DNA of 64,000 bases, taken from assembly GCA_038882955.1 (NCBI GenBank), contig JAVZNC010000001.1, positions 256,001 through 320,000 of the forward strand. The letters are read 5' to 3'. The translations under genes were made by a program, and so were the position numbers. Under the pieces are notes generated by a model that saw only the letters and a program-made list of their open reading frames with translations, ran no database searches and had not been told where the DNA came from. The DNA is from Candidatus Bathyarchaeia archaeon. GTDB taxonomy: Archaea > Thermoproteota > Bathyarchaeia > Bathyarchaeales > Bathycorpusculaceae. Positions 1-64,000 of this stretch are shown here, piece by piece. How positions within the stretch are numbered: the first letter of the stretch is position 1; each line of letters opens with the position of its first letter.

Positions 1-2
1 GT

Positions 3-719
3 GCTTTCGACGGGGATAAGGGACCAAACACTGGCGGGATGGGCTCATACAAGGACAAGGACGAAAAGTTGCCGTTTATGACAACAGCAGAGCGGAAAAG
101 AGAAATTGAAACTGTAAAAAGGATTTTTGAAGGATGGAAGGTGAAGGATAAAACGGCTTTGAGGGGAATACCATTCTACGTTGCTTTCATGCACACCGGC
201 AAAGGCTTGAAGATTCTCGAAAACAACAGCAGACCAGGAGACCCAGAAATAATCAACATCATGCCGATAATTAAAGAGGATTTCGTGGACGTCTGCCTCA
301 AAATTTTGGACGGCAACCTAACAAGCGTCGCGCTGGATGAAGCTGCAACAGTTGTCACCTACAAGGTTCCGCCAAACTACGGCGGCTACGCGGACGCATT
401 TCCAAAAAATGTAAAAAAGGATGAAATTGACACGCCCGTTGACTTAACAGAAGCGTATAGGCTAAGAGAAAAGTATGGGGAGCAAATCCGCATTTATCCA
501 GCCTCTGTGGAACTTCGTGGAGGCAAAATTTACGCTCTTAAATCTAGGGCTGTTGCCGTTGTTGGCATAGGCGAAAACATTGAAGAGGCTAGGAAAATTT
601 CAATAGAGGGAATTAATGCGATAAAGGGCGGAGCGCTTTGGCATAGAAGAGACATAGCCTCAAAAGAGCATATTGGAAAAAGTGTTAGGCATATGGAGGA
701 GTTGAGGAGCAAACGGTGA
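3..719 (+). CDS. purD: Phosphoribosylamine-glycine ligase, C-terminal part (5' truncated by window edge)
   Basis: Frame is open from nt 3: AFDGDKGPNTGGMG signature, then E-N-x-RPGDPE and C-terminal RRDIA; lies beside other pur genes. Confidence 0.92.
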   Translation, partial: AFDGDKGPNTGGMGSYKDKDEKLPFMTTAERKREIETVKRIFEGWKVKDKTALRGIPFYVAFMHTGKGLKILENNSRPGDPEIINIMPIIKEDFVDVCLKILDGNLTSVALDEAATVVTYKVPPNYGGYADAFPKNVKKDEIDTPVDLTEAYRLREKYGEQIRIYPASVELRGGKIYALKSRAVAVVGIGENIEEARKISIEGINAIKGGALWHRRDIASKEHIGKSVRHMEELRSKR

Positions 720-1789
720 AAAGAGTTTTTGTGTCTGACTGCGAAGGACCCATATCAAAAAATGATAATGCTTTTGAAATAACAGCCCATTACGTGCCAA
801 ACGGAGAACACTTTTTTACTGTTATAAGCCGTTATGACGACGTTTTGGCATACGTCTTGAAAAGGAGAGGCTACAAGGCTGGAGACACTTTAAAGCTTAT
901 TTTGCCATTCCTTAGGGCTTACGGCGTAACGGATAGGAAAATGCACGAATTTTCAGCAAGAAGTTTAGTTTTAATTCCAAAAGCAAGAGAAATGCTACGC
1001 CATGCAAGAGGGCTAGCCCACGCTTTCATCGTGAGCACAAGCTACGAGCATTACGTAAGGGCGCTGTGCAAAGCCGTTGAATTTCCGTTCAGAAACACAT
1101 ATTGTACAAGGCTGAAAATCAGCAAATACCACATAGTAAAGAATGAGAAAAAGCGGCTTATAGAGTTGGCAAAGGAAATCGCACAGATGCCAATAATCGA
1201 GATTCCAGAATACGCCAAATCGCTGGAAGATTTCCCAATGGAACATCGCGAAACTGTTTTGCGTTTGGATGAAATCTTTTGGAAAGAAATAGCGCGTATG
1301 GAGTCTGGAAGATTTCTTCACGAGGTTAATCCAGTTGGCGGCGTGGAGAAAGCAGAAGCAATAAGAGATGCTGTGAAAAGGGTTGGCGCGAGATTGTCAG
1401 ATGTAATGTATGTGGGCGACAGCATAACAGACATGGAAGCCTTCAAACTTGTGAAAGAAAATGGCGGTTTAACCATTTCATTTAACGGCAACAGGTACGC
1501 CGTGGAAAACGCTGAAATTGCAATTCTATCCAACCACTGTACGCCAACAGCAATAATCGCCGAATTATTCACTCGCTTCGGAAAGGAACAAACGTTAAAA
1601 ATTGTGGAGCATTGGAGTTTCGAATCCTTGAAACAAGCAGGAATAAGTTCAACCCTAATCGAAAACCTCCTAAAGCTTGATTTGCCCAAAGTTAAAATAA
1701 TGACAGAAGAAAATATTGAGGCTCTAGCGAGAGAAAGCAGCCAATTTAGGAAAAAAGTTAGGGGAGAAGCCATAGGAAGGTTGGGTTAG
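716..1789 (+). CDS. HAD-superfamily hydrolase (EhaR/COG4030-like)
   Basis: DCEGP motif I variant, STSY motif II, VGDSITD motif IV; overlaps purD stop (GTGA). Confidence 0.75.
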   Translation: MKRVFVSDCEGPISKNDNAFEITAHYVPNGEHFFTVISRYDDVLAYVLKRRGYKAGDTLKLILPFLRAYGVTDRKMHEFSARSLVLIPKAREMLRHARGLAHAFIVSTSYEHYVRALCKAVEFPFRNTYCTRLKISKYHIVKNEKKRLIELAKEIAQMPIIEIPEYAKSLEDFPMEHRETVLRLDEIFWKEIARMESGRFLHEVNPVGGVEKAEAIRDAVKRVGARLSDVMYVGDSITDMEAFKLVKENGGLTISFNGNRYAVENAEIAILSNHCTPTAIIAELFTRFGKEQTLKIVEHWSFESLKQAGISSTLIENLLKLDLPKVKIMTEENIEALARESSQFRKKVRGEAIGRLG

Positions 1790-1792
1790 AAA

Positions 1793-2704
1793 ATGACTGT
1801 AAAAACTAAAATTGAAGATACGTATGCAGAGGCTTTCGCGGGTATATACACAAGATTAATCGTCACGGCGGATGATGCGGAAATACTGCGGAAGGCAGCG
1901 GAAGACGCAACTGCGACACCGTCCATTGTTATTGGGCGGGTTGAGGGCGGAATAGAAAAGTGGCTAAACGAAAAAGAAACGCCAGACAAACGCAAAGGAG
2001 CGCTACTTCAGTTTTGGGGCGGAATAGACCCTAAAAAGCCCTTTTCAGACTCCCTAAAGAAGTTTGAAGTTGAGCTTTCCTATAGAATTAGGCAGGACAT
2101 CCTCGTTAAGCCATTCACCGCAATTTTTGACGCAACGCCGAACGCAGAAGGAAAAATCGACATGATGGAACGCGTCGGACACTGCGGAGACGGATATGAA
2201 TGGGTTGAGAAGCGTTATGGACGTGAAGTAATAGTTGTGCCAATAATGGTTCCAGACTTCATAATTGAACGCCAAATTGGATACGCCAAAGGTGTCATGG
2301 GAGCAAACTTCTGGATAATGTGCAAAACAAAAGAGGCGCTAAAGGAGGCTTCTGAAAAGGCTTTAGAAGCAATAAGCACTGTGGAAGGCGTTATAACGCC
2401 ATTCGACGTTTGTTCTGCTGGCTCAAAACCAGAGACGCGTTTTCCATGGATAGGACCAACAACAAACCATCCTTACTGCCCATCACTAAAAGAAAAAATT
2501 GGAAGAGAATCGAAAGTGCCGGAAGGCGTCAACTACATTCCAGAAATAGTGATTAACGGCATAATGATGGAGGCTGTTAAAAAGGCGATGAAGGCTGGAA
2601 TAGAAGCGGTTCTTAACGTTGATGGTGTTGTTAAGGTTTCGGCTGGAAATTATGGCGGAAAGCTTGGCGAATACAAGATTTATTTGCGTGAGTTGTTTAA
2701 ATGA
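1793..2704 (+). CDS. ftr: Formylmethanofuran:tetrahydromethanopterin formyltransferase-like protein
   Basis: [10 protein letters not shown]-terminus, ETPD, GDGY, GSK, TNHPYCP and [11 protein letters not shown]-terminal motifs; several positions differ from canonical Ftr. Confidence 0.85.
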
Positions 2705-3615
2705 GTCGCTTTGACGTTGTGGGCTTCGGAGCCCTAAACGTTGACAAACTTTTCAGAGTCAACAAAATAGCTGGTGCAGAAGAAGAAGGCTTCATAAAAG
2801 ACTGCGAAGAAACATGCGGAGGCTCAGCAGCAAACACTATTGTTGGTTTGGCGAGACTTGGATGCAAAACTGGCTTTGTCGGAAAAGTTGCTGACGATAG
2901 GGAGGGTAGAATGCTAATCGAAGACTTTCATAGAGAAGGCGTGGATACGAACGGTATAATACATGCGAAAGGTGGAAGAAGCGGGGCAGTGATGGGATTC
3001 GTCGACGAAAAGGGCGAAAGAGCCTTATACGTTGACCCAGGCGTGAACGACACAATAGAGTTTAGCGAAGTAAACAAGGAATACGCGTTCAACACACAAT
3101 TCTTGCATTTAACATCCTTTGTCGGCAAAAAATCCTTCCAAACCCAAAAAAGGCTAACCGAAATCTTGCCAGAAAACATTAAAGTGAGCTTCGACCCTGG
3201 AGAACTCTATGCAAGAAAAGGTTTAGTCGCGCTCGAACCGATAATAAGACGAACCTTTGTTTTGATGCCGAACCAGAGAGAAATCGAACTCTTAACTAAG
3301 GCGAAAGATTACAAAAAAGGCGCTGAAATTCTGTTGGAGAAAGGCGTTAAAATAGTTGCTGTTAAGCTTGGCAGCAACGGTTGCTATGTAACTGATGGAA
3401 AAGAAAATCACCATGTAGACAGATTTAACGTTAAGGTTGTGGACACAACTGGTGCTGGAGACGCTTTCTGCGCGGGGTTCCTATACGGCTTGATTAATGG
3501 AAAAAGCCTATACGAGTGCGGAAGACTCGGCAATTTTGTGGCTTCAAGATGCATAATAAAAATGGGCGCAAGAACGGGGCTTCCACGCGTTAAGGATTTA
3601 GAAGTTCTTGGTTAG
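2701..3615 (+). CDS. PfkB/ribokinase-family carbohydrate or nucleoside kinase
   Basis: GGSAAN and DTTGAGDAF PfkB signatures. Confidence 0.9.
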
Positions 3616-4416
3616 GTATTCAATTAAGCCTTCAAAGATTAGTTTTCCATCGCCATATTGCGGCATCTGCCTTTGCCTAGTCCAGTCTGGATGCTGCCAC
3701 CAGTAGAAGGCTCTTTCTGGGTGCGGCATCAAACCAAATATTGTTCCTTCCGGGTTGCATATCCCAGCAATATCGTGAAAAGAGCCGTTTGGGTTTGTTG
3801 GAAAACGTCCATCAGCATATTCGCCGCCTTCGTCGCAGTAGCGGAAAACAAGTTGGTCATTCTCGCAAAGTTTCTCCAAGAAACGCTTCTCTTTTTCTTT
3901 CGGGAATAGGAAACGCCCTTCAGAATGTGCAACTGGCATACGCAAGACTTTGCCATGTGGAATTTTTTGCGTAAATATGCATTTGCCCTTTCCTTCGTGT
4001 TTAAGGTAAATCCACCGACAATTATAACCAGGCGGAAGGTTAGTTGCCAAAGAAGCCTCTGGGTATTGACTTATTCCATTAAAGCCTGGCAGCAATCCAG
4101 CCTCAACGAGGACTTGGAAGCCATTGCATATTCCCAAAATTGGACGATTTTCCTTAACAAACTCCCTTAACTCCCTATCGAGCTTTGCTATCAACCACTT
4201 AGCCCAAATGGCGCCAGCCCTCACATAATCACCATAAGAAAAACCACCGGGAAAAACCAACGCGTGATAATCGAGTAGACTTTTGCGCTTTATAACTTCG
4301 TTCGCGTGAACCACTTCGGCTCTAACGCCTAAATCTTCAAAGGCTCTTTTGGTTTCAGCGTCGCAGTTTGTTCCGCCAACACGTAAAACGCAAACGCGAA
4401 TCTTTTCCCTTTTCAT
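3598..4416 (-). CDS. purQ: FGAM synthase glutaminase subunit PurQ
   Basis: GTNCD, PGGFSYGD, GICNGFQ, MPHPER; start placed at ATG 4416, just after the purL stop. Confidence 0.95.
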   Translation of the reverse strand: MKREKIRVCVLRVGGTNCDAETKRAFEDLGVRAEVVHANEVIKRKSLLDYHALVFPGGFSYGDYVRAGAIWAKWLIAKLDRELREFVKENRPILGICNGFQVLVEAGLLPGFNGISQYPEASLATNLPPGYNCRWIYLKHEGKGKCIFTQKIPHGKVLRMPVAHSEGRFLFPKEKEKRFLEKLCENDQLVFRYCDEGGEYADGRFPTNPNGSFHDIAGICNPEGTIFGLMPHPERAFYWWQHPDWTRQRQMPQYGDGKLIFEGLIEYLTKNF

Positions 4417-4417
4417 T

Positions 4418-6799
4418 TTAGGCACCACTGCTCAGCGGGCTTTTCCAGCTTGCCAACAAATCCTTAAGCGACGCATCAACAACGACATCGCCGTCCAAAC
4501 CATAAATGCACAGTCGCGGAGTCTTTGTGACCTTGCCGATTTCCGCAAAAACTTTTCCATGCATAAGCTTTTCAAATTCCTTTTTAGCTTCTTGCGAAAC
4601 CTCAACCAAGAAGCGACTGTTAGACTCCGAAAAAAGTATGAAATCATTACGGCTGATACCTTCAACTGGAACTTTACGCAAATGCAACTCCATTCCATAA
4701 CCGCCTGAAAAAGCCATCTCCACAGCTGCAACAGCCAAACCGCCCTCTGAAAGGTCATGACAAGACCTTATCAATCCCAAATCAATAGCCCTAGAAATCG
4801 CTCTGAAAGTCTTTCTGGCTTGAGAAGCCCTAACCTTCGGCACGTTTTTCCCAGTGAAGCCTTTAAGCCTATAATATTCCGAACCGCCCAACTCCCTGAA
4901 GGTTCTGCCAACAATGTAGATTACGTTGTTAGGCTCCTTAACATCCATCGAAACTGCAAGACGTATGTCAGGAATAATACCCAAAGCAGTTATCAAAAGC
5001 GTAGGCGTTACAGGTCCAAGAGGTGACTCGTTATAGAGGCTGTCCTTTCCAGAAATAAAAGGCGTTCTAAAAGCCTTGGCAAAATCGTAACACGCCTCAC
5101 AAGCCCTAACGAGGCTGCCAAGCCTTTCGGGTTTTTCTGGGCTCCCCCAGGTGAAATTGTCAAGCAACGCTATGCGCCTTCCGCCAACAGCAACATTATT
5201 TCTTACTGCTTCGTCTATCGCTGAGGCTGCCATCCAATAAGTGTCAATCTTACCATAATTCGGATTCATCCCACATGAAATTACCAAACCCTTCCAAGAA
5301 TTTTCCAAAGGTTTTATTATCGAAGCATCACTTGGTCCGCCATACTTGCCATGCAACGGCTTAAGCACAGTATTTCCTTTCACTTCATGGTCATAAGTTC
5401 GGATTACGCTTTCTTTGCTTGCAATGTTGGGCGAGGACAAAAGTTGTAGAAGTGTTTCTGTTAGGCCCTTTGGTTCTGGAAATTTTGGCTCTTCGCCTTC
5501 TATGGGCTTGTATTCAGCGGTTCGCACAACCATCGGCGGCTCGAATAGGAATGGAATGTCTATTTCAGCCACTTTCTTGCCTTTATAATAAATTCGTAAA
5601 ATCTTGTCATCAGTGTATTTCCCAATAGCCGTAGCTTCAACATCCTCGCTTCCGAAAATCTCCATAACCTTTTCAAGGTTCTCAGGAGGAACAATCAAAA
5701 GCATTCTTTCCTGCGACTCAGAAATGTAGATTTCCCAAGGTGCCAAACCTGCATACTTAAGCGGAACCTTATCAAGCTCGACAACTGCTCCGCAGCCAAA
5801 CCTCTTCGCGGTTTCGCCAACAGCAGAAGATAAGCCGCCACCGCCCAAATCCGTTATTGCAGAGGCAAGCTCAAAATCCCTTATTTGAATTATAGCCCTC
5901 TTAAGCTTCTCCTCTTCAATTGGATTTGCAATTTGAACCGCTGGTCTAGAAATTTCCTCGGACTTCTCAGTTAACTCAGTAGAAGCAAAAGTGACACCGT
6001 GAATACCGTCGCGACCAGTTTTGCCGCCAGCCAAAACAATAATGTCGTTAGGCTTGGCATTCCGCTTAAACTTCCTCAGCGGAAGCAAACCGACGCATCC
6101 ACAATAGACAACGACGTTTCCAACGTAACTCTCATCAAAGTAAATAGCCCCGTTAACCGTGGGAATACCCATGTTATTCCCATAACATCCGATACCAGCA
6201 ACAACACCCAAATACACATATTTTGGATGCTTAACCCCTTGAGGAAGCCGCCTATAATCAAAATCTAGTGGACCAAAGCCTAATACATCAGTGCATGCAA
6301 TTGGGTCAGCCCAAACACCCAAAATATCGCGGATTACACCGCCAACACCAGTGGCGGCGCCACCAAAAGGCTCAATAGCAGAGGGGTGGTTATGTGTTTC
6401 AACTTTTACGGCTATGCCGTAGCCCTTGTCAAAATGGACTATGCCCGCGTTATCCTCAAAGACGGAAAAACACCAGCGCGGCTTTAATTCTTCAGTGGCT
6501 TTCGCAATGTATGTTTTAAAGAGACTGTTGATTTCTTTCCCGTTGAATATTATTTTACCCTTAAAAGTTTTGTGAAAACAATGTTCAGACCATGTTTGCC
6601 CTATGGTTTGAAGCTCAACATCCGTCGGGTTCCGTCCCTTACGCCTAAAATATTCCTGAACTGTTCGCATCTCCTGCAGATTTAATCCTATTCCAAGCTC
6701 TTGGCTTATGCTTAAAAGCTGCTGGTCGCTAGCCTCAAGAATATTTATTTCAAAAAGTGAAAAGGCTGTTTCTCTGCGAATATAGAGATTCGCCTTCAT
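4418..6799 (-). CDS. purL: FGAM synthase synthetase subunit PurL
   Basis: WSEHCFHK, ETHNHPSA, DLGGGGL, SESQERM, SGKDSLYN, HDLSEGGL. Confidence 0.97.
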   Translation of the reverse strand: MKANLYIRRETAFSLFEINILEASDQQLLSISQELGIGLNLQEMRTVQEYFRRKGRNPTDVELQTIGQTWSEHCFHKTFKGKIIFNGKEINSLFKTYIAKATEELKPRWCFSVFEDNAGIVHFDKGYGIAVKVETHNHPSAIEPFGGAATGVGGVIRDILGVWADPIACTDVLGFGPLDFDYRRLPQGVKHPKYVYLGVVAGIGCYGNNMGIPTVNGAIYFDESYVGNVVVYCGCVGLLPLRKFKRNAKPNDIIVLAGGKTGRDGIHGVTFASTELTEKSEEISRPAVQIANPIEEEKLKRAIIQIRDFELASAITDLGGGGLSSAVGETAKRFGCGAVVELDKVPLKYAGLAPWEIYISESQERMLLIVPPENLEKVMEIFGSEDVEATAIGKYTDDKILRIYYKGKKVAEIDIPFLFEPPMVVRTAEYKPIEGEEPKFPEPKGLTETLLQLLSSPNIASKESVIRTYDHEVKGNTVLKPLHGKYGGPSDASIIKPLENSWKGLVISCGMNPNYGKIDTYWMAASAIDEAVRNNVAVGGRRIALLDNFTWGSPEKPERLGSLVRACEACYDFAKAFRTPFISGKDSLYNESPLGPVTPTLLITALGIIPDIRLAVSMDVKEPNNVIYIVGRTFRELGGSEYYRLKGFTGKNVPKVRASQARKTFRAISRAIDLGLIRSCHDLSEGGLAVAAVEMAFSGGYGMELHLRKVPVEGISRNDFILFSESNSRFLVEVSQEAKKEFEKLMHGKVFAEIGKVTKTPRLCIYGLDGDVVVDASLKDLLASWKSPLSSGA

Positions 6800-7047
6800 T
6801 TTTCCTCCTCAACATGAATTATGTAATTATCCTTTGTTGGATTCGCCAAAAGCCGCTTACACATCTCCTCTGCCCTTAACATAGCGTCTCGCTTCGAGTC
6901 AGCATCAAGAATTACAGTATAAACTTTGCTTACGCCTACGCTTCCAACGTTAAAGCCAAGCTCCCTTAACAAACGCGCTGTGGTTTCGCCTTCGGGGTCA
7001 CTGTGGCCAGGTTTTAGGCATACCTCGATTCTTAAACAGTATTTCAT
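6796..7047 (-). CDS. purS: FGAM synthase subunit PurS
   Basis: DPEG and LLANP motifs; overlaps purL start. Confidence 0.93.
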   Translation of the reverse strand: MKYCLRIEVCLKPGHSDPEGETTARLLRELGFNVGSVGVSKVYTVILDADSKRDAMLRAEEMCKRLLANPTKDNYIIHVEEEK

Positions 7048-7103
7048 AGGCTAACTTTCGAGGTTAAGGGATTTAAACACTTTTATCACGAGCAAAGCAA
7101 ATG

Positions 7104-8183
7104 TTACTTCAAGACTATCTTCTTACTCTTATAGTGAACTTTTATGCCGCCAGAACCCGTTATAAAACCAATTTGCTCGCTTTCAACACCAGCCCGCTCC
7201 AAGATGCCTATTGCCTTATCCAAGTCTGTTTTATCCACAATTATTGCGAAACCCCAACCCATGTTGAAGGTCTTGAACATTTCATCATCAGCTATTTTGC
7301 CGCCCAACACAACAGCAGTTTTCTGAATAAGCTCGAAAATCGGTTGAGGCTTAAAATTGGTAAACTCGAAACCTATACCTTTAGAAAACTTCTGCAGATT
7401 GCCAAATTTTAGGTAGGCGTCTCCCGTGATGTGAACAGCAGCCTTAACCCTAACATTTTCAGCAACCCTAAGTAAAGGCTTAACATAAATCTTCATTGGC
7501 TCCAAAACCTCGTAAACGATTTCCCTCTCGAAGCCATCAGGAACATCAAAGGGCTCATATTTTCCACCCCAACACTTAAAGAGAATTTTCCTCGCCAAAG
7601 TAACGCCATTGCTGTGAATGCCAGAACTGCGCATACCAACTATAGCGTCGCCAGGCTTTATGTCCCTGCCATAGATTATTTTATCATCAGCAACCTCGCC
7701 AACCGTCGCAACAACTAAATCAAAACCCTTACCCTCAACCAAACCCCTTATGACCTCAGCGACATCACCAATCTCACCACTAGGCACAACACACTCACTT
7801 TCCAAAGCGCCCCGAGTTATGCCCTTCAACAACTCACCAATCAACTCTGGGTCAGAAACCTGCGCATGAATATTATCCGCAATCGCCAAAGGCTTAGCAC
7901 CAGACCTTATGACGTCATTAACAGCCAATGCAACAGCATCAACCCCAATAGTATCATACTTCCCAGCCAACTGCGCAACAAGAACCTTCGAGCCAACACC
8001 CTCAACAACAAAATCCAAATAACGACCATCACCTATAGGAAAAATGTTCCCATAGGGAAGATGAACAACATTCCCATAACAACTAAACTTGTAAGTATCC
8101 CTCAAAAACCGCAGCATCCTCTTAGACCTAGCTCTAACCGCCCTATTAACACCAACCCTTGCGTAAGTAAACTCCCGAACCAT
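7104..8183 (-). CDS. purM: Phosphoribosylformylglycinamidine cyclo-ligase PurM
   Basis: TYARVGV N-terminus (start ATG 8183), EGVGSK, SSGIHSNG, HITG, TFNMGWG. Confidence 0.93.
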   Translation of the reverse strand: MVREFTYARVGVNRAVRARSKRMLRFLRDTYKFSCYGNVVHLPYGNIFPIGDGRYLDFVVEGVGSKVLVAQLAGKYDTIGVDAVALAVNDVIRSGAKPLAIADNIHAQVSDPELIGELLKGITRGALESECVVPSGEIGDVAEVIRGLVEGKGFDLVVATVGEVADDKIIYGRDIKPGDAIVGMRSSGIHSNGVTLARKILFKCWGGKYEPFDVPDGFEREIVYEVLEPMKIYVKPLLRVAENVRVKAAVHITGDAYLKFGNLQKFSKGIGFEFTNFKPQPIFELIQKTAVVLGGKIADDEMFKTFNMGWGFAIIVDKTDLDKAIGILERAGVESEQIGFITGSGGIKVHYKSKKIVLK

Positions 8184-8344
8184 CTTTAACAGTCCTCTCA
8201 AACGTAGATATATGAATAAACACTTGCAGTATATAGCAATTTCAACCCTAAACCAAAACCCTAGGCATAAAACAAGAGGGGGCAAGCGGAATCTATGGAG
8301 ACCGAAAGGAGAAGGGAGGAAAAACTTTGATGTCCCGCTTGCCC

Positions 8345-8749
8345 TTACCTCCATTGACTTAACTTAGAATGTTGCGGATCTTGCTCTGTAATATAAGTAG
8401 CTGCAACATGCGCATCGTTCTTTATTTCTTTTAATCGCAAAATGATATTTAACAAAACACGATATTGTTTTAGAAAGTTAATTCCTTCGGCACTGGTTTT
8501 ATAAAAAACGCGTCCGTTAACTATGTGAACTTCGATTAAACGCATTTTGATAAGAACACGTAAATACTGTTTTAATTGAGTATAGTTAATATTCGCGTAA
8601 TTAGCAATTGAAAATCTGGTCACGTACTTATCGCGGGCATCCTCAAGAATTAGGGATACTATTTCAAAATGGCTTCTATGTTTTTTACCGAAATTCACAT
8701 GCTTAGATGCCGCATCTTTGCAAGCGAACATTACCAAACGCCACACCAT
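8345..8749 (-). CDS. Winged helix-turn-helix protein (archaeal HTH_45-like)
   Basis: RSHFEIVSLIL...IANYANINY...YL..L...LI...FYKTSAEG pattern. Confidence 0.75.
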   Translation of the reverse strand: MVWRLVMFACKDAASKHVNFGKKHRSHFEIVSLILEDARDKYVTRFSIANYANINYTQLKQYLRVLIKMRLIEVHIVNGRVFYKTSAEGINFLKQYRVLLNIILRLKEIKNDAHVAATYITEQDPQHSKLSQWR

Positions 8750-8899
8750 ATAAATTTGCTTTTTTGAATAAATTACGGCTTTTTTCTGCAGATATAATTG
8801 AAAGACAGGCTGTTAAAATTGAAAGAATTGAAGAGAAACGAACAATTTAAGTAAGACGTATAACTAACTTTCAATTGAAATTATTGAAAGGGGTTAAAC

Positions 8900-9532
8900 T
8901 TGCAAGAACTATTAACACGCAATGAAATGAAATTTCTACAGGAAGTTTGTAACATGGATTTCAAGTCTGTTAGTGCCCGCTTAAGAGAAGGTGAGTACCA
9001 ATATGATCTAGCTAAAACAATAGCTTCCTTCCAGCTAGAACTTTACTTTCCAGACGTAAAAGACATAACGGCGAGGCTTTATGGTGAAGAGAAAGTTAAT
9101 GACATACGATTTATACGTAAGATTCAGACGATTCTAAAGAAAATGGAAAAAAGCGGCATTATTCAAATACTTCCAAAAGAAAGACCTTGGGACTTGCAAA
9201 GGTATGCAATTCTTAGCTATAAATTCCGAGATGCTGATAAAAGAGATGTTATTCTTGCATCAGATCAGCAAATAAAACAAGCCAAGGAGAAAATACATGA
9301 ACTGACCCAGCAAGAAAAAAGTGGATGGCATAAAAACGCTGTGCTGTTATTGATTCTAACAGCAATCATAAGCGGGTCTTACTTGTTAAGTATATGGGCT
9401 TTAACTCAACCAATAATAAATTTGCTGATCTTTATCCCAGCATTCTCTATAACAGTTGCTTTCTCAATGCTATTCGGAAAAGTGCTCTCTGAAAATTACA
9501 GTTTAAACAAATCTAACAATGGTTTGAGGTGA
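8900..9532 (+). CDS. Hypothetical protein: wHTH-like N-terminus plus two C-terminal TM helices
   Basis: KIQTILKKMEKSGIIQIL helix-wing pattern; two hydrophobic segments near the C-terminus; start may be ATG 8954. Confidence 0.6.
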   Translation: MQELLTRNEMKFLQEVCNMDFKSVSARLREGEYQYDLAKTIASFQLELYFPDVKDITARLYGEEKVNDIRFIRKIQTILKKMEKSGIIQILPKERPWDLQRYAILSYKFRDADKRDVILASDQQIKQAKEKIHELTQQEKSGWHKNAVLLLILTAIISGSYLLSIWALTQPIINLLIFIPAFSITVAFSMLFGKVLSENYSLNKSNNGLR

Positions 9533-9539
9533 ATTAGAA

Positions 9540-11144
9540 TTGACTGAAAAAATATACGTCGTGTTTGAGATAGCACTGCTTGCTGCGATATTTTTAACAA
9601 ATATCGATTCGGTGACTTTTGCCAATCCTAAAACAAACACAAATACATGGATAGTAGCTAAAGACGGTACGGGAAATTTCAGCACAATTTACGAAGCTGT
9701 ATCAAATGACAACGTATCTACTGGTGATGTAATTTTTGTACGAACAGGATTATACGCTGAAAACCTAGTTATCAGCAAGAGCATATCTTTAATCGGAGAA
9801 GATCCAGACTCAACAATAATATGTGGTGATGGTGTCAAGAGTGTTATCCACATAAACGCTGACGATGTCAAAATCATAAACTTTACCATCACTGGAAGTG
9901 GTACACTGCTATCGCATAGCGCCATATATGTTAATAGTTCCAGTCGAATTACAATAAGCTACAATAAAATAACAGGTAACAACAATGGAATCAGTCTTTT
10001 TTCTTCGGTTGATGATCTGATTTTGGGTAACACTATTAAAAATAACAGTCTCTATGGTATTTTTTCCGCAGCTTTACGCAATAGTTCAATTATCAACAAC
10101 ACTATTATAAATAACGGAAAAGGCATCGTCTTTTATACATCAACAGACAATTACATTGTAAGCAACACTATTAAGAACAGTGCTTCAGAGGGAATTTATC
10201 TCTACACTTCTAGCGATAATGTTATTTACCATAATAATTTCCAGAATACGCAACAAGCGTGGAGTGATGCGCCAAATATTTGGGATTACGCTGGTGAGGG
10301 AAATTATTGGAGTAACTATAAAGGTTCAGACTTCTACAAAGGTTTATACCAGAATGAAACGGGTAGTGATGGTATAGGTGATGAACCATATATTATTGAT
10401 AAATACAATTATGATCACTTTCCGCTTATGGGTACATGTTTGCTTTACGATATTAACTTTGAAGCTGAAAATTATCAACTAATCTTAATCAGCAATTCAA
10501 CGATTTCGAATTTTAGTTTCAGAGTTAGCATGGAAACCGGAAACAAAGTGATAAGTTTTAATGTTGTTGGGGACGATGATAGCGTTGGTTTCTGTAGAGT
10601 CTCTATTCCGACACAGCTTATGAATTATACCATCATCATACTTGTGGACTATGAAGAAGTTGCTCCAGCATTATTGAGCTCCACAGAAACATATATGAAC
10701 ATCTATTTCGCCTATACTCAAAGCATTCATACCGTTACAATGATTTCTTCAAGAACTTTAGCTCTCTACAGCGCCCTTCTTGCTGAGCATATACAACTAC
10801 AAGAAAAATTTAGCAGCTTAAATGCATCTTATTATGAACTATTAAACAATACTTTGTCGCTGCTAACTCTTTACGACGCCCTTCTTGCTGAGCATATACA
10901 ACTACAAGAAAAATTTAGCAGCTTAAATGCATCTTATTATGAACTATTAAACAATACTTTGTCGCTGCTAAATGATTATCAACAGCTCAGGAATAACTAT
11001 ACAGAGTTATACAATTTTTACAGTGAACTTTTACGAAGACACAATGAGAATTCGCAGAATATCCAAGCTTTAGTATATGCTTTCATAACTGCGATAACAA
11101 TCTTTACGGCGGTCACCATTTATTTATCAAAACAACATGTGTAA
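9540..11144 (+). CDS. Secreted, membrane-anchored right-handed beta-helix (NosD/CASH/pectin-lyase-like) surface protein with coiled-coil stalk
   Basis: Signal peptide, VAKDGTGNFSTI, repeated I.NN.I.NN..GI turns, GNYWSNY and DGIGDEPY motifs, heptad stalk, C-terminal TM helix. Confidence 0.85.
   Translation: MTEKIYVVFEIALLAAIFLTNIDSVTFANPKTNTNTWIVAKDGTGNFSTIYEAVSNDNVSTGDVIFVRTGLYAENLVISKSISLIGEDPDSTIICGDGVKSVIHINADDVKIINFTITGSGTLLSHSAIYVNSSSRITISYNKITGNNNGISLFSSVDDLILGNTIKNNSLYGIFSAALRNSSIINNTIINNGKGIVFYTSTDNYIVSNTIKNSASEGIYLYTSSDNVIYHNNFQNTQQAWSDAPNIWDYAGEGNYWSNYKGSDFYKGLYQNETGSDGIGDEPYIIDKYNYDHFPLMGTCLLYDINFEAENYQLILISNSTISNFSFRVSMETGNKVISFNVVGDDDSVGFCRVSIPTQLMNYTIIILVDYEEVAPALLSSTETYMNIYFAYTQSIHTVTMISSRTLALYSALLAEHIQLQEKFSSLNASYYELLNNTLSLLTLYDALLAEHIQLQEKFSSLNASYYELLNNTLSLLNDYQQLRNNYTELYNFYSELLRRHNENSQNIQALVYAFITAITIFTAVTIYLSKQHV
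10772..10971 (+). repeat. Intragenic tandem duplication: 95-nt identical copies with a 105-nt period
   Basis: 10772-10866 = 10877-10971; encodes ALLAEHIQLQEKFSSLNASYYELLNNTLSLL twice. Confidence 0.95.
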
Positions 11145-11188
11145 TACGCTGAGAGAAATATAAAGTGCTTAAACGGTTGTGTTTCGAT

Positions 11189-11719
11189 CTATTTGATAAA
11201 TTCTCTTCCTTTTTTGTAAGCTTGTTTGCTTGTCTCTGCATCTTCTTTTTTGATGCAGTCTTCGATTGCTTTTTCAACGGCATGTTCGCTTACGATGCCA
11301 GTTGCTTCTATCAATACTCCAAGCATAATCATGTTTGCGTAAATCTTCGCTCTAAACAGTTTCTCCGCGCTTTCCGTTGCTGGCACCTTAATTATTTTTG
11401 CACGTGCTTGTGGAATCTCTTTTACAACGCTGCTGTCGACAATTAATATACCATTCTCCTTCAAGTCTGCCATATTCTTTTCAACTGCCTCTTGGCTCAT
11501 CGCTATCAGTATATCGCATTTTCTAACAAACGGGAAGCCTATTTTTTCGTCTGAGATTATTATTTCGCTTTTTGCTGCACTTCCTCTTGCTTCTGCGCCG
11601 TAGCTTTGTGTTTGCACTACGTTTTTTTCCTCGTAGGCGGCTGCCTTGCCGAGAATTTGGCCTGCAAGTACGACGCCTTGCCCGCCTAATCCGCATATTC
11701 TTATTTCAGTTTTCCCCAT
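11189..11719 (-). CDS. korC: 2-oxoacid:ferredoxin oxidoreductase gamma subunit
   Basis: GLGGQG, SYGAEARG, NMIMLG. Confidence 0.9.
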   Translation of the reverse strand: MGKTEIRICGLGGQGVVLAGQILGKAAAYEEKNVVQTQSYGAEARGSAAKSEIIISDEKIGFPFVRKCDILIAMSQEAVEKNMADLKENGILIVDSSVVKEIPQARAKIIKVPATESAEKLFRAKIYANMIMLGVLIEATGIVSEHAVEKAIEDCIKKEDAETSKQAYKKGREFIK

Positions 11720-12548
11720 GCTGCTTTGCCTCCTCTATTGTTTTGTAAATGTTTTCGACGAGTGTTGGCTTTTTCCGCTGGATGAATTCGCCGACGACTA
11801 TTTTCCCGTTCAGTTCTTCTTCGTTTAGTTTTTCTGCCTCTTCGATTGAAATTGCGTTTTCTTTGAACCATTTTAGCATTTGCGCAGCGTCTTTGAAGCC
11901 GACTCTTCTGCCGTAGGCTGTTGGGCATTGGCTTATGGCTTCGATGAATCTGAAGCCTTTGATGTTTACGGCTTTTTTTATTGACTCTTTTAGTTGGTTT
12001 GGGTGGGCTGTTGTCCAGCGTGCAACGTAACATGCGCCCGCCGTTACGGCGAGTCTTGCAGAGTCCAGCGGGCTTTCGAAGCTTCCATACGGGGTTGTTG
12101 TTGTTCTGGCTTTTAGCGGTGTTGTCGGCGCAACTTGTCCGCCTGTCATCCCGTAAATCATGTTGTTAACCATTATAACTAGGATATCCATGTTTCTTCT
12201 GGCTGCGTGGATAAAGTGGCTTAAGCCTATCCCGACTATGTCGCCATCTCCGCCGAAAACGACAACATTGAGGTCTGGGCGCATGAGTTTTATTCCAGTA
12301 GCCACTGGTATGCTTCTTCCATGCAGCGTGTGAATGGAGTCCGCTTCAAAGTATGGTGATGGAATCCATGATGAACAACCAATTCCACTGCAGAAAACAA
12401 ACTTATCCATGTTTTCGTAGCCAAGTTCATGTATCGCTCTCAGAAATTCGCTCATAACCGTGAATGCGCCACATCCAGCGCAAAATGGCAGCGAGAGCGG
12501 TCTCAAATATTTTTTAATGGAGAATTGTCCGCTCATTTTTGGATGCAC
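11706..12548 (-). CDS. korB: 2-oxoacid:ferredoxin oxidoreductase beta subunit
   Basis: CAGCG, GIGCS, HTLHGR, GDGD...NN TPP-binding motif, YGMTGGQ, CPT. Confidence 0.92.
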   Translation of the reverse strand: MHPKMSGQFSIKKYLRPLSLPFCAGCGAFTVMSEFLRAIHELGYENMDKFVFCSGIGCSSWIPSPYFEADSIHTLHGRSIPVATGIKLMRPDLNVVVFGGDGDIVGIGLSHFIHAARRNMDILVIMVNNMIYGMTGGQVAPTTPLKARTTTTPYGSFESPLDSARLAVTAGACYVARWTTAHPNQLKESIKKAVNIKGFRFIEAISQCPTAYGRRVGFKDAAQMLKWFKENAISIEEAEKLNEEELNGKIVVGEFIQRKKPTLVENIYKTIEEAKQHGEN

Positions 12549-13660
12549 TCCTTAATTTTTTCGAAAATTTCTTCCGGCGTTATTGGTTCTCCACCGCCAA
12601 TTTTGTTTAGAGCGACAACTTTAGCTGAACAACCCGCAACTCTTTGAACTTCATAGTATATTTGGCTCAAGTTCATTTCTGGGACTATTATTGTTTTTGC
12701 TTTTTGTGCTAGTTTTTTGACGGGTTCTTCTGGGAAGGGCCATACAGTCTTTAGGCGAACGTATCCAACTTTTATTCCTTCGGATTCTGCGCATTCAACA
12801 GCTTCGTAAATTGCCCGTGAGGTACATCCAAACGCAACTATGCCAACCTTGCAGTCGCCAATTTTGTAGGTTTCAACGTCTGCAATTTCTTCTGCGTGCA
12901 ATTTTATCTTGTTGTTAATTCGTTCCACAAGGCGCTTATGCACTTGCGGATCTGCTGTAAAGCGTATTCCGTACTCGTTATGTGTTGAACCCGTAACAGC
13001 CACGTGAAATCCTTCGCCGACGGATGGCATTGGCGGAACTTCTTCTAGACCGAAAAATGCCTTTTCGTCTGGTCTTGGTTTTCTGCGGTTAACAATTTTT
13101 ATTTTTTCTGGTGACGGCACTTTAACTTGCTCCCTCATGTGGGCGACGATTTCATCTGCTAAAAGTATGACTGGGGTGCGATATTTTTCGGCTAGGTTAA
13201 AAGCTTCTATCGTTAGCTCAAACATTTCTTGCACGGAGTTCGGCGACAACGCTATTGCCGAATAGTCGCCGTGCGTTCCCCATCTGGCTTGCATAATGTC
13301 GCCTTGCCCGCACTTTGTTGCTTGTCCCGTGCTTGGCCCAAGCCTTTGAACATCCACTATTACGCATGGAGTCTCTGTCATAAAAGCCCAGCCGATGGTT
13401 TCCTGCATGAGGTCGAAGCCTGGTCCAGAGGTTGCCGTCATTGCTTTTGTTCCTGTCCAGCTTGCGCCTACAACCGCGCCTATTGAGGCTATTTCATCTT
13501 CCATTTGAATGGCTATTCCGCCCACTTTTGGAAGCTTCTTCGTCATGTGTTCTGCGATTTCGCTTGCTGGTGTTATTGGGTATCCAGCGAAAAACCTGCA
13601 TCCAGCGATTATTGCGGCTTCAACGCATGCTTCGTTTCCCTGCCAGAAATTAATTTCCAT
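12533..13660 (-). CDS. korA: 2-oxoacid:ferredoxin oxidoreductase alpha subunit
   Basis: YPITP, QMEDE, TATSGPG, R.GPSTG, PEMN. Confidence 0.92.
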   Translation of the reverse strand: MEINFWQGNEACVEAAIIAGCRFFAGYPITPASEIAEHMTKKLPKVGGIAIQMEDEIASIGAVVGASWTGTKAMTATSGPGFDLMQETIGWAFMTETPCVIVDVQRLGPSTGQATKCGQGDIMQARWGTHGDYSAIALSPNSVQEMFELTIEAFNLAEKYRTPVILLADEIVAHMREQVKVPSPEKIKIVNRRKPRPDEKAFFGLEEVPPMPSVGEGFHVAVTGSTHNEYGIRFTADPQVHKRLVERINNKIKLHAEEIADVETYKIGDCKVGIVAFGCTSRAIYEAVECAESEGIKVGYVRLKTVWPFPEEPVKKLAQKAKTIIVPEMNLSQIYYEVQRVAGCSAKVVALNKIGGGEPITPEEIFEKIKECIQK

Positions 13661-13755
13661 GAGGGATTTTCTCCTTGCATATATGCGCTAGCGGTTTTCG
13701 TCCCTAAAAGGTTTTATCTTGTAGCTTATGGATAGTGTTTGAAAGGCGGTTGAGA

Positions 13756-15174
13756 ATGTTGGAGGATATGGCTGATTATGCCTTGAAGTATGCTGTGGAT
13801 AAAGGTGTTGAGTATGCAGAAGTGAGGGCTCAAAGGCAAGCTGAAGAGACGTTGATGTTGCGCAGCGGCATTTTGGAGGCTTATGTGTGGACTGTTGATA
13901 GTGGCTTTTGTGTTCGCGTGATAGCTGATGGTGGCATTGGGTTTACATCAACGAACAAGTGGACGAGGGACGAGGCAAGGGAGATGGTTGATTTGGCGAT
14001 TAAACATGCAAGAGCCGCAAGAAGAAGCGAAAAGATAGTTTTTGCAAAGGAGAAAAGTGTTGAAACGAAGTGGAGCGTTGAACAGAAACAGAAATTGGAG
14101 AACATTTCTCCAGAAGAAAAAATAGCGATGTTTGCTGAAGTCAACAAAGCCTTAACTTCTTGCGGCGTCAACATTGCTGCGACAATGTTCTCATGCACCG
14201 TGAACCTAATATCAAAGTATTATGTGAACTCCGAAGGTTCAAAAATAAGCTCCTTCAAACCGAGGATAGGCGCATACTCCTTCATCACCGTAATGGAGGA
14301 AGGAAAAACCGAGCAAGCATACCAGCAGTTTGGCTATAGCGGCGGATGGGAAGCCTTCAAGGAGTGGAAAATGGAAGAGAAAGCTATTCACGACGCGAAA
14401 GTTCTCAGAGAGGTTATAACAAAAGGTAAAGCCGTAAAGCCAGGCGTAATGGATTTGATTTGCGGTCCAAACGTTGCTGGAATAGCCGCTCATGAATCTT
14501 GTGGACACCCTATGGAAGCTGATAGAATTCTTGGGCGCGAAATGAGCCAGGCTGGAAGGTCCTTCATTTATAAAGGCGGACCGTACTGGATTGGCACCAG
14601 AATTGGGAGCAAAGTGGTCACAATAGTTGATGACCCGACCATAGAACACAGTTATGGCTATTATGCTTATGATGATGAAGGCGTGAAGGCTAGAAGACGC
14701 TACTTATACAAGGAAGGCGTGATCAACGAGTTTCTGCACAACCGCGAAAGCGCTGCAAAACTTGGAACTAGAAGCAATGGCTCTTCAAGGTCAATTAACT
14801 ATGATAGGGAAGCAATAGTGCGCATGGCAAACACCTTCGTTCTTCCAGGCGATTACACAGAAGAAGAGCTCATCGAGGATGTGAAATACGGCGTTTATAT
14901 GAAATCCTTCACGGAATGGAACATAGATGACAAACGCTTTAACCAGCGCTATGTGGGCAGAGAAGCCTACCTAATAGAAAATGGCGAAATAAAACATCCA
15001 TTGGCGAGACCAGTCATAGAAACAACAACTGAGAAGTTCTGGAAGGCTGTGGACGCTGTTTCAAAAAACGTGGAGTTTGAAGCAGCAACATGCGGCAAGG
15101 GAGACCCACCGCAGGGCGTTCCAGTGTTCACTGGTGGTCCACATATTAGGCTTAGGGGGGTGTACGTAAAATGA
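13756..15174 (+). CDS. tldD: TldD-family metalloprotease
   Basis: HESCGH metal motif, YDDEG, RMANT, C-terminal CGKG. Confidence 0.9.
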   Translation: MLEDMADYALKYAVDKGVEYAEVRAQRQAEETLMLRSGILEAYVWTVDSGFCVRVIADGGIGFTSTNKWTRDEAREMVDLAIKHARAARRSEKIVFAKEKSVETKWSVEQKQKLENISPEEKIAMFAEVNKALTSCGVNIAATMFSCTVNLISKYYVNSEGSKISSFKPRIGAYSFITVMEEGKTEQAYQQFGYSGGWEAFKEWKMEEKAIHDAKVLREVITKGKAVKPGVMDLICGPNVAGIAAHESCGHPMEADRILGREMSQAGRSFIYKGGPYWIGTRIGSKVVTIVDDPTIEHSYGYYAYDDEGVKARRRYLYKEGVINEFLHNRESAAKLGTRSNGSSRSINYDREAIVRMANTFVLPGDYTEEELIEDVKYGVYMKSFTEWNIDDKRFNQRYVGREAYLIENGEIKHPLARPVIETTTEKFWKAVDAVSKNVEFEAATCGKGDPPQGVPVFTGGPHIRLRGVYVK

Positions 15175-16496
15175 GCGAAGTGCTTAACAAAACAGAGGAA
15201 ATTGTTAAGAAGGCAAAGGCGCTTGGCGCAGACGAAGTTTTGGCAAAAACAACCTTTGGAAGGTATAGGCAGATACGCTTCAGCAACAATCAAGTGGATA
15301 TTTCCGTCGCTTGGAATGATTATGTTACTGATGTGGCTTTGGCTTGGAAGAAAAGGGTTGTGGTAACGAAAATCTACAACTTTGCGGATGTCGATGGCAC
15401 TGTTAGGAGGCTTATGGATTTAGCCAAAATTTCACAGGAAAACCCAGCTTTCGGCGGTTTCGTCAAGGGCAAATTCAAATATGCCAAAAGCAAGGCTGAC
15501 GAGAAACTGCGTGAACTTGAAAATCCGACTGATTACGTTTTTGAAGCTATAAACGCAGCGGAAAAGGAGGCAGGCTCAAAAGTTGAGAGCGGGGGAATAC
15601 TCTTCACAAAATTCGAGGACGTCTACCTCGCGTCTTCGGAGGGACCAGTGGGCGTTGACAGTTGCTCAGCAATTGAACTCTCAATTAGGGCTTTCTCGGA
15701 GAGAGAAGCCTCTGGACATGGAGTAGAATGCAGCTCCATGCTGAAGAATTTTAAGCCTGAAAGGGCTGGACGGAAAGCAGGTGAGATTGCACGTTTAGCT
15801 AAGGGTCCAAAAGTTGGTGAGGAAGGTGTTTACGACGTTGTTTTTGACCCTTTGATTATGGGTTCGCTGCTTGCCACGTGGGCTTCTATGGCTTCAGCCT
15901 TCATGGTTATGGTAAGACTATCAGCATTCGTCGACAAACTTGGGCAGAGGGTAGCGCCTGAAATCATGACTTTGAAGGACAACGCAGCGCAGTATTCTTT
16001 GGCTAACCGCGCTTTTGACGATGAAGGCGCACCTACAAGGGAAAACGTGATTATTGACCATGGAATTCTCAAAACCTACTTGCATAACAATTCAACAGCA
16101 AAAATGTTTAAGACTGAAACCACTGGAAATGCGGGTTTGGTAATTCCAACAGCGTGGAATGTTGAAATGGAGCCTGGCGATGCGGAAAGAGAAGAGCTGT
16201 TTAAGGAAGTGAAGCGTGGATTGTATTTGACTAATACTTGGTATACGCGTTTCCAGAACTATGCGAAAGGCGATTTTTCAACAATTCCAAGAGACGGCAT
16301 ATTCCTAATCGAAAAAGGCGAAATCAAACAGTCTTTGAAGGACATACGCGTAAGCGACAACGTATTAAACTTGCTAAATAATATTGCGATGATTTCGAAA
16401 GAACGCCAGCACGTGCATTGGTGGGGAGAAGCAGACCCACCTTCACTTGCGCCGTATGTACTAATAAAAAACGTGCACATAACAAAATCAAGATAG
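15171..16496 (+). CDS. pmbA: PmbA/TldE-family protein
   Basis: FDDEG, TGNAG, GDFS; lacks HExxH; overlaps tldD stop (ATGA). Confidence 0.85.
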   Translation: MSEVLNKTEEIVKKAKALGADEVLAKTTFGRYRQIRFSNNQVDISVAWNDYVTDVALAWKKRVVVTKIYNFADVDGTVRRLMDLAKISQENPAFGGFVKGKFKYAKSKADEKLRELENPTDYVFEAINAAEKEAGSKVESGGILFTKFEDVYLASSEGPVGVDSCSAIELSIRAFSEREASGHGVECSSMLKNFKPERAGRKAGEIARLAKGPKVGEEGVYDVVFDPLIMGSLLATWASMASAFMVMVRLSAFVDKLGQRVAPEIMTLKDNAAQYSLANRAFDDEGAPTRENVIIDHGILKTYLHNNSTAKMFKTETTGNAGLVIPTAWNVEMEPGDAEREELFKEVKRGLYLTNTWYTRFQNYAKGDFSTIPRDGIFLIEKGEIKQSLKDIRVSDNVLNLLNNIAMISKERQHVHWWGEADPPSLAPYVLIKNVHITKSR

Positions 16497-16589
16497 AACA
16501 GCATCAACCCCCACTTTCTTTTTTACAACATAAAACACAAAATTTATGCCAATCACAAAACTATTCTAAAAACGCGGTTATGCAATTGT

Positions 16590-16666
16590 GCGGTCGTAGT
16601 CTAGCCTGGCTAGGACATCGGCCCCCCGCGCCGACGACCCGGGTTCAAATCCCGGCGACCGCACCA
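16590..16666 (+). tRNA. tRNA-Gly (CCC), CCA encoded
   Basis: GCGGTCG/CGACCGC acceptor stem, GTCT/GGAC D-stem, TCGGC/GCCGA anticodon stem with loop CCCCCGC, CCGGG-TTCAAAT-CCCGG T-arm, ACCA end. Confidence 0.93.
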
Positions 16667-16712
16667 ACAGTTAAGTACGCCTCAGCATGCGCTGTCATCA
16701 AACAACCGATTC

Positions 16713-17623
16713 CTACTCCAAGTATGCTTCTTCTATAATTGGTTTAATGCTGTTCCGTATCCAGTTTACTTGTTCGCAAGCTTGTTCAAGCATCCACTTG
16801 TCGACTCTGTTTAAGTAGACATACGCATTTAAGAAGTCTGTGCTAACTTCCTCTGGATAATTTTGAAGTTTATCGTAAAGCCTCTCCACAAGGAGAAAGG
16901 CTATTTCTGTCTTGTTTTCACTAAACAATCTGCTCAAGGAGTTTGTGAAATTTAAGAGGTCCAAGAATAATCCATCAATTGTCGTGTAGTATTCTTTGTT
17001 TTCTGGATCGATTTTCATCAGTTCCAGCAGGAAAACGTGACCTCGCCCAGCATGATAAAAGATGTGTCTGTAGCTAATATCTAGTATGCTGATGTTGGAG
17101 TATTCGCTCCTGAGAATCCAGAACACTAGCGGTGGTTCCCATCCTAGTGAAGTATGCATCCCCGATAAGCCAGACAGGGAACTGCTGACTTGTTCTGCAA
17201 ATCGGTATCTTGTGTCAAGGAATGTGGAGTAAAGTTGAGTGTTCAACGATTGGAAGTATATCGCGGCAACGATTGAAATAATAAGAATGGCAAGCATGAA
17301 AATGAAGAGCGGTTTAGGATGAATTCTTCTCAAAGCTTTTCTCATCGGTAAAACTGTTTTTTCTGGTCCTTCCACTTTCAACATTAGTGAGATCGCAGCA
17401 CGACCAAAATCTGAAAGAGAATATTTTGCATTTTCCTTTTTAACAAGCTCCTTAAGCTGTCGAGATGATAGCTGAGAGTGGAGCTGTCAACGCCAACTTC
17501 CTCAAATATTTCAGTGAATGTTTTTGGGTTCTCTGATAACAGACGCAAGATTTTCCTCCTTATCGGATGCTTCAAAGATGAGAAAATTAGCGAATATGTT
17601 TCTTCTTCATCTGACAAGTTCAC
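16713..17623 (-). pseudogene. Frameshifted ArsR-type wHTH regulator with TM helix and C-terminal domain (ORFs 17384-17623 and 16713-17384)
   Basis: LKHPIRRKIL...LSYHL HTH; the wing KENAKYSLSDFGRAAISLM continues in the frame of the downstream ORF; a 1-nt shift near 17437-17455 joins them. Confidence 0.7.
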
Positions 17624-17757
17624 ATCCCATAGAAGAGTGACGCAAGCACGCTAAAATGACTTTTTCTAAACAACCGTTTAGTAAAGAAAAGTAAAGAAGG
17701 ATCCGCTGACATTCTGGTTATGTAAACGCCTAATTTAGCTCGACTCTTGAATTTTTG

Positions 17758-18369
17758 TTAGCGGGCTAGTGTTGCTATTGCTGTTATTGTGAATGGCGCC
17801 ATTAGCGTCAATGCGAACCCACTTGAGAACGCTGTTATTAGCGTGTCTTGTCCGCAGTAACGCACTATCACTGGTAGCGTTGTGTCCATGGCTGTGGCGC
17901 CGCCCATGGCTACTGGCGCGTACTTGTCAATCTTGCTTGTAAACGAAATCGTAAGTATTGTAACTATTTCTCTTAGGAAGTTTACTGTGAAGCCCAGAGC
18001 AGCCCATTCGATGCCAAAAAGCTGCCCGGCAAGCGGTCCAGTCAAAGTGTACCAGCCGTAGCCAGCGCAGACGCCCATGGAAGCAACCAGGTCCAGTTTT
18101 AGGATTAATCCGCCTACAAGTCCGCCTAATATGCTGCCTAATGCTATCGCAAATGGGAAAATGAGAACTTTTATTCCCGTCTTTTTTAGGTTAGCCACTG
18201 CTTTTTTGTCTGCGCCGAAGAGTAAGCCCATAAAGAAAAGCAGTGCGATTAGAGATATGGTAAATAAGTGTTCAGAGAATATTACGGTGACTGCTGTCAT
18301 TTCGAGGTTGTTGCTTACGTAGCCAGCAGCCACGCCGAACACAAGCGCCAATAAAATGTATTTTATCAT
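17758..18369 (-). CDS. LysO/YbjE (DUF340) family exporter, large part
   Basis: GYGWYTL, NFLRE, GGATAMDTTLP motifs. Confidence 0.88.
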   Translation of the reverse strand: MIKYILLALVFGVAAGYVSNNLEMTAVTVIFSEHLFTISLIALLFFMGLLFGADKKAVANLKKTGIKVLIFPFAIALGSILGGLVGGLILKLDLVASMGVCAGYGWYTLTGPLAGQLFGIEWAALGFTVNFLREIVTILTISFTSKIDKYAPVAMGGATAMDTTLPVIVRYCGQDTLITAFSSGFALTLMAPFTITAIATLAR

Positions 18370-18644
18370 ATTTTCATCAGCTTTCTTGCCACTTTAGCGA
18401 ATATTATACTGAAAAGTAGCGTTGTGGATAATAGCACTATGGCGCTTAATCCCACATGTGGCATTACCGCCAACAAATCGTTATTTGAGCCTATAGTGAA
18501 ACCTAGCGAGAATACCAGCACAAGTATTGTTCCAGAAACTACTTTATTTAGGTTTAGAATTTTCTTATTGCGTAAAAAGTAGCCTAGGACTATTCCAGCC
18601 ACCAGCGGGATGATGAGCCTAACGACGTCTAATGGATTTGGCAT
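18366..18644 (-). CDS. LysO/DUF340 family small membrane protein
   Basis: Three TM helices, LVFSLGFTIG; overlaps partner gene start. Confidence 0.75.
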   Translation of the reverse strand: MPNPLDVVRLIIPLVAGIVLGYFLRNKKILNLNKVVSGTILVLVFSLGFTIGSNNDLLAVMPHVGLSAIVLLSTTLLFSIIFAKVARKLMKI

Positions 18645-18687
18645 TCTTGAGCACCAACACGCTATGTGGAGTAAGTTAGCTTATTGT

Positions 18688-20907
18688 TTATGCTTCTTCG
18701 TAGAATTCCTCTGCTTTTGGCGGTGTTGGACTTAATCCTCTTCTTTCACGAATTTGCCTAATTATTTCCGCCTGCATTGATTCTGGAACTGGTGCCCAGC
18801 GGCTAAATTGTGTTGCCCAGAAGGCTCTGCCTTGGGTTGAGGAGCGCAGTTCATCAGCCAATCCGAAGGATTCCGCAACTGGCATTTCAGCCTTAACTAT
18901 GACCATGTCTTCCTCGTTAACCATGTCGACGATTCTTCCGCGGCGTTTCTGCACTATGGCGATTACGGAGCTTACAAACTCGTTTGGAACCTTGCATTCA
19001 AAGTTTAGTAGCGGCTCAAGGAGTTTTGGGTCGCTTAGGAGGAAGGCGCACCATATTGGACGCCAAGTCATTGGAAGTATCTGGGCTGGACCCCTATGCA
19101 CTGGGTCTTCGTGAATCATTATGTCCTCCAAGTTAACTTTTAAGCCGTAGGCGGGTTCTTTGGCTAGTACGCATGTGTGGACTGCCTCGCGGAAGCCAGA
19201 TTTCACGTGGTCTATGACTTCTTCGACGTACTGTCTTCCTTTGATTCTGTTTACGAGCACGTTTGTGTCCTCTATGGCTATGACGTTGCGTGCGTCGTCA
19301 GTTGACCAGCCAAACTCTTTTGCCAAAATCTTTTGGCGTTCATCCCGTGTTTGCATCTCAGAAATCTTTCCAGTCTTTATTGCCTCAATCACGTCGTCTG
19401 AAAGCTTCTCGATTGTAACCCAAAGCCTGTTGTGTTTGTTTGGGCTTTTGCCCATTATCGGCGGTCCCTTGTAGTCGCGGCTTATTGTTTCGCGGTAAAT
19501 GACTATTGGCTTGCTTATCTTCACTTTTAAGCCTGCTTCCTGCATCCTATAAGCCGTAACTTCCAAGTGCAGCTCGCCCATTCCGCTTAGGAGGTACTCG
19601 CCACTTTCTTTGTTTATGGTAAAGTGCAAGTTGGGGTCTTCTAGGGTTAACTTGTGTATAACCTTATCAAAAAGCGGCAAGTCCTTAATGTCTGCCGGTT
19701 CAACAGCAACTGTAACAACAGGGTCTGAAACGTATTTCAGCCCTTCGAATGGTTGTGTTTCAACACCTTCTTCCGCAACTGTTTCGCCCACGTGGATTGA
19801 TGGTAAACCAGAAAGTGCAGCGATATTTCCAGCTGGAATCTTGTCCACGATTACACGGTCAGCAGCCATACTCATGTAAACTTGCTGGATAGTCCCCTTC
19901 TGGCGACTGTTTATAAGCCTAACAACTTTTCCCTTCTCCACTGTACCACTGAAAACCCTTCCAATAGCAACAACACCACTATGCGGGTCAACCTCAATCG
20001 TGGTTATACACATAAGAAGCGGCCCGTTAGGATCAACCTTTGCCATAGCCTTGCCTACTGGACTGTTAACGTCTCCAGGCCAAATCTGCGTCTGCCTGTA
20101 TGGCTGCGCTTCCAACGGGTTTGGAAGGTGTTCGCAGAACATGTCCAGTATTGGCTCGTATAAAGGCGCTTTTTTGCTTAATGCCTCAACCTTTTTCGTG
20201 ATTTCCTCTGGCTCGCCAGAATAGGTGTCAATTATTTCTTGGAATGTTACCCCTTTTGCTTTCATGTGAGGGAGGTTTAAGCCCCACTTGTGGAGCGCTG
20301 AGCCGAAGGCTACGCGTCCATCTTCAACTTTAACCTGCCAGTCCTTCTTGTGTTCTGGCGGTGCATACTTTTCTATGAGGCTGTTGATTCTGACGATTAT
20401 TTTTGCGAATTTGCGTTGTATCTCTTCCGGGGTCAGTTTTATCTCTTTAATGAGTCTGTCAACCTTGTTGATGAAGAGAATTGGTTTTACCCTTTCGCGT
20501 AGTGCTTGCATCAGAACGGTTTCGGTTTGGGTCATTGGACCCTCAACAGCGTCAACAACTACTAATGCGCCGTCGACAGCGCGTAAACTTCGCGTCACTG
20601 CGCCGCTGAAGTCTATATGTCCAGGCGTGTCTATAAGGTTTATTAGGTGTTCTTTGCCCTTGTAGGTGTGGACCATGCTTATGTTTGAGGCGAAAACAGT
20701 CATTTGCCTCTTCTGCTCGAGCTCCCAAGAGTCCAGGAAAAGCTTTTGACCAGCAGTTTGTTCGCTTATGATGCCTGCCGCGGCTAGTAGGCTGTCTGAG
20801 AGTGTTGTTTTTCCATGGTCAACGTGGGCAATAATGCTTGTGTTTCTTATTATTTCTGGGCTGTTCATCAGTTTTACTATTTCTTCAATTTGTCGATAAC
20901 GTCCCAT
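18688..20907 (-). CDS. Translation elongation factor 2 family GTPase (probably the aEF-2p paralogue)
   Basis: AHVDHGKT, DTPGH, NKVD, GMGELHLE, HEDPVHRGPAQ, RSSTQGRA; switch I reads RQMT. Confidence 0.9.
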   Translation of the reverse strand: MGRYRQIEEIVKLMNSPEIIRNTSIIAHVDHGKTTLSDSLLAAAGIISEQTAGQKLFLDSWELEQKRQMTVFASNISMVHTYKGKEHLINLIDTPGHIDFSGAVTRSLRAVDGALVVVDAVEGPMTQTETVLMQALRERVKPILFINKVDRLIKEIKLTPEEIQRKFAKIIVRINSLIEKYAPPEHKKDWQVKVEDGRVAFGSALHKWGLNLPHMKAKGVTFQEIIDTYSGEPEEITKKVEALSKKAPLYEPILDMFCEHLPNPLEAQPYRQTQIWPGDVNSPVGKAMAKVDPNGPLLMCITTIEVDPHSGVVAIGRVFSGTVEKGKVVRLINSRQKGTIQQVYMSMAADRVIVDKIPAGNIAALSGLPSIHVGETVAEEGVETQPFEGLKYVSDPVVTVAVEPADIKDLPLFDKVIHKLTLEDPNLHFTINKESGEYLLSGMGELHLEVTAYRMQEAGLKVKISKPIVIYRETISRDYKGPPIMGKSPNKHNRLWVTIEKLSDDVIEAIKTGKISEMQTRDERQKILAKEFGWSTDDARNVIAIEDTNVLVNRIKGRQYVEEVIDHVKSGFREAVHTCVLAKEPAYGLKVNLEDIMIHEDPVHRGPAQILPMTWRPIWCAFLLSDPKLLEPLLNFECKVPNEFVSSVIAIVQKRRGRIVDMVNEEDMVIVKAEMPVAESFGLADELRSSTQGRAFWATQFSRWAPVPESMQAEIIRQIRERRGLSPTPPKAEEFYEEA

Positions 20908-21080
20908 AAACCTAAACCTTCTCTCGGCTAACTGATGGCGTTTTATTGAAGTGTACTGCTTTGTTTTTTGTCTTAAACAACATTCTGGCTCACTTAAGTT
21001 AGGCTACATGGAAAGTGAAAAAGTCGCCTATTAACTTTTTGTTGCAGTTAGAGCCTTAACACTAACAAATTGTAGGTATG

Positions 21081-21530
21081 TCACTCCATGATGGCGATAA
21101 ATTTTTCAGCCGTAGCCCTATCAACGTAAAATCCACGTCTCCCAAGCCTTTTAACACCCAAAAACATAAGCGCATTTTTCAGTGGAATCGGGTTGGCGGC
21201 TTCCCTAAGGTTTTTGAATCTTATGAAGGAAACTGGATTCTTGTCCTTGACGAATTGGAAGTACTGTTCAGCGGATTCCAAAACGGATTCGCTGCCGTGC
21301 TCCTTCCATAGGTCTCCAGCCTTGCCGACTTTGCGTTCGATGAATCCTGCATAGCCGGCGATTTCGCAGATGGGCTTTGTAACGTAAAAGAATAGTAGTG
21401 AAGCGTTTTTTGGTGGAGCAGAACCCCTTCGAACGTAGGATTGGATTTCTTTGCCTTTGCTGCGTAGGCGGAGGAACTCGCGCCACCACTTCTCCTTAAC
21501 CATCATGACGAAGGCATACTTCTCCTTCAT
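21081..21530 (-). CDS. DUF365/EVE/ASCH (PUA-like) domain protein
   Basis: LLFFYVTKP..EIAGYA beta pattern typical of PUA-like families. Confidence 0.6.
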   Translation of the reverse strand: MKEKYAFVMMVKEKWWREFLRLRSKGKEIQSYVRRGSAPPKNASLLFFYVTKPICEIAGYAGFIERKVGKAGDLWKEHGSESVLESAEQYFQFVKDKNPVSFIRFKNLREAANPIPLKNALMFLGVKRLGRRGFYVDRATAEKFIAIME

Positions 21531-21619
21531 AAGACCACGCTATTAGATGCTTTGGCTTTGGTCATTTAAAATTTGCCGAAAACTAAAGTTTATGAGCGAA
21601 GCCCTCCACTTAAGCATCG

Positions 21620-22498
21620 ATGTCGCGGAAAGAATTTTTCATAAAACGTTATAAGGAGCTCGGCTGGAAACACCGTGACGTTAAGCTAAAACAGGCAATA
21701 AGGATAAACACAATTAACGCTGGAGATTGGGATGTTGCCGAAAGGCTGGAGTTTCTAGGCATAGCGCTTGAAAAGATTCCGTTCCTTGAAAATGGCTATT
21801 GGGTTAAGAGAGCGAAATTTTCGCTTGGGGCGACAACAGAGTACCTTCTAGGCATGTATTCGATTCAAGAAGCGGCAGCCCAAATCCCAGCTACACTTTT
21901 CACAGATATAAGGGACAAAACTGTTTTAGACGCATGCGCAGCGCCTGGAGGAAAAACCATTCAATTGGCTGATTTAATGAGCAACACTGGCGTAATAGTC
22001 GCTTTGGATATTAATAAGCGAAGATTAACTGCTCTCACAAACCATCTTGAAAGGTGCAGCGTAAAAAACACGATTGTTTATTGTTTGGATGCACGGAAGG
22101 CTTCAAGGCTGAAAATGAAATTTGATAGGATTCTTTTGGATGTGCCGTGTTCTGGAAACTTTGTAACAGATGCGGAATGGTTTAAGCGCCGAACATTCAA
22201 GGATGTGCAGAGAAACGCGCGACTTCAGAGGGAAATATTGGCTGAAGCGGTTAACGTTTTGGCTGAAGATGGCGAAATCGTTTATTCCACATGCTCGCTG
22301 GAGCCAGAAGAAGATGAACTGAACATTGATTGGGCAGTGAAGACGCTTGAACTGAAGGTTGAAAAAATCAGTTGCTACGGTGAAAAATCTCCAACAAACG
22401 TTTTTGGCAAAGCGCTTGACAGACAAATAGAAAATTGCAGAAGGATATGGCCTGGAAAAACTCAAGGTTTCTTTGTTTGTAAACTTAAGAGAAGGTGA
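21620..22498 (+). CDS. RsmB/NOL1/NOP2 RNA m5C methyltransferase
   Basis: DACAAPGGKT, DVPCSG, YSTCSLEPEE, GFFV. Confidence 0.93.
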   Translation: MSRKEFFIKRYKELGWKHRDVKLKQAIRINTINAGDWDVAERLEFLGIALEKIPFLENGYWVKRAKFSLGATTEYLLGMYSIQEAAAQIPATLFTDIRDKTVLDACAAPGGKTIQLADLMSNTGVIVALDINKRRLTALTNHLERCSVKNTIVYCLDARKASRLKMKFDRILLDVPCSGNFVTDAEWFKRRTFKDVQRNARLQREILAEAVNVLAEDGEIVYSTCSLEPEEDELNIDWAVKTLELKVEKISCYGEKSPTNVFGKALDRQIENCRRIWPGKTQGFFVCKLKRR

Positions 22499-22983
22499 AA
22501 GCTATGAACGTCATAAGTGATTTTGCGGCACGTTTTGGCGTAAAAGTCGAGTTTGACGAGAAAAATATTGTCAAGAAGGAGAACCGTTATTTCCTCTTAA
22601 GCGATAGGCTTAAGGGTTTGGTTGCGGCTGACTTCTTCTACGCTGGTGTTTATCTTGGAAGAGTTAAAGGCGACGTTTTACTTCCAAGCTTTAACTTGCT
22701 AAAAATTATTGCAGAAAAAGAAGGGGCGAACCAGGTTTTTGTGGATGAACGGTCTGCGTGGCTTTTCATATGCGGCAGAGACATATTTAAACGTGGAATA
22801 ACAAGGGTTGAAGGTTCTGGAAGGAAGGGCGATTACACTTTGGTTTTGAATCAGCATGGCGAATGTTTGGGTTTTGGGATAATCCTCAAAGATTTGGACG
22901 CTATCGAGAAAGGTGTTGCCGTGAAAAATGTTCTGGATATCGGAGATTTTTTGAGAAGGGAGAGAAAGCCACTAGAAGAATAA
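22495..22983 (+). CDS. NIP7-like PUA-domain protein
   Basis: GVYLG, FICGRDIF, CLGFG, DIGDFLRRE; coupled to the m5C methyltransferase. Confidence 0.8.
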   Translation: MKAMNVISDFAARFGVKVEFDEKNIVKKENRYFLLSDRLKGLVAADFFYAGVYLGRVKGDVLLPSFNLLKIIAEKEGANQVFVDERSAWLFICGRDIFKRGITRVEGSGRKGDYTLVLNQHGECLGFGIILKDLDAIEKGVAVKNVLDIGDFLRRERKPLEE

Positions 22984-22987
22984 TCCT

Positions 22988-24292
22988 TCAACTCTTTATT
23001 TTCTCTACTAGTTCTTCGATTTTCACGTTGTTCTGCTCCCTTTTCGCCAAGTTTCGCAAGACAACAGCACCTTCTTTTAGCTCTCTCTCACCGACTATAA
23101 TGGCATAATCCATCTTGCGCCTATCCGCATCCTCGAGAGCCTTACTTATCTTTCGCCCCATAACCTCAACTTCAACAGGTATAGCAGCGCCACGAAGTTT
23201 ATTGGCGATTTTTAGGGCTTCAGCCTTCAGCCCTTCCTTTGTCGGAATGACAATAACCTTTTTCGCTTCTGCAGCATCCACTTTTGCATTTTGCTTTTGC
23301 ATAGCCAACATCATGCGGTCTAACCCATGGGCTATTCCGACTGCGGGTGTGGGTTCGCCGCCAAAAAGTTCTATCAGTCTGTCATATCTGCCGCCCCCAG
23401 CCAAGGCTATGTCAAGTTCTGGAACGTTAACTTCGAAGATTGCGCCAGTATAATACTCAAGTCCCCTTGCAAAGCCAGCATCTATAGTTATTGCGATTTT
23501 GCTTTCGCTTTCCATGACAAGTTTCAAAATTTCCTTTAGGTTTTCTACAGCTTCCAAGGCTTTATCATAACCTTTAATGCATTCTTGCATTTTCCCAACC
23601 ATTTCGAAGGCGTTGCTTCCTTTGAGTTCAACAAGCCTTTGAACGGTTTCAACGCATTTTCTTGGAACCCCGATTTCTTCAACGCGCTTGACAGCTTCTG
23701 AATACAGTTTCTTGTCCATCAACTGCATAACTTCGTTCACGTTTTTCTCTTCAATGTTTTCTTGGCTGAATATTCCTCTCAAAACGCCAACATGTCCAAC
23801 CTTAAAAGCATAATTTTTAAGCCCAACACTGCGCATAAAATCGTTTGTTAACATGATTATTTCTGCGTCTGCTTCTGGCTTACTTGAGCCCATCAACTCA
23901 AAGTTTGACTGCCAAAACTCTCTGTATCTGCCCATCTGCGGCTCATCATAGCGGTATAGACTGCCAACACAGAAAAGTCTGAATGGACGCGGCTCATTTC
24001 GCAGAGTTGTCGCCACAAGCCTAGCAACGGAAGGCGTGAATTCTGGTCTTAGAGCCACCATGCGTCCGCCAAGGTCTTTGAAGGCGTACATTCGCAAGCG
24101 AACTTCCTCGCCAGCCTTAGCTGACAAAAGTTCGTATGATTCCACAACTGGCGTTATTATTTCCTTGTAACCGTAGAGTTCAGCTATTCTGCGCGCTTTG
24201 CCTTCGATGTAACGCATCATTTTGGCTTCTTCTGGCATGAAGTCGCGCATTCCACGAACAGTTTGGAAGGATGACATTTCAGCCACATCCAC
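22988..24292 (-). CDS. hisS: Histidine-tRNA ligase
   Basis: RGMRD, LRPEFT, RYDEPQ.GRYREFWQ, RGLEYYTG, GGGRYD. Confidence 0.97.
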   Translation of the reverse strand: MDVAEMSSFQTVRGMRDFMPEEAKMMRYIEGKARRIAELYGYKEIITPVVESYELLSAKAGEEVRLRMYAFKDLGGRMVALRPEFTPSVARLVATTLRNEPRPFRLFCVGSLYRYDEPQMGRYREFWQSNFELMGSSKPEADAEIIMLTNDFMRSVGLKNYAFKVGHVGVLRGIFSQENIEEKNVNEVMQLMDKKLYSEAVKRVEEIGVPRKCVETVQRLVELKGSNAFEMVGKMQECIKGYDKALEAVENLKEILKLVMESESKIAITIDAGFARGLEYYTGAIFEVNVPELDIALAGGGRYDRLIELFGGEPTPAVGIAHGLDRMMLAMQKQNAKVDAAEAKKVIVIPTKEGLKAEALKIANKLRGAAIPVEVEVMGRKISKALEDADRRKMDYAIIVGERELKEGAVVLRNLAKREQNNVKIEELVEKIKS

Positions 24293-24295
24293 AAT

Positions 24296-24853
24296 TTATG
24301 GTAGGGTTAATTGTGAAAGGGAATAGTAAACAGTTTCTCCTCTACGGTTCATAACGGCCAGAACGAGTTCTTTCTTGAGGCTCTGGCATTGCCTCATGAT
24401 GCGAGTTAAATCCTCAACTGAAATGGGCTTGCCTTCTTGAATGTTTAAAATTAGGTATTTGGCAGTGTCCTTACCATACTCGCCTCTTTCATAAACACGA
24501 AAATCAACACCCAAACCGAAGCCCTCGCGAACAACATAGCCCCTACTTCTCAAGTCACGATACACCAAGTATTTTGCCCACGCATTTTCATCAACACGTT
24601 CATAAAACTGCAAAAGCCTCTTAAAGTCAACAGCCTTGCCACTTTCATCTTCAACTTCGAGTGAACCTTTCTCCAGAAGATAAAGCGCCTCGTAAAAGGC
24701 TAGGATAAGCGACTTATCTTCAGCCACGCCGTAACCTTTCGAGGAAAGCTCGTCGGCGCTTTGCTTATCTGAAATTTTGACGCCTTCCTCCACTAGCAAA
24801 CCCTTAACTTTTGCTTCAGCCTTTTCGACGATTTTCTCCTTTTCCACAGTCAT
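24296..24853 (-). CDS. endA: tRNA-splicing endonuclease subunit, probably structural (beta)
   Basis: LAFYEALYL, VYRDLRSRGY, DFRVY motifs; catalytic Tyr and His positions read GFGLG and KDTAKY. Confidence 0.85.
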   Translation of the reverse strand: MTVEKEKIVEKAEAKVKGLLVEEGVKISDKQSADELSSKGYGVAEDKSLILAFYEALYLLEKGSLEVEDESGKAVDFKRLLQFYERVDENAWAKYLVYRDLRSRGYVVREGFGLGVDFRVYERGEYGKDTAKYLILNIQEGKPISVEDLTRIMRQCQSLKKELVLAVMNRRGETVYYSLSQLTLP

Positions 24854-24870
24854 CCCTATGCTAAGCCCGT

Positions 24871-25899
24871 TCAGCCTTTTAGTTTATCAAAGTCTTCCTT
24901 ATATAGGATGCCGCTTTCACAGATTACCGCAGTAACATAATCCATCGGCGTTATGTCAAAAGCTGGGTTCAAAACATCTATGCCTTCCACGGCTATGCGC
25001 TGGGAACAGAAATGCGTAACTTCGCTGGGACTTCGCTCCTCTATGAGGATTTCGGCTGAAGTGTGCTTTAGGTCAAATGTCGATTTTGGAGCCGCCACAT
25101 AGAAGGGAATTCCATGCGCCTTTGCCACAACCGCGATCGTGAATGTTCCAATCTTGTTTATCACAGCATCGCGAACTATTCTGTCAGCGCCAACAACAAC
25201 CTTGTTCACGAGATGCTTATACATCACGTAGCCAACCATACCATCAGTAATAAGCGTCACCGGGATGCCGTCATCCTTAAGCTCGTAGGTTGTTAACCTT
25301 GCACCTTGAAGCTTCGGACGAGTTTCAGTGGCAAAAACCCTAATCCGCTTGCCCTGCTCCCACGCTGCACGAATAACGCCTAAAGCCGTGCCATAACCGA
25401 CAGTAGCTAAGGCTCCAGCATTACAATGCGTTAAAATAGAGTCGCCATCAGCGATTAGCTCCGCGCCATACTTGCCAATCAAACGGTTTGCCTCAACGTC
25501 CTCGTCGGCTATTTTCTGGGCTTCCTCAACAACAAAAGAAGCAAGAGCCTTAACGTCGCCAGAAAAATTCTTCGCTTTTGCAAGAACCCTACCTAACGCC
25601 CAGAAAAGGTTTACAGCAGTCGGTCTCGTCGCCCTAACGATGCCAGCAGCCTCATCCAACTCCTTGAGAAGCACATCTTTACTTTTTGCTTTTGAATGGT
25701 AAGCTGTTAAAGCAAGAGCAAAAGCGGCAGCCGCACCCAAAAGAGGTGCACCCCTTATCTTCATACTTTTTATAGCCTCAGCCATCTCAACACAATTCTT
25801 AATTTCAAGAATCACAGTTTCATTTGGAAGCTTTGTCTGGTCTATTGTGAGAACTTTGCCATCACGCCACTCTATGGTTCGCTTCAGCATAATCTTCAA
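24871..25899 (-). CDS. mtnA: Methylthioribose-1-phosphate isomerase (eIF2B-like family)
   Basis: IRGAP, RPTAVNL, THCNAGALAT, ETRP.LQGARLT, NKIGT, NPAFD. Confidence 0.92.
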   Translation of the reverse strand: MKIMLKRTIEWRDGKVLTIDQTKLPNETVILEIKNCVEMAEAIKSMKIRGAPLLGAAAAFALALTAYHSKAKSKDVLLKELDEAAGIVRATRPTAVNLFWALGRVLAKAKNFSGDVKALASFVVEEAQKIADEDVEANRLIGKYGAELIADGDSILTHCNAGALATVGYGTALGVIRAAWEQGKRIRVFATETRPKLQGARLTTYELKDDGIPVTLITDGMVGYVMYKHLVNKVVVGADRIVRDAVINKIGTFTIAVVAKAHGIPFYVAAPKSTFDLKHTSAEILIEERSPSEVTHFCSQRIAVEGIDVLNPAFDITPMDYVTAVICESGILYKEDFDKLKG

Positions 25900-25957
25900 A
25901 CTCCAGTAAATCGTTTATGCGCTAGAAGCGTATTAAAAGTGTTGTAAGGAGAAAGCC

Positions 25958-26662
25958 ATGAAAAGCCAAAGCCTAAAACTCTTGATAGAAAATTTCGGGG
26001 AAAAATATTCTGAAATTTTGGGAATAAACCTTGCAGAAGGCAAAGAAAACGAAATTTTCAAGTGGTTTCTGGCAGCAATTTTGTTCGGTGCTCCAATAAC
26101 AGAGAAAGCAGCAATAAAAACCTACAAGTGCTTCGAAGGACATGACGTGTTAACGCCAAGAAAAATTTTGGACACGGGTTGGGATGGGCTTGTTCAAATT
26201 TTGGATGAAGGAAGCTATACGCGGTACGACTTCAAAACCGCAGACAAGCTTCTAGAAACAATGAAAAACCTTGTGAAAAACTATGACGGAAGCCTAATTC
26301 GCCTTTACAACGAGTCAAAGAACATGGAGGATTTGACAAATAAACTGAAAAGCCTCGGGAAGGGTATAGGCGACGTTACAGTAAACATTTTTCTAAGGGA
26401 ACTACGCGGAATATGGGAAAAAGCCGAACCAGAACCAACAGCCCTCGTTGTTCTAGCCGCCAAAAAACTTGGAATAATTGATGAAAAGACCAAAAATGTG
26501 ACGGAAACTCTAAAGAATTTTTGGCTCAGGAACAGCGTTGCTGGAAAGTCCTTTGTAAATTTTGAAACAGCACTACTTAGAATTGGCAAAGACTATTGTA
26601 GGAAAAGGAAATGCGCCGCCTGCAAATTTAAGGCTGAGTGCCTAAACCCTGAGGCGCCTTAA
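25958..26662 (+). CDS. HhH-GPD-like DNA glycosylase family protein with C-terminal 4-Cys cluster
   Basis: KGIGDVTVNIFLRE HhH motif; CRKRKCAACKFKAEC. Confidence 0.75.
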   Translation: MKSQSLKLLIENFGEKYSEILGINLAEGKENEIFKWFLAAILFGAPITEKAAIKTYKCFEGHDVLTPRKILDTGWDGLVQILDEGSYTRYDFKTADKLLETMKNLVKNYDGSLIRLYNESKNMEDLTNKLKSLGKGIGDVTVNIFLRELRGIWEKAEPEPTALVVLAAKKLGIIDEKTKNVTETLKNFWLRNSVAGKSFVNFETALLRIGKDYCRKRKCAACKFKAECLNPEAP

Positions 26663-27383
26663 TGTAGGTTATAACTTCGATTGGACATTCTCCAGAAAGC
26701 TTCATCTTTTTCTTCCACTCCTCCCCAACCGCGATGAGTAGGAAAACCCCTGAAATTTCGGCTTTTGCCTTCCGAACCAAATTAACCAGTGCTGCTTGGG
26801 TTTCGCCAGTCTTAATCATGTCGTCAACTATTAGGACGCTGTCCCTCTTTTTTATGCTGTCCTTTGGAATGTAAAGCGTCATTGTTACGCCTGAATCCCT
26901 AAGCGCATAAGTCTCCTCAAGAAAGGCTTTTACGCCAACCTCCTTGCCCCTCTTGGCGATTACAAGGTTCACGCCCAAAGCATTTGCAACCATTGTTGCA
27001 AGTGGAATTCCATCTACAGCAGCAGTTAAAACCTTTGTTACACGTTTTCCAGCGAAATTTGCAAGCGCATGATTAGCCGCCTGCTGAAGAATAGTAAAAT
27101 CACCGATAATATCCGTATTGTCAAAATACCCTTCCTCATCAAACCTTATCCTATTACGAAGCTCGCTTTCTAAGCCAACAAGCTTTGTTAGAACTTTCCA
27201 AAGCTGCCTAGCCCGAGCGGTATTAGGCAGTACATGACCCTTCGCATAGCGGCTCAAAACAGTTACGGGTAAACCAGTTTTAGAGGCTAGTTCGCGGTAG
27301 GTTATGTTCCGCTTATACTTGGCTGTTCTAAGCATCTCAATAGTCATCAAACGAAACTTCAACTCGTCCACATGCGTATTCAT
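26628..27383 (-). CDS. HTH plus type I phosphoribosyltransferase domain (PurR-like regulator)
   Basis: TYRELASKTGLPVTVLSRY HTH; VLIVDDMIKTGET PRPP loop. Confidence 0.85.
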   Translation of the reverse strand: MNTHVDELKFRLMTIEMLRTAKYKRNITYRELASKTGLPVTVLSRYAKGHVLPNTARARQLWKVLTKLVGLESELRNRIRFDEEGYFDNTDIIGDFTILQQAANHALANFAGKRVTKVLTAAVDGIPLATMVANALGVNLVIAKRGKEVGVKAFLEETYALRDSGVTMTLYIPKDSIKKRDSVLIVDDMIKTGETQAALVNLVRKAKAEISGVFLLIAVGEEWKKKMKLSGECPIEVITYIKAPQGLGTQP

Positions 27384-27512
27384 AACAATCCCTTATACAC
27401 TGACCAGTTAAACATTAAAGCGCTTACCAATTATTATTGCACTACTAATTTAAAATTTCCGCTCAAAAACGAAACTTGAAACATAACATCGTTAGAATGG
27501 ATTCCATGGATA

Positions 27513-27923
27513 TTAACGCCAAAGCAACTTCGAATATTCAATGTATTTTTGTATAAGACCTGCACTTAACCGTCTTCCACGCCTATCTGATGGTTGGCGT
27601 GCACATAAGTGAAAAACTTGTACTTGATTGTCGCGAAAAACTTTGGAAATCTGCGCCCGTAAACCGACATATTTACTTTGAAGATAAGCAAGCTGTGTCG
27701 CAATTTCCTTTAATTCCGACGCCAGGATATTTTTCCGTTCCTCCAACTCCATAAGTTCCTGCATAAGCTGCTCTTCTCCACTATTGGTTTTCATTCCGAG
27801 ATCTATGAGTTTTTTGACAACTTCAGTATTAATTTGAATGTTTGCTTCTCTAATCAGCTCTGAAATTTCCCGGTTTCCATTTATTAAGATAACTTGCGGT
27901 TTTCTTCGCGATTTTGTTTTCAT
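27513..27923 (-). CDS. Hypothetical coiled-coil protein (4th gene of the riboswitch operon)
   Basis: Heptad-rich centre; GGTGA SD before ATG 27923. Confidence 0.65.
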   Translation of the reverse strand: MKTKSRRKPQVILINGNREISELIREANIQINTEVVKKLIDLGMKTNSGEEQLMQELMELEERKNILASELKEIATQLAYLQSKYVGLRAQISKVFRDNQVQVFHLCARQPSDRRGRRLSAGLIQKYIEYSKLLWR

Positions 27924-27936
27924 AGTTTCACCTTTT

Positions 27937-28197
27937 TTAGCGAAGGAGAGTTTCAAGTACATTGTTATCTTTAATCATCTCGTCTAGAATTTTTTCCATC
28001 CTTTTGATTTCGTCAGGTAGCTCTGTTACTTGTTTTCTTAAATTTTCTATCTGTTTCGTAAGGGAGCGGATTTCCTGCTCGAGAACATGTATTCTAAAGG
28101 ATAGCAAGCCCTTTTTAACCAGATTCATGAGGGTCTCTTGATTCCCAATTTTCTCATATAGATACGCTGGAATTGGAAGTTTTTTGACTTCACTCAT
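27937..28197 (-). CDS. Small hypothetical coiled-coil protein (3rd gene of the operon)
   Basis: Short N-terminal segment followed by heptads LEQEIRSLTKQIENLRKQV. Confidence 0.65.
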   Translation of the reverse strand: MSEVKKLPIPAYLYEKIGNQETLMNLVKKGLLSFRIHVLEQEIRSLTKQIENLRKQVTELPDEIKRMEKILDEMIKDNNVLETLLR

Positions 28198-28203
28198 AAC
28201 TTA

Positions 28204-28914
28204 TCAGCCTTCACGAAGTCTTAATCCATGTCTCCCAACAAGTTTTCCAACACCCTTCAATGTAGTCTCTTTCACAGCTTTACGATCTTCTTCCGAAAAC
28301 TCATAGCTTTGTCTTCTTATATATTCAGCAAGTTCGGAATTCAATCGTCCGAGATTTTTCTTTTCCACTTCAATTACAGTTTTGATAATGTCCTGTGCTT
28401 GACTTTCCAATTTTTCTTCTATTGCACGAATTAACGCTGCAAAATGCGGAATACAGAGCCCCCTTGACTCTTTGAAAAGCTTCATAAACTCCTTATTCTG
28501 CAAAGAGAGAAGTTCCACAACTTTTTGAATATACATTTCCGTGAAGCTTGCCAAGTGAGTGCATGCTGGACATTTTTCTTCGCTTGGAAATATGTTGCGA
28601 TAAGCGTTTTTGTATCCACTTACTTTACTAATATCTAAGAGCAGTTGCTCAACAACGCTATGCATAGTTAAGGCTATTCCATGTCCGTCTGGACTTCCAG
28701 GCTTATTTGCTGCGATGAGCATTTTGTAGAAATGGTAATTGCAGAAACCTCTGCTCTCGATTATTTTCCGTCTTGACGAAGCATCCATTACTAATTCAGA
28801 AAGATACGTATCCATGAATTTGTTTTCAATCTCCTCCTCCAAAACGCATAGAAAGCATTCTTCTTCACATTCAATTGCTCTTTTAATACGAAGATAAGCT
28901 ACATCTAAACTCAT
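28204..28914 (-). CDS. DUF6062-like Cys/His metal-binding protein
   Basis: Duplicated CxxC...GxCxxH units (CFLC/GFCNYH; CPAC/GLCIPH). Confidence 0.7.
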   Translation of the reverse strand: MSLDVAYLRIKRAIECEEECFLCVLEEEIENKFMDTYLSELVMDASSRRKIIESRGFCNYHFYKMLIAANKPGSPDGHGIALTMHSVVEQLLLDISKVSGYKNAYRNIFPSEEKCPACTHLASFTEMYIQKVVELLSLQNKEFMKLFKESRGLCIPHFAALIRAIEEKLESQAQDIIKTVIEVEKKNLGRLNSELAEYIRRQSYEFSEEDRKAVKETTLKGVGKLVGRHGLRLREG

Positions 28915-28918
28915 GCAA

Positions 28919-29752
28919 TCACCATTGCTTGCTTATTATCTGTAGCACACTTACGGCGTAGAAGGTGTCCTCAAATGTTGATATCCCTAGGTCTGACCTC
29001 GCAAATCCGCCGTTTGCATTTTGGCATTTAAGGATAAATCTAATTGTGCCTTCAGGGTAAGCTGCATGTTCGCCGAGCAGATTCAGCGTCATTACCCCAT
29101 AGTAGACATGCTCCATGTACGGTGTAGAGCTGCTCGGTATAACTGTGAAGCCTCCAGAAGGCTTCTCGCATGATCTGACGTAGGTTAAGGTATTTTTGAG
29201 GGATTTAACTGGATAGCCGAGATTGTATAGTGTGGCTACTGCATGATAAGTTGCATTTAGATTGGAATATCCATAGGCGCCGAAGCCTCCATCAGCATTG
29301 TGATAGCCTAAAAGCCACTGTGCAATTTTTTCGCGGTTGATCTCTACATTGGCAATTTTGGCGAGTTCTGTCGCCATAAAAACAGTTTCAAACTCTGATG
29401 CAACTTCCACGTAAACATCCACTGCATTAAATTCCATTCGCGAAAACTGGGATAAAAGAAACTCTTTAAGCCTTTCATCCGGTTCTCGTCCACACAGCTT
29501 TAAGGCTTTAGCTACATAATAATGCGAATAAAGATCACCTGGGACAAAATTACGTAGCCAATTAACAGTCTGATCAAAGTTCGGGAAGGAAGCATTAAGC
29601 ATCTTCAAAATTGCTAATCCATAATAAGTGTCTTGCGCATTTGATTCTGTCCCACGGCAAAAAGTGTAACCTCCATCACTATTTTGCCTACAAACAACGT
29701 ATTTTACAATTTTTTCAGTCCTAAGCACTTTATTAAAATGCTCAATTTTCAT
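28919..29752 (-). CDS. Prenyltransferase/squalene-oxidase repeat (alpha/alpha barrel) protein
   Basis: Repeats QNSDGGY, HNADGGFG, EKPSGGF, QNANGGFA, each followed by a helix; start at ATG 29752 or TTG 29800. Confidence 0.8.
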   Translation of the reverse strand: MKIEHFNKVLRTEKIVKYVVCRQNSDGGYTFCRGTESNAQDTYYGLAILKMLNASFPNFDQTVNWLRNFVPGDLYSHYYVAKALKLCGREPDERLKEFLLSQFSRMEFNAVDVYVEVASEFETVFMATELAKIANVEINREKIAQWLLGYHNADGGFGAYGYSNLNATYHAVATLYNLGYPVKSLKNTLTYVRSCEKPSGGFTVIPSSSTPYMEHVYYGVMTLNLLGEHAAYPEGTIRFILKCQNANGGFARSDLGISTFEDTFYAVSVLQIISKQW

Positions 29753-29829
29753 ATCTAAGGCTATCTTGCCACTCTGACTGAACCGCCCCACTTCATGCAA
29801 CCTTACGCCACTCCATCTATTTTAATGCA

Positions 29830-29891
29830 GTAGAAGCTATCAGCCCCTGCGAATGCAGAAGCAAGGGCGGTTAAAGGCGAGCTTCATCGCC
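29830..29891 (-). promoter_or_regulatory. Fluoride riboswitch (crcB motif) aptamer
   Basis: Minus strand reads GGCGATGAAGCTCGCC-TTTAACCGCCC...GGGGCTGATAGCTTCTAC: P1 GGCGA/TCGCC, pseudoknot GAAGCT/AGCTTC, conserved GATG, AACCGC, GCTGAT and CTAC. Confidence 0.88.
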
Positions 29892-29917
29892 TATGTTTAG
29901 GCGAAATGCAAAACTAA

Positions 29918-29925
29918 CAAATAAA
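29918..29925 (-). promoter_or_regulatory. Candidate TATA box for the riboswitch transcript
   Basis: TTTATTTG on the minus strand, about 26 nt upstream of the aptamer 5' end. Confidence 0.45.
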
Positions 29926-29956
29926 CGTTATGAAAAACAAATGAAAAATTGATTAA

Positions 29957-30050
29957 CGGGCCCGCCGGGATTTGAACCCGGGATCTCCGGCTTAGAAGGC
30001 CGACGCGCTTTGTGGAATTGGCTTTTCTATCCATGCTGCGCCACGGGCCC
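29957..30050 (-). tRNA. tRNA-Arg (TCT) with a 17-19 nt intron in the D-loop
   Basis: GGGCCCG/CGGGCCC acceptor stem, GCGC/GCGC D-stem, anticodon loop CTTCTAA, CCGGG-TTCAAAT-CCCGG T-arm; extra GAAAAGCCAATTCCACAAA in the D-loop. Confidence 0.9.
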
Positions 30051-30094
30051 CTATCCTGCGACTGAATAGAAAGGTTGGTGGGTGATATATTATT

Positions 30095-32998
30095 TTATTC
30101 TATGTAGATTGCTGGTCTGAAGGGTTTTGCTTGTTGCGCCCGCTTTTTAGGGTCGTAGCATTCCGGGCCTTCTTCGCTGTAAATGTATATTTCAGCTTTT
30201 AGTTCTTTTTTGAAGAATTTTTCAGCGCCTTTCAGCGTTTGGTATTCGTCTATTTTTTTGATTTGTATTAGCCTCTGTTTTCTTTCCTCTGGCAGGCGAT
30301 TGACGTCGTCCAGTATTTGGCTGAGGAACTTTGCAACTTTTTCTGCTTTGGCTTTTAGTTCAGTGTCCTCCATAAGCTCCTTCATTAAATCTTTCTGTGA
30401 AATCTTTGCTCCGACTGATTTTGCCAGAGCTCTTTGGTATATTCGCCATTTCCACGGGGCAGCAGCATAATAGTAAACTTTCGTTGGTGTTATGTTTGTA
30501 GCTTTTACAATGTTGAATGTGTCTTCTAGGACGCTCATGATTAGTGTTTCTTTTTCTTCTGCTTCGATGTCTATTTTGGACTCGTCTGGTGTCGGCCAGC
30601 TCGCCGTTGAAACGAAGTTTTCTCCGCCAAGCATTTCCCATAGTTCCTCACAAACGTGTGGGGCTACTGGTGCGAGCATTCTTATTTGGGCGTTTAGGAT
30701 TTCACTGATAACGTAGGATGCCGCACCATTGTTTGCTTCTGTCATCCGCCTCTGGTACCATTGAAAGTCTTGGTCTAGCTCGTATAGTATGGTTTGTATG
30801 GCTTTTCGCACTGCTAGTTTTTCCATGGCTTCCGTTGTCCTTTTAATGTGCCATTGCAGTCGGCTGAGCATCCACTTGTCCAAGGCTGATAGGCTTGTTT
30901 TTCTTTGCTCGTGCGTTTCTTTAGTGAAGTTTGCGATGAATTTGTGTATGCGCTCAAGTCTTTCGCGCATGGCTCTTGCAACAGCGGGGCTGAAATCTGC
31001 GTCTTGTAGCAGTTCAGCGGTTCCCAGAACGCTTAGTCTTATTGGGTCTGCCCCATATTTTTCGAGGCCTTCGCGTAGTGGTATTATGTTTCCGAAGGAT
31101 TTGCTCATTTTTGCGCCTTCCATTAGTACGTGGCCGTTTGTCACTATTTGGCGTGGCCAAAGGTTTTCTGGGAATATTGCTGTGTGGTTGAATATCATGA
31201 ATGTTAGGTGGTTTGGGATTAGCTCGTGCGCTGAATGGCGGCTGTCAAGCGGGTAGAAGTATAGGAACTCTTCTCGCATTTTCTCTAGCGTTTCTTGTTT
31301 TAGCCCTGTTTTTTCTGTGATTTCCTTGGCGTTTCCTTTTCCGAGAAAGACATAGTCAAAGACCTCGTTTGTTAGTTGTGCCGCGCCTACATTGCCTTCT
31401 TTTATGTGTCTTGCGATTGTGTAGTATGCCATATAGATAGTTGAGTCTGACAGGGACTCGATTATCCAGTCCTTGTCCCATGGAAGCCTTGTGCCCATGC
31501 CCGACTTTCTAGCGCATGCCTTTTCGTGTAGCCAGTCGATGACGTGCTCGTATTCTTTGCGCATTTCTTCTGGTAGGATTTCCATTTTTTCGAGGTTTTT
31601 GTGTGCTAGGACTTTCCATTGCGGGTTTCCGTAGTCTATGAACCATTGGTCTTCAAAGATTTTTACGATGCACTCTGTTCCGCATCGGCATTTCACTGGT
31701 CTATTCAGAAGCTCGTACATTGTTGTTGCTTTGCCCTCTGCCACAATGTCTTGTTTTACCTTGTCCTTTGCTTCGGCTACTGTTAAGCCGCAATATTTGC
31801 CAGTGTTGCTTTTCATCTTTCCATTGTGGAACTCGTGACGGTAAACCTCTTTTGTGGCATCCTCAAGCTTTGGATCTGTCTGGTCCTGGATGCCCATCTT
31901 CTTTACGACGTCGGCTGCTGGAATCTCCGAATAATCAGGCACTTCAATAAGTGAGACTGGTTTTATGGTTTCGACTTCTTCTGGTTTTATGTCGTACTCC
32001 TTTAGCATGCCAGAAGCTTTTTTGATGTTTTCAAGTGCAACTAGGTCGTATGGAGCGTGTCCTGGAACAGACATGACGACGCCGGTGGCGTTTTTTGGGT
32101 CGACGAATTCTGCGGGCAGTATAATAATCTTGTTTTTTGTTACTGGGTTTTCGACGTAGGCGCCGATTAGGCTTTTTCCTTCAAATGTTTCGATGACTTT
32201 GACTTTGTGGTTTAGGTAGGTGAGTTTTTCTGCGGCTTCCTGGCTTACAACCCATTCTTCGCCGTCAACTGTGGCTTTTACGTATTTGGCTTTTGGATTC
32301 ACCCAAATGTTTGTTACGCCGAATACTGTTTCTGGGCGGAGTGTCGCAGTTGGAAAGATGGTTTCGCCTTTTTTGAATTTTATTATTGTGAATTCGCCGA
32401 TTTCTGGCTCCACATCGCCGACCGTGTCGTGTTGACCGACGGGGTTGCCGCATTTTGGGCACCAGCCAACTGGGTGGCTTCCGCGGGTTATGTAGCCTTT
32501 TTCGCGTAGTTTTTCGAATTGCCATTCTATGAAGCGGTTGTATTGCGGGTCTATTGTCGTGAATTCGCGTCTCCAGTCTATGGAAAACCCTATTTTTTTC
32601 ATTCCTTCTTTGATTTCTTGGTGGAAATAGCGCGCCATGTTCAGCGGGTCAGTCAGCTCTTTCAGTTTTTCTTTGGGAATTTTGTATACGTTTACGAAGT
32701 CTTTGATTAGTTCTTCGTCGTTTTCTGCTAGGCGTTTTGCCATTGCCAAGACTGGTGTTCCAGTGTAGTGGAAAGCCATTGGCAATAGCACGTTGTAGCC
32801 GCGCATTCGCATGTATCTCGCATGCACGTCAGCTAACGTGTAGGTTCTTGCGTGTCCGATGTGTTGCGGCGAGTTTGGGTATGGATAGGCCACTGTTATG
32901 AAGTATTTTGGTTTTGCAGGGTCTGGGTTTGCCTCGAAAATTTTTGCTTCTTCCCAGCGCTTTTGCCATTTTTCTTCGATTTTTTTTAAAAATTCCAT
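30095..32998 (-). CDS. leuS: Leucine-tRNA ligase
   Basis: YPYPN..QHIGH, TLRPET, ESLSDSTIY, KMSKS. Confidence 0.97.
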   Translation of the reverse strand: MEFLKKIEEKWQKRWEEAKIFEANPDPAKPKYFITVAYPYPNSPQHIGHARTYTLADVHARYMRMRGYNVLLPMAFHYTGTPVLAMAKRLAENDEELIKDFVNVYKIPKEKLKELTDPLNMARYFHQEIKEGMKKIGFSIDWRREFTTIDPQYNRFIEWQFEKLREKGYITRGSHPVGWCPKCGNPVGQHDTVGDVEPEIGEFTIIKFKKGETIFPTATLRPETVFGVTNIWVNPKAKYVKATVDGEEWVVSQEAAEKLTYLNHKVKVIETFEGKSLIGAYVENPVTKNKIIILPAEFVDPKNATGVVMSVPGHAPYDLVALENIKKASGMLKEYDIKPEEVETIKPVSLIEVPDYSEIPAADVVKKMGIQDQTDPKLEDATKEVYRHEFHNGKMKSNTGKYCGLTVAEAKDKVKQDIVAEGKATTMYELLNRPVKCRCGTECIVKIFEDQWFIDYGNPQWKVLAHKNLEKMEILPEEMRKEYEHVIDWLHEKACARKSGMGTRLPWDKDWIIESLSDSTIYMAYYTIARHIKEGNVGAAQLTNEVFDYVFLGKGNAKEITEKTGLKQETLEKMREEFLYFYPLDSRHSAHELIPNHLTFMIFNHTAIFPENLWPRQIVTNGHVLMEGAKMSKSFGNIIPLREGLEKYGADPIRLSVLGTAELLQDADFSPAVARAMRERLERIHKFIANFTKETHEQRKTSLSALDKWMLSRLQWHIKRTTEAMEKLAVRKAIQTILYELDQDFQWYQRRMTEANNGAASYVISEILNAQIRMLAPVAPHVCEELWEMLGGENFVSTASWPTPDESKIDIEAEEKETLIMSVLEDTFNIVKATNITPTKVYYYAAAPWKWRIYQRALAKSVGAKISQKDLMKELMEDTELKAKAEKVAKFLSQILDDVNRLPEERKQRLIQIKKIDEYQTLKGAEKFFKKELKAEIYIYSEEGPECYDPKKRAQQAKPFRPAIYIE

Positions 32999-33110
32999 AA
33001 AAGTTTCTGAATTGTTTTGAGGGGTATTAAATGTTTTGCCTTTAACCGTGGAGAACGCTGTCCCTCACATCAAACACCAAAGAGTATAATGCCTAACTTG
33101 CTTTAATCCT

Positions 33111-33302
33111 TTACTTTTTTGCCAGTCTGTAGCGGCGGTTTTCGCAGTCAACTATTTCATTTTCGAAAAGCTTGCGAAGAGAAGTAAAAACCTTCTTTTC
33201 TGGCACCCCAGTTTTCTCAGCGATCTCTGCAAGCGTTAAATCCTTGCTAGAGTTCTTCAGAGTTTCAATTATGAGTGTGTCAATCTTGTTTAGGTTAACC
33301 AT
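33111..33302 (-). CDS. Small winged-HTH protein
   Basis: LTLAEIAEKTG.PEKKVFTSLRKL. Confidence 0.7.
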   Translation of the reverse strand: MVNLNKIDTLIIETLKNSSKDLTLAEIAEKTGVPEKKVFTSLRKLFENEIVDCENRRYRLAKK

Positions 33303-33372
33303 CTGCATGCACTCTCGCAACCGCGTTTTCTGATTATTTTTGTGTAGTAGTTATAAAAATTTCGTGTAACTG

Positions 33373-33726
33373 TCAGAACCAAATTGACCAAATAACGAAC
33401 CCTATAAGCCCTAGTAAAGTGACTATAACCACGAATATTACTACTGCCACAATGCTTATGGCGAGAGCCATAAGCCAGCCACAGTCGAAGAAATGTTTCA
33501 CAAGGGCAAGCCACAATATTAGTTGGATTATTGCCGCAATTATGCCCGTGAAGAATGCACCGAAGAATGTTGCGATAACCGTTCCGAGAACCGCTATCCA
33601 TATTGCGTCTGTGAATTTTGCTTTTTGTCTCCCAACTAGAGCTATGCCAGCAAGCCACAAAACAGGCGAAATGATGATTATGTTTATTATGATGTTGATT
33701 GCGAGAGCGTCTAAATTGATTGGCAT
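33373..33726 (-). CDS. Hypothetical integral membrane protein
   Basis: About four hydrophobic helices; start placed at ATG 33726. Confidence 0.65.
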   Translation of the reverse strand: MPINLDALAINIIINIIIISPVLWLAGIALVGRQKAKFTDAIWIAVLGTVIATFFGAFFTGIIAAIIQLILWLALVKHFFDCGWLMALAISIVAVVIFVVIVTLLGLIGFVIWSIWF

Positions 33727-33802
33727 ACACCTTTGCTCCGATATATTTGCCTTTGGTTTATGTGCATGAAAGTATTTTAAACTTGCCACGAAAAAGCTGG
33801 TT

Positions 33803-36604
33803 TTAATTTGCCTTGCGATGTTTTAGCTGCTTCTTCAAAATTTCCTTGGCTTTTTCAATTGCCTCTTGAAGTTTGTCGATTTTTGTTCCTCCGCCTTGAG
33901 CGAAGTTTGGTCTGCCCCCTCCGCCTCCGCCTATGATTGCTGATGCTTCCCGCACTATTTCGTGTGCGTTTACGCCCTTTTCAAGCGCTTCTTTCCCAAC
34001 CATAACCATGACTCTCGCGCTTTTCCCGTTTGCTCCATAAAAGATTGCGGTTATGTTCGCGCCTTTTTTGATTATCTCGCTTGCAGTTTGAACCATGCGC
34101 TCAACATCTATAGACTCGCCGAAATCACGCAGAACCACCTTCACGCCGCCTATGGTTTCAGCCTTTTCCTCTGGCTTCTCGCTTAGTACGGCGCTTTCTT
34201 TTTCTGCTAATTCCTTAATCAGCCTTCTTCTCTCTGCGTTTGCCTCTTTAAGCTCTCTTACAAGTTTTTCAGCAGTCTTGTCCAGCTTCTCCAACGGTGC
34301 ATTAAGGATTTCAGCAACCTTCCACAACAACTTTTCCTTTTCCTGAACCACTTTTAGGGCTTGAGCGCCAACAGCATAAACGAGCCTTTCAACGCCATCC
34401 TGAACCCGCTCAGAATGAATTATCTTGATGAAGCCAATTTCGCCAGTACTTTTTAGGTGAGTTCCAGCACATGCTTCAACGTCCCAGTCGCCAGTTGCCA
34501 CAACACGAATTTCTTTCCCTGGAACAGCCCCACCCTGGTAAAGTCTAAAACCGTATTGGCTTTCAGCCTCGTTGCGCGGCATCCATTTTGTTTCTACCTG
34601 CATGTTTTGTAGAACTGTCTGGTTTGCCAAAGCCTCTATTTTGTGCACTTCTTCAAGTGTTAGTCTACGGTAATGCGAAATGTCAAGTCTGGAACTTTCT
34701 ATGCCCTTTTGTGTTCCAAACTGCCAGACGTGTTGCCCAAGAACGCGTCTTGCAGCGCCATTGATTAGGTGAGTTGCCGTGTGCGCCTTCATCAGCGCAT
34801 AGCGCTTTTCCCAGTCAATAACGCCCTTAATTACTGTGCCTTCCTTTGGGGCTGCTGCGCCAGCTATTTTGTGAACAATTACTTTGCCAACCTTTTGGAC
34901 GTCGACAACTTCGGCTTTTTTTCCGTTAAATTCTAGATAGCCGCCGTCTGCGGGTTGACCGCCCCCTTCTGGGTAAAAGCAAGTCTTGTCGAGGACAACG
35001 TATTCGCCGTCTACTACTTTAAGAACCTTCGCTTTGAATTCTCGCATGTACTGGTCAACATAGTAAAGCGGTTCTGTTTCTGGAAGTTGGGCAACTTCCG
35101 CTTCAAGCCATTCTTGTGGTTTTTTCTCTTCAACCGCTTTGGATGCTTGTAGGTGTTTTTGTGCAATTAGGGTGTAAAAGTTTTCTGGAACATTCACCTT
35201 TAAGCCTTCGTTCTCGGCTGTCAGCTGGACTATTTCTGGCGGAAGCCCGTGTGAATCATAAAGCTCTATTAAAGTTTCGATTGGAATTTCATTTTGGTTT
35301 TTCGCTTTTAATTCGCTTGATATCCGCTTAACCATGCCCTCGCCGCGTTTTATCGTTTCGCCATACTTCTCCTCTTCTACGGAGACTATCTCCATAATTT
35401 CGTTGCCCATTTCCTTCAGATGCGGAAAGTCCCGAGACCAGTGGCCAATTTGCATGTCAACAATGTCGTACAGTTTCTCTGGTATGCCCAGCATCCTCAA
35501 AAGCCTGTAGATTCTGCGGAAAACCAGCCGCGCCAAATAGCCCTCTTGAATGTTGGATGGAACGACGCCTTCAGCAAGCATGAAGCATAAGCATTTTGTG
35601 TGGTCTGCAACTGCAAAAGCATTTTCAATTGGTACTAGAAACTTGTCTAGTTCGTTGACGTCCACGCCGATTAGGTCTGCTTCACGCTTTCTAAATTCCA
35701 ACCTACTGGCAGTCTTGTCCAAGCTGACCAGCCCAGAAACCTTGGCAACCGCGTACAGCAAATCCTTGTCAACATTTGTTATTCCAGCAAAACTGAAAAT
35801 TTTGTCAAGTAAATTGCCGTAAACAGCGTGGAAACCGCTCGGCGCACCTTGAGAAAGCCATGCGTAACGGTCTATACCATATCCTGGGTCGACCGTCCTT
35901 ATTGGAAGTTTGACGAACTCGTCGTTTACGACCTTGTACTGCATAAAAACCAGCGTGGCAACCTCCAACCCTCTAATTATCACTTCTAGGCATGGACCAG
36001 CATTTCCGCCCCCGGACCAAACCTCTTCCTTATAAACGATTTCCTCAGATTTTACACCCAACTCGCTTGTAGCCCACTCATGATGGTAACGCACAGTCTG
36101 GTCCTTCCAGTAAACCTCCTTTTCAGGATAGTTGAAGGCATGCGCTCCGCCCATCTCAAAAATTGTTAGATGCCTGCCAAAGGTTGGTCCGGTGTTTGTT
36201 ATGTCAACAAGCCTTATGCACGGCTGCGAAATCACAAGCGGGTTTGCCGGCGGCGGCGCAATTCCGTTGGTCACGTATGGCTGGAAGTCTATTATACTTG
36301 CGTGTGTAAGGTATATGTCGTCTCTCCAACGTGCAACAACCGGGTACGGCTTTATCCTTGCATGTCCGCGTTTTTCGAAGAAGGATAGGAATGCTTCACG
36401 CATCTCGCGTAAAGTGTAGCTTTTCCTTGTTGGCGAGTTGTTTATGAAAGTGTAGAAGGCGCATTCTTCAGAGCTTGCCTCTCCGCATGTTTCTTGGATT
36501 GGATTCTGCGTCCAAAAGTATTTGCCGCATTTTGGACACAATTTTCTAACGTAGCCAAACTCCTTAAAGAATGGAACGCTGTATTCTTCCTCGGTGAACT
36601 CCAA
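33803..36604 (-). CDS. alaS: Alanine-tRNA ligase
   Basis: SIIDFQP, QPCIR, ADHTK, HTATH and CAGTH editing motifs, GGGGG DHHA1 domain. Confidence 0.97.
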   Translation of the reverse strand: MEFTEEEYSVPFFKEFGYVRKLCPKCGKYFWTQNPIQETCGEASSEECAFYTFINNSPTRKSYTLREMREAFLSFFEKRGHARIKPYPVVARWRDDIYLTHASIIDFQPYVTNGIAPPPANPLVISQPCIRLVDITNTGPTFGRHLTIFEMGGAHAFNYPEKEVYWKDQTVRYHHEWATSELGVKSEEIVYKEEVWSGGGNAGPCLEVIIRGLEVATLVFMQYKVVNDEFVKLPIRTVDPGYGIDRYAWLSQGAPSGFHAVYGNLLDKIFSFAGITNVDKDLLYAVAKVSGLVSLDKTASRLEFRKREADLIGVDVNELDKFLVPIENAFAVADHTKCLCFMLAEGVVPSNIQEGYLARLVFRRIYRLLRMLGIPEKLYDIVDMQIGHWSRDFPHLKEMGNEIMEIVSVEEEKYGETIKRGEGMVKRISSELKAKNQNEIPIETLIELYDSHGLPPEIVQLTAENEGLKVNVPENFYTLIAQKHLQASKAVEEKKPQEWLEAEVAQLPETEPLYYVDQYMREFKAKVLKVVDGEYVVLDKTCFYPEGGGQPADGGYLEFNGKKAEVVDVQKVGKVIVHKIAGAAAPKEGTVIKGVIDWEKRYALMKAHTATHLINGAARRVLGQHVWQFGTQKGIESSRLDISHYRRLTLEEVHKIEALANQTVLQNMQVETKWMPRNEAESQYGFRLYQGGAVPGKEIRVVATGDWDVEACAGTHLKSTGEIGFIKIIHSERVQDGVERLVYAVGAQALKVVQEKEKLLWKVAEILNAPLEKLDKTAEKLVRELKEANAERRRLIKELAEKESAVLSEKPEEKAETIGGVKVVLRDFGESIDVERMVQTASEIIKKGANITAIFYGANGKSARVMVMVGKEALEKGVNAHEIVREASAIIGGGGGGRPNFAQGGGTKIDKLQEAIEKAKEILKKQLKHRKAN

Positions 36605-36684
36605 AGCTAAACACTCCAGACAAGGCGGTTAGCATATTTTCAAAGGATTAAGGATGCACAAACATTTAAACTATTTCGCCAACT

Positions 36685-36993
36685 TTAGCCAAGTTTGAAA
36701 CCCAGCAAGAAACCAACAATGAAGCTTCCAATAAATGGTATAAGCGCTAAAACATGCACAAACCAAGAGAACGCTTCACCAGCCAACCCGAAGAGGTTGG
36801 ATACTGCTCTCCAAAGAGCCTCATAATTTATGTTAATTATTCCCTGCGTGCTTAAGTAGATTAGGGCAATTATGAAAAGTCCTACGAGAATTAATATTAG
36901 TTTGCTGAGTTTTTTCAAGGCAAACCCAACTATGAAACCGCCCACCCCGCCTATGCCCAGTTGATAAACAAGAGGCGAAATCAGCTCGCTCAT
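36685..36993 (-). CDS. FUN14-family membrane protein
   Basis: QLGIGGVGGFIVGFALKK...GIININY...F.VGFLLG. Confidence 0.85.
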   Translation of the reverse strand: MSELISPLVYQLGIGGVGGFIVGFALKKLSKLILILVGLFIIALIYLSTQGIININYEALWRAVSNLFGLAGEAFSWFVHVLALIPFIGSFIVGFLLGFKLG

Positions 36994-37065
36994 CTGAATC
37001 ACGCTGCATATCATCGCAAGTTTGATTTAACCATTTTGCAAAATATGAAACGATTTGCAACGGAG

Positions 37066-37320
37066 GTGAAAACCACGGATTTGGAAATGCTGTACGTACT
37101 AAATTTGATGTTAACTCTTGGCATGTTCACCGTTCTGATTTTCAGGGCATGGATTGAACTGAAAAACTACCGCTTGATGTGGAAGGAACTTGAATGGAGA
37201 CAAACATACCAGGCTGTTGGAAGGATACTGAAAGCGGAAAAAGAACTGTTCTCAAGAGTTGACGGTGGCGACGAGCTTTATCGGTTGCTCCGCGAAATCT
37301 TCAAGGTTCGAGAAGACTAG
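37066..37320 (+). CDS. Small hypothetical membrane protein
   Basis: One TM helix then a soluble helix; strong SD GGAGGTGA at 37062-37069; start codon uncertain. Confidence 0.6.
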   Translation: MKTTDLEMLYVLNLMLTLGMFTVLIFRAWIELKNYRLMWKELEWRQTYQAVGRILKAEKELFSRVDGGDELYRLLREIFKVRED

Positions 37321-37325
37321 CCCCT

Positions 37326-38666
37326 TTAGGGAAAATGCCAACCGTCAATAAGCTTTACAGAGGTGCCTTCACGTTTTTCCATGCCGTAACGCACAGTTGG
37401 TTTTGTTAAATGCCTCTGCGACCTTGTAGCTGTTATATACAAGCCCTTCTTCAAATCACGTTTGACTTTAACCTCAATTTTCTTAAGGCTGGAATAACGC
37501 GAACCGCAAGCTTCGCATCTAAAGCCCTTATTCTCTCCCATGGACTTCAGCCTCTTACCGCAGTTTGGACAAAGCGGATTACGAAGAACAGTTTTTGGCG
37601 CAAGTTTGAGTATGCGGATTTTCTCAAGGTTTATGGTTAATGGACGATTATGAGAGGGTGAGCGAACACCACCATAAACCTCAACAAAGTCGCCCACAAT
37701 CAATTTTCTTGCAACTTTGCGTAAGGCTCCAGTTGGCTCGTAAGCCGCACAATCCACTTGTGCAGTTTCATCTTCTATTGGAAAGATTACGTGCCGCCTT
37801 GGAACAGTCTTCGGGTTTGCAGAAACAATGCCTCTAGCAACAACTGGGTTATAGGGCTTAACTTCGCATAAACTTTTAACACGCTTTAGATGCGCGTCTG
37901 TTCCTTGATTTGTCCTAAAAATAACCCAGCGCTCAACTGGCTCAAGAGGCTTAACCATACCAAAGGCTTTCTTGACAATTTCTGGAGTTTCGCCACGAAT
38001 GCCAAAGAGAATCGGGTCTGGACCCCTAGGAGTAATTATTACTCTACGCTTTTCCAAATCAACATTGTTAAAAGTGTAAGGTGCCGTCGCCCTATCCATC
38101 TCAAAGATGGACTCCTCATTCACCATCCTTTTTAAACCATAATTTTCGGGCATTCTGTAAGCCAGAATCTCGTAGGTGTGGTCTCCCTCAAGCGTTTCGC
38201 CGACAGCAGCTAAACTGCCAATTATACCTCTGCCACTGTTGTATCCAAGAGCCTCGGCGCCAAAACGCTTTATGAGCCTCAAAGCTTCTTTTAAGGTTAC
38301 AATTCCAGTTATGGTGCTCTTCGCAAAAGCCTTAACCGCCACTGGAACCTTTGCCGCTTTAAGAAAGACTATGCCGGGGTCTGTGCCCCTAAAATGCATG
38401 TCTGCAAGCTCTTCAACAGCACTTATAACGGTCTCCTTAATTCTCTCCTCAGCATTTTCGTTGTATTTTATTCTCAAGCATAGGGCGCCGTTTCCACGAG
38501 TTTTCCACGGAACATTGGGGTTCAACCGCACAAGGTTTGGATAATCAATGAATTCAACGTCCATTTTTTGCAGCCTTTCTACTAGAACTGCGGCGATGTA
38601 TGTCGTACATCCCCGTCGCGTTGAGTCCGTGTCGTCTAAGCCTATGTGCATTACCGCTGATGCCAT
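37326..38666 (-). CDS. tiaS: tRNA(Ile2) agmatinylcytidine synthetase
   Basis: GLDDTDS, LNPNVPWKTRGN, PRGPDPILFGIRG, TNQGTDAH, zinc ribbon, RHLTKP. Confidence 0.95.
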   Translation of the reverse strand: MASAVMHIGLDDTDSTRRGCTTYIAAVLVERLQKMDVEFIDYPNLVRLNPNVPWKTRGNGALCLRIKYNENAEERIKETVISAVEELADMHFRGTDPGIVFLKAAKVPVAVKAFAKSTITGIVTLKEALRLIKRFGAEALGYNSGRGIIGSLAAVGETLEGDHTYEILAYRMPENYGLKRMVNEESIFEMDRATAPYTFNNVDLEKRRVIITPRGPDPILFGIRGETPEIVKKAFGMVKPLEPVERWVIFRTNQGTDAHLKRVKSLCEVKPYNPVVARGIVSANPKTVPRRHVIFPIEDETAQVDCAAYEPTGALRKVARKLIVGDFVEVYGGVRSPSHNRPLTINLEKIRILKLAPKTVLRNPLCPNCGKRLKSMGENKGFRCEACGSRYSSLKKIEVKVKRDLKKGLYITATRSQRHLTKPTVRYGMEKREGTSVKLIDGWHFP

Positions 38667-38736
38667 GTTAAAGCAGCCCATTCGTTAGGCAAAAGGATGG
38701 AAAATGTGTTTTGGATAAAAAGGAGGAAGAATTGCG

Positions 38737-38976
38737 CTATTTGGACTCCTCTACAACAATCATTGTTAGTGTTGACCTAACCTTGTCAAGTCTCCTAACA
38801 CGCCAAGTCACAATTTCCTTAAGCTTATCCATCGTGTCTGCCTTAACCCGCGCAATTATGTCATACACGCCGTAGACGGCGAAGGCTTCCTCAACACCCT
38901 CAACCTTCTTCAAGTCTTTTAGGACATCCGCCTCTGAACCTATCTCGGTATTTATCAACACAAAGGCTGTAGGCAT
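38737..38976 (-). CDS. Stand-alone Lrp/AsnC ligand-binding (RAM) domain protein
   Basis: AFVLIN...VYGVYDII...VRSTLT. Confidence 0.88.
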   Translation of the reverse strand: MPTAFVLINTEIGSEADVLKDLKKVEGVEEAFAVYGVYDIIARVKADTMDKLKEIVTWRVRRLDKVRSTLTMIVVEESK

Positions 38977-39107
38977 ATCTAGTCTCCTCACCTCTAATGT
39001 TGTGCTATACATTAAAATATTTTACTGAAACTTCGGAAGAAAAGCCTCCCAAAATTTGCGAAGGACTTATCTTCTTTTCTAGGGCATTAGCTATTAGGTT
39101 CAAGAAA

Positions 39108-40643
39108 ATGGAGAAAAATTACATAACAAGCCGTGAAATGCGCACTTTGGAAATAAACGCGGAATACTTCGGCGTTTCAAGGCTTCAGCTTATGGAAAAT
39201 GCTGGAAGAAACGTAGCCCAAGAAATAGCCTCAAGATTTAACAAAGAAAAAAGCGTTGCCATTTTCTGCGGTTTGGGCGGAAACGGCGGCGACGGTTTTG
39301 TAGCTGCAAGACACCTATCAGCAATAGGCTTCAAAGTAACAGTTATCCTCGCTGGCAAAGCAGAAGAAATTTCCGACGACTCCGCCTTAAAAAACTGGCT
39401 GGCAATACAACCCCTAAGACAAAGCATCACAATCCACGAAATTCGCGATGGCACACAAATTCCAGAAGTGAACGCAGACATAATCATAGACGCGTTGCTT
39501 GGAACAGGAACAAAGGGCAAACTTAGACCACCAATCATTCAGTTAGTCCAAAAAATTAACGCAACCAACGCTTTTCGAGTTGCCGTTGATATCCCAACTG
39601 GAGTGGACGCTGACACGGGCGAAGTTTTAGGCGACGCTGTGAAAGCAAACTTGACAATAACATTTCATAAGAAAAAAGTTGGATTGGAAAACGCGAAGGA
39701 CTATGTTGGCGAACTTGTCGTAAAAGACATTGGGATTCCAAGAGAATTTGAAAATTTTGCTGGTCCAGGCGACGTTTCACTCGTTATAAAACCACGCCCC
39801 GCAGAGTCGCATAAGGGAGATTTTGGACGCCTACTAGTCATTGGCGGAAGCGAAACTTTTTCGGGTGCCCCAGCACTTGTGGCTTTGGCTGCACTGCGAA
39901 CTGGTGTTGATTTAGTTTATGTTGCGGCTCCAGAAAAAACAGCCTACGCAATTTCAGCCATGTCTCCAGACCTTATAACCATAAAGCTTGAGGGACGACA
40001 TCTAAACGTTGGGAACATACCAGCATTAAAGGCGTACTTGGAAACGGTAAACGCTATTGTTTTAGGTCCTGGTTTGGGCTTGCATCCAGAAACAAGAGAA
40101 GCTGTTAAGGCTCTGGTTGACGCCGTTGAAAACTCGAGGAAGCCTCTGCTTTTGGATGCTGATGGATTAAAGGCTTTTGCAGAGTTTAAGAGAAAAGTTA
40201 ACATACCTTTGGTTTTAACGCCTCACGCTGGAGAATACGCCATACTGACTGGTAAAGAGTTGCCAGAAAGCCTAAACGAGAAAATAGCAGAAGTGCAAAG
40301 GACATCGGCTGAATTGGGCGCAGTAATCCTATTAAAAGGTCCAATCGACATAATTTCGGATGAAAAGCGCTTCAAACTTAACTTTACTGGCAATCCTGGG
40401 ATGACTGTTGGCGGAACTGGCGACGTGCTTTCTGGGATAGTTGGCGCTTTCTTGGCTAATAGCGTGAACCCGTTTGAGGCTGCTGTGGCTGGGGCGTTCG
40501 TTAACGGCGCTGCTGGAGACTTTGTTTTGGAGGAAAAGGGCTTCCACATGGTCGCAACGGACCTTATCGCGAAGATTCCGCTGGTTTTGAACGACCCGAT
40601 GTGCCACTTGAAGGTGCGCAGAACAATTGCAAAAACAAGTTAG
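39108..40643 (+). CDS. nnr: Bifunctional NAD(P)H-hydrate epimerase/dehydratase
   Basis: LMENAG, GGNGGDG, DALLGTG, HKGDFG, TPHAGE, GGTGDVLSG. Confidence 0.93.
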   Translation: MEKNYITSREMRTLEINAEYFGVSRLQLMENAGRNVAQEIASRFNKEKSVAIFCGLGGNGGDGFVAARHLSAIGFKVTVILAGKAEEISDDSALKNWLAIQPLRQSITIHEIRDGTQIPEVNADIIIDALLGTGTKGKLRPPIIQLVQKINATNAFRVAVDIPTGVDADTGEVLGDAVKANLTITFHKKKVGLENAKDYVGELVVKDIGIPREFENFAGPGDVSLVIKPRPAESHKGDFGRLLVIGGSETFSGAPALVALAALRTGVDLVYVAAPEKTAYAISAMSPDLITIKLEGRHLNVGNIPALKAYLETVNAIVLGPGLGLHPETREAVKALVDAVENSRKPLLLDADGLKAFAEFKRKVNIPLVLTPHAGEYAILTGKELPESLNEKIAEVQRTSAELGAVILLKGPIDIISDEKRFKLNFTGNPGMTVGGTGDVLSGIVGAFLANSVNPFEAAVAGAFVNGAAGDFVLEEKGFHMVATDLIAKIPLVLNDPMCHLKVRRTIAKTS

Positions 40644-41148
40644 AATCGTTGTTTATCACGCTGGACAATGCGACCCCAAAAAATGCACTGCGCTGAAGCT
40701 TAAGCGCCACGGACTAGTTGAAATTGTGCATAAGATTAGGTTTCTACCAAAAAGAGCCGTGGTTTTGAATCCTTTTTCGGAAATAGCCTTTTCTCCAGCC
40801 GACAAGGAGCGCATAGAAAAGTTTGGATTAGCCGCTTTAGACTTCAGCTGGGAACATGCAGAAAAGCCTCTAATAAAAAGTGTTAGGGGAACATCACGCT
40901 GCTTGCCATATCTGGTTGCTGGAAACCCCGTGAACTTCGGAAGTCCAACAAAGCTTAGCACAGTTGAAGCTCTAGCGGCTGCGCTTTACATTGCTGGCTT
41001 CAAAGAGGAAGCGTATAGGCTGTTGTCGATTTTCACGTGGGGGCACACGTTCATCGGAATAAATAAGGAAAGGCTTGAAGGTTATGCAAAGGCGAAGGAC
41101 AGCAAAACAATAATAGAAATGCAGAAAAAGTTCATGCAAACATATTAG
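40627..41148 (+). CDS. tsr3: 16S rRNA aminocarboxypropyltransferase
   Basis: QCDPKKCTA, LPYLVAGNPVNFG, LSTVEALAAAL, WGHTF. Confidence 0.93.
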   Translation: MQKQVRIVVYHAGQCDPKKCTALKLKRHGLVEIVHKIRFLPKRAVVLNPFSEIAFSPADKERIEKFGLAALDFSWEHAEKPLIKSVRGTSRCLPYLVAGNPVNFGSPTKLSTVEALAAALYIAGFKEEAYRLLSIFTWGHTFIGINKERLEGYAKAKDSKTIIEMQKKFMQTY

Positions 41149-41169
41149 TGCATTAACAAAGATAGGAGG

Positions 41170-42339
41170 ATGTGCAAAAGCATGAGTGAAAGAAAACTGC
41201 TCATGATTCCTGGACCCACAAATGTTGACCCACGGGTTCTTCGCGTCCTAAGTAAGCCAACGGTCTCGCACACGGATTCCGAGTTCATCGAAGTTTTCAA
41301 AAAAACGCTCGAACGATTAAAGAAGGTTTTCATGACTGAAGGTGATGTTTTCGCTGTTGCCGGTTCTGGAACATTAGCCTTGGAGATGGCTGTTGCGAAC
41401 ATTTTGGAGCCAAACGATAAGGTCTTGAATATAGTAACTGGATTTTTCGGAGAATACTTTGTTAAAGCGTCGATGGCTCATGGAGCAACGCCTAAAGTCT
41501 TGGAGTTCCCATGGGGAAAAACCGCAAATCCAAGAATGGTTAAAGAGGCTTTAAAGGAGAGCGATTTTAAGGCGGTAACTGTTACGCATGTTGAAACTTC
41601 AACTGGGGTTGCAAACCCGATAAGAGAGATAGGCGAAATAGTGGCGGAAGAAAGCGACGCGTTCTACATTGTTGATGCTGTTTGTTCTTTGGGCGGAATG
41701 GAAGTTCGCGTTGACGAATGGAACATAGACATCTGCGCTTCTGGTTCGCAAAAGTGCATAGGTGTTCCGCCTGGGTTAGCCCTTCTTTCGGCAAGCAAAA
41801 AAGTTATAGAATTTCTTGAAAAAAGAAAAACCCCAGTCAATTTTTGGTATGGTAACCTTAAAAATTGGCTTCCAACAATGCGCGACCCATCAATATACTT
41901 TGCCACGCCGCCAGTTAACATGATTTACGCCCTATCAGAAGCGCTTGAAATAATCCTAAACGAGGGACTAGAGAACAGGTTTAGAAGGCACCACGTTTTC
42001 GCTGAAGCTTTCAGAGCAGCCATGAAAGCATTAAAACTAAGGTTGGTTGCGGATGAGGAGTGCGCTGCTGACACCGTTACGGCAGTACACTATCCAGAAA
42101 AAGTAGAGGATGCAGCGTTCAGAAGCGAAATGAAAAACCGCGGAATAATAGTGGCATCCACCCTTGGACCGCTAAAGGGAAAGGGCTTCAGAATTGGACA
42201 TATGGGAAACGTAAGCCAAAACGATATACTTTCCACAATAGCGGCTATAGAGACGACGTTAAAAAATTTGGGACACGCCATCGAGCTTGGAGCTGGATTG
42301 GCGGCAGCTGAAGAGAGGATTCTCTCTTTGAAACGGTAA
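41170..42339 (+). CDS. Class V PLP aminotransferase (alanine-glyoxylate/serine-pyruvate type)
   Basis: MIPGP, HVETSTG, DAVCS, SQKC, FRIGHMG. Confidence 0.9.
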   Translation: MCKSMSERKLLMIPGPTNVDPRVLRVLSKPTVSHTDSEFIEVFKKTLERLKKVFMTEGDVFAVAGSGTLALEMAVANILEPNDKVLNIVTGFFGEYFVKASMAHGATPKVLEFPWGKTANPRMVKEALKESDFKAVTVTHVETSTGVANPIREIGEIVAEESDAFYIVDAVCSLGGMEVRVDEWNIDICASGSQKCIGVPPGLALLSASKKVIEFLEKRKTPVNFWYGNLKNWLPTMRDPSIYFATPPVNMIYALSEALEIILNEGLENRFRRHHVFAEAFRAAMKALKLRLVADEECAADTVTAVHYPEKVEDAAFRSEMKNRGIIVASTLGPLKGKGFRIGHMGNVSQNDILSTIAAIETTLKNLGHAIELGAGLAAAEERILSLKR

Positions 42340-42349
42340 AGGCTAGACG

Positions 42350-42970
42350 ATGGAGCTGATAACGGATTTCTACCTCTTTTTGCTTTCAGTAATCTTGGTA
42401 TCTTTATCTGGAGTTATGTCGCCTGGACCATTGTTCGCAGTTACCATCGCCAAGTCAAGCAGAGAGAAAAACGCTGGAGTTCTAATATCTGTTGGTCACG
42501 GCATTGTAGAGTTTCCATTAATGTTTCTAATTTATCTAGGTTTAGACTGGATTTTCGCTTCGCCTTTTGTTCAGAAAGCCATGGGTTTTGTTGGCGGAGC
42601 TTTAATGGTTTATTTAGGGTTTAAAATGCTCAAAACAAGAAAGGAATCTGGAAGCGAATCTCCATTCATTAAACACAGCTCGGTTGTTTCTGGAATTTTG
42701 GCAACAGCTGGAAACCCATATTTCCTTCTATGGTGGGCTACTATCGGGGCTTCCTTGGTCATGAATTCTACCGTTTTTGGGCATTTTGGCTTTTTATTAT
42801 TCACCATGATTCACTGGTCTTGCGATTTAGCTTGGAACGTTTTTGTTTCGTTCACGGTTTTCAAGTCGAAACGCTTTTGGACAAAGAGAATTTACGATGC
42901 CGTTTTCGGTTTTTGTTTCGCCATCTTGACTGGCTTCGGAATATGGTTCATCATTTCAGCGCTACTTTAG
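42350..42970 (+). CDS. LysE-family transporter
   Basis: MSPGP, GHGIVE, NPYFLLWW; multi-TM. Confidence 0.88.
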   Translation: MELITDFYLFLLSVILVSLSGVMSPGPLFAVTIAKSSREKNAGVLISVGHGIVEFPLMFLIYLGLDWIFASPFVQKAMGFVGGALMVYLGFKMLKTRKESGSESPFIKHSSVVSGILATAGNPYFLLWWATIGASLVMNSTVFGHFGFLLFTMIHWSCDLAWNVFVSFTVFKSKRFWTKRIYDAVFGFCFAILTGFGIWFIISALL

Positions 42971-44332
42971 GTCAGTAACTTTCTTCAACCTATACCTTTC
43001 ATAAACCAGCTCCACCTTATCCCCTTCAACCATAAACTCCACTGGAAGCTTACCACCAGACTGGATGGCATAAAACCTCTTCACTTGACCTTCTATATCT
43101 TCTGGAATCAGCGGTATAATCATATCCGTGTACTTGTCCTTAATTTCAAGCTGCAAGATTCCGCCTTTGCTGACGACTTGCGCCTTCATGGTTTCCTTGT
43201 AGGTTTCATATAGCCCCGTCAACAAGTCGTACGTCCGCTCATATTTCATGAAAGGCAAGTTTTCTGGGCTTTCGCCAATCATAAGAGCCAAACCGTAAAG
43301 TCCAATTTGCGAAAGCGGATATCCGCTTCCGTTTGCAAGCACAGCTATTCCAACATTTTCCTCTGGTATATACCCCACATAAGCTGTGTAAACCAGAACG
43401 GAACCGCCGTGACCAACAAGCTTCTTGCCGAAGAAGTTTGGGTTAACCATTAAACCATACCCGTAGGATTCTCCGCCAAAAACCTGAAGTGGCAAGGACA
43501 CGCGGGGCTTTTCCATCTCTTCTATGCCTTCACTCGAAAGCAGAGTCGCGCCTTCATAGCTTCCACGGTTAAGGTACATCATTATGTATTTAGCCAAGTC
43601 CAGAACGTTGCTTATTAAACCACCATCAGCATAAACGCCGTAAGGATGCACAGACTTTTTGCATTCACCGTCCCTCGTGATTATGTAGGGCACAGCAACG
43701 TTCGGGTCTGCCTCCACATCAGCCTTCTTGAAGAAGCTTCGGCTCATGCGCAGAGGCTTCAAAATTTTTTCCCTGACATAATCTTCATAGTTCATTCCAG
43801 AAAGCTTCTCAATAATATAGCCTAAAATCACGTAGCCCTCGTTCAGGTAAAACCATCTTTCGCCTGGCTTTGTTAAAGCCCATTCGTTTGCTTCCCTCAT
43901 GAACGTTATTATGTCCTCGTGGCTGGCTATTGGAACCCACTTATCACCAGCTCCAGTCAAGTAGCGGATAAGAGCCTCAGCATACGCAAGCGCAGGTATG
44001 CCAGAGGCGTGGCTGAGCAAATGCCATACTTTTGCTGAAACGCCCATCGGCTTAAGTTCTAGCGGAACGTATTTGCTGACAGCATCGTCTAGGCTTAGTT
44101 TTCCGTTTTCCGCAAGTTGCATAATCGATAGTGCTGTAAAAGATTTTGTTACGGAGCCGACGCCGTACAATGTTTCTGGTGTGGCTCTAAGTCCATACTC
44201 CAAATCTCTGAAACAAAATCCTCTGCTATACGCTACTTCGTTTTCTTTGACTGCAGCTATGCTTAAGCCTGGCAGATGCGACGCAGAAACTTTTTCAAAA
44301 ATGAAACTTTCGAGTTTGTCGAATTCCGCCAT
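42962..44332 (-). CDS. Beta-lactamase-like serine hydrolase (Pab87-type peptidase)
   Basis: SVTK (SxxK), YLN, HGG motifs plus a C-terminal beta domain. Confidence 0.85.
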   Translation of the reverse strand: MAEFDKLESFIFEKVSASHLPGLSIAAVKENEVAYSRGFCFRDLEYGLRATPETLYGVGSVTKSFTALSIMQLAENGKLSLDDAVSKYVPLELKPMGVSAKVWHLLSHASGIPALAYAEALIRYLTGAGDKWVPIASHEDIITFMREANEWALTKPGERWFYLNEGYVILGYIIEKLSGMNYEDYVREKILKPLRMSRSFFKKADVEADPNVAVPYIITRDGECKKSVHPYGVYADGGLISNVLDLAKYIMMYLNRGSYEGATLLSSEGIEEMEKPRVSLPLQVFGGESYGYGLMVNPNFFGKKLVGHGGSVLVYTAYVGYIPEENVGIAVLANGSGYPLSQIGLYGLALMIGESPENLPFMKYERTYDLLTGLYETYKETMKAQVVSKGGILQLEIKDKYTDMIIPLIPEDIEGQVKRFYAIQSGGKLPVEFMVEGDKVELVYERYRLKKVTDLK

Positions 44333-44399
44333 TTTGGGGACGCCTCCCTCGCCTACTTCAATGCTTTCTATTCTTGATAAGTTTTAAGGCAATAAGTTG

Positions 44400-45029
44400 C
44401 TAGCAGTCTTCGAGAAGAGTCCATGCTGCTGCAAGTGCGCCATAATTAGCACTTTTAAGGTCTTCTGCACTTGCGATTATTATGACATCGTTCTCTTCTG
44501 GCTTAAAAAGCTCGAATATCTGGGATGTTGCCTCTGGAAAGTCGCTTTTGGCATCCTCGCTTATGGAGGGTACTTTTAACTGACCGCCGACAAAAACAAT
44601 AGTTGTGGCTCCTTTCGCCCCAGCCCTTATTGCTGCATCGCGCTGTTCAATTCCATATCTTATTTTATCTCCGCGATTCTTCACCAAAATTGCAAAGTTG
44701 TAATCTGAAAGCGTCAACTCGTTCTTTCCAATTTCAGTCTTCTTCAAAAAAATTGACCTATAACTATTCCAAAACTTAACACCCTCATGGGTGAGCACAC
44801 ATCCAGACTTCGAAGTCTCAATCAGCCCAGCATCCCTCAACCTATCAACAATTGTGCGTGCGGCACCTTCGCCTAAGCTTAGGCTTTCAGCAAGCTTACC
44901 TCTGCCCAACTTTTTCTCAGCTATAAGCTCTATCGCATGTAGAATATGAAAAACAGAGAACGTTGGGGAAGGCCCTGGTGCTCTCTCTCCAACAACCCTT
45001 TCTAGGAACTCCTTAAGCTTGGTCGCCAT
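44400..45029 (-). CDS. HTH plus DUF4443-like domain protein
   Basis: GRGKLAESLSLGEGAART HTH; GIEQRDAAIRAGAKGATT. Confidence 0.75.
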   Translation of the reverse strand: MATKLKEFLERVVGERAPGPSPTFSVFHILHAIELIAEKKLGRGKLAESLSLGEGAARTIVDRLRDAGLIETSKSGCVLTHEGVKFWNSYRSIFLKKTEIGKNELTLSDYNFAILVKNRGDKIRYGIEQRDAAIRAGAKGATTIVFVGGQLKVPSISEDAKSDFPEATSQIFELFKPEENDVIIIASAEDLKSANYGALAAAWTLLEDC

Positions 45030-45144
45030 TAATAATTCACAATCCAATTTAAGATATAAGGCTATTATAATTTTAAGCCTGTATGAATTTGTTTTACTTA
45101 TCCTGTTAACGGCGACTAACAGAGTAGAGTTTGCATATTATCGG

Positions 45145-48138
45145 CTATTTTGGACTTTTCCTGAATAAGAGTTCTTGATATTCCGAGTTTACTTTTCCAT
45201 GTTTTTCGTTGATGACTCTGCTGATTTTATGCCAGTCTTGGGATATTTTTGGCCATAGCTCGCTGGACATTAACTGCTTTGTCACGTATTCTTTTAATGG
45301 TTTTTCCCGTTTGATTGTTTTTCGGTGCCACTCGAAGCTTATGAGCCCAGCGCGTTTCAAGTATTGAATTGTGTGACCTACTTGGTGGTGATCGAGTGGG
45401 TATTCCATGCTTCTTTCTAAATCTTCTAGGAGCGAGTCAACTGTTATTTCGTCTTCTGGGCGTAGACAGATGATGGCTATGACATCTTGGATGAGCCTCG
45501 CAGTCTTGGTGGGATATATCCCAATCTTCTTGGGCGGGATGAGGATTTGTTCTAGGCGGTAGCCATACCTCCTGTAAAACCAGCTTTTTATGATTTCAGC
45601 CAGTGCCACATAGGCGCCGAGAATTGCGGCTAATGCTATAAAGAAGGTTGCTGGAGGCTCTACAAATTTGAAAATTTCTCCTAATGGCGTGTAGGGAAGT
45701 ATCAGCGCGAATGTTATTATTGCTATGCTGCTGAAAAGCAAAAGTCGGCTAGGCTTGCTTTTCCAGAAAGGCGACTTCTTTGTTCTAATGGCAAAGATTA
45801 CAAGAGTCTGCGAGGTTAGGGATTCAATGAACCAAGCAGTTTGGAATAGTGGCTCATAAGCGTTAAAGATGAAAAGCATTATAAAGAATGTTATAAAGTC
45901 GAAGAGTGAGCTGACAGGTCCAAGACACACCATAAACCGTCTAATGAAGTGTATGTCCCATCTTTTAGGCTTCTCAATGTATTCTTGGTCAACTTCGTCT
46001 GCGGGTATCGTTGATTGGGAAAAGTCGTAGAGAAGGTTGTTAAGCAGTATTTGTATGGGCAGCATTGGCAGAAAAGGCAGAAACAACGATGCTCCAGCCA
46101 CGCTGAACATGTTTCCAAAGTTTGAGCTCACACCCATCATGATGTACTTCATGGTGTTGCCGAAGGTTTTTCTGCCCTCCAAAACTCCGTCGTGAAGCAC
46201 CGTCAAATCGTTCTGCAAAAGAATTATGTCTGCGGATTCCTTCGCAACGTCAACGGCGTTTTCGACAGATACACCGACATCCGCCGTTTTCAGTGAAGGC
46301 GCATCATTTATTCCATCGCCCAAGAATCCAACAACATGCCCATTGTTTTTTAAAGCGTTTATTATTCTGTCTTTCTGAGCTGGTGTAACCCTGCAGAACA
46401 CGTTAGCTTCTTCGACAACTCTTGCAAGGGCGTCATCATGCAGCTGGGCAATTTCGCTTCCAGTGACAACCCCTTTTATGTCGAAGCCTAAGTGCTCGCA
46501 AACCTTCCTCGTTACCAGCTCATTGTCGCCTGTAAGAATTTTCAACTCTATGCTGGCATTTTTCAGAAGCTGTAAAGCTTCTCTCGCCGTTTCTTTTGGT
46601 GGGTCAAGGAAAGCTATGAAGCCAAAAAACACCATTTCTGTTTCGTCGCCCGCCGTGTAGACGGGTTTATCCTCTCTTAAACGCTTGTAGGCTACGGCTA
46701 AAACCCGGTAGCCCTCAGCGCTAAGCTCAATATATTTTTGCTCGATATTTCGGCGCACTTCGTCCGTTATGTCGGCTACAACCTCTCCAACTTCGTAATA
46801 AGAGCAGACCTTAGCAACCTCTTCAGGAGCACCTTTAGTGATCATAAACCGTTGATTTTGATGTTCAACAACTATGGAGAGGCGTTTACGGACAAAATCA
46901 AAGGGAACCTCATCAACTTTCCTATAATCCTTAACATCCACATCTCTAAAACTCAGTATAGCCTCGTCCAAGGGGTTTTTAAGTCCAGTCTGGTAATAGC
47001 TATTTAGGTAGGAGTAAAGCAGAACCTTATCGCTTTCGTTGCCGTCGAGATCCACGTGTAGAACAAGCTTTATCCTGTTTTCCGTCAAAGTTCCAGTTTT
47101 GTCCGTGCACAGAACGTCCATGCTTCCAAAATTTTGTATGGCTGCTAGGCGTTTCACGATGACGCCCTTCTTAGCCATCGACACTGCTCCTTTAGAGAGG
47201 TTCACCGAAATTATCATTGGAAGAAGCTCCGGTGTCAAGCCCACAGCTAAAGCCACAGCGAAAAGAAGTGAATCAAGCACGCTTCGCATGTAAAGGGCGT
47301 TAATGAAAAACACGAATATGACAAGCAGAAAAGTTACTTGCATTATCATGTAACCAAAACTTCGAATACCCCTCTGGAACTCCGTTTCCGGCTCCCTTGC
47401 AACGAGGCTCTTCGCAATTTTCCCATACTCTGTATGGCTGCCAGTTTTCACGACAACGGCGGTTGCTGTCCCGCTCACAACAGAAGTTCCCATAAAAAGA
47501 TAGTTGCTCCACTCCGTTATTGACGGGTCATAAGATTTCAGCGGCAAGCCAGTCTTCTCAACGGGAAAAGATTCACCAGTCAACGCAGACTGGTTCACGA
47601 ACAGGTCTTTTGCACTTATAACTCGGGCGTCTGCAGGCACAATGTCGCCTGCTGAAAGAAATATTATGTCTCCAGGAACGATCTCCGCAAGCCTAACCTC
47701 TTTTTTAATCCCATCCCTCAAAACGGTGGCTGTTGTCGCCACCCTCTGCTTCAGCATTTCAGCCGCTCTTTCAGCCTTATATTCTTGATAAAAGTCTAAG
47801 ACCACGCTGAACGTCACTATAACAAATATGATAGCTGTGTTAGCAACCTCGCCAAAAAAGCCGGAAATCAGTCCAGCGATAAGAAGAATTATTATCAATG
47901 GACTTTTGAAGTGGGAGAGGAAATCGATGATGACTGCTCTCCTCTTTTTTCTAACAAGCTCATTATAGCCAAAAAATTCAAGACGCCTTTCCACATCCTC
48001 GGATGAAAGCCCATCCGATGAAGTCTTTAAGCGCAAAAGAAGCTCCTCAACAGGCAAAGTTAAAACTTCTTCAGCGCTCGGCATAGCCCAGCTTAAACCT
48101 TCGCCAACACTTGACTCCTCCAAATTCTTAACCACCAT
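45145..48138 (-). CDS. mgtA: Mg2+-transporting P-type ATPase with C-terminal extension
   Basis: TGES, PELLP, DKTGTLT, GDGINDAP, SSNFGN, NLLYD, FQTAWFIES. Confidence 0.93.
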   Translation of the reverse strand: MVVKNLEESSVGEGLSWAMPSAEEVLTLPVEELLLRLKTSSDGLSSEDVERRLEFFGYNELVRKKRRAVIIDFLSHFKSPLIIILLIAGLISGFFGEVANTAIIFVIVTFSVVLDFYQEYKAERAAEMLKQRVATTATVLRDGIKKEVRLAEIVPGDIIFLSAGDIVPADARVISAKDLFVNQSALTGESFPVEKTGLPLKSYDPSITEWSNYLFMGTSVVSGTATAVVVKTGSHTEYGKIAKSLVAREPETEFQRGIRSFGYMIMQVTFLLVIFVFFINALYMRSVLDSLLFAVALAVGLTPELLPMIISVNLSKGAVSMAKKGVIVKRLAAIQNFGSMDVLCTDKTGTLTENRIKLVLHVDLDGNESDKVLLYSYLNSYYQTGLKNPLDEAILSFRDVDVKDYRKVDEVPFDFVRKRLSIVVEHQNQRFMITKGAPEEVAKVCSYYEVGEVVADITDEVRRNIEQKYIELSAEGYRVLAVAYKRLREDKPVYTAGDETEMVFFGFIAFLDPPKETAREALQLLKNASIELKILTGDNELVTRKVCEHLGFDIKGVVTGSEIAQLHDDALARVVEEANVFCRVTPAQKDRIINALKNNGHVVGFLGDGINDAPSLKTADVGVSVENAVDVAKESADIILLQNDLTVLHDGVLEGRKTFGNTMKYIMMGVSSNFGNMFSVAGASLFLPFLPMLPIQILLNNLLYDFSQSTIPADEVDQEYIEKPKRWDIHFIRRFMVCLGPVSSLFDFITFFIMLFIFNAYEPLFQTAWFIESLTSQTLVIFAIRTKKSPFWKSKPSRLLLFSSIAIITFALILPYTPLGEIFKFVEPPATFFIALAAILGAYVALAEIIKSWFYRRYGYRLEQILIPPKKIGIYPTKTARLIQDVIAIICLRPEDEITVDSLLEDLERSMEYPLDHHQVGHTIQYLKRAGLISFEWHRKTIKREKPLKEYVTKQLMSSELWPKISQDWHKISRVINEKHGKVNSEYQELLFRKSPK

Positions 48139-48212
48139 AATCCTCCACCATCCGTTCTCGTCGAATAATCTCCAAAGCTGGGCTCTTCCATCTTACAAAC
48201 ACACCAATTCAT
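48093..48212 (-). other. Candidate leader uORF or leader element of mgtA
   Basis: ATG 48212 (or 48191) to TAA 48093, overlapping the first mgtA ATG and ending 8 nt before the second in-frame ATG (48084). Confidence 0.35.
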
Positions 48213-48349
48213 AAAATTCTTTCTACAAATTCACGCTAAAACGGACAACAGTTTCTGTTAAGAACACTAAAGGACATGCCTTAAATGTTCAACAGCCTTC
48301 GCCGCTAAGAGAATTTAGTTCCTGAAAAGATTGTTTATTCTACGCTCTT

Positions 48350-48745
48350 TTAGATTTTGCCCCTTGTTGAATAGTATTCTCTCACTATGCCCGCTGTTAA
48401 GGCTACTAGACCAACAGCCAATAAGTAAATGAGCGGATAAATGAATACTGAAAGCAGATTTTCATAGGTGACCGCTTGCGGCAACTGCGGCGTAAAGAAC
48501 AATGAAACCCAGACTATGACGAATGTGGCGATGCAGCCGACGCCTAGGCCAACAGAAAGCCCGTGGATGAAGCTGCTTCTATCTTCAACCTGATTGTTTG
48601 CTTTGTTTTTTCGCCCTTCTCTTTTCCGTTCTCTTTCTTCAAACGCTTCTGCTTCTTCCACTAGTTCTTCTTGCTCGGCGCTTTCCTCCTGTTGAATTTC
48701 ATCTTCAGATAGTACTTCCTCACTTTGTGCTGCCTCGGTTTCCAT
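48350..48745 (-). CDS. Hypothetical membrane protein with Glu-rich N-terminus
   Basis: Acidic low-complexity N-terminus, two TM helices. Confidence 0.65.
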   Translation of the reverse strand: METEAAQSEEVLSEDEIQQEESAEQEELVEEAEAFEERERKREGRKNKANNQVEDRSSFIHGLSVGLGVGCIATFVIVWVSLFFTPQLPQAVTYENLLSVFIYPLIYLLAVGLVALTAGIVREYYSTRGKI

Positions 48746-48853
48746 GGTGCTCGCCTTCTGTTTTTTGTTATGCGGGTTGATTAATAAGATTATTCAATTT
48801 TAGATTCTGTTTTTGAATACGAATTGAAAATACAGAATTTAAAGGCAAAAAGG

Positions 48854-49114
48854 CTATTTTAAAGCAAGTTTTGGCGTTAACTGTTCTATTGCACTTTTAA
48901 GCCTATTCCACTCGTCAAGGTTCCTTATGTTAAACTTGTGTTTACGCTTCCATGCGCCGTTTCTTTTTTGCCAAAGGTACAAGCCTATTGAGCGCTTCCC
49001 GTAAGATTCAAAGATGACGATGGCTTCCCACCACTTTTCACTCTTAAAGATTGTGACATAATCAACGACCTTGTAGAATTCGGATATTGGCAATTTCTCT
49101 GATGCTTCCGCCAT
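48854..49114 (-). CDS. Small basic hypothetical protein
   Basis: Trp/Lys-rich beta strands plus a C-terminal helix. Confidence 0.65.
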   Translation of the reverse strand: MAEASEKLPISEFYKVVDYVTIFKSEKWWEAIVIFESYGKRSIGLYLWQKRNGAWKRKHKFNIRNLDEWNRLKSAIEQLTPKLALK

Positions 49115-49172
49115 GCTGATCACGCTGCCTTATAGTTCAGTCACCAGCGCTTTTAAGCCTTTTAACGGCTAA

Positions 49173-50282
49173 TTAGCCTTGTTTTGTCTTACTTACTACG
49201 AGAATGGGAATCAGCATCAGCGAGAAGGCGCCCAAAAGCGTGAAGTAGCCGGAAAAGTTTCCTTCTGGAAGGAAAACGCATGTGGGTAAAAGGTTTATTA
49301 TTCTTCCAATCATTAGGCCTACCTCCATAAAAACAAGTGTGCTTGCATAGTGTTCTTTGCTGAAAGAATCTCCATAGTGAGCAAACCATGAAAGTGTGAA
49401 GGCGCTTGCAAAACCGGACAAGGTGGATAACATGATTATTTCGTGTGGTGCTGAGGCATAGCCTATCAAGAAAAACCACGAGGCGTTTAATAATACGCCT
49501 ATAACGGTGAATTCAACACGCATCATTTTGATGTCTGAAAGCCAGTTAACCAGAAAAGTTATAATGGACATGATGACGCTTGCAGCTGCAAGAACCAGTC
49601 CCATCATAGAGATTGTTTCTGAAATTTTGTTAACAAAAAGCGGGTAGGCAAGCCAGTAAGCTTCAGACATGCCAAAAAGAATAAACGTTAAAAAAAAGAC
49701 TGGAAATTTTCTCTCCTTCGGAATTGACAAGCCGCAAGTTTCAGTTCTAAACGTCATGCGCATGGAGAAGATTAAGGCGGCAAAATATAGGATTATGGAC
49801 AGCATGAAAAGGGATTGAAACTTGAAACTTTCTATGATGAGGCCTCCGACTGCTGGGCCAACTATGCTGGCAATTGATGGTATTATTGAGGAGAATAGGC
49901 TTACGGTTCTCGCCCTAAAGTTTGAAGTGCTCAGCCTAAATTGTAGGAGGTTGAAGCTCGGCCAAAATGTTGCTGTGCTTAGGCCGTAGGCTATTCCGAG
50001 TATTACGGGGTTTTTAACGTAGATCAGCGCCGCGTAAAATAGCATGGTGAAGATTATTCCGAGGCAGATTATTCTTTCAAAGTTTTTGGTGAGCTTGAGT
50101 ATGAGCATTGGGAGGAGACCAACTATTAGGAAGGTTATCAGCAAGAGTGTGACTATTTCGATTATGCTTAAGCCTAATTCTACGTAATAAATTGGAAGGA
50201 ACATTCCAGTTAGGTAGTTTGTGAAGAAGAATATGCTTGCAACGATGGTTAGGGTCTTAAATGTTCTTGTTTGCACACGCAA
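49173..50282 (-). CDS. MFS transporter
   Basis: About 12 TM helices, GPAVGGLII, WLSD. Confidence 0.8.
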   Translation of the reverse strand: MRVQTRTFKTLTIVASIFFFTNYLTGMFLPIYYVELGLSIIEIVTLLLITFLIVGLLPMLILKLTKNFERIICLGIIFTMLFYAALIYVKNPVILGIAYGLSTATFWPSFNLLQFRLSTSNFRARTVSLFSSIIPSIASIVGPAVGGLIIESFKFQSLFMLSIILYFAALIFSMRMTFRTETCGLSIPKERKFPVFFLTFILFGMSEAYWLAYPLFVNKISETISMMGLVLAAASVIMSIITFLVNWLSDIKMMRVEFTVIGVLLNASWFFLIGYASAPHEIIMLSTLSGFASAFTLSWFAHYGDSFSKEHYASTLVFMEVGLMIGRIINLLPTCVFLPEGNFSGYFTLLGAFSLMLIPILVVSKTKQG

Positions 50283-50340
50283 ATCCTCGGTTAACTATGC
50301 GATGTTCTAATTGTATTGAACGACTTCGCATAATTAATTG

Positions 50341-51561
50341 TTAGTATGTTTGCACTTTTCCTTGGGCAAGCTCCATACAGAACTTGTCTATGTTTTCAAG
50401 TTCGTAATCTAGCACTTCGCTTATCTCCTGCCTAACCTTGTCAAGCGAGTTATCACCCTTCATTATGACTTGGGCTGCAGCGACTGCTGGCTGGTCGATT
50501 GGACTGCCTATTTTGCTTAAAAGCCAAATGTAAACCTCCTCAACCTCTGGAACTTCCTCGTAAACATGTTGCGCTATCTTGTAGGTTAAAACGTTATAGA
50601 TTTTTCCAACATGGCTAACTGGGTTTTTGCCAGCTGCAGCCTCGGAACAGAAAGGTCTATTTAATGATATTAGTCCGTTTACGCGGTTGCCCCTTCCAAC
50701 TTGCCCAGAATCGCCGCTGTCAGCGCTTGTGCCCAGGACTGTTAGGTATACGCCACCTATGCCTCTTCCACGCATGTCCAAAGTGTTTAGTTGGACGTTG
50801 ATTTTGTCGAAGTCTATGTTTGCCTCTACAAAGCGTTTTGTTTCTTCTAGGATTTTCGCTTTCTTTTCAAAGTAGTCTTCCTCGCTGTACACGTAGCGGT
50901 CGACAAAGGCCATTGAAATTGTTAGGTTTAGGCTGTTGTTGGCTCTGAATCCCATGACTTTTATGTCTTCCCCAGACTCTGGAAAACGCTGCTTAAACTC
51001 TTTGGAATTCAAAAACCTTTCAGTTTTCAGAACAATCTTTTCAGTTTTTGTCATAGGCGCATAGCCAACAGCGGCTGAAGTGTCATTAGCGCCTAGAACT
51101 TTGCCCTTACGCTTGAAAATGTCAACAAGCCCAGCTGAGCCAGGCTTTAACTCAACTTGATATTTCACATGCTTCTCTGGGTCTATGAAGCGCATATTCT
51201 GCCTAAACCACTGTTTTGCAACGTTTACGGCTATGCTTGCGACATCAATTTTTGTGCCGTTAAACTCCGCTGTTGCCCTATCGCCGAAAACGAAGAGCAT
51301 TGGCTGCTTAACGGTGCCTCCGCCAAACTTTGGTTCTGATTCGCCAGCCACAAGCAGGGACTTGTCAACGTTATGGTGCAGTATTGCGCCTGCCTTTTCC
51401 AGATACTCTTTGCTTAGACGTATTGAGATTTGGTCCATAACCGCGTCGCATATGTAGTCTGGGTGTCCCAAACCTTTCCTTTCAACTATTTCTATGCGCT
51501 GCTTTTCCAGTGGTGTTTGCTTTAAGTCTTCAACGATTATGTTTCGCATTTTAGTTTCCAT
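50341..51561 (-). CDS. mat: Archaeal S-adenosylmethionine synthetase
   Basis: ERKGLGHPD, HHNVDK, ANDTS, GEDIKVMG, GRGNR, GKNPVSHVGK. Confidence 0.96.
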   Translation of the reverse strand: METKMRNIIVEDLKQTPLEKQRIEIVERKGLGHPDYICDAVMDQISIRLSKEYLEKAGAILHHNVDKSLLVAGESEPKFGGGTVKQPMLFVFGDRATAEFNGTKIDVASIAVNVAKQWFRQNMRFIDPEKHVKYQVELKPGSAGLVDIFKRKGKVLGANDTSAAVGYAPMTKTEKIVLKTERFLNSKEFKQRFPESGEDIKVMGFRANNSLNLTISMAFVDRYVYSEEDYFEKKAKILEETKRFVEANIDFDKINVQLNTLDMRGRGIGGVYLTVLGTSADSGDSGQVGRGNRVNGLISLNRPFCSEAAAGKNPVSHVGKIYNVLTYKIAQHVYEEVPEVEEVYIWLLSKIGSPIDQPAVAAAQVIMKGDNSLDKVRQEISEVLDYELENIDKFCMELAQGKVQTY

Positions 51562-51644
51562 CCGCGAAGTTTAAGTTGTATGCACGAAAACAAATATATA
51601 TTTTACTGTATCAGTTTATAAATGATAATAACTGGTGGTTATTT

Positions 51645-52178
51645 TTGGCGATAACTGGAAACCACCTAAAAAGGTTAAGAATTGAGGCTGGACTAACCCA
51701 GAAAAAATTAGCAGAACTTGTCGGAGTGTCACAGGCGCACATAGCAAAGATAGAGCAGGGAAAAGTTGACCCGAGGCTTTCAACAATAAACAAGATTTTG
51801 GGAGTTTTAGCTGGCGGAAAAGGGTTAAAATGTATGGATTTGATGACGAAAGGCGTGATTTTCGCGAAGCCAAACAACAGCATTTTTAGGGTAAGCGAAA
51901 TCATGGTGCGTAATGCAATATCGCAGATGCCAGTTTTGGACAAAGGGAGAGTTGTCGGTACAATAACTGAGGAAGACATCATAAGAAACCTTAACGCTGA
52001 CATTGCAGAAGAAAAAGTGAAAGAGATAATGGGTCCGCCGCTGCCCATGGTCTCAGAAGAAACGCCAATAGATTCAATACGCCCGCTGCTTGAGAGACAC
52101 CCGGGGGTTTTGGTTGTGCGTGGTAAAGAAATTGTTGGAATAATAACGCGTTCAGACTTGTTAAAGACTATAGGTTAG
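51645..52178 (+). CDS. XRE-HTH plus CBS-pair transcriptional regulator
   Basis: GLTQKKLAELVGVSQAHIAKIE.G.VDPRLST; two CBS domains. Confidence 0.9.
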   Translation: MAITGNHLKRLRIEAGLTQKKLAELVGVSQAHIAKIEQGKVDPRLSTINKILGVLAGGKGLKCMDLMTKGVIFAKPNNSIFRVSEIMVRNAISQMPVLDKGRVVGTITEEDIIRNLNADIAEEKVKEIMGPPLPMVSEETPIDSIRPLLERHPGVLVVRGKEIVGIITRSDLLKTIG

Positions 52179-52193
52179 GAGGATGTTAAAGGC

Positions 52194-53378
52194 TTGGGGT
52201 TGGATGATTTTAGGTTGAAATTGGAAATGGCGGTTGAGGAGTTTAGAACAGCTAAACCTAAAGAAGCCTTGATAATTCACCATGATGATGCTGATGGATT
52301 ATGCTCGGCAGCCATAACCTTGAGGGCTTTGGAAAGGGAAGGCGTAAAAGCCAAGACGTTCTGTCTTGAGAAGGTTTACACTGAAGTTATAGCGGACTTG
52401 CATTCAAAGAGTGGCGAAACGATTTTTTACGTTGATATTGGCTCCTCGCATGCAGATTTGATTTCAGAATTTAACAAGGGCAAGAACTTGACGATAATAC
52501 TTGACCATCACGACCCAAAGCCTTCGTCAGACCCAAAAGTTTTGGATTTAAACCTTGAAAATTACGGGTTTAGGGGCGAAACAGACTTTTCTGGGGCAAC
52601 ATGCTGCTACCTATTTGCGAAAGCCCTAAATGAAGAGAATTTTGAACTGAGCTATTTGGCTTTGGTTGGAAGTTGCGAAATTCCAGACGGTTTCCTAGCG
52701 ATAAACAAAATGGTTTTAGAAGAAGCCTTAAAAAGCGGAGTGGTTCAACAGAAAGGCAAAAATTTCGAAATACAAAAGCTGAAGACACGCTTGGACACGC
52801 TTTTCTCGAAACTTCAAATCTTGGGCGCCGTGGGCTACTATGAAGGCGGACCCGAAATCGGCGTAAAGGCTTGCCTTGAAGGCTTAAGTAAAGACGCGGA
52901 AAACATGGTTGAAGTTTTGGAGGCTAGGCGTAAGGAGGCAAACCGAAAAGTTTTGGCTAAGCTTTACCGTGAAAGGCTAATGGAAACGGAACACATCCAA
53001 TGGTTTGATGCGGGAGACATGTACCGTGGAATGGGAACAAAAGTGATTGGACAATTCTGCTCGTTTCTCGCTTACCAGAAGAGTCTAATAAAACCAGAAA
53101 AGTACATTTTGGGATTCGTGAACGTGCCTAGGGAAATCCCAAACTGGGGAACGCTAAGAGAATCATTTATTAAGGCTTCTGTGCGCGTGCCAAAAACAAT
53201 GCAGCCACTAATTGACAACGGCAAGCTTCCGGGAGCAGTTAACTTGCTGGAAAAGGCTTCTGAGGGATTTGGTGTTGCTGATGGACATCAGTACGCTGCA
53301 AACGTCATAGTGCCAACGGAGAAGAAGCATTTGCTATTGGAAAATGCGGAGAAGGAATTAGCGCGTTGGGTGCCTTAA
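52194..53378 (+). CDS. DHH-family phosphoesterase (RecJ-like)
   Basis: HHDDADG, DIGS, DHH, SGA, GHQYAA. Confidence 0.85.
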   Translation: MGLDDFRLKLEMAVEEFRTAKPKEALIIHHDDADGLCSAAITLRALEREGVKAKTFCLEKVYTEVIADLHSKSGETIFYVDIGSSHADLISEFNKGKNLTIILDHHDPKPSSDPKVLDLNLENYGFRGETDFSGATCCYLFAKALNEENFELSYLALVGSCEIPDGFLAINKMVLEEALKSGVVQQKGKNFEIQKLKTRLDTLFSKLQILGAVGYYEGGPEIGVKACLEGLSKDAENMVEVLEARRKEANRKVLAKLYRERLMETEHIQWFDAGDMYRGMGTKVIGQFCSFLAYQKSLIKPEKYILGFVNVPREIPNWGTLRESFIKASVRVPKTMQPLIDNGKLPGAVNLLEKASEGFGVADGHQYAANVIVPTEKKHLLLENAEKELARWVP

Positions 53379-54757
53379 AATCCAGCCTTTACCGGATTCC
53401 GCACTTTCATAATTTCTCGCAATAGAACTGTGGCGTAGGAACCGCGAAGCAGCATAAAGTGCATTTTAACAGCGTTCTTTGAGGGATTGGTTGAATCCTT
53501 CAATATTTCGTCTAGTGCAAAGTTCCTTGATGGCGTTATCATAGTTCGAAGTTCGCCTTTTGAACTAATTTCTGGAATAGACTTAACTTTGAAGTTTTCT
53601 TGGAAGACGCCTTCCTCCTCCAAAATTTCCTTTTCTAGTTCGCCCTGAACTCCCCGTGAAGTTTTCTGTTTGAAGCCTACCAGTGGAAGCGCCAAGCGCA
53701 GCCGTCCACTCTTCAGAGACGTGTTCACATCGGCAAGTGTATTGGCGTCCACGCTCTTGTGCATTATTAGCACTGGAAGCCCGTTTCGTTCAACATTAAC
53801 CACGTAGTCGCCGACATCCGCCACGTTAAGTGGAAGACCGCGGCTTATTCTTGCACTTAGAAATTTGTTGAAGAGGTATGCTTGATACGCTTGTATAAAG
53901 AGCCGCAAAAGCTTGTTTGGTAGTCGCCTAAACGCTCCCACGTAGTCTTCTGGCTTTTTGGCTAAGTGCTCAAGCATTAAGCGTTCAAAACGTAGGCTTC
54001 GCGGAAAAATTTTTAGGGCTTTCCGGAAGTCTTGCGTAGCCAATAAAGCTTCTCTTGCTTGCCTCGATTCTGGATGCTCGTATTTACTTGTTTTTGCAAG
54101 AAAAAGCATCGCTGCTTTCCTAAATTTTCCTTGAATTAAGGCTTTACCAACAAGATGCGTTATTGGGCGGACTGTGCCGAACCGCTGGTGACCGAAAAAG
54201 TTTGGAACTCCACCCAAAGCTTCAATTTCTTCGATGGTCTTCTCTATTCGCGTTTTCACTGCGCTCTGCGAGTGCCTCACCATTCTGACAATGATGTTGA
54301 AGTCGTTGCCCAAGAGAAAGTACGGAGAGATTTTACCCTTAAAATATCCAACATTGCGGATTTCTATGCCGCTAACTTTAACTTTGGAGAGATTTTCAGC
54401 ATGTACATCTTCAATCGTGATGAATTGGGCGGTTAGGGCTTTTGCATCTTTTATTCCGGCAATCTGAATGCGCGTAGGACTTATGTCTAACTGTCTGGCA
54501 ATGGCTTTAACAGCCAAAAAATTGTCCCAGTTCCGCTTAACCAAAACGCACAGCAGATGGCGCGTTTCTATATTTGAAAGGTTAAAAGTTTTGGTTTCGC
54601 CAGTTTTAGGCGATGCCACTTTAGCCCTTGAACCGTCAATAAGCACCTCTTCAACAACGAAATCTTCAGGAAAAAGTTTGAGGACGCCGCCTATACCATT
54701 TGAGCGCGTGGCATAAACCTCAATTCCGATAAGCTTCTCAACCCTTGGAACAAGCAA
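53375..54757 (-). CDS. truD: tRNA pseudouridine(13) synthase
   Basis: PEDFVVEE, AGIKDAKA, GNDF, PNFFGHQRFG, GSYATVLLRE. Confidence 0.95.
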   Translation of the reverse strand: MLVPRVEKLIGIEVYATRSNGIGGVLKLFPEDFVVEEVLIDGSRAKVASPKTGETKTFNLSNIETRHLLCVLVKRNWDNFLAVKAIARQLDISPTRIQIAGIKDAKALTAQFITIEDVHAENLSKVKVSGIEIRNVGYFKGKISPYFLLGNDFNIIVRMVRHSQSAVKTRIEKTIEEIEALGGVPNFFGHQRFGTVRPITHLVGKALIQGKFRKAAMLFLAKTSKYEHPESRQAREALLATQDFRKALKIFPRSLRFERLMLEHLAKKPEDYVGAFRRLPNKLLRLFIQAYQAYLFNKFLSARISRGLPLNVADVGDYVVNVERNGLPVLIMHKSVDANTLADVNTSLKSGRLRLALPLVGFKQKTSRGVQGELEKEILEEEGVFQENFKVKSIPEISSKGELRTMITPSRNFALDEILKDSTNPSKNAVKMHFMLLRGSYATVLLREIMKVRNPVKAGF

Positions 54758-54768
54758 ACATTAAACCT

Positions 54769-55134
54769 CTAAAGAAGCGGAAGCAAACCAGTTATTTTGT
54801 CCACCTCTTCGGCTGGTGCTGGTCCAATTCCTAGACAGGTTATTGTTCCAGGCGGAACTTCTGTTAAGCCCCTATCAACTATTAGGGCGCATGGCAAGGC
54901 GAGTTCTTTCGCTTTCTTTTCCAAATCCAGAAGCTCTTTTTCGCTTTTCACTTTAACTGCTATCTTGCACTGTCCCTCGTTTATCCAAGCCTTCCACCAC
55001 GCTTGATGCTTTTTGCGGGCTTCTTCAGCTGCTGAAACTGCTGCGTGTCCAGCTTGCGCTGCAATCTTGCCCTTGCTCAATTTTAGGTCGGAACGAAAAA
55101 CTATGACTTGCTTGTAGCGAAATTCGGACATCAC
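54769..55134 (-). CDS. pth2: Peptidyl-tRNA hydrolase Pth2
   Basis: DLKLSKGKIAAQAGHA, DRGLTEVPPGT. Confidence 0.95.
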   Translation of the reverse strand: MMSEFRYKQVIVFRSDLKLSKGKIAAQAGHAAVSAAEEARKKHQAWWKAWINEGQCKIAVKVKSEKELLDLEKKAKELALPCALIVDRGLTEVPPGTITCLGIGPAPAEEVDKITGLLPLL

Positions 55135-55173
55135 GCTTACCGCCGTCTCTGTCAGTTCTGCCGTTCAAACATT

Positions 55174-56397
55174 TTAAAGCTTCGCAGAAAAGTATAGCGC
55201 AAAAAAAGCGAAGAGCGCCTGCAAAATTTTGGGTTTTGGCACTAGCTTCAGTAAGGCTTTTCCTTGAAAATCCAAGTCGCTAAAACTACGCAAATCTTCA
55301 TCCAAACCGAGCCTAACACAAGTTTTAACCAAAGAGTCCAGTTTCTCGTCGGAAATCGCATCGAGCATTCGCCTAACCCTAAACATAAAACTCACGTCAA
55401 AACCAAAACTTCTTTTAAAACGTTTCTGGTAATCGCCCAAGAACTTGGCTGAAACATCATCTGCAAGCAACGCCTCAAGCGCTGTTCCAGCCGCAATTTT
55501 TGCGCAATTCATGCCGAGAATTATGCCGCCGCCAGTAGTGGGTTTCACTTGTGAAGCTGCATCGCCAACAGCCAAAAAGCCGTTGGAAAATGTTTTCGGA
55601 ATGAATCCTCCAAGCGGTATTAGATGAAAAGCAGTATGCAGTATTTTCGCTGACTTTAACGCTTTTGAGGCAACAGGATGCTTTGACACAAAGCGATGTA
55701 AAAGTTCTTTTGGGTTTCCCTGTTTAGCGGCTAATCCAACCTTCGCTGTTCCATCCTTTCGTGGGATAATCCACGCGTAAAATCCAAGGGCGTAGGTGCT
55801 TCCAAGAAAAACTTGGACGCTGTCCGTTTCAACATCATGCAAACCTTCAACTTCAGCGTTTACCCCATTAACCAGCATAGACGCATCGGCGCACTTCAAC
55901 CCAGTCTGCCTTAAAATTCTCGCTGATACGCCTTCAGCGTCAACCACAATTTTTGCATGTTCACTTTTGCTGTTTCCATTTACGCTAAACTTTACGCCTT
56001 TAACATAACCATCTTCAATAATTAAGGACTCTGCACGCGTGTTCAAATGGTATTCTACACGGTGAGCCTTTGCCAGTTCTGCAATATGCCTGTCGAAAAG
56101 GGCACGATTGACAACGCATGTTGAGGGTTTCTGAAAGTGAACAGCAAATTCCACGCCATTCGGCGAATAAAATTTTGCTCCACAAAAAGTGTTTTCCACA
56201 ACTTTTGCTGGAAGCGGAAGCAAACCCAAATCGCTTAAGCCTTTAAGGCTTACATGACCACTACAGTGCGCTGGAAAGCCTATTTCACCGTGCTCTTCAA
56301 AGACCTTTACACGTACGCCGTGCTTCGCTAGGTTGAGCGCCGCAAATGAACCACATGGTCCGCCGCCGATAACTATTACTTCTGCGGATGAACTCAT
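55174..56397 (-). CDS. Geranylgeranyl reductase-family FAD oxidoreductase
   Basis: GGGPCG, DAEG, YAWIIP, GDAASQVKPTTGGGI. Confidence 0.88.
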   Translation of the reverse strand: MSSSAEVIVIGGGPCGSFAALNLAKHGVRVKVFEEHGEIGFPAHCSGHVSLKGLSDLGLLPLPAKVVENTFCGAKFYSPNGVEFAVHFQKPSTCVVNRALFDRHIAELAKAHRVEYHLNTRAESLIIEDGYVKGVKFSVNGNSKSEHAKIVVDAEGVSARILRQTGLKCADASMLVNGVNAEVEGLHDVETDSVQVFLGSTYALGFYAWIIPRKDGTAKVGLAAKQGNPKELLHRFVSKHPVASKALKSAKILHTAFHLIPLGGFIPKTFSNGFLAVGDAASQVKPTTGGGIILGMNCAKIAAGTALEALLADDVSAKFLGDYQKRFKRSFGFDVSFMFRVRRMLDAISDEKLDSLVKTCVRLGLDEDLRSFSDLDFQGKALLKLVPKPKILQALFAFFALYFSAKL

Positions 56398-56428
56398 CAA
56401 AAGCACTTGAAAGTTTTGTTTAGCGCTT

Positions 56429-56656
56429 TTATGTTAAGATTTCAACTCGCCTTTTCCCACGAGTCATCGAGGTAACACGCACTTTCCCGCCGATCTCTAA
56501 ACGCATCAGAAGCTTGTTGAAGTCCTTAAACCCTAAATCCTCAAACTCTTCGCCTAACACTTCAAAAAGTTCATCGTCTGTCATGGCACCCTTCTTCCGC
56601 AGAATCTCCAGTAAAACGAATTCGGCTGGATGCGTCTTCCAAGTCTTAACGGGCAA
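56429..56656 (-). CDS. Small winged-helix protein downstream of cdc48
   Basis: MTDDEL...FNKLLMRLEIGGKVRV. Confidence 0.7.
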   Translation of the reverse strand: MPVKTWKTHPAEFVLLEILRKKGAMTDDELFEVLGEEFEDLGFKDFNKLLMRLEIGGKVRVTSMTRGKRRVEILT

Positions 56657-56670
56657 TGTTCACGCTTCTC

Positions 56671-58842
56671 CTAGGCAACTGGGGTTGCCGGTTTTTGCAC
56701 AACGCGGACTTGCTGCATAAAGCCCTTATACCATTTCTCCATGTCCGGCGTAATGGAAGGACCAATCTTCTTCAGTGCTTCTTGGAAATCAACTATGGAA
56801 ACTTCCTTCGCGTTCACGTCTCTTCGCAAGGCGTGCATCGCTGCTTCTCTGCACAACGCTTCAATATCAGCGCCAGAATAGTTCTTCGTCATCGCAACAA
56901 GCTGGTTTAGGTCAACGTCTTTGGCTAGCGGCATGTTCTTCGTGTAAATCTTGAATATCTGTAGGCGACTTTTCTCATCTGGCTCTGGCACATATATTAG
57001 CCGATCAAACCTTCCAGGGCGAAGAACGGCGGGGTCAACAATGTCTGGTCTGTTTGTGGCTGCTATCACGACTATGTCCTCCAGAGTGACTATGCCGTCC
57101 ATTTCCGTCAAGAGTTGGCTTATGACGCGTTCTGTTACGCCGCTGTCCGCGAAGCCCAAGCCCCTGCGTGGAACAAGCGAGTCAATCTCGTCGAAGAATA
57201 TTACCGCGGGCGCTGCCATTCTGGCTTTCCTGAAAACCTCACGTATTGCCTTTTCGGATTCCCCAACCCATTTGGAAAAGACCTCTGGACCCTTAATTGT
57301 TATGAAGTTAGCCTCGCTTTCGGTGGCAACAGCCCTAGCCAAAAGCGTCTTACCACAACCAGGCGGTCCATAAAGTAGGATGCCCTTTGGAGGCTTTATT
57401 CCTAGACGCTTGAATATGTCTGGGTTCTTCAGTGGCCATTCAACGGCTTCCTTAAGTTCTTGTTTAACTTCTTCCAGTCCGCCTATGTCTTCCCAGTGGA
57501 CTGTTGGCACTTCAATGTAGACTTCACGCATGGCTGTCGGCGTAACCTCCTTGTAGGCGCTTATGAAATCTTCCATTTTCACTTCCATCTTTTCCAGGAC
57601 GCTTGGCGGTATGCGCTCCTCCTCCAAGTTAATTTGCGGCAAGTATCGGCGCAGAGCTTTCATGGCTGTTTCTCGGCATAAAGCCGCAAGGTCAGCTCCA
57701 GTATAACCATGAGTCATCTCAGCCAACTTTTTAAGGTCAACATCCTCTGCCAATGGCATACCACGCGTATGAATCTGGAGAATCTCGTATCTCCCCTGCT
57801 TGTCTGGAACACCAATCTCAATTTCACGGTCGAATCTGCCAGGCCTACGAAGGGCTGGGTCAAGCGCGCCGGGACGGTTTGTTGCGCCTATTACTATGAC
57901 GTTTCCTCTCCCCGACAAACCGTCCATTAGGGCAAGGAGTTGCGCAACTACGCGCCTTTCAACTTCGCCTGTTACTTCTTCGCGTTTTGGCGCTATTGCG
58001 TCCAGTTCGTCTATAAATATTATGCTCGGCGCGTTTTGTTGGGCTTGCTGGAAAATCTCTCTAAGTCTAGCCTCTGATTCACCGTAGAACTTACTCATAA
58101 TTTCTGGACCGTTTATTGAGAAGAAGTTTGCTTCGGACTCATTTGCAACAGCCCTAGCCAAAAGCGTCTTACCACAACCAGGCGGTCCGTGAAGTAATAC
58201 GCCTTTTGGCGGTTCTATGCCTAACCTCTGGAAAAGTTCTGGATGCCTCAGTGGAAGTTCAACCATTTCCCTAACTCTTTGGATTTCCTCGTGCAGTCCG
58301 CCTATGTCCTCGTATGTTGTTCTCGGCAAGCCTTTTCCTTCTGGTGCCGGCTCATTCAAAATTGTTAGCCTTGTTTCTTGCGTGACTTTTATTATGCCGT
58401 GCGGGCGGGTTTTCGTTACTGTGAAGGGTATGGCGTGTCCGAGCATCATAACGAGAGTCGTGTCGCCCTCAACGAGGGTCCTCTCCATAAGGCGGTTCTT
58501 AACAAAATTTGTAAAATCCTCATCAACATTTAAACGCATGTCAACAGGCGCAAGGGTTACGCTTATTCCTTCCTTAACTTTAGCAGGTCTAACAATAACG
58601 TACTCGTTTATGGCTACTCCAGCGTTTTTGCGTGTAAAGCCGTCTATGCGTATTATGTCGCGGTTTTGGTCTTCGCTATAAGCCGGCCACGCTATGGCTG
58701 ATGTTGTCCTTTTTCCTACGATTTCGATTACGTCGCCGGCGGATATGCCGAGCTTCTGCATTGCTCTTTGGTCTATTCTGGCGATTCCTCTGCCTACATC
58801 CCTCTGTTTTGCGTCTCCAACGCGTAATTGTACTTCACTCAA
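56671..58842 (-). CDS. cdc48: CDC48/VAT AAA+ ATPase
   Basis: N-domain plus two AAA modules (GPPGCGKT twice, DELD/DEID, RPGRFDR twice). Confidence 0.97.
57326..58188. repeat. Perfect 44-nt direct repeat (57326-57369 and 58145-58188)
   Basis: gcaacagccctagccaaaagcgtcttaccacaaccaggcggtcc occurs in both Walker A regions. Confidence 0.95.
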
Positions 58843-58927
58843 CCAGAACACTTCCTTAAACGCGCGTATAGCACGTTTCGAAACAGAGCCTCAATCCTAT
58901 ATAAATGTTTTAGACTCTAAGTTAAGG

Positions 58928-59203
58928 TTATCTACTTATTCTACGCACCATAACCGTTTGAACTTGGCTTATTTCGCTTATTCCCTCAAATCTTTTTTCA
59001 AGCTCATCGAGCACGCCAGTCTTGTCCTCTGGAAACTTTATATGCGCTATTAAGGCGTTTAATCCGAAGGCAACTGGCTCTTCGCCATAGCCATAAACGG
59101 ATGCGAATTCTGGAAGACACCCTTCAATCTTCTTTTTTAAATCTTCAAAGTTCACGGTTATGTCTGTTGGAAAAATCTTGTACGAGACTATTACGCTTCC
59201 CAC
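58928..59203 (-). CDS. ef1b: Translation elongation factor 1-beta
   Basis: EEPVAFGLNAL; GTG start preceded by GGAGG. Confidence 0.92.
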   Translation of the reverse strand: MGSVIVSYKIFPTDITVNFEDLKKKIEGCLPEFASVYGYGEEPVAFGLNALIAHIKFPEDKTGVLDELEKRFEGISEISQVQTVMVRRISR

Positions 59204-59225
59204 GTTTATACCTCCATCAATTATT

Positions 59226-59417
59226 TTATGGTCCAGTAAAGCCACATTTTGGACACTTATATGGACGACCAAATTTTCTACATTTGCCACATCGTCTAAT
59301 CACTATTTCGCCGCAGTTTGGACAAAGAAACTTTGTGGCTTCAGCTCCAGGCGGAATGGTTTTTCCACAACTTATACACGTAACCAACGTTATTGTTGCT
59401 GCTTTCTCGGCCATCAC
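59226..59417 (-). CDS. Zn-ribbon protein (DUF1610/HVO_2753-like)
   Basis: [29 protein letters not shown]; conserved neighbour of EF-1beta. Confidence 0.9.
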
Positions 59418-59549
59418 TATTCCTCAATGGTGGTTTCTCTAATTATCAAGCTCCCTTATAACTTATATGCTTCTGGCAGCGCTGAAAACGGCGTTTTCGC
59501 AAGTTTATTATCGCAGTTTTAATTCCTATATACGATGAGGTTAGGGTTT

Positions 59550-60590
59550 TTGGGCGTAAACCTCCGTGAAATCGTTCCGAAAACGGTTGTTAGGCTCGAG
59601 GATTTGAGTGGAAAATCCATAGCGATAGACGCTTACAACGCCCTATACCAATTTTTGGCAATTATTCGCCAGCCAGACGGCACACCATTGAAGGATAACA
59701 GCGGCAGAGTTACAAGCCATTTGAGCGGGTTGCTTTATAGAACAAGCAACTTGGTGGAGATGGGAATAAAACCCATATACGTTTTTGATGGAACACCGCC
59801 AGCGCTTAAGGAAATAGAGATAAAGAGACGCGTTAAAGCAAAGCAAGAAGCGCTAGTAAAGTATGAACAAGCCTTGAAGGAAGGCAAAATTGAAGAAGCG
59901 CGAATGTACGCGCAGGCAACATCAAGCTTAAAGGACTACATGGCTGAAGACAGCAAAAAGCTTTTGGATTTAATGGGCATTCCGTGGATTCAAGCGCCAA
60001 GCGAAGGCGAAGCCCAAGCAGCCCACATTGTCAAGCGTGGAGACGCAGACTACTGCGCAAGCCAAGACTATGACAGCTTGCTCTTCGGCGCACCTAGACT
60101 CGTGAGAAACGTTACAATTTCTGGAAGACGCAAACTTCCAGGCAAAAACGTGTTCATCGAAGTTGCGCCAGAAATCGTTGAACTTGAAAGCGTTTTAAAA
60201 GAGTGCGGAATAACGTATGAGCAGTTAGTTGATGTTGGAATTTTGATTGGAACGGACTTTAACCCAGAAGGCGTGAAGGGGCTTGGACCCAAAACTGCGC
60301 TTAAATTGGTTAAGGAGTACGGAAGTCTCGAAAACGCTTTGCCGTACATTAAAAATGCCGAGTTCCCGGTGGAGCCAAAGCGCATCAAGGAGATTTTCTT
60401 AAACCCCAAAATTACAGACAATTATGAGCTAGAGTGGAGAGAGCCAGACGTTGAAGGCGTTGTCCGCTTTATCTGTGGCGAGAGGGATTTCTCCGAGGAC
60501 CGCGTTAGAAAGGCGCTGGAGAAAATGCAGAAGGGAATTTCCAGACTCAGAGGGAAAACGACGTTGGAAAAGTGGTTTGGGCAACCTTAA
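59550..60590 (+). CDS. fen: Flap endonuclease 1
   Basis: DAYNALYQF, TSHLSG, APSEGEAQ, SQDYD, GTDFN, C-terminal PIP-like TTLEKWF. Confidence 0.96.
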   Translation: MGVNLREIVPKTVVRLEDLSGKSIAIDAYNALYQFLAIIRQPDGTPLKDNSGRVTSHLSGLLYRTSNLVEMGIKPIYVFDGTPPALKEIEIKRRVKAKQEALVKYEQALKEGKIEEARMYAQATSSLKDYMAEDSKKLLDLMGIPWIQAPSEGEAQAAHIVKRGDADYCASQDYDSLLFGAPRLVRNVTISGRRKLPGKNVFIEVAPEIVELESVLKECGITYEQLVDVGILIGTDFNPEGVKGLGPKTALKLVKEYGSLENALPYIKNAEFPVEPKRIKEIFLNPKITDNYELEWREPDVEGVVRFICGERDFSEDRVRKALEKMQKGISRLRGKTTLEKWFGQP

Positions 60591-60651
60591 CCCTTATTAG
60601 ACTATTCTGGGCAAAACTGTAAATTCAAACTTTTAACCGAAGGAGACGCAA

Positions 60652-62040
60652 ATGAACAGAGAAAAGCCGAATTTACCAGAGCCTTTCAGGATAAAAATGG
60701 TTGAACGAATAAAGCTGCATCCACGAGAAATTAGAGAGAAACTCATCAGAGAAGCCGGCTATAACGTTTTCATGCTCAAAGCTGACGACGTCTTCATAGA
60801 CCTTTTAACAGACAGCGGAACCTCAGCTATGAGTGATGAACAGTGGGCTGGAATGATAAAGACTAGGCAAGCATACGCTGGAAGCGAAAGCTACTATTCT
60901 CTGGAAAGGGCAGTGAAGGACATTTTTGGCTTCAAATACCTCATTCCAGTGCATCAAGGGAGGGCAGCTGAAAACATACTCTTTTCCACGATGGTCTCTC
61001 CGGGCTGCTATGTTCCAAACAACATGCACTTTGACACGACAGAAGCCAACGTGCTTCTCAGAGGCGGCGTTCCAGTAAACCTGGTGGTTGAAGAAGCTTA
61101 TGATACACAGAAAATTTCGCCTTTCAAAGGCAACATGGACGTTGAAAAGCTTGAGAGGTTCATAAAAGAGAAGACTCCTGAAAAGATTCCGTTAATAATG
61201 ATTACCATAACAAATAATAGTGCTGGCGGTCAGCCGGTTTCCATGCAGAACATAAGGGCGGTCAGCGAAACTGCAAGAAAATATGGAATCCCGTTCTTTA
61301 TAGATGCTTGCCGATTTGCCGAAAACTGTTTCTTAATCAAAATGCGAGAGGAAGGATATCAAAACAAGAGTGTAAAAGAGATCGCGCGAGAACTCTTTTC
61401 CTACGCCGACGGTTGCACATTCAGCGGCAAGAAGGAGGCGCTTACAAACATAGGCGGAATGTTGTGCACAAACATAGAAGAGCTTTATGAGAAGTTCAAA
61501 ACCTTGGCAATAACAATCGAAGGCTTCATAACATACGGCGGATTGGCATGCCGAGAACTTGAGGCAATGGCTGTAGGCTTGTATGAAGCGATAGACGAAG
61601 AATACCAAGCGTACAGGCATCATCAAATAGAATTTTTCGCAAAGCTTCTACGAGACGGAGGCGTGCCCATAGTTGAGCCTCCCGGTGGACATGCTGTTTA
61701 CGTGGACGCGAAAAAGTTTCTGCCGCACATACCGCCAGAACAGTTTCCAGGGCAGGCGTTGGTTGTTCAGCTTTACATTGAGGCGGGGGTCAGAGCTGTG
61801 GAGTTGGGAAGCTCATGCTTCGGAAAGGTCGACGAGAAAACTGGAAAATTTATTCCAGCCAGAATGGAGCTTGTGCGACTTTCAATTCCTAGAAGAGTTT
61901 ACACGGACAATCATTTGAGGTATGTGGCTGAAAGTTTGATAAGACTGTATGAGAAGAGGGAACATATAAAAGGCTTGAAACGTGTTTACGCGCCTAAACT
62001 GTTGGGACACTTCACAGCGAGGTTTGAACCAGTAAGCTAA
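60652..62040 (+). CDS. tnaA: Tryptophanase-like PLP beta-eliminating lyase
   Basis: DLLTDSGT, HQGRAAE, FDTT, SGKK, GFITYGGL, PRRVYT, HFTARF. Confidence 0.8.
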   Translation: MNREKPNLPEPFRIKMVERIKLHPREIREKLIREAGYNVFMLKADDVFIDLLTDSGTSAMSDEQWAGMIKTRQAYAGSESYYSLERAVKDIFGFKYLIPVHQGRAAENILFSTMVSPGCYVPNNMHFDTTEANVLLRGGVPVNLVVEEAYDTQKISPFKGNMDVEKLERFIKEKTPEKIPLIMITITNNSAGGQPVSMQNIRAVSETARKYGIPFFIDACRFAENCFLIKMREEGYQNKSVKEIARELFSYADGCTFSGKKEALTNIGGMLCTNIEELYEKFKTLAITIEGFITYGGLACRELEAMAVGLYEAIDEEYQAYRHHQIEFFAKLLRDGGVPIVEPPGGHAVYVDAKKFLPHIPPEQFPGQALVVQLYIEAGVRAVELGSSCFGKVDEKTGKFIPARMELVRLSIPRRVYTDNHLRYVAESLIRLYEKREHIKGLKRVYAPKLLGHFTARFEPVS

Positions 62041-62043
62041 AAA

Positions 62044-62753
62044 TTACATCCGGTGTCCATAGCGTCCAGTGAGTGGAACGAAGGCTACTCCGCCGAGGTT
62101 TTCCTCCTTCAGTTTTCCATCTGCAATTTTTGTGACTTTTATTAGGTTTTGGAATAGGTGGATGCTTCCAACGGGGATTAGCATTATTCCGTTTGGCTTT
62201 AGCTGCTCAATTAGTGGTTGTGGAATTGAAGGAGCAGCCGCGGTTACTAGGATTCTGTCATAGGGTGCCTTTTCTGGGTACCCTAACGAGCCATCTGCAC
62301 AGATTATTGTTACGCGGTCGCCGTATCCAGCGTTCATGATGTTTTTTCTTGCAAATTCAGCTAGTCCTTGAATGATTTCAACGGTGTAGACGTGGCCCCA
62401 CTCGCTTCGTGGCGCGTTGCTTGGCGCAACTGTTTCGGCTATTGTTGCTGCGTGCCACCCGCTTCCAGCGCCTATTTCAAGCACTTTTTGTCCTACTTCC
62501 AATTGTAGGGCTTCATTCATTATTGAAACCATGTTTCGCCTAGCTCAGCCTTTGCGCTGAGGCTATGTGGCGCGGATATTGTCTGCCCAAAACCAATTGG
62601 AAGAGGCGTGTCCACGGCGCTGTAGGACTGCATGTTTTCTGGGAGAAACTTTGCCCTTGGAAGCATTTGCATTGCCCTTATCACGTTTGGCGAGCGGAGG
62701 ATTCCCTCCCTTTTTAGACTTTCGATAAGCCTTTTCCAGTCTTCATCAACCAA
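62044..62753 (-). CDS. pcm: Protein-L-isoaspartate O-methyltransferase in two exons (62567-62753 and 62044-62534), 225 aa after splicing
   Basis: Exon 1 ends GQTISAP(H); exon 2 reads MVSIMNEAL..VLEIGAGSGW..APYDRILVTAA..FVPL; removing 32 nt restores the frame. Confidence 0.9.
62535..62566 (-). other. Candidate BHB-type mRNA intron (32 nt)
   Basis: CGCC/GGCG 4-bp helix with 3-nt bulges ACA and AAA; internal hairpin TAGC-C-TCAGC-GCAAAG-GCTGA-GCTA. Confidence 0.85.
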
Positions 62754-62826
62754 ATTTTGGCACCAAATCTAATAGGCGCAGAGCACGCTTTTAACATATT
62801 TGCCTAAAGTAAATTCGAAGTGAAAC

Positions 62827-63999
62827 TTACTTGACCGTGACGGACTTCGCAAGATTCCGCGGAGTGTCTGGATTATGCCCACGTTCAATAGCCATGTAGT
62901 AGGCTAATAGCTGAAGCGGGATTACAAAGGGTATCGGTGAAAGCACGTCTGGAATACCCCTTGGAACTTCAACCCAATCATCAGCCAAACCCTTTATCTC
63001 CTCGTCGCCCTCCTCAATAACCGCTATTATTGATGCGCCTCTAGCTTTCATCTCCATAATGTTTCCAATGAGCGTCTTACGCGTATCGTCCTTTGGGCAT
63101 ATGAAAACAACTGGGAAGTCTGGCTCTACGAGGCTTATTGGTCCATGTTTGCTTTCTCCAGCTGGAAAGGCTATTGAAGGCACATAGGCGATTTCCATGA
63201 GCTTAAGTCTGCCTTCGTAGGCTGTTGCGGTGCTTATTCCCCGTCCAAGGAAGAAGAAGATTTTGGCGTCCTTGTATTTTTTGGCAATTTGCTTTACCTT
63301 TTCCTCTTGTGTGCGGATTATGGTTTCGACGATTTCTGGCAGTTTTTCCAGCCGTTCAGCAATAAAGTCCATCTCATCCTGTGATATTTTGCCCCTCTTT
63401 TTGGCTAGTCTTAGGGCGAGTTGGGCTAGCACGGAAAGTTGCGCCGTGAAAGTTTTTGTTGCCGCCACGCCTATTTCTGGACCAGACTGTTGACCAATAT
63501 AGACTCGTGAAACACGCGTGAGCGTTGAACCGATAACGTTTGTCAGTCCGAGGATTGTTGCTGCCCGCTGTCTTGCGCAGTTTACAGCCGCCAACGTGTC
63601 CGCGGTCTCGCCAGATTGGCTCACAGCCAAGATTGTGCTGTCAATGTTCACTGACTTTCCATGCTGTTCAACAAATTCTGAGGCGATAACGGGATATGTT
63701 CCCAAAAAGGCAAGTTTGGAAAACATATAAGAAGCCGCTAAACATGCGTGGTAGCTTGTTCCACAAGCTACGAGGAATACTTCGCGTGCTCGGTCAAGGA
63801 ATGTTGCCATGAGGTCTAGGTAGTGTTCTTGAAGCCGCAATGTGTTTCTTAAAACTGCTGGTTGCTCGTGAATCTCCTTAAGCATGAAATGTGGATATCC
63901 TTGTTTTACAGCCATTTCAGGCGTCCAATCGACAACTTTTGGTTCACGCAAGACTGGGCTTGAGTCGACAATCTTCCTAATTTCATAGCCTTCTGTCGA
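62827..63999 (-). CDS. glmS: Glutamine-fructose-6-phosphate transaminase, C-terminal SIS domains (5' truncated)
   Basis: HFMLKEIHEQP, CGTSYHA, SQSGETADT, AATKTF, KHGPI, PRNLAKSVTV. Confidence 0.96.
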   Translation of the reverse strand, partial: STEGYEIRKIVDSSPVLREPKVVDWTPEMAVKQGYPHFMLKEIHEQPAVLRNTLRLQEHYLDLMATFLDRAREVFLVACGTSYHACLAASYMFSKLAFLGTYPVIASEFVEQHGKSVNIDSTILAVSQSGETADTLAAVNCARQRAATILGLTNVIGSTLTRVSRVYIGQQSGPEIGVAATKTFTAQLSVLAQLALRLAKKRGKISQDEMDFIAERLEKLPEIVETIIRTQEEKVKQIAKKYKDAKIFFFLGRGISTATAYEGRLKLMEIAYVPSIAFPAGESKHGPISLVEPDFPVVFICPKDDTRKTLIGNIMEMKARGASIIAVIEEGDEEIKGLADDWVEVPRGIPDVLSPIPFVIPLQLLAYYMAIERGHNPDTPRNLAKSVTVK

Positions 64000-64000
64000 C

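Follow-up and report, generated by a model that had tools for sequence, protein, structure and literature searches.

A canonical fluoride riboswitch ahead of a four-gene operon for soluble toroid, DUF6062 and coiled-coil proteins in a Bathyarchaeia genome

Fluoride riboswitches raise a question when the genes behind them encode no channel: what would such genes do against fluoride? We met this question in a 64,000-nucleotide stretch of a Candidatus Bathyarchaeia archaeon genome (GCA_038882955.1, contig JAVZNC010000001.1, positions 256,001 to 320,000; hereafter the window, whose own numbering is used below), where a preliminary description had placed a crcB-class aptamer ahead of an operon. The Rfam search agreed with this: the Fluoride model RF01734, of a class that Baker 2012 reportedly described, matched the minus strand of the window at 29824-29900 over its whole length (positions 1-64 of 64), scoring 50.2 bits where the gathering score is 34 (E 6e-11). 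The P1 and pseudoknot named in that description proved to consist of standard pairs. Together with P3 they comprise 18 pairs, and over 21 homologous leaders 98.7% of cells were paired, a value that fell to 42-60% when the partners were slid; 0 of 500 shuffles reached the observed pairing value, and 3 pairs were altered on both sides across the 21 leaders. The conserved nucleotides and the pseudoknot of the operon aptamer are intact, both in the sequence itself and in the 21-leader alignment. Searching the whole 1.54-Mb genome gave two RF01734 matches, the operon copy being one. About 25 nt ahead of the aptamer stands the TATA-like box that had also been noticed, TTTATTT with a BRE-like stretch (29917..29930, minus strand), which we read as a putative archaeal promoter element, and a comparable A-rich stretch with a TTTATA-like box was found at equal distance in 17 of the 17 related leaders listed. 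These results support a canonical riboswitch that heads the four-gene operon, and fluoride binding and fluoride-dependent expression by this leader are expected from its aptamer class.

Behind the aptamer, four open reading frames follow one another on the minus strand: the toroid gene (28919-29800), the DUF6062 gene (28204-28914), a gene for an 86-aa coiled-coil protein (27937-28197) and a gene for a basic coiled-coil protein of 136 aa (27513-27923; 149 aa from ATG 27962). The TTG of the toroid frame stands 23 nt after the aptamer end. The ORF coordinates gave the same tight gaps of 4, 6 and 13 nt as reported before; the last of these requires the ATG at 27923, which has AGGTGA five bases upstream. 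Approximately 45 nt past the last stop codon, five T (27465..27469, minus strand) form a candidate archaeal terminator, and the next gene downstream, with HTH and phosphoribosyltransferase parts (26628-27383), follows after a 129-nt gap. The identities first assigned to the products also held up. The prenyltransferase-repeat protein and the double CxxC/CxxH DUF6062 protein were recovered as PF00432 and PF19538 matches, and the two small proteins showed coiled-coil noise, with sub-threshold coiled-coil family matches for the 86-aa protein and a place outside all Pfam families for the 136-aa one. As stated earlier, no channel was found among the four products in the Pfam search.

The upstream neighbour, outside the operon, is a tRNA-Arg(UCU) whose D-loop region carries a non-canonical insert (approximately 29957..30050, minus strand). 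The Rfam tRNA model matched it in part, at 29.1 bits, and ARAGORN missed the intact sequence and called tRNA-Arg(TCT) once the insert of about 18-28 nt had been removed in silico. A tRNA match was also found at the equivalent position of the syntenic locus L049, the nearest relative among the collected genomes (DUF6062 80% identical). The operon had been proposed to be an AT-richer block acquired next to this tRNA. The dip is real, with G+C of 0.36-0.39 over 27500-29000 and 0.42-0.48 around it, but it is mild, since the window drops to 0.39-0.40 elsewhere too. In L049 the arrangement is as it is here, starting at LeuRS and passing over the switch and the operon to the downstream genes, so the insertion is not recent, and a recent horizontal acquisition beside tRNA-Arg was rejected on this synteny.

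The first product is a 293-aa protein when counted from the TTG, with a disordered leader peptide as its first 17 residues; both the TTG at 29800 and the in-frame ATG at 29752 are possible starts. It matched Prenyltrans (PF00432) at 1.8e-25 with 90.4 bits against a cut-off of 26.5, its AF2 model had a pLDDT of 89.6, and the best Foldseek matches were beta subunits of RabGGTase, GGTase-III and FTase (E 2e-8, TM up to 0.73). PF00432 repeats and the alpha/alpha toroid are common to this protein, to the prenyltransferase beta subunits (RabGGTase 1dce_B, GGTase-III, FTase, GGTase-I) and to class II terpene cyclases. Compared with the beta subunits, however, it is of minimal length, shares 17-20% identity and carries Y/E/E in place of the zinc ligands: in the phmmer alignment Y228, E230 and E278 face D238, C240 and H290 of 1dce_B, which we take to be the ligands there. 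Acidic residues stand at these positions in the family alignment, and Cys and His are absent. The toroid protein is best described, from alignment and model, as a predicted prenyltransferase-beta-like alpha/alpha fold without the Asp/Cys/His zinc site. A PPTA alpha subunit (PF01239) had no match in the 95.6%-complete genome, and the toroid gene, single in the genome and lying behind the switch, is always trailed by the gene of an all-helical protein, which recalls the prenyltransferase alpha/beta heterodimer. A complex prediction for the toroid and DUF6062 proteins scored 0.00 with control pairs absent, which says nothing either way.

The second product (236 aa, all-helical) is an ordinary full-length member of Pfam DUF6062 (PF19538; 1.2e-34, 120.2 bits against 27, profile positions 1-239 of 243), a family of 5,537 clusters at 50% identity with pI values of 5.6-9.8 (median 8.1). 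Its two halves are duplicates of one CxxC...CxxH module (hhalign of the N half with the C half: 98.3%, E 1.3e-14), which yields two predicted Cys3His sites, and all 53 DUF6062 sequences compared, from both domains, keep C20, C23, C58, H61, C115, C118, C154 and H157. Sites of the Cys3His type generally bind zinc in a structural role and are not fluoride binders. The AF2 model had a pLDDT of 89.6; Foldseek against the PDB returned 0 matches at E <= 0.001, the highest Z from VIA-align wide was 5.1, for helical repeats, the profile gave a best E of 0.52 against PDB sequences, and the ESM Atlas contained DUF6062 clusters only, so that no fold or family match from Pfam, Foldseek, VIA-align or the PDB profile search hints at any chemistry. 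Tandem paralogues and double-length forms are common in the family, and this genome has one DUF6062 match and no second, unswitched copy. A natural dynamin-DUF6062 fusion occurs in one bacterium (L108); as a general arrangement it was rejected, the dynamin-like neighbour at L105 having no DUF6062-like tail. A search for longer homologues found no fused DUF6062 forms, which is weak evidence, and 12 long representatives had only DUF6062 and coiled-coil-like MAD matches in Pfam. Homologues of both small proteins come after DUF6062 in L049, L051, L062 and L063, those of the 86-aa protein directly so. The 136-aa profile aligned with the C-terminal tails of long DUF6062 proteins (hhalign 93.2%, E 3e-7, with coiled-coil bias possible), and pairwise BLASTP against such tails was not significant (E 13 and 45). 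One operon coiled-coil protein may resemble a tail that other lineages carry as part of DUF6062 itself.

A survey of DUF6062 neighbourhoods for riboswitch or crcB linkage, a check proposed with the original observation, found both. Of 29 other loci of the same phylum, 12 have the switch ahead of DUF6062 and on its strand, and 17 lack it; across all prokaryotes the switch is upstream at 41 of 80 loci (20/31 archaeal, 21/49 bacterial) and lacking at 39. Weak R1-only matches in Chloroflexota (L077, L081, L086, L089, L091, L108, L118) fell below the Rfam cut-off and were not counted. The linkage is thereby present in at least 53 independent loci from two domains. A toroid gene stands directly upstream of DUF6062 at 21 of the 80 loci, 19 of which carry the switch, and five toroid-DUF6062 pairs are without it (L020, L029, L030, L068, L069). 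The DUF6062 gene has decayed in genus g28 with the toroid gene intact, which weakens the idea of an obligate pair. crcB is an operon partner at 10 of the 80 DUF6062 loci; other partners are DUF190, enolase, pyrophosphatases and Na+/H+ exchangers, which like crcB are recognised members of fluoride regulons, and also USP, together with MFS (16 loci), NUDIX (8) and dynamin-like GTPase (7). Within the phylum sample, 33 genomes out of 401 had DUF6062. In the literature search we found no paper naming DUF6062, in keeping with the suggestion that the operon's fluoride association is undescribed, and none linking the toroid/DUF6062 operon genes to the fluoride riboswitch, although supplements may mention such hypothetical proteins. 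Taken jointly with the reading of the operon given below, these patterns make it rather probable that DUF6062 is a core component of a pan-prokaryotic fluoride regulon and the toroid its archaeal partner.

Fold predictions and pair counts also placed an expression platform in the leader, in competition with the aptamer for the 5' strand of P3. In the RNAalifold consensus, in the single-sequence MFE fold and in the pair counts, an alternative, OFF-state helix has its 5' strand at 29858..29872 (minus strand), overlapping the P3 5' strand, and pair counts over the 21 leaders put its 3' strand at 29781..29794 (minus strand), that is, on toroid codons 3-7 from TTG 29800. The 3' strand is a conserved stretch 64 nt downstream of the 5' strand. 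The helix has 14 pairs with 95.5% of cells paired in the 21 leaders (38-52% with the strands slid) and 4 pairs with compensatory changes, and alignment columns 33-41 are common to it and P3. P3 and the predicted long-range helix are shown by this comparison to be mutually exclusive, each maintained by covariation. Without fluoride, the long-range helix would sequester the region in which the toroid gene is initiated from its TTG; once fluoride is present, P3 and the pseudoknot would lock and that region would be released. We lean slightly towards an ON switch that most likely acts at the translation level. In the duplicated leader of the same genome, the helix is followed by a 20-codon uORF, and about 50 nt separate the helix from the next gene, so start-codon occlusion alone fails to account for every copy.

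Comparison with known systems showed what is ordinary here and what is not. The leader shares the full model, P1, P3, the pseudoknot and the same-strand 5' position with the fluoride riboswitch class (crcB motif RNA, RF01734; Weinberg 2010, PMC2864571), and ON logic is expected; the genes regulated here are instead those of the toroid, DUF6062 and coiled-coil proteins. Many bacterial fluoride riboswitches use an overlapping intrinsic terminator as the platform (PMC2864571), whereas this one has an archaeal BRE/TATA box and a 14-bp long-range helix from the P3 5' strand to the first codons. Classical fluoride-resistance operons encode Fluc/CrcB channels, CLC-F antiporters, enolase and pyrophosphatase (PMC7266159), and the Enterobacter cloacae FRM operon is reportedly another such case (PMC5533749). 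Riboswitch control is common to them and to our operon, and the DUF6062 operons of relatives contain or adjoin genes such as crcB and the enzyme and exchanger genes listed above, but the operon and genome studied here are without CrcB or an above-cut-off CLC, and the products are soluble. A likeness is seen in Thermococcus kodakarensis, where the fluoride riboswitch lies upstream of TK0513, its transcript was detected, and TK0513 rather than the crcB gene TK0514 is the first gene after the switch (PMC4247193). A non-crcB first gene behind an archaeal switch is shared, with crcB next door there and none here.

The original remark that no fluoride exporter is encoded stands for the operon and, for the known families, was extended to the genome (G000, 95.6% complete): CrcB (PF02537) had no match in it, and the best CLC (PF00654) match of 19.4 bits is under the 24.8 cut-off. 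It was incomplete in one respect, the presence of an MFS gene behind the second switch. Among 13 genomes with the switch and DUF6062, 7 have neither exporter, an absence that rests on MAGs 79-100% complete. In the exporter-less relatives, the module's switch was the sole RF01734 match in 5 of 5 tested genomes.

We consider the whole to be, with reasonable probability, a working fluoride-inducible operon of Bathyarchaeia whose soluble proteins would raise tolerance, a reading drawn from sequence comparison. The operon would yield a toroid lacking the zinc ligands, a DUF6062 protein whose two Cys3His sites would be metal sites, and a pair of coiled-coil proteins, and these four would act jointly as a cytoplasmic metalloprotein assembly, whose build may echo the prenyltransferases in setting a helical partner beside a toroid. 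Such an assembly would raise fluoride tolerance without export by Fluc/CrcB or CLC-F. Our best guess, and a tentative one, is that it shields or replaces a fluoride-poisoned step or target that depends on Mg/diphosphate; direct export or gene regulation seems less likely than this. The NUDIX and pyrophosphatase genes in relatives' operons loosely fit a Mg/pyrophosphate role, and with an MFS partner so frequent, the system may yet include export.

Geothermal waters often contain much fluoride, and a hot-spring setting fits a fluoride response ecologically. The sequencing runs that best match this DNA are labelled hot-spring metagenomes, the top run possibly being the source. No RNA datasets were among the sequencing runs listed as matching; two runs labelled metatranscriptomic and flagged 'probably DNA' hold contigs of an approximately 90% identical relative across most of the operon.

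The strongest rival, which we still regard as unlikely, makes the MFS protein the effector. An MFS transporter of one orthologous group would carry protons, fluoride or an adduct of fluoride out of the cell, with the toroid, DUF6062 and small proteins as its cytoplasmic accessories or regulators, and an ancestral operon would have split in this genome with a switch copy on each half. The gene order of L050 speaks for it, running from the switch through toroid, DUF6062 and two small genes to an MFS gene at the operon end that is 94% identical to the MFS of this genome, where it lies with two small genes on contig C8 behind the duplicated switch and a leader with the same conserved element. Its relatives stand on the DUF6062 strand at the 16 MFS loci counted above, archaeal as well as bacterial, and one NC10 contig joins DUF6062 and a Na+/H+ exchanger in a single ORF, which is possibly a frameshift artefact. 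However, the sole switch heads a transporter-free operon in 5/5 exporter-less genomes tested, a search of these 5 for relatives of the partner MFS at E 1e-20 found none in 3 and nothing beyond matches of 27-31% identity in two, and in bacteria the switch can precede DUF6062 alone (L075, L092, L094, L102). To our knowledge, no MFS transporter carries fluoride, which counts against it as well.

Less probable still is a regulatory role for DUF6062, of the zinc-finger, partner-switching or anti-sigma-like type, in which its induction by the riboswitch would extend fluoride control to genes elsewhere, with the small basic coiled-coil proteins in the same layer. The two invariant Cys3His sites in an all-helical fold, the frequent monocistronic switch-DUF6062 units of bacteria and the pI of 9.9 of the 136-aa protein would suit such a role. 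It sits poorly with an architecture that is the same in archaea and bacteria despite their differing transcription machineries, with the absence of any HTH or DNA-binding family or fold match in Pfam, Foldseek, VIA-align and the PDB profile search, and with the pI range of the DUF6062 family; the constant pairing with the toroid in archaea, the dynamin-like GTPase fusion in one bacterium and the common tandem and double-length forms also argue against it. We give yet less credence to compensation, in which the toroid and DUF6062 together would be an enzyme that fluoride inhibits and that the cell makes in larger amount when fluoride is present. Compensation by raised enzyme amount is accepted for enolase and pyrophosphatase, fluoride regulons include inhibited enzymes, relatives' operons contain enolase, pyrophosphatases and NUDIX hydrolases, and the toroid fold belongs to diphosphate-handling enzymes. 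But the family is patchy, as its count in the phylum sample indicates, the prenyltransferase zinc ligands are not kept, and the single DUF6062 and single toroid genes are both switched with no unswitched copy; an essential enzyme made only under fluoride makes little sense. That the RNA is a relic or senses another ligand, with downstream genes unrelated to fluoride, is hardly credible: the full-model score is well over the curated cut-off, the conserved nucleotides and pseudoknot are intact, the linkage recurs across two domains, and crcB, DUF190 and enolase adjoin in relatives.

Fluoride resistance is now explained by two exporter families and extra copies of fluoride-sensitive enzymes. About half of the DUF6062 loci examined lie behind fluoride riboswitches, in both domains, and in several archaeal genomes DUF6062 and the toroid are the whole detectable fluoride regulon, with known exporters not found. 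What is new here is the regulatory context of DUF6062 and its archaeal toroid partner. A bolder proposal, which we offer as speculation, is that the toroid and DUF6062 form a third, exporter-free fluoride defence: a soluble metalloprotein complex would neutralise intracellular fluoride, either by sequestering fluoride or metal-fluoride or by shielding Mg/diphosphate enzymes, as the primary or only defence of Bathyarchaeia and hot-spring archaea without Fluc and CLC-F, with DUF6062 as a universal core in bacteria too and with translational control by the leader through the long-range helix. The compact, covariation-backed expression platform gives a handle on riboswitch action in archaea, where mechanisms are poorly known, and the four small soluble proteins make non-export responses to fluoride directly testable.

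Scanning the whole window with Rfam gave three matches above the curated cut-offs, one of them to the fluoride riboswitch RF01734 (29824-29900, minus). The covariance-model check bore out what had been read from the sequence alone, with 50.2 bits against a cut-off of 34 (E 6e-11) over the full model (all 64 positions), and P1, the AACCGCC stretch, P3 and the pseudoknot-forming 3' tail were all conserved in the Rfam alignment of the window aptamer. About 25 nt ahead of the aptamer, reading of the sequence revealed a TTTATTT box accompanied by an A-rich BRE-like stretch (29917-29930, minus), and a similar box at the same spacing was present in 17 of 17 related leaders examined. Upstream of the switch lies tRNA-Arg(TCT/UCU) (29957-30050, minus), which ARAGORN missed in the unmodified sequence and called after in-silico removal of an insert; the Rfam tRNA model also missed or only half-matched it. 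The insert, about 18-28 nt long, occupies a site in the D-loop region that is non-canonical for an intron, and a weak tRNA match occurs at the equivalent place in L049, the closest relative, which is syntenic here.

The leader combines this canonical aptamer with a conserved competing helix. A second structure was predicted both by RNAalifold, run with nine leaders, and by the MFE fold of the window leader. Its 5' strand (29858-29872, minus) takes in that of P3 together with the bases that come next, and its 3' strand (29781-29794, minus) is a conserved stretch that corresponds to codons 3-7 of the first gene, counted from TTG 29800. Across 21 distinct leaders the 14-bp alternative helix had 95.5% of cells paired (slid partners gave 38-52%), with two-sided changes in four pairs, and the aptamer with its pseudoknot had 98.7% paired in the same alignment. 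Because columns 33-41 are common to both, the aptamer and the alternative helix are mutually exclusive. Fluoride would lock P3 and free the initiation region of the first gene, making this an ON switch that would act on translation. We infer the freeing of the initiation region and go no further, because an in-frame ATG at 29752 offers an alternative start, because the element stands elsewhere in the second fluoride switch of this genome, and because leaders of operons starting directly with NUDIX or DUF6062 lack it. In most close relatives no stop interrupts the TTG 29800 frame before the conserved domain, and the 17 residues encoded from it are disordered in the protein model. The second switch (contig C8, 10946-11022, plus; positions 3947-4023 of locus L046) has a leader that duplicates the first, and there the conserved element opens a 20-codon uORF well ahead of the next gene.

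Downstream of the aptamer, the preliminary description of a tightly spaced four-gene operon (27513-29925, minus) was accurate: four ORFs on a common strand are spaced 4, 6 and 13 nt. They encode a 293-aa alpha/alpha toroid protein (28919-29800; PF00432 Prenyltrans, 1.8e-25), a 236-aa DUF6062 protein (PF19538, 1.2e-34), and coiled-coil proteins of 86 and 136 aa, whose family matches were coiled-coil noise only. A five-T run was read past the last stop on the same strand. The next gene (26628-27383, minus), an HTH-phosphoribosyltransferase, follows after a 129-nt gap of its own and probably has nothing to do with the operon; it matched NCBIfam PRK08558 'adenine phosphoribosyltransferase' with 268 bits and has a PurR-like architecture.

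The DUF6062 model is all-helical (pLDDT 89.6, pTM 0.84) and consists of one module duplicated internally (hhalign 98.3%, E 1.3e-14). C20, C23, C58, H61, C115, C118, C154 and H157 were invariant in 53 sequences from archaea and bacteria, and these eight positions therefore make two Cys3His sites. Fold searches and a profile search against PDB sequences gave no solved structure resembling it. The toroid model (pLDDT 89.6) gave 56 structure matches at E <= 0.001, which included the beta subunits of RabGGTase, GGTase-III, FTase and GGTase-I and also class II terpene cyclases. In the alignment, Tyr, Glu and Glu of the toroid face the zinc ligands of 1dce_B, and acidic residues are conserved at these positions across the toroid family. 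No PPTA alpha subunit is encoded in this genome (95.6% complete). Two defining features of a beta subunit are thus missing, and the toroid was not filed as a prenyltransferase. Homologues of the coiled-coil gene pair follow DUF6062 in four relatives. Long DUF6062 forms have C-terminal tails that the 136-aa profile matched (hhalign 93.2%, E 3e-7), but pairwise BLASTP was not significant and coiled coils inflate scores, so this likeness is only suggestive of a relationship.

The association of switch and DUF6062 is conserved in two domains. Among 401 genomes sampled from the phylum, 33 carry DUF6062, and in 12 of 29 DUF6062 loci from the other genomes a fluoride riboswitch significant by Rfam precedes the gene on its own strand (17 had none). 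Pfam analysis of the ORFs behind these switches gave the order switch, toroid, DUF6062 in 10 of the 12, a linkage of switch and toroid conserved in archaea, and a NUDIX hydrolase or small protein is often next. Directly behind the operon, three close relatives have a second switch plus crcB, joined in one of them by DUF190; the operon of another relative goes on through genes for an MFS transporter, a pyrophosphatase and a NUDIX protein. A scan with one genome per species gave 80 loci, of which the record titles place 31 in archaea and 49 in bacteria. A fluoride riboswitch above the Rfam cut-off lies upstream of a DUF6062 gene in 41 of them, 20/31 archaeal and 21/49 bacterial, the latter titled Nitrospirota, Planctomycetota, Chloroflexota, Clostridia, NC10, Armatimonadota and others. 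By batch, this tally comprises 15/20, 5/20, 1/20, 15/15 (one locus counted solely via a second DUF6062 copy on the opposite strand) and five further loci, which matched our own model R1 with 77-90 bits and whose contigs, judged by length and coordinates, are those of already verified loci. The other 39 loci had no switch. Over both samples, the loci lacking a detectable switch include five toroid-DUF6062 pairs with upstream sequence present (L020, L029, L030, L068 and L069), from Nitrososphaeria-titled and other Thermoproteota genomes. Within 4 kb and on the same strand as DUF6062, the Pfam-named neighbours were the toroid (22 of the 80 loci), an MFS transporter of one orthologous group (16), crcB (10), NUDIX (8), a dynamin-like GTPase (7), a HEAT-repeat protein (6), DUF190 (5), an AAA ATPase (3), and enolase, a Na+/H+ exchanger, USP and pyrophosphatases (2 each). 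At E <= 0.001, DUF6062 comprises 5,537 representative clusters. In the literature searched, DUF6062 is unmentioned and no fluoride riboswitch is tied to these genes.

Variant forms were also seen. An Anaerolineae MAG encodes a 593-aa natural fusion of an N-terminal dynamin-family GTPase and a C-terminal DUF6062 (L108 2870-4651, plus; hhalign 99.4%); in L105 the dynamin-like neighbour is a separate protein that lacks a DUF6062 tail. A 671-aa ORF on an NC10 contig (L111 3884-5899, plus) joins DUF6062 to the first half of a Na+/H+ exchanger, but it may be a frameshifted assembly and no real fusion, because the exchanger remainder seems to lie in other frames. Many representatives of 450-500 aa (P0121-P0128) hold two full DUF6062 units, and tandem paralogues occur in Chloroflexota (L077, L089, L091). 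An Anaerolineae MAG has two fluoride aptamers in tandem (L095 3117-3178 and 3186-3247, plus; 56.3 and 51.3 bits) ahead of its crcB-DUF6062-DUF456 operon. In the archaeal loci L042 (7206-7808), L044 (2888-3489) and L045 (2398-2808), DUF6062 is decayed and the preceding toroid gene is intact; the forms of decay are loss of Cys ligands with truncation, a split in two ORFs, and three in-frame TAG codons (genome G320). The crcB match in genome G234 has five in-frame stops.

The operon had also been described as an AT-richer block beside tRNA-Arg, which suggested acquisition. A G+C dip is present but only mild, and L049 has the same order of LeuRS, tRNA, switch, four operon genes and four downstream genes, so a recent insertion in this genome was rejected. 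The patchy and cross-domain distribution instead suggests transfer of the module over long times. The leucyl-tRNA synthetase (30095-32998, minus) shares only 47.5% identity with its L049 counterpart (2-2344), against 92% for the neighbouring phosphoribosyltransferase and 70-78% for other flanking genes, and either LeuRS gene may be a replacement.

The reported lack of a fluoride exporter held for the four products and extended to the 1.54-Mb genome, in which a profile search found no CrcB match and no CLC above cut-off (best match 19.4 bits). It has exactly two fluoride riboswitches. Behind the one on C8 come two small genes of no family (94 and 107 aa) and an MFS transporter, and a K+/Na+-proton antiporter is divergent from this switch. 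In locus L050 both small genes, together with an MFS of 94% identity, lie behind DUF6062 in a single operon; therefore an ancestral operon was split in the lineage of our genome, and the switch and leader were duplicated. In the phylum sample, switch and DUF6062 occur together in 13 genomes, of which five have crcB, and only one of the eight without it has a CLC above cut-off. Neither known exporter was found in several carriers (7/13, 79-100% complete). The module's switch was the sole RF01734 match genome-wide in 5/5 exporter-less genomes tested, where the module makes up the entire detectable fluoride regulon; three of these had no relative of this MFS at E 1e-20, and the other two had only matches of 27-31% identity.

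These results bear on what the operon does. Compensation for a fluoride-sensitive enzyme fits poorly with the patchy distribution of the family and with a genome whose single DUF6062 match and single toroid gene both lie behind the putative ON switch. DUF6062 is unlikely to be a regulator, since its architecture is common to archaea and bacteria, a DNA-binding signature was not found, and toroid and GTPase partners recur. That the proteins are accessories of the MFS transporter is contradicted by genomes without the transporter whose single switch heads the module. Over these readings we favour a protective or sequestering metalloprotein assembly: fluoride would induce the operon, and its four products would physically associate and play a protective role in the cytoplasm.

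Follow-up and report, generated by a model that had tools for sequence, protein, structure and literature searches.

A bulge-helix-bulge intron very probably interrupts the protein repair gene pcm in Bathyarchaeia

The pcm gene of Candidatus Bathyarchaeia archaeon (contig JAVZNC010000001.1) very probably carries a genuine archaeal-type bulge-helix-bulge (BHB) intron, and comparison across genomes indicates that this intron is ancient. The gene lies on the minus strand of the window, by which we mean the whole stretch of 64,000 nucleotides that was analysed and whose numbering is used here. In the primary transcript, the exon 1 Ala-Pro codons (CGCC) form a central helix with GGCG, which lies close to the 3′ end of the insert. 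In the proposed mechanism, a two-subunit splicing endonuclease (EndA) of the host would cut after the second base of each bulge, and RtcB would join the exons and probably circularise the 32-nt intron. The joined mRNA would read Pro-His-Met across the junction and encode the full 225-aa Pcm, whereas the unspliced RNA would yield only a 77-aa fragment.

Exon 1 spans 62567..62753; it opens with a TTG start codon at 62753, contains 62 codons of which the last is Pro, and ends with C 62567, the first base of a split His codon. The 32-nt intron occupies 62535..62566, an assignment based on the fold, same-site inserts in relatives, covariation and RNAalifold, and our reading of the sequence agrees to the base with the insert originally predicted in minus-strand pcm. 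It consists of the third base of the first bulge, a hairpin (62565-62541), GGCG (62540-62537) and the first two bases of the second bulge. In exon 2 (62044..62534), AC completes the His codon, and the frame continues from a Met codon (ATG, 62532-62530) to the stop codon (62046-62044), giving 162 aa plus stop. The list of open reading frames contains the downstream frame from this ATG with 162 aa and the unspliced upstream frame (62753..62520) with 77 aa, the length at which the original prediction had placed its stop. In profile searches, PF01135 (cut-off 20.3) matched exon 1 over positions 4-59 (47 bits, E 3.4e-12) and exon 2 over positions 61-208 (147.9 bits, E 4.5e-43). The NCBIfam profiles leave one position open between the exons (NF010549 63|65, TIGR00080 63|65, NF001453 66|68); NF010549 positions 65-214 were matched by exon 2, and TIGR00080, whose cut-off is 159.05, scored the exons separately at 44.7 and 139.2. 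The open residue is the His of the SAPHM motif, with its codon split C|AC. Because a single profile position is open, removal of the 32 nt would yield a Pcm of 62 + His + 162 = 225 aa, and the abutting Pfam and NCBIfam positions bear out the earlier claim that excision restores ISAPHMV in a product of this length.

Both the BHB arrangement and the pair of cut sites given in the original prediction stood up to examination. The central helix H has four base pairs, formed by CGCC (62572-62569) and GGCG (62540-62537); its exon-side strand, 62569..62572 on the minus strand, lies within the Ala-Pro codons of the SAPH motif. Bulges of 3 nt stand on opposite strands, ACA at 62568-62566 and AAA at 62536-62534, and the inner hairpin has nine pairs and one bulged C in the centroid fold and the sequence. 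The AAA that follows GGCG is unpaired in the centroid structure and is paired into a small exon 2 hairpin in the minimum free energy structure. Each bulge is located 3′ of its own strand of helix H, so that a cut after the second bulge base reproduces the canonical arrangement of tRNA introns. On the outer side, the G preceding the helix has a possible pairing partner in the final C of the His codon. This G-C pair, next to the second bulge, is conserved in 114 of 115 copies, and the next position is the wobble base of a Ser codon and is unconstrained. Since the outer helix amounts to one G-C pair, the 3′ site is a relaxed BHB, short of a full hBHBh′, and its cleavage would need an enzyme of broad specificity. 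The 76-nt fold had a z score of -1.59, with 11 of 200 shuffled sequences folding equally well, and loose BHB shapes gave 4678 candidates in this 1.54-Mb genome. The lone copy is therefore not beyond chance, and the case rests on comparative evidence. Rfam gave no family match at E <= 1 in 62300-62800.

Searching 61 related genomes with exon 2 identified 57 pcm loci from 56 genomes. A same-site insert of 28-46 nt is present in 45 of these loci, and the other 12 have an uninterrupted CAC or CAT. Scanning one genome per species (185,579 species) with an intron pattern matched at least 120 stretches; among the 80 matches listed, 77 have the same-site pcm insert and the remaining 3 are chance matches in bacteria. 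The titles of the 77 insert-bearing records listed read Bathyarchaeota or Bathyarchaeia, with a few Bathyarchaeales, 'Thermoproteota archaeon' and 'uncultured archaeon'. The titles of relatives' records thereby bear out the affiliation with Bathyarchaeia given in the original prediction. The insert was also present in 10 of 20 further pcm loci that were fetched, and ten pcm genes of other orders were all uninterrupted. A non-redundant set of 137 pcm loci contained 115 with the intron, a proportion that is not a frequency because 77 of the 115 had been picked by the intron pattern; these 77 contribute to the diversity of the set.

We then considered 401 genomes sampled evenly from the class, of which 340 have pcm at E <= 1e-25. 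A looser intron pattern gave 98 matches in this sample, or about 93 after five presumed false ones were dropped (family f24, 79-nt, judged by eye to have no helix complementarity). Four pattern-negative genomes were fetched on account of their short open frames, and all four carry the intron, having been missed because Ser was encoded by AGY or because exon 2 read ATGATA; the figure of about 93 is thus an underestimate. By this pattern, the counts are 24/25, 3/3, 11/18 and 40/103 for families f11, f10, f7 and f1, respectively, and, in another order, 7/7 for family f20 and 1/16 for family f26. The f20 introns are longer and very G+C-rich; in L185-L189, the five loci that were fetched, they measure 31-57 nt. 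Some of their inner stems are extended or branched, with the 4-bp helix and the bulges unchanged. Separately, in genus g17, which belongs to the family of the present genome, pcm was found at E <= 1e-25 in only 8 of 40 sampled genomes, most of them >90% complete, and pcm itself seems to have been largely lost from this genus.

The relatives also made it possible to examine whether the structure is maintained by compensatory changes. In a MAFFT alignment of 45 junctions from the relatives' pcm loci, 100% of the helix H cells are paired, and the second pair is GC in 40 sequences, AU in 3 and GU in 2. Double changes occur in all 8 inner-helix pairs and in 9 of 12 pairs overall. The doubly changed cells number 107, compared with 29.1 in shuffles, and 0 of 500 shuffles reached the observed value, a statistic whose significance is overstated by kinship among the sequences. 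Paired cells amount to 91.5%, against 22-46% when the partners were slid by 1-3 columns, and RNAalifold, run without structure input, gave the same succession of helix, 3-nt bulge and helix. Same-site inserts with compensatory BHB changes, which had been put forward as a check on the intron, were thus observed in relatives, in the 45 of 57 loci, the CACC/GGTG pairing and the covarying hairpin.

The features conserved over the 115 introns are those of a BHB. All four central pairs and both 3-nt bulges are present in 114 copies, and in the exception (L139) the boundary had been placed one base off. Helix H is CGCC/GGCG in 102 copies, CACC/GGTG in 10 and CGCC/GGTG in 2. The first bulge is ACA in 88, TCT in 17, ACT in 6 and TCA in 4, and the second follows A-N-A in 114. 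At least three uninterrupted inner pairs are found in 113 of the 115, commonly 6 or 9 (27 and 26 copies, respectively). The introns are 28-57 nt long and fall into phase classes of 37, 55 and 23, with a stop codon inside every one of the 23 in-frame introns. When the EndA cut rule was applied in silico, the frame and the CAC His codon were restored in 114 of 114 copies.

The His codon is CAC in all 114 copies with the intron and never CAT, and in genes without the intron it is CAC in 15 and CAT in 7. For Ala, intron-bearing genes use GCG in 105 and GCA in 10 cases, and intron-less genes use GCA in 10, GCG in 6, GCT in 3 and GCC in 3; all 10 GCA copies in the former are matched by GGTG in the insert. 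For Pro, the corresponding counts are CCA 94 and CCT 21 with the intron, and CCC 6, CCT 6, CCG 5 and CCA 2 without it. These codon counts indicate that the exon codons within the motif are constrained only in intron-bearing genes. In 14 pairs of intron-bearing genes, dN/dS was 0.03-0.18 in both pcm exons, values that point to strong purifying selection on both exons.

To place the intron in the history of the gene, a quick maximum-likelihood tree was built from 77 Pcm proteins (225 columns), those of intron-bearing genes being translated after in silico splicing. All 55 intron-bearing genes fell into a single clade (SH-aLRT 96) together with 13 intron-less ones; nine intron-less genes of other orders lay outside it. 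At least 8 changes of intron state are required over the whole tree, and at least 3 by branches with good support. The simplest history, and the probable one, is a single gain in a bathyarchaeial ancestor followed by several clean losses, the number of losses being beyond the reach of a 225-column gene tree. That the invariant SAPH motif supplies one strand of the recognition helix may explain why the intron has persisted.

Other explanations for the insert were weighed against these data. EndA might cut the pcm BHB and leave the exons mostly unjoined, so that the element would reduce pcm expression as a switch for decay or regulation, in the manner of yeast TSEN on some mRNAs; TSEN-initiated mRNA decay in yeast is described in a 2023 review (PMC10485636). 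We regard this as very unlikely, as the strong purifying selection on both exons and the restoration of frame and residue in every copy need joined exons. Moreover, the exon 2 query returned no second pcm-level match in this genome (the other two matches were at E 2.8e-5 and 9.5e-5, with 33% identity), so that without ligation the cell would lack Pcm.

A split gene, in which the insert is an intergenic spacer and polypeptides of 77 aa and 162 aa (from ATG 62532) assemble without RNA splicing, is also highly improbable. It can draw on the purine-rich GGCGA (GGTGA in 12 copies) 3 nt before the exon 2 ATG, which we take to resemble a ribosome-binding site, and on the fact that gene callers do call the 162-aa pcm frame. 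In such a gene, however, neither piece would contain the invariant His of SAPHM, and yet the flanking C...AC that encodes it is kept in 114 of 114 copies. Where exon 1 pairs with the 3′ end of the insert, both strands change together (CACC/GGTG in 10 copies), a covariation that would be needless in a spacer. Furthermore, the bulges always have 3 nt and the helix always 4 bp although the insert varies from 28 to 57 nt, and the tail of the upstream frame is not conserved.

For translational bypass of, or frameshifting over, the insert speaks its stable hairpin within a coding gap, which is reminiscent of phage T4 gene 60. This reading is scarcely credible, since matching take-off and landing codons are absent, the 5′ junction differs in its bases between copies (CAT, CAC, CAG, CTC, CTT), the insert lengths occupy all three phases, and the conserved features are those of a BHB. 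Finally, a frame-breaking 32-nt insert in one genome can look like a decaying pseudogene or a misassembly, an equally negligible prospect here and one contradicted by the same-site insert in >100 independently assembled genomes (including records titled chromosomes and one single amplified genome, SAG), by the dN/dS values and by the covarying structure.

A spliced pcm intron would call for a processing machinery, and its components are encoded in this genome. An EndA paralogue of 185 aa, with tRNA_int_endo_N and tRNA_int_endo profile matches, lies at 24296..24853 on the minus strand of the window. The genome contains two PF01974 paralogues, each with both domains and sharing 29% identity, the second being on contig C6 (region 24229-24486). 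Pairwise alignment places Thr in the window paralogue where the C6 paralogue has His, at what we take to be the position of the catalytic His. The C6 protein is closest to the PDB tRNA-splicing endonuclease chains 2cv8_A, 3p1z_B and 2zyz_B, presumably crenarchaeal catalytic subunits, and the window protein is closest to 5x89 and 1a79. In a splicing endonuclease of two subunits, the window EndA would probably be the partner that lacks catalytic activity. The genome also encodes RtcB (591.7 bits).

The cut rule itself was controlled on tRNA genes of the same genome. Applied to tRNA-Lys(UUU) and tRNA-His(GUG), it gave intron-free tRNAs that ARAGORN recognised; in both, the helix comprises loop positions 32-35, and the bulge comprises positions 36 and 37 and the first intron base. 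This control was confined to the two genes, the intron calls of ARAGORN being too unreliable for the full set. ARAGORN predicted introns in 14 of the 52 tRNAs. Two tRNA-Trp(CCA) genes (C3:142463-142633 and C10:1721-1892) have introns of ~90 nt, one of which contains a clean BHB-like element (C3:142497-142522) that the mRNA scan described below picked up.

A second message of this genome shows the same kind of interruption. The CBF5 profile gave two abutting matches on contig C6, outside the window, separated by a 22-nt BHB intron at 46848-46869 on the minus strand. Its helix is CTCT/AGAG, its bulges are AGG and AAA, its inner hairpin is GGCG...CGCC, and its outer helix, judged by eye, has 3-4 bp. 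Excision by the same cut rule rebuilds the Asp in the GHGGTL-D-PNVTG motif. Same-site inserts of 18-32 nt were found in 25 of 30 cbf5 loci of relatives, with CTCT/AGAG replaced by CCCT/AGGG in several. The presence of a cbf5 BHB intron in the same genomes indicates that the lineage tolerates such introns in messages. As far as the consulted part of a 2009 survey goes (PMC2738675), the cbf5 intron was found only in Desulfurococcales and Sulfolobales, and Thermoproteales, Cenarchaeum, Nitrosopumilus and Korarchaeum were scored without it; the present intron falls outside both of those crenarchaeal orders. In one relative (G044, C66:1837-4200), cbf5 appears as two matches (query 1-104 and 95-252) ~1.6 kb apart in a single 873-aa frame, a gap that might represent an inserted in-frame element, for instance an intein.

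We also scanned the genome for BHB motifs whose excision would rescue an open frame, as had been suggested in the original prediction. Scans that demanded an unbroken run of 5 inner pairs and an exon 1 of 70 codons missed pcm. The design that recovered pcm gave 25 matches against 17-23 in phase-shifted controls, and the design that recovered both pcm and cbf5 gave 105 against 79-102. A coding-potential filter on the latter retained 7 matches, compared with 3-5 in controls; the five other than pcm and cbf5 have A/T-rich helices and, by eye, resemble ordinary gene junctions. The scan thus recovered pcm and cbf5 and gave no clear excess of further genes: beyond these two, this insensitive genome-wide search found no detectable excess of BHB introns over the phase-shifted controls.

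The original prediction had expected automated annotation to call pcm a pseudogene or two genes. The pseudogene part did not hold: annotation mostly calls the 162-aa exon 2 frame and names it Pcm. Proteins of 162 aa starting at the exon 2 Met make up 105 of the best 120 database relatives of exon 2, and such entries are named protein-L-isoaspartate O-methyltransferase by JGI and NCBI. Proteins of 225 aa account for 10 of these best 120, all at 84-87% identity. A full-length protein at >= 95% identity, which might represent the product of a spliced transcript, was absent from the best 120, the nearest twin being a 185-aa fragment. As gene calls, the 162-aa Pcm entries are truncated: the N-terminal third of the protein is missing from them, as is the His at the junction. 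The practical consequence for annotation is that most public Pcm entries of the lineage are exon 2-only calls.

The intron had also been thought to tie protein repair to splicing activity, a proposal for which we found no support; the pcm intron looks like a constitutive, tolerated one. A wider reading would be that Bathyarchaeia splice a few messages with EndA and RtcB, pcm and cbf5 at the least, that this splicing gates their translation, that Pcm output follows the activity of the RNA-processing and repair machinery, and that more spliced mRNAs lie behind truncated gene calls. We consider this doubtful. If such a gate did operate, ribosomes that read the message before the BHB was cut would yield truncated peptides only.

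The literature searched, a scope outside which most subscription journals fall, contained no report of an intron in pcm, in keeping with the earlier statement that none was known. Within its accessible text, the 2023 review (PMC10485636) names just two spliced archaeal mRNAs, cbf5 and HVO_1309, and expects more. In the available portion of a 2026 review of non-canonical splicing (PMC13149111), IRE1/RtcB splicing of HAC1/XBP1 mRNA is named, cbf5 goes unmentioned, and archaea appear under tRNA splicing only. The pcm gene would be the third spliced protein-coding gene of archaea, beside cbf5 and HVO_1309, such genes being extremely rare. Bathyarchaeia are represented here only by metagenome-assembled genome (MAG) and SAG records. 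The >100 natural variants of one relaxed BHB offer a series for testing how tolerant a two-subunit endonuclease is in an mRNA context.

Among known systems, the cbf5 intron of Desulfurococcales and Sulfolobales is similar to that of pcm in having hosts with a hetero-oligomeric endonuclease, a relaxed motif and a variable interior, according to the parts of the sources consulted (PMC2738675; Yoshinari 2006 via PMC10485636). The history proposed for it, one gain followed by lineage-specific clean losses, is also similar, and cleavage is placed between the second and third bulge residues in the same text (PMC2738675). The differences are that pcm is a protein repair gene rather than a gene for an RNA-modifying enzyme, that its lineage is Bathyarchaeia, and that its central helix is built from codons of an invariant catalytic-site motif. 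Splicing of cbf5 was shown by cDNA and enzyme assays (PMC2738675), whereas that of pcm is deduced from sequence. HVO_1309 of Haloferax volcanii likewise is an mRNA with a BHB, and the portions consulted report that it is cut by the archaeal splicing endonuclease and appears spliced in RNA-seq (PMC7714728, PMC10485636). In these portions it is a case from one species, a euryarchaeon whose enzyme is of the alpha2 type, whereas the pcm intron interrupts the coding frame and is conserved throughout a lineage at the level of a class.

The pcm intron shares its geometry and cut rule with archaeal pre-tRNA introns, and the second bulge is AAA in tRNA-Lys, pcm and cbf5 alike. It differs from them in that the host RNA is translated and in that the outer helix, formed in pre-tRNAs by the anticodon stem, is reduced to one G-C pair. 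A more distant parallel is the IRE1/RtcB system of eukaryotes, which is independent of the spliceosome: an endonuclease reads RNA structure, an RtcB-type ligase joins the exons, and the reading frame changes. Splicing of pcm would resemble that of HAC1/XBP1 in being spliceosome-independent and in relying on a structure-recognising endonuclease and an RtcB-type ligase. The endonuclease and the motif are unrelated, however, and the IRE1 system is a regulated stress switch.
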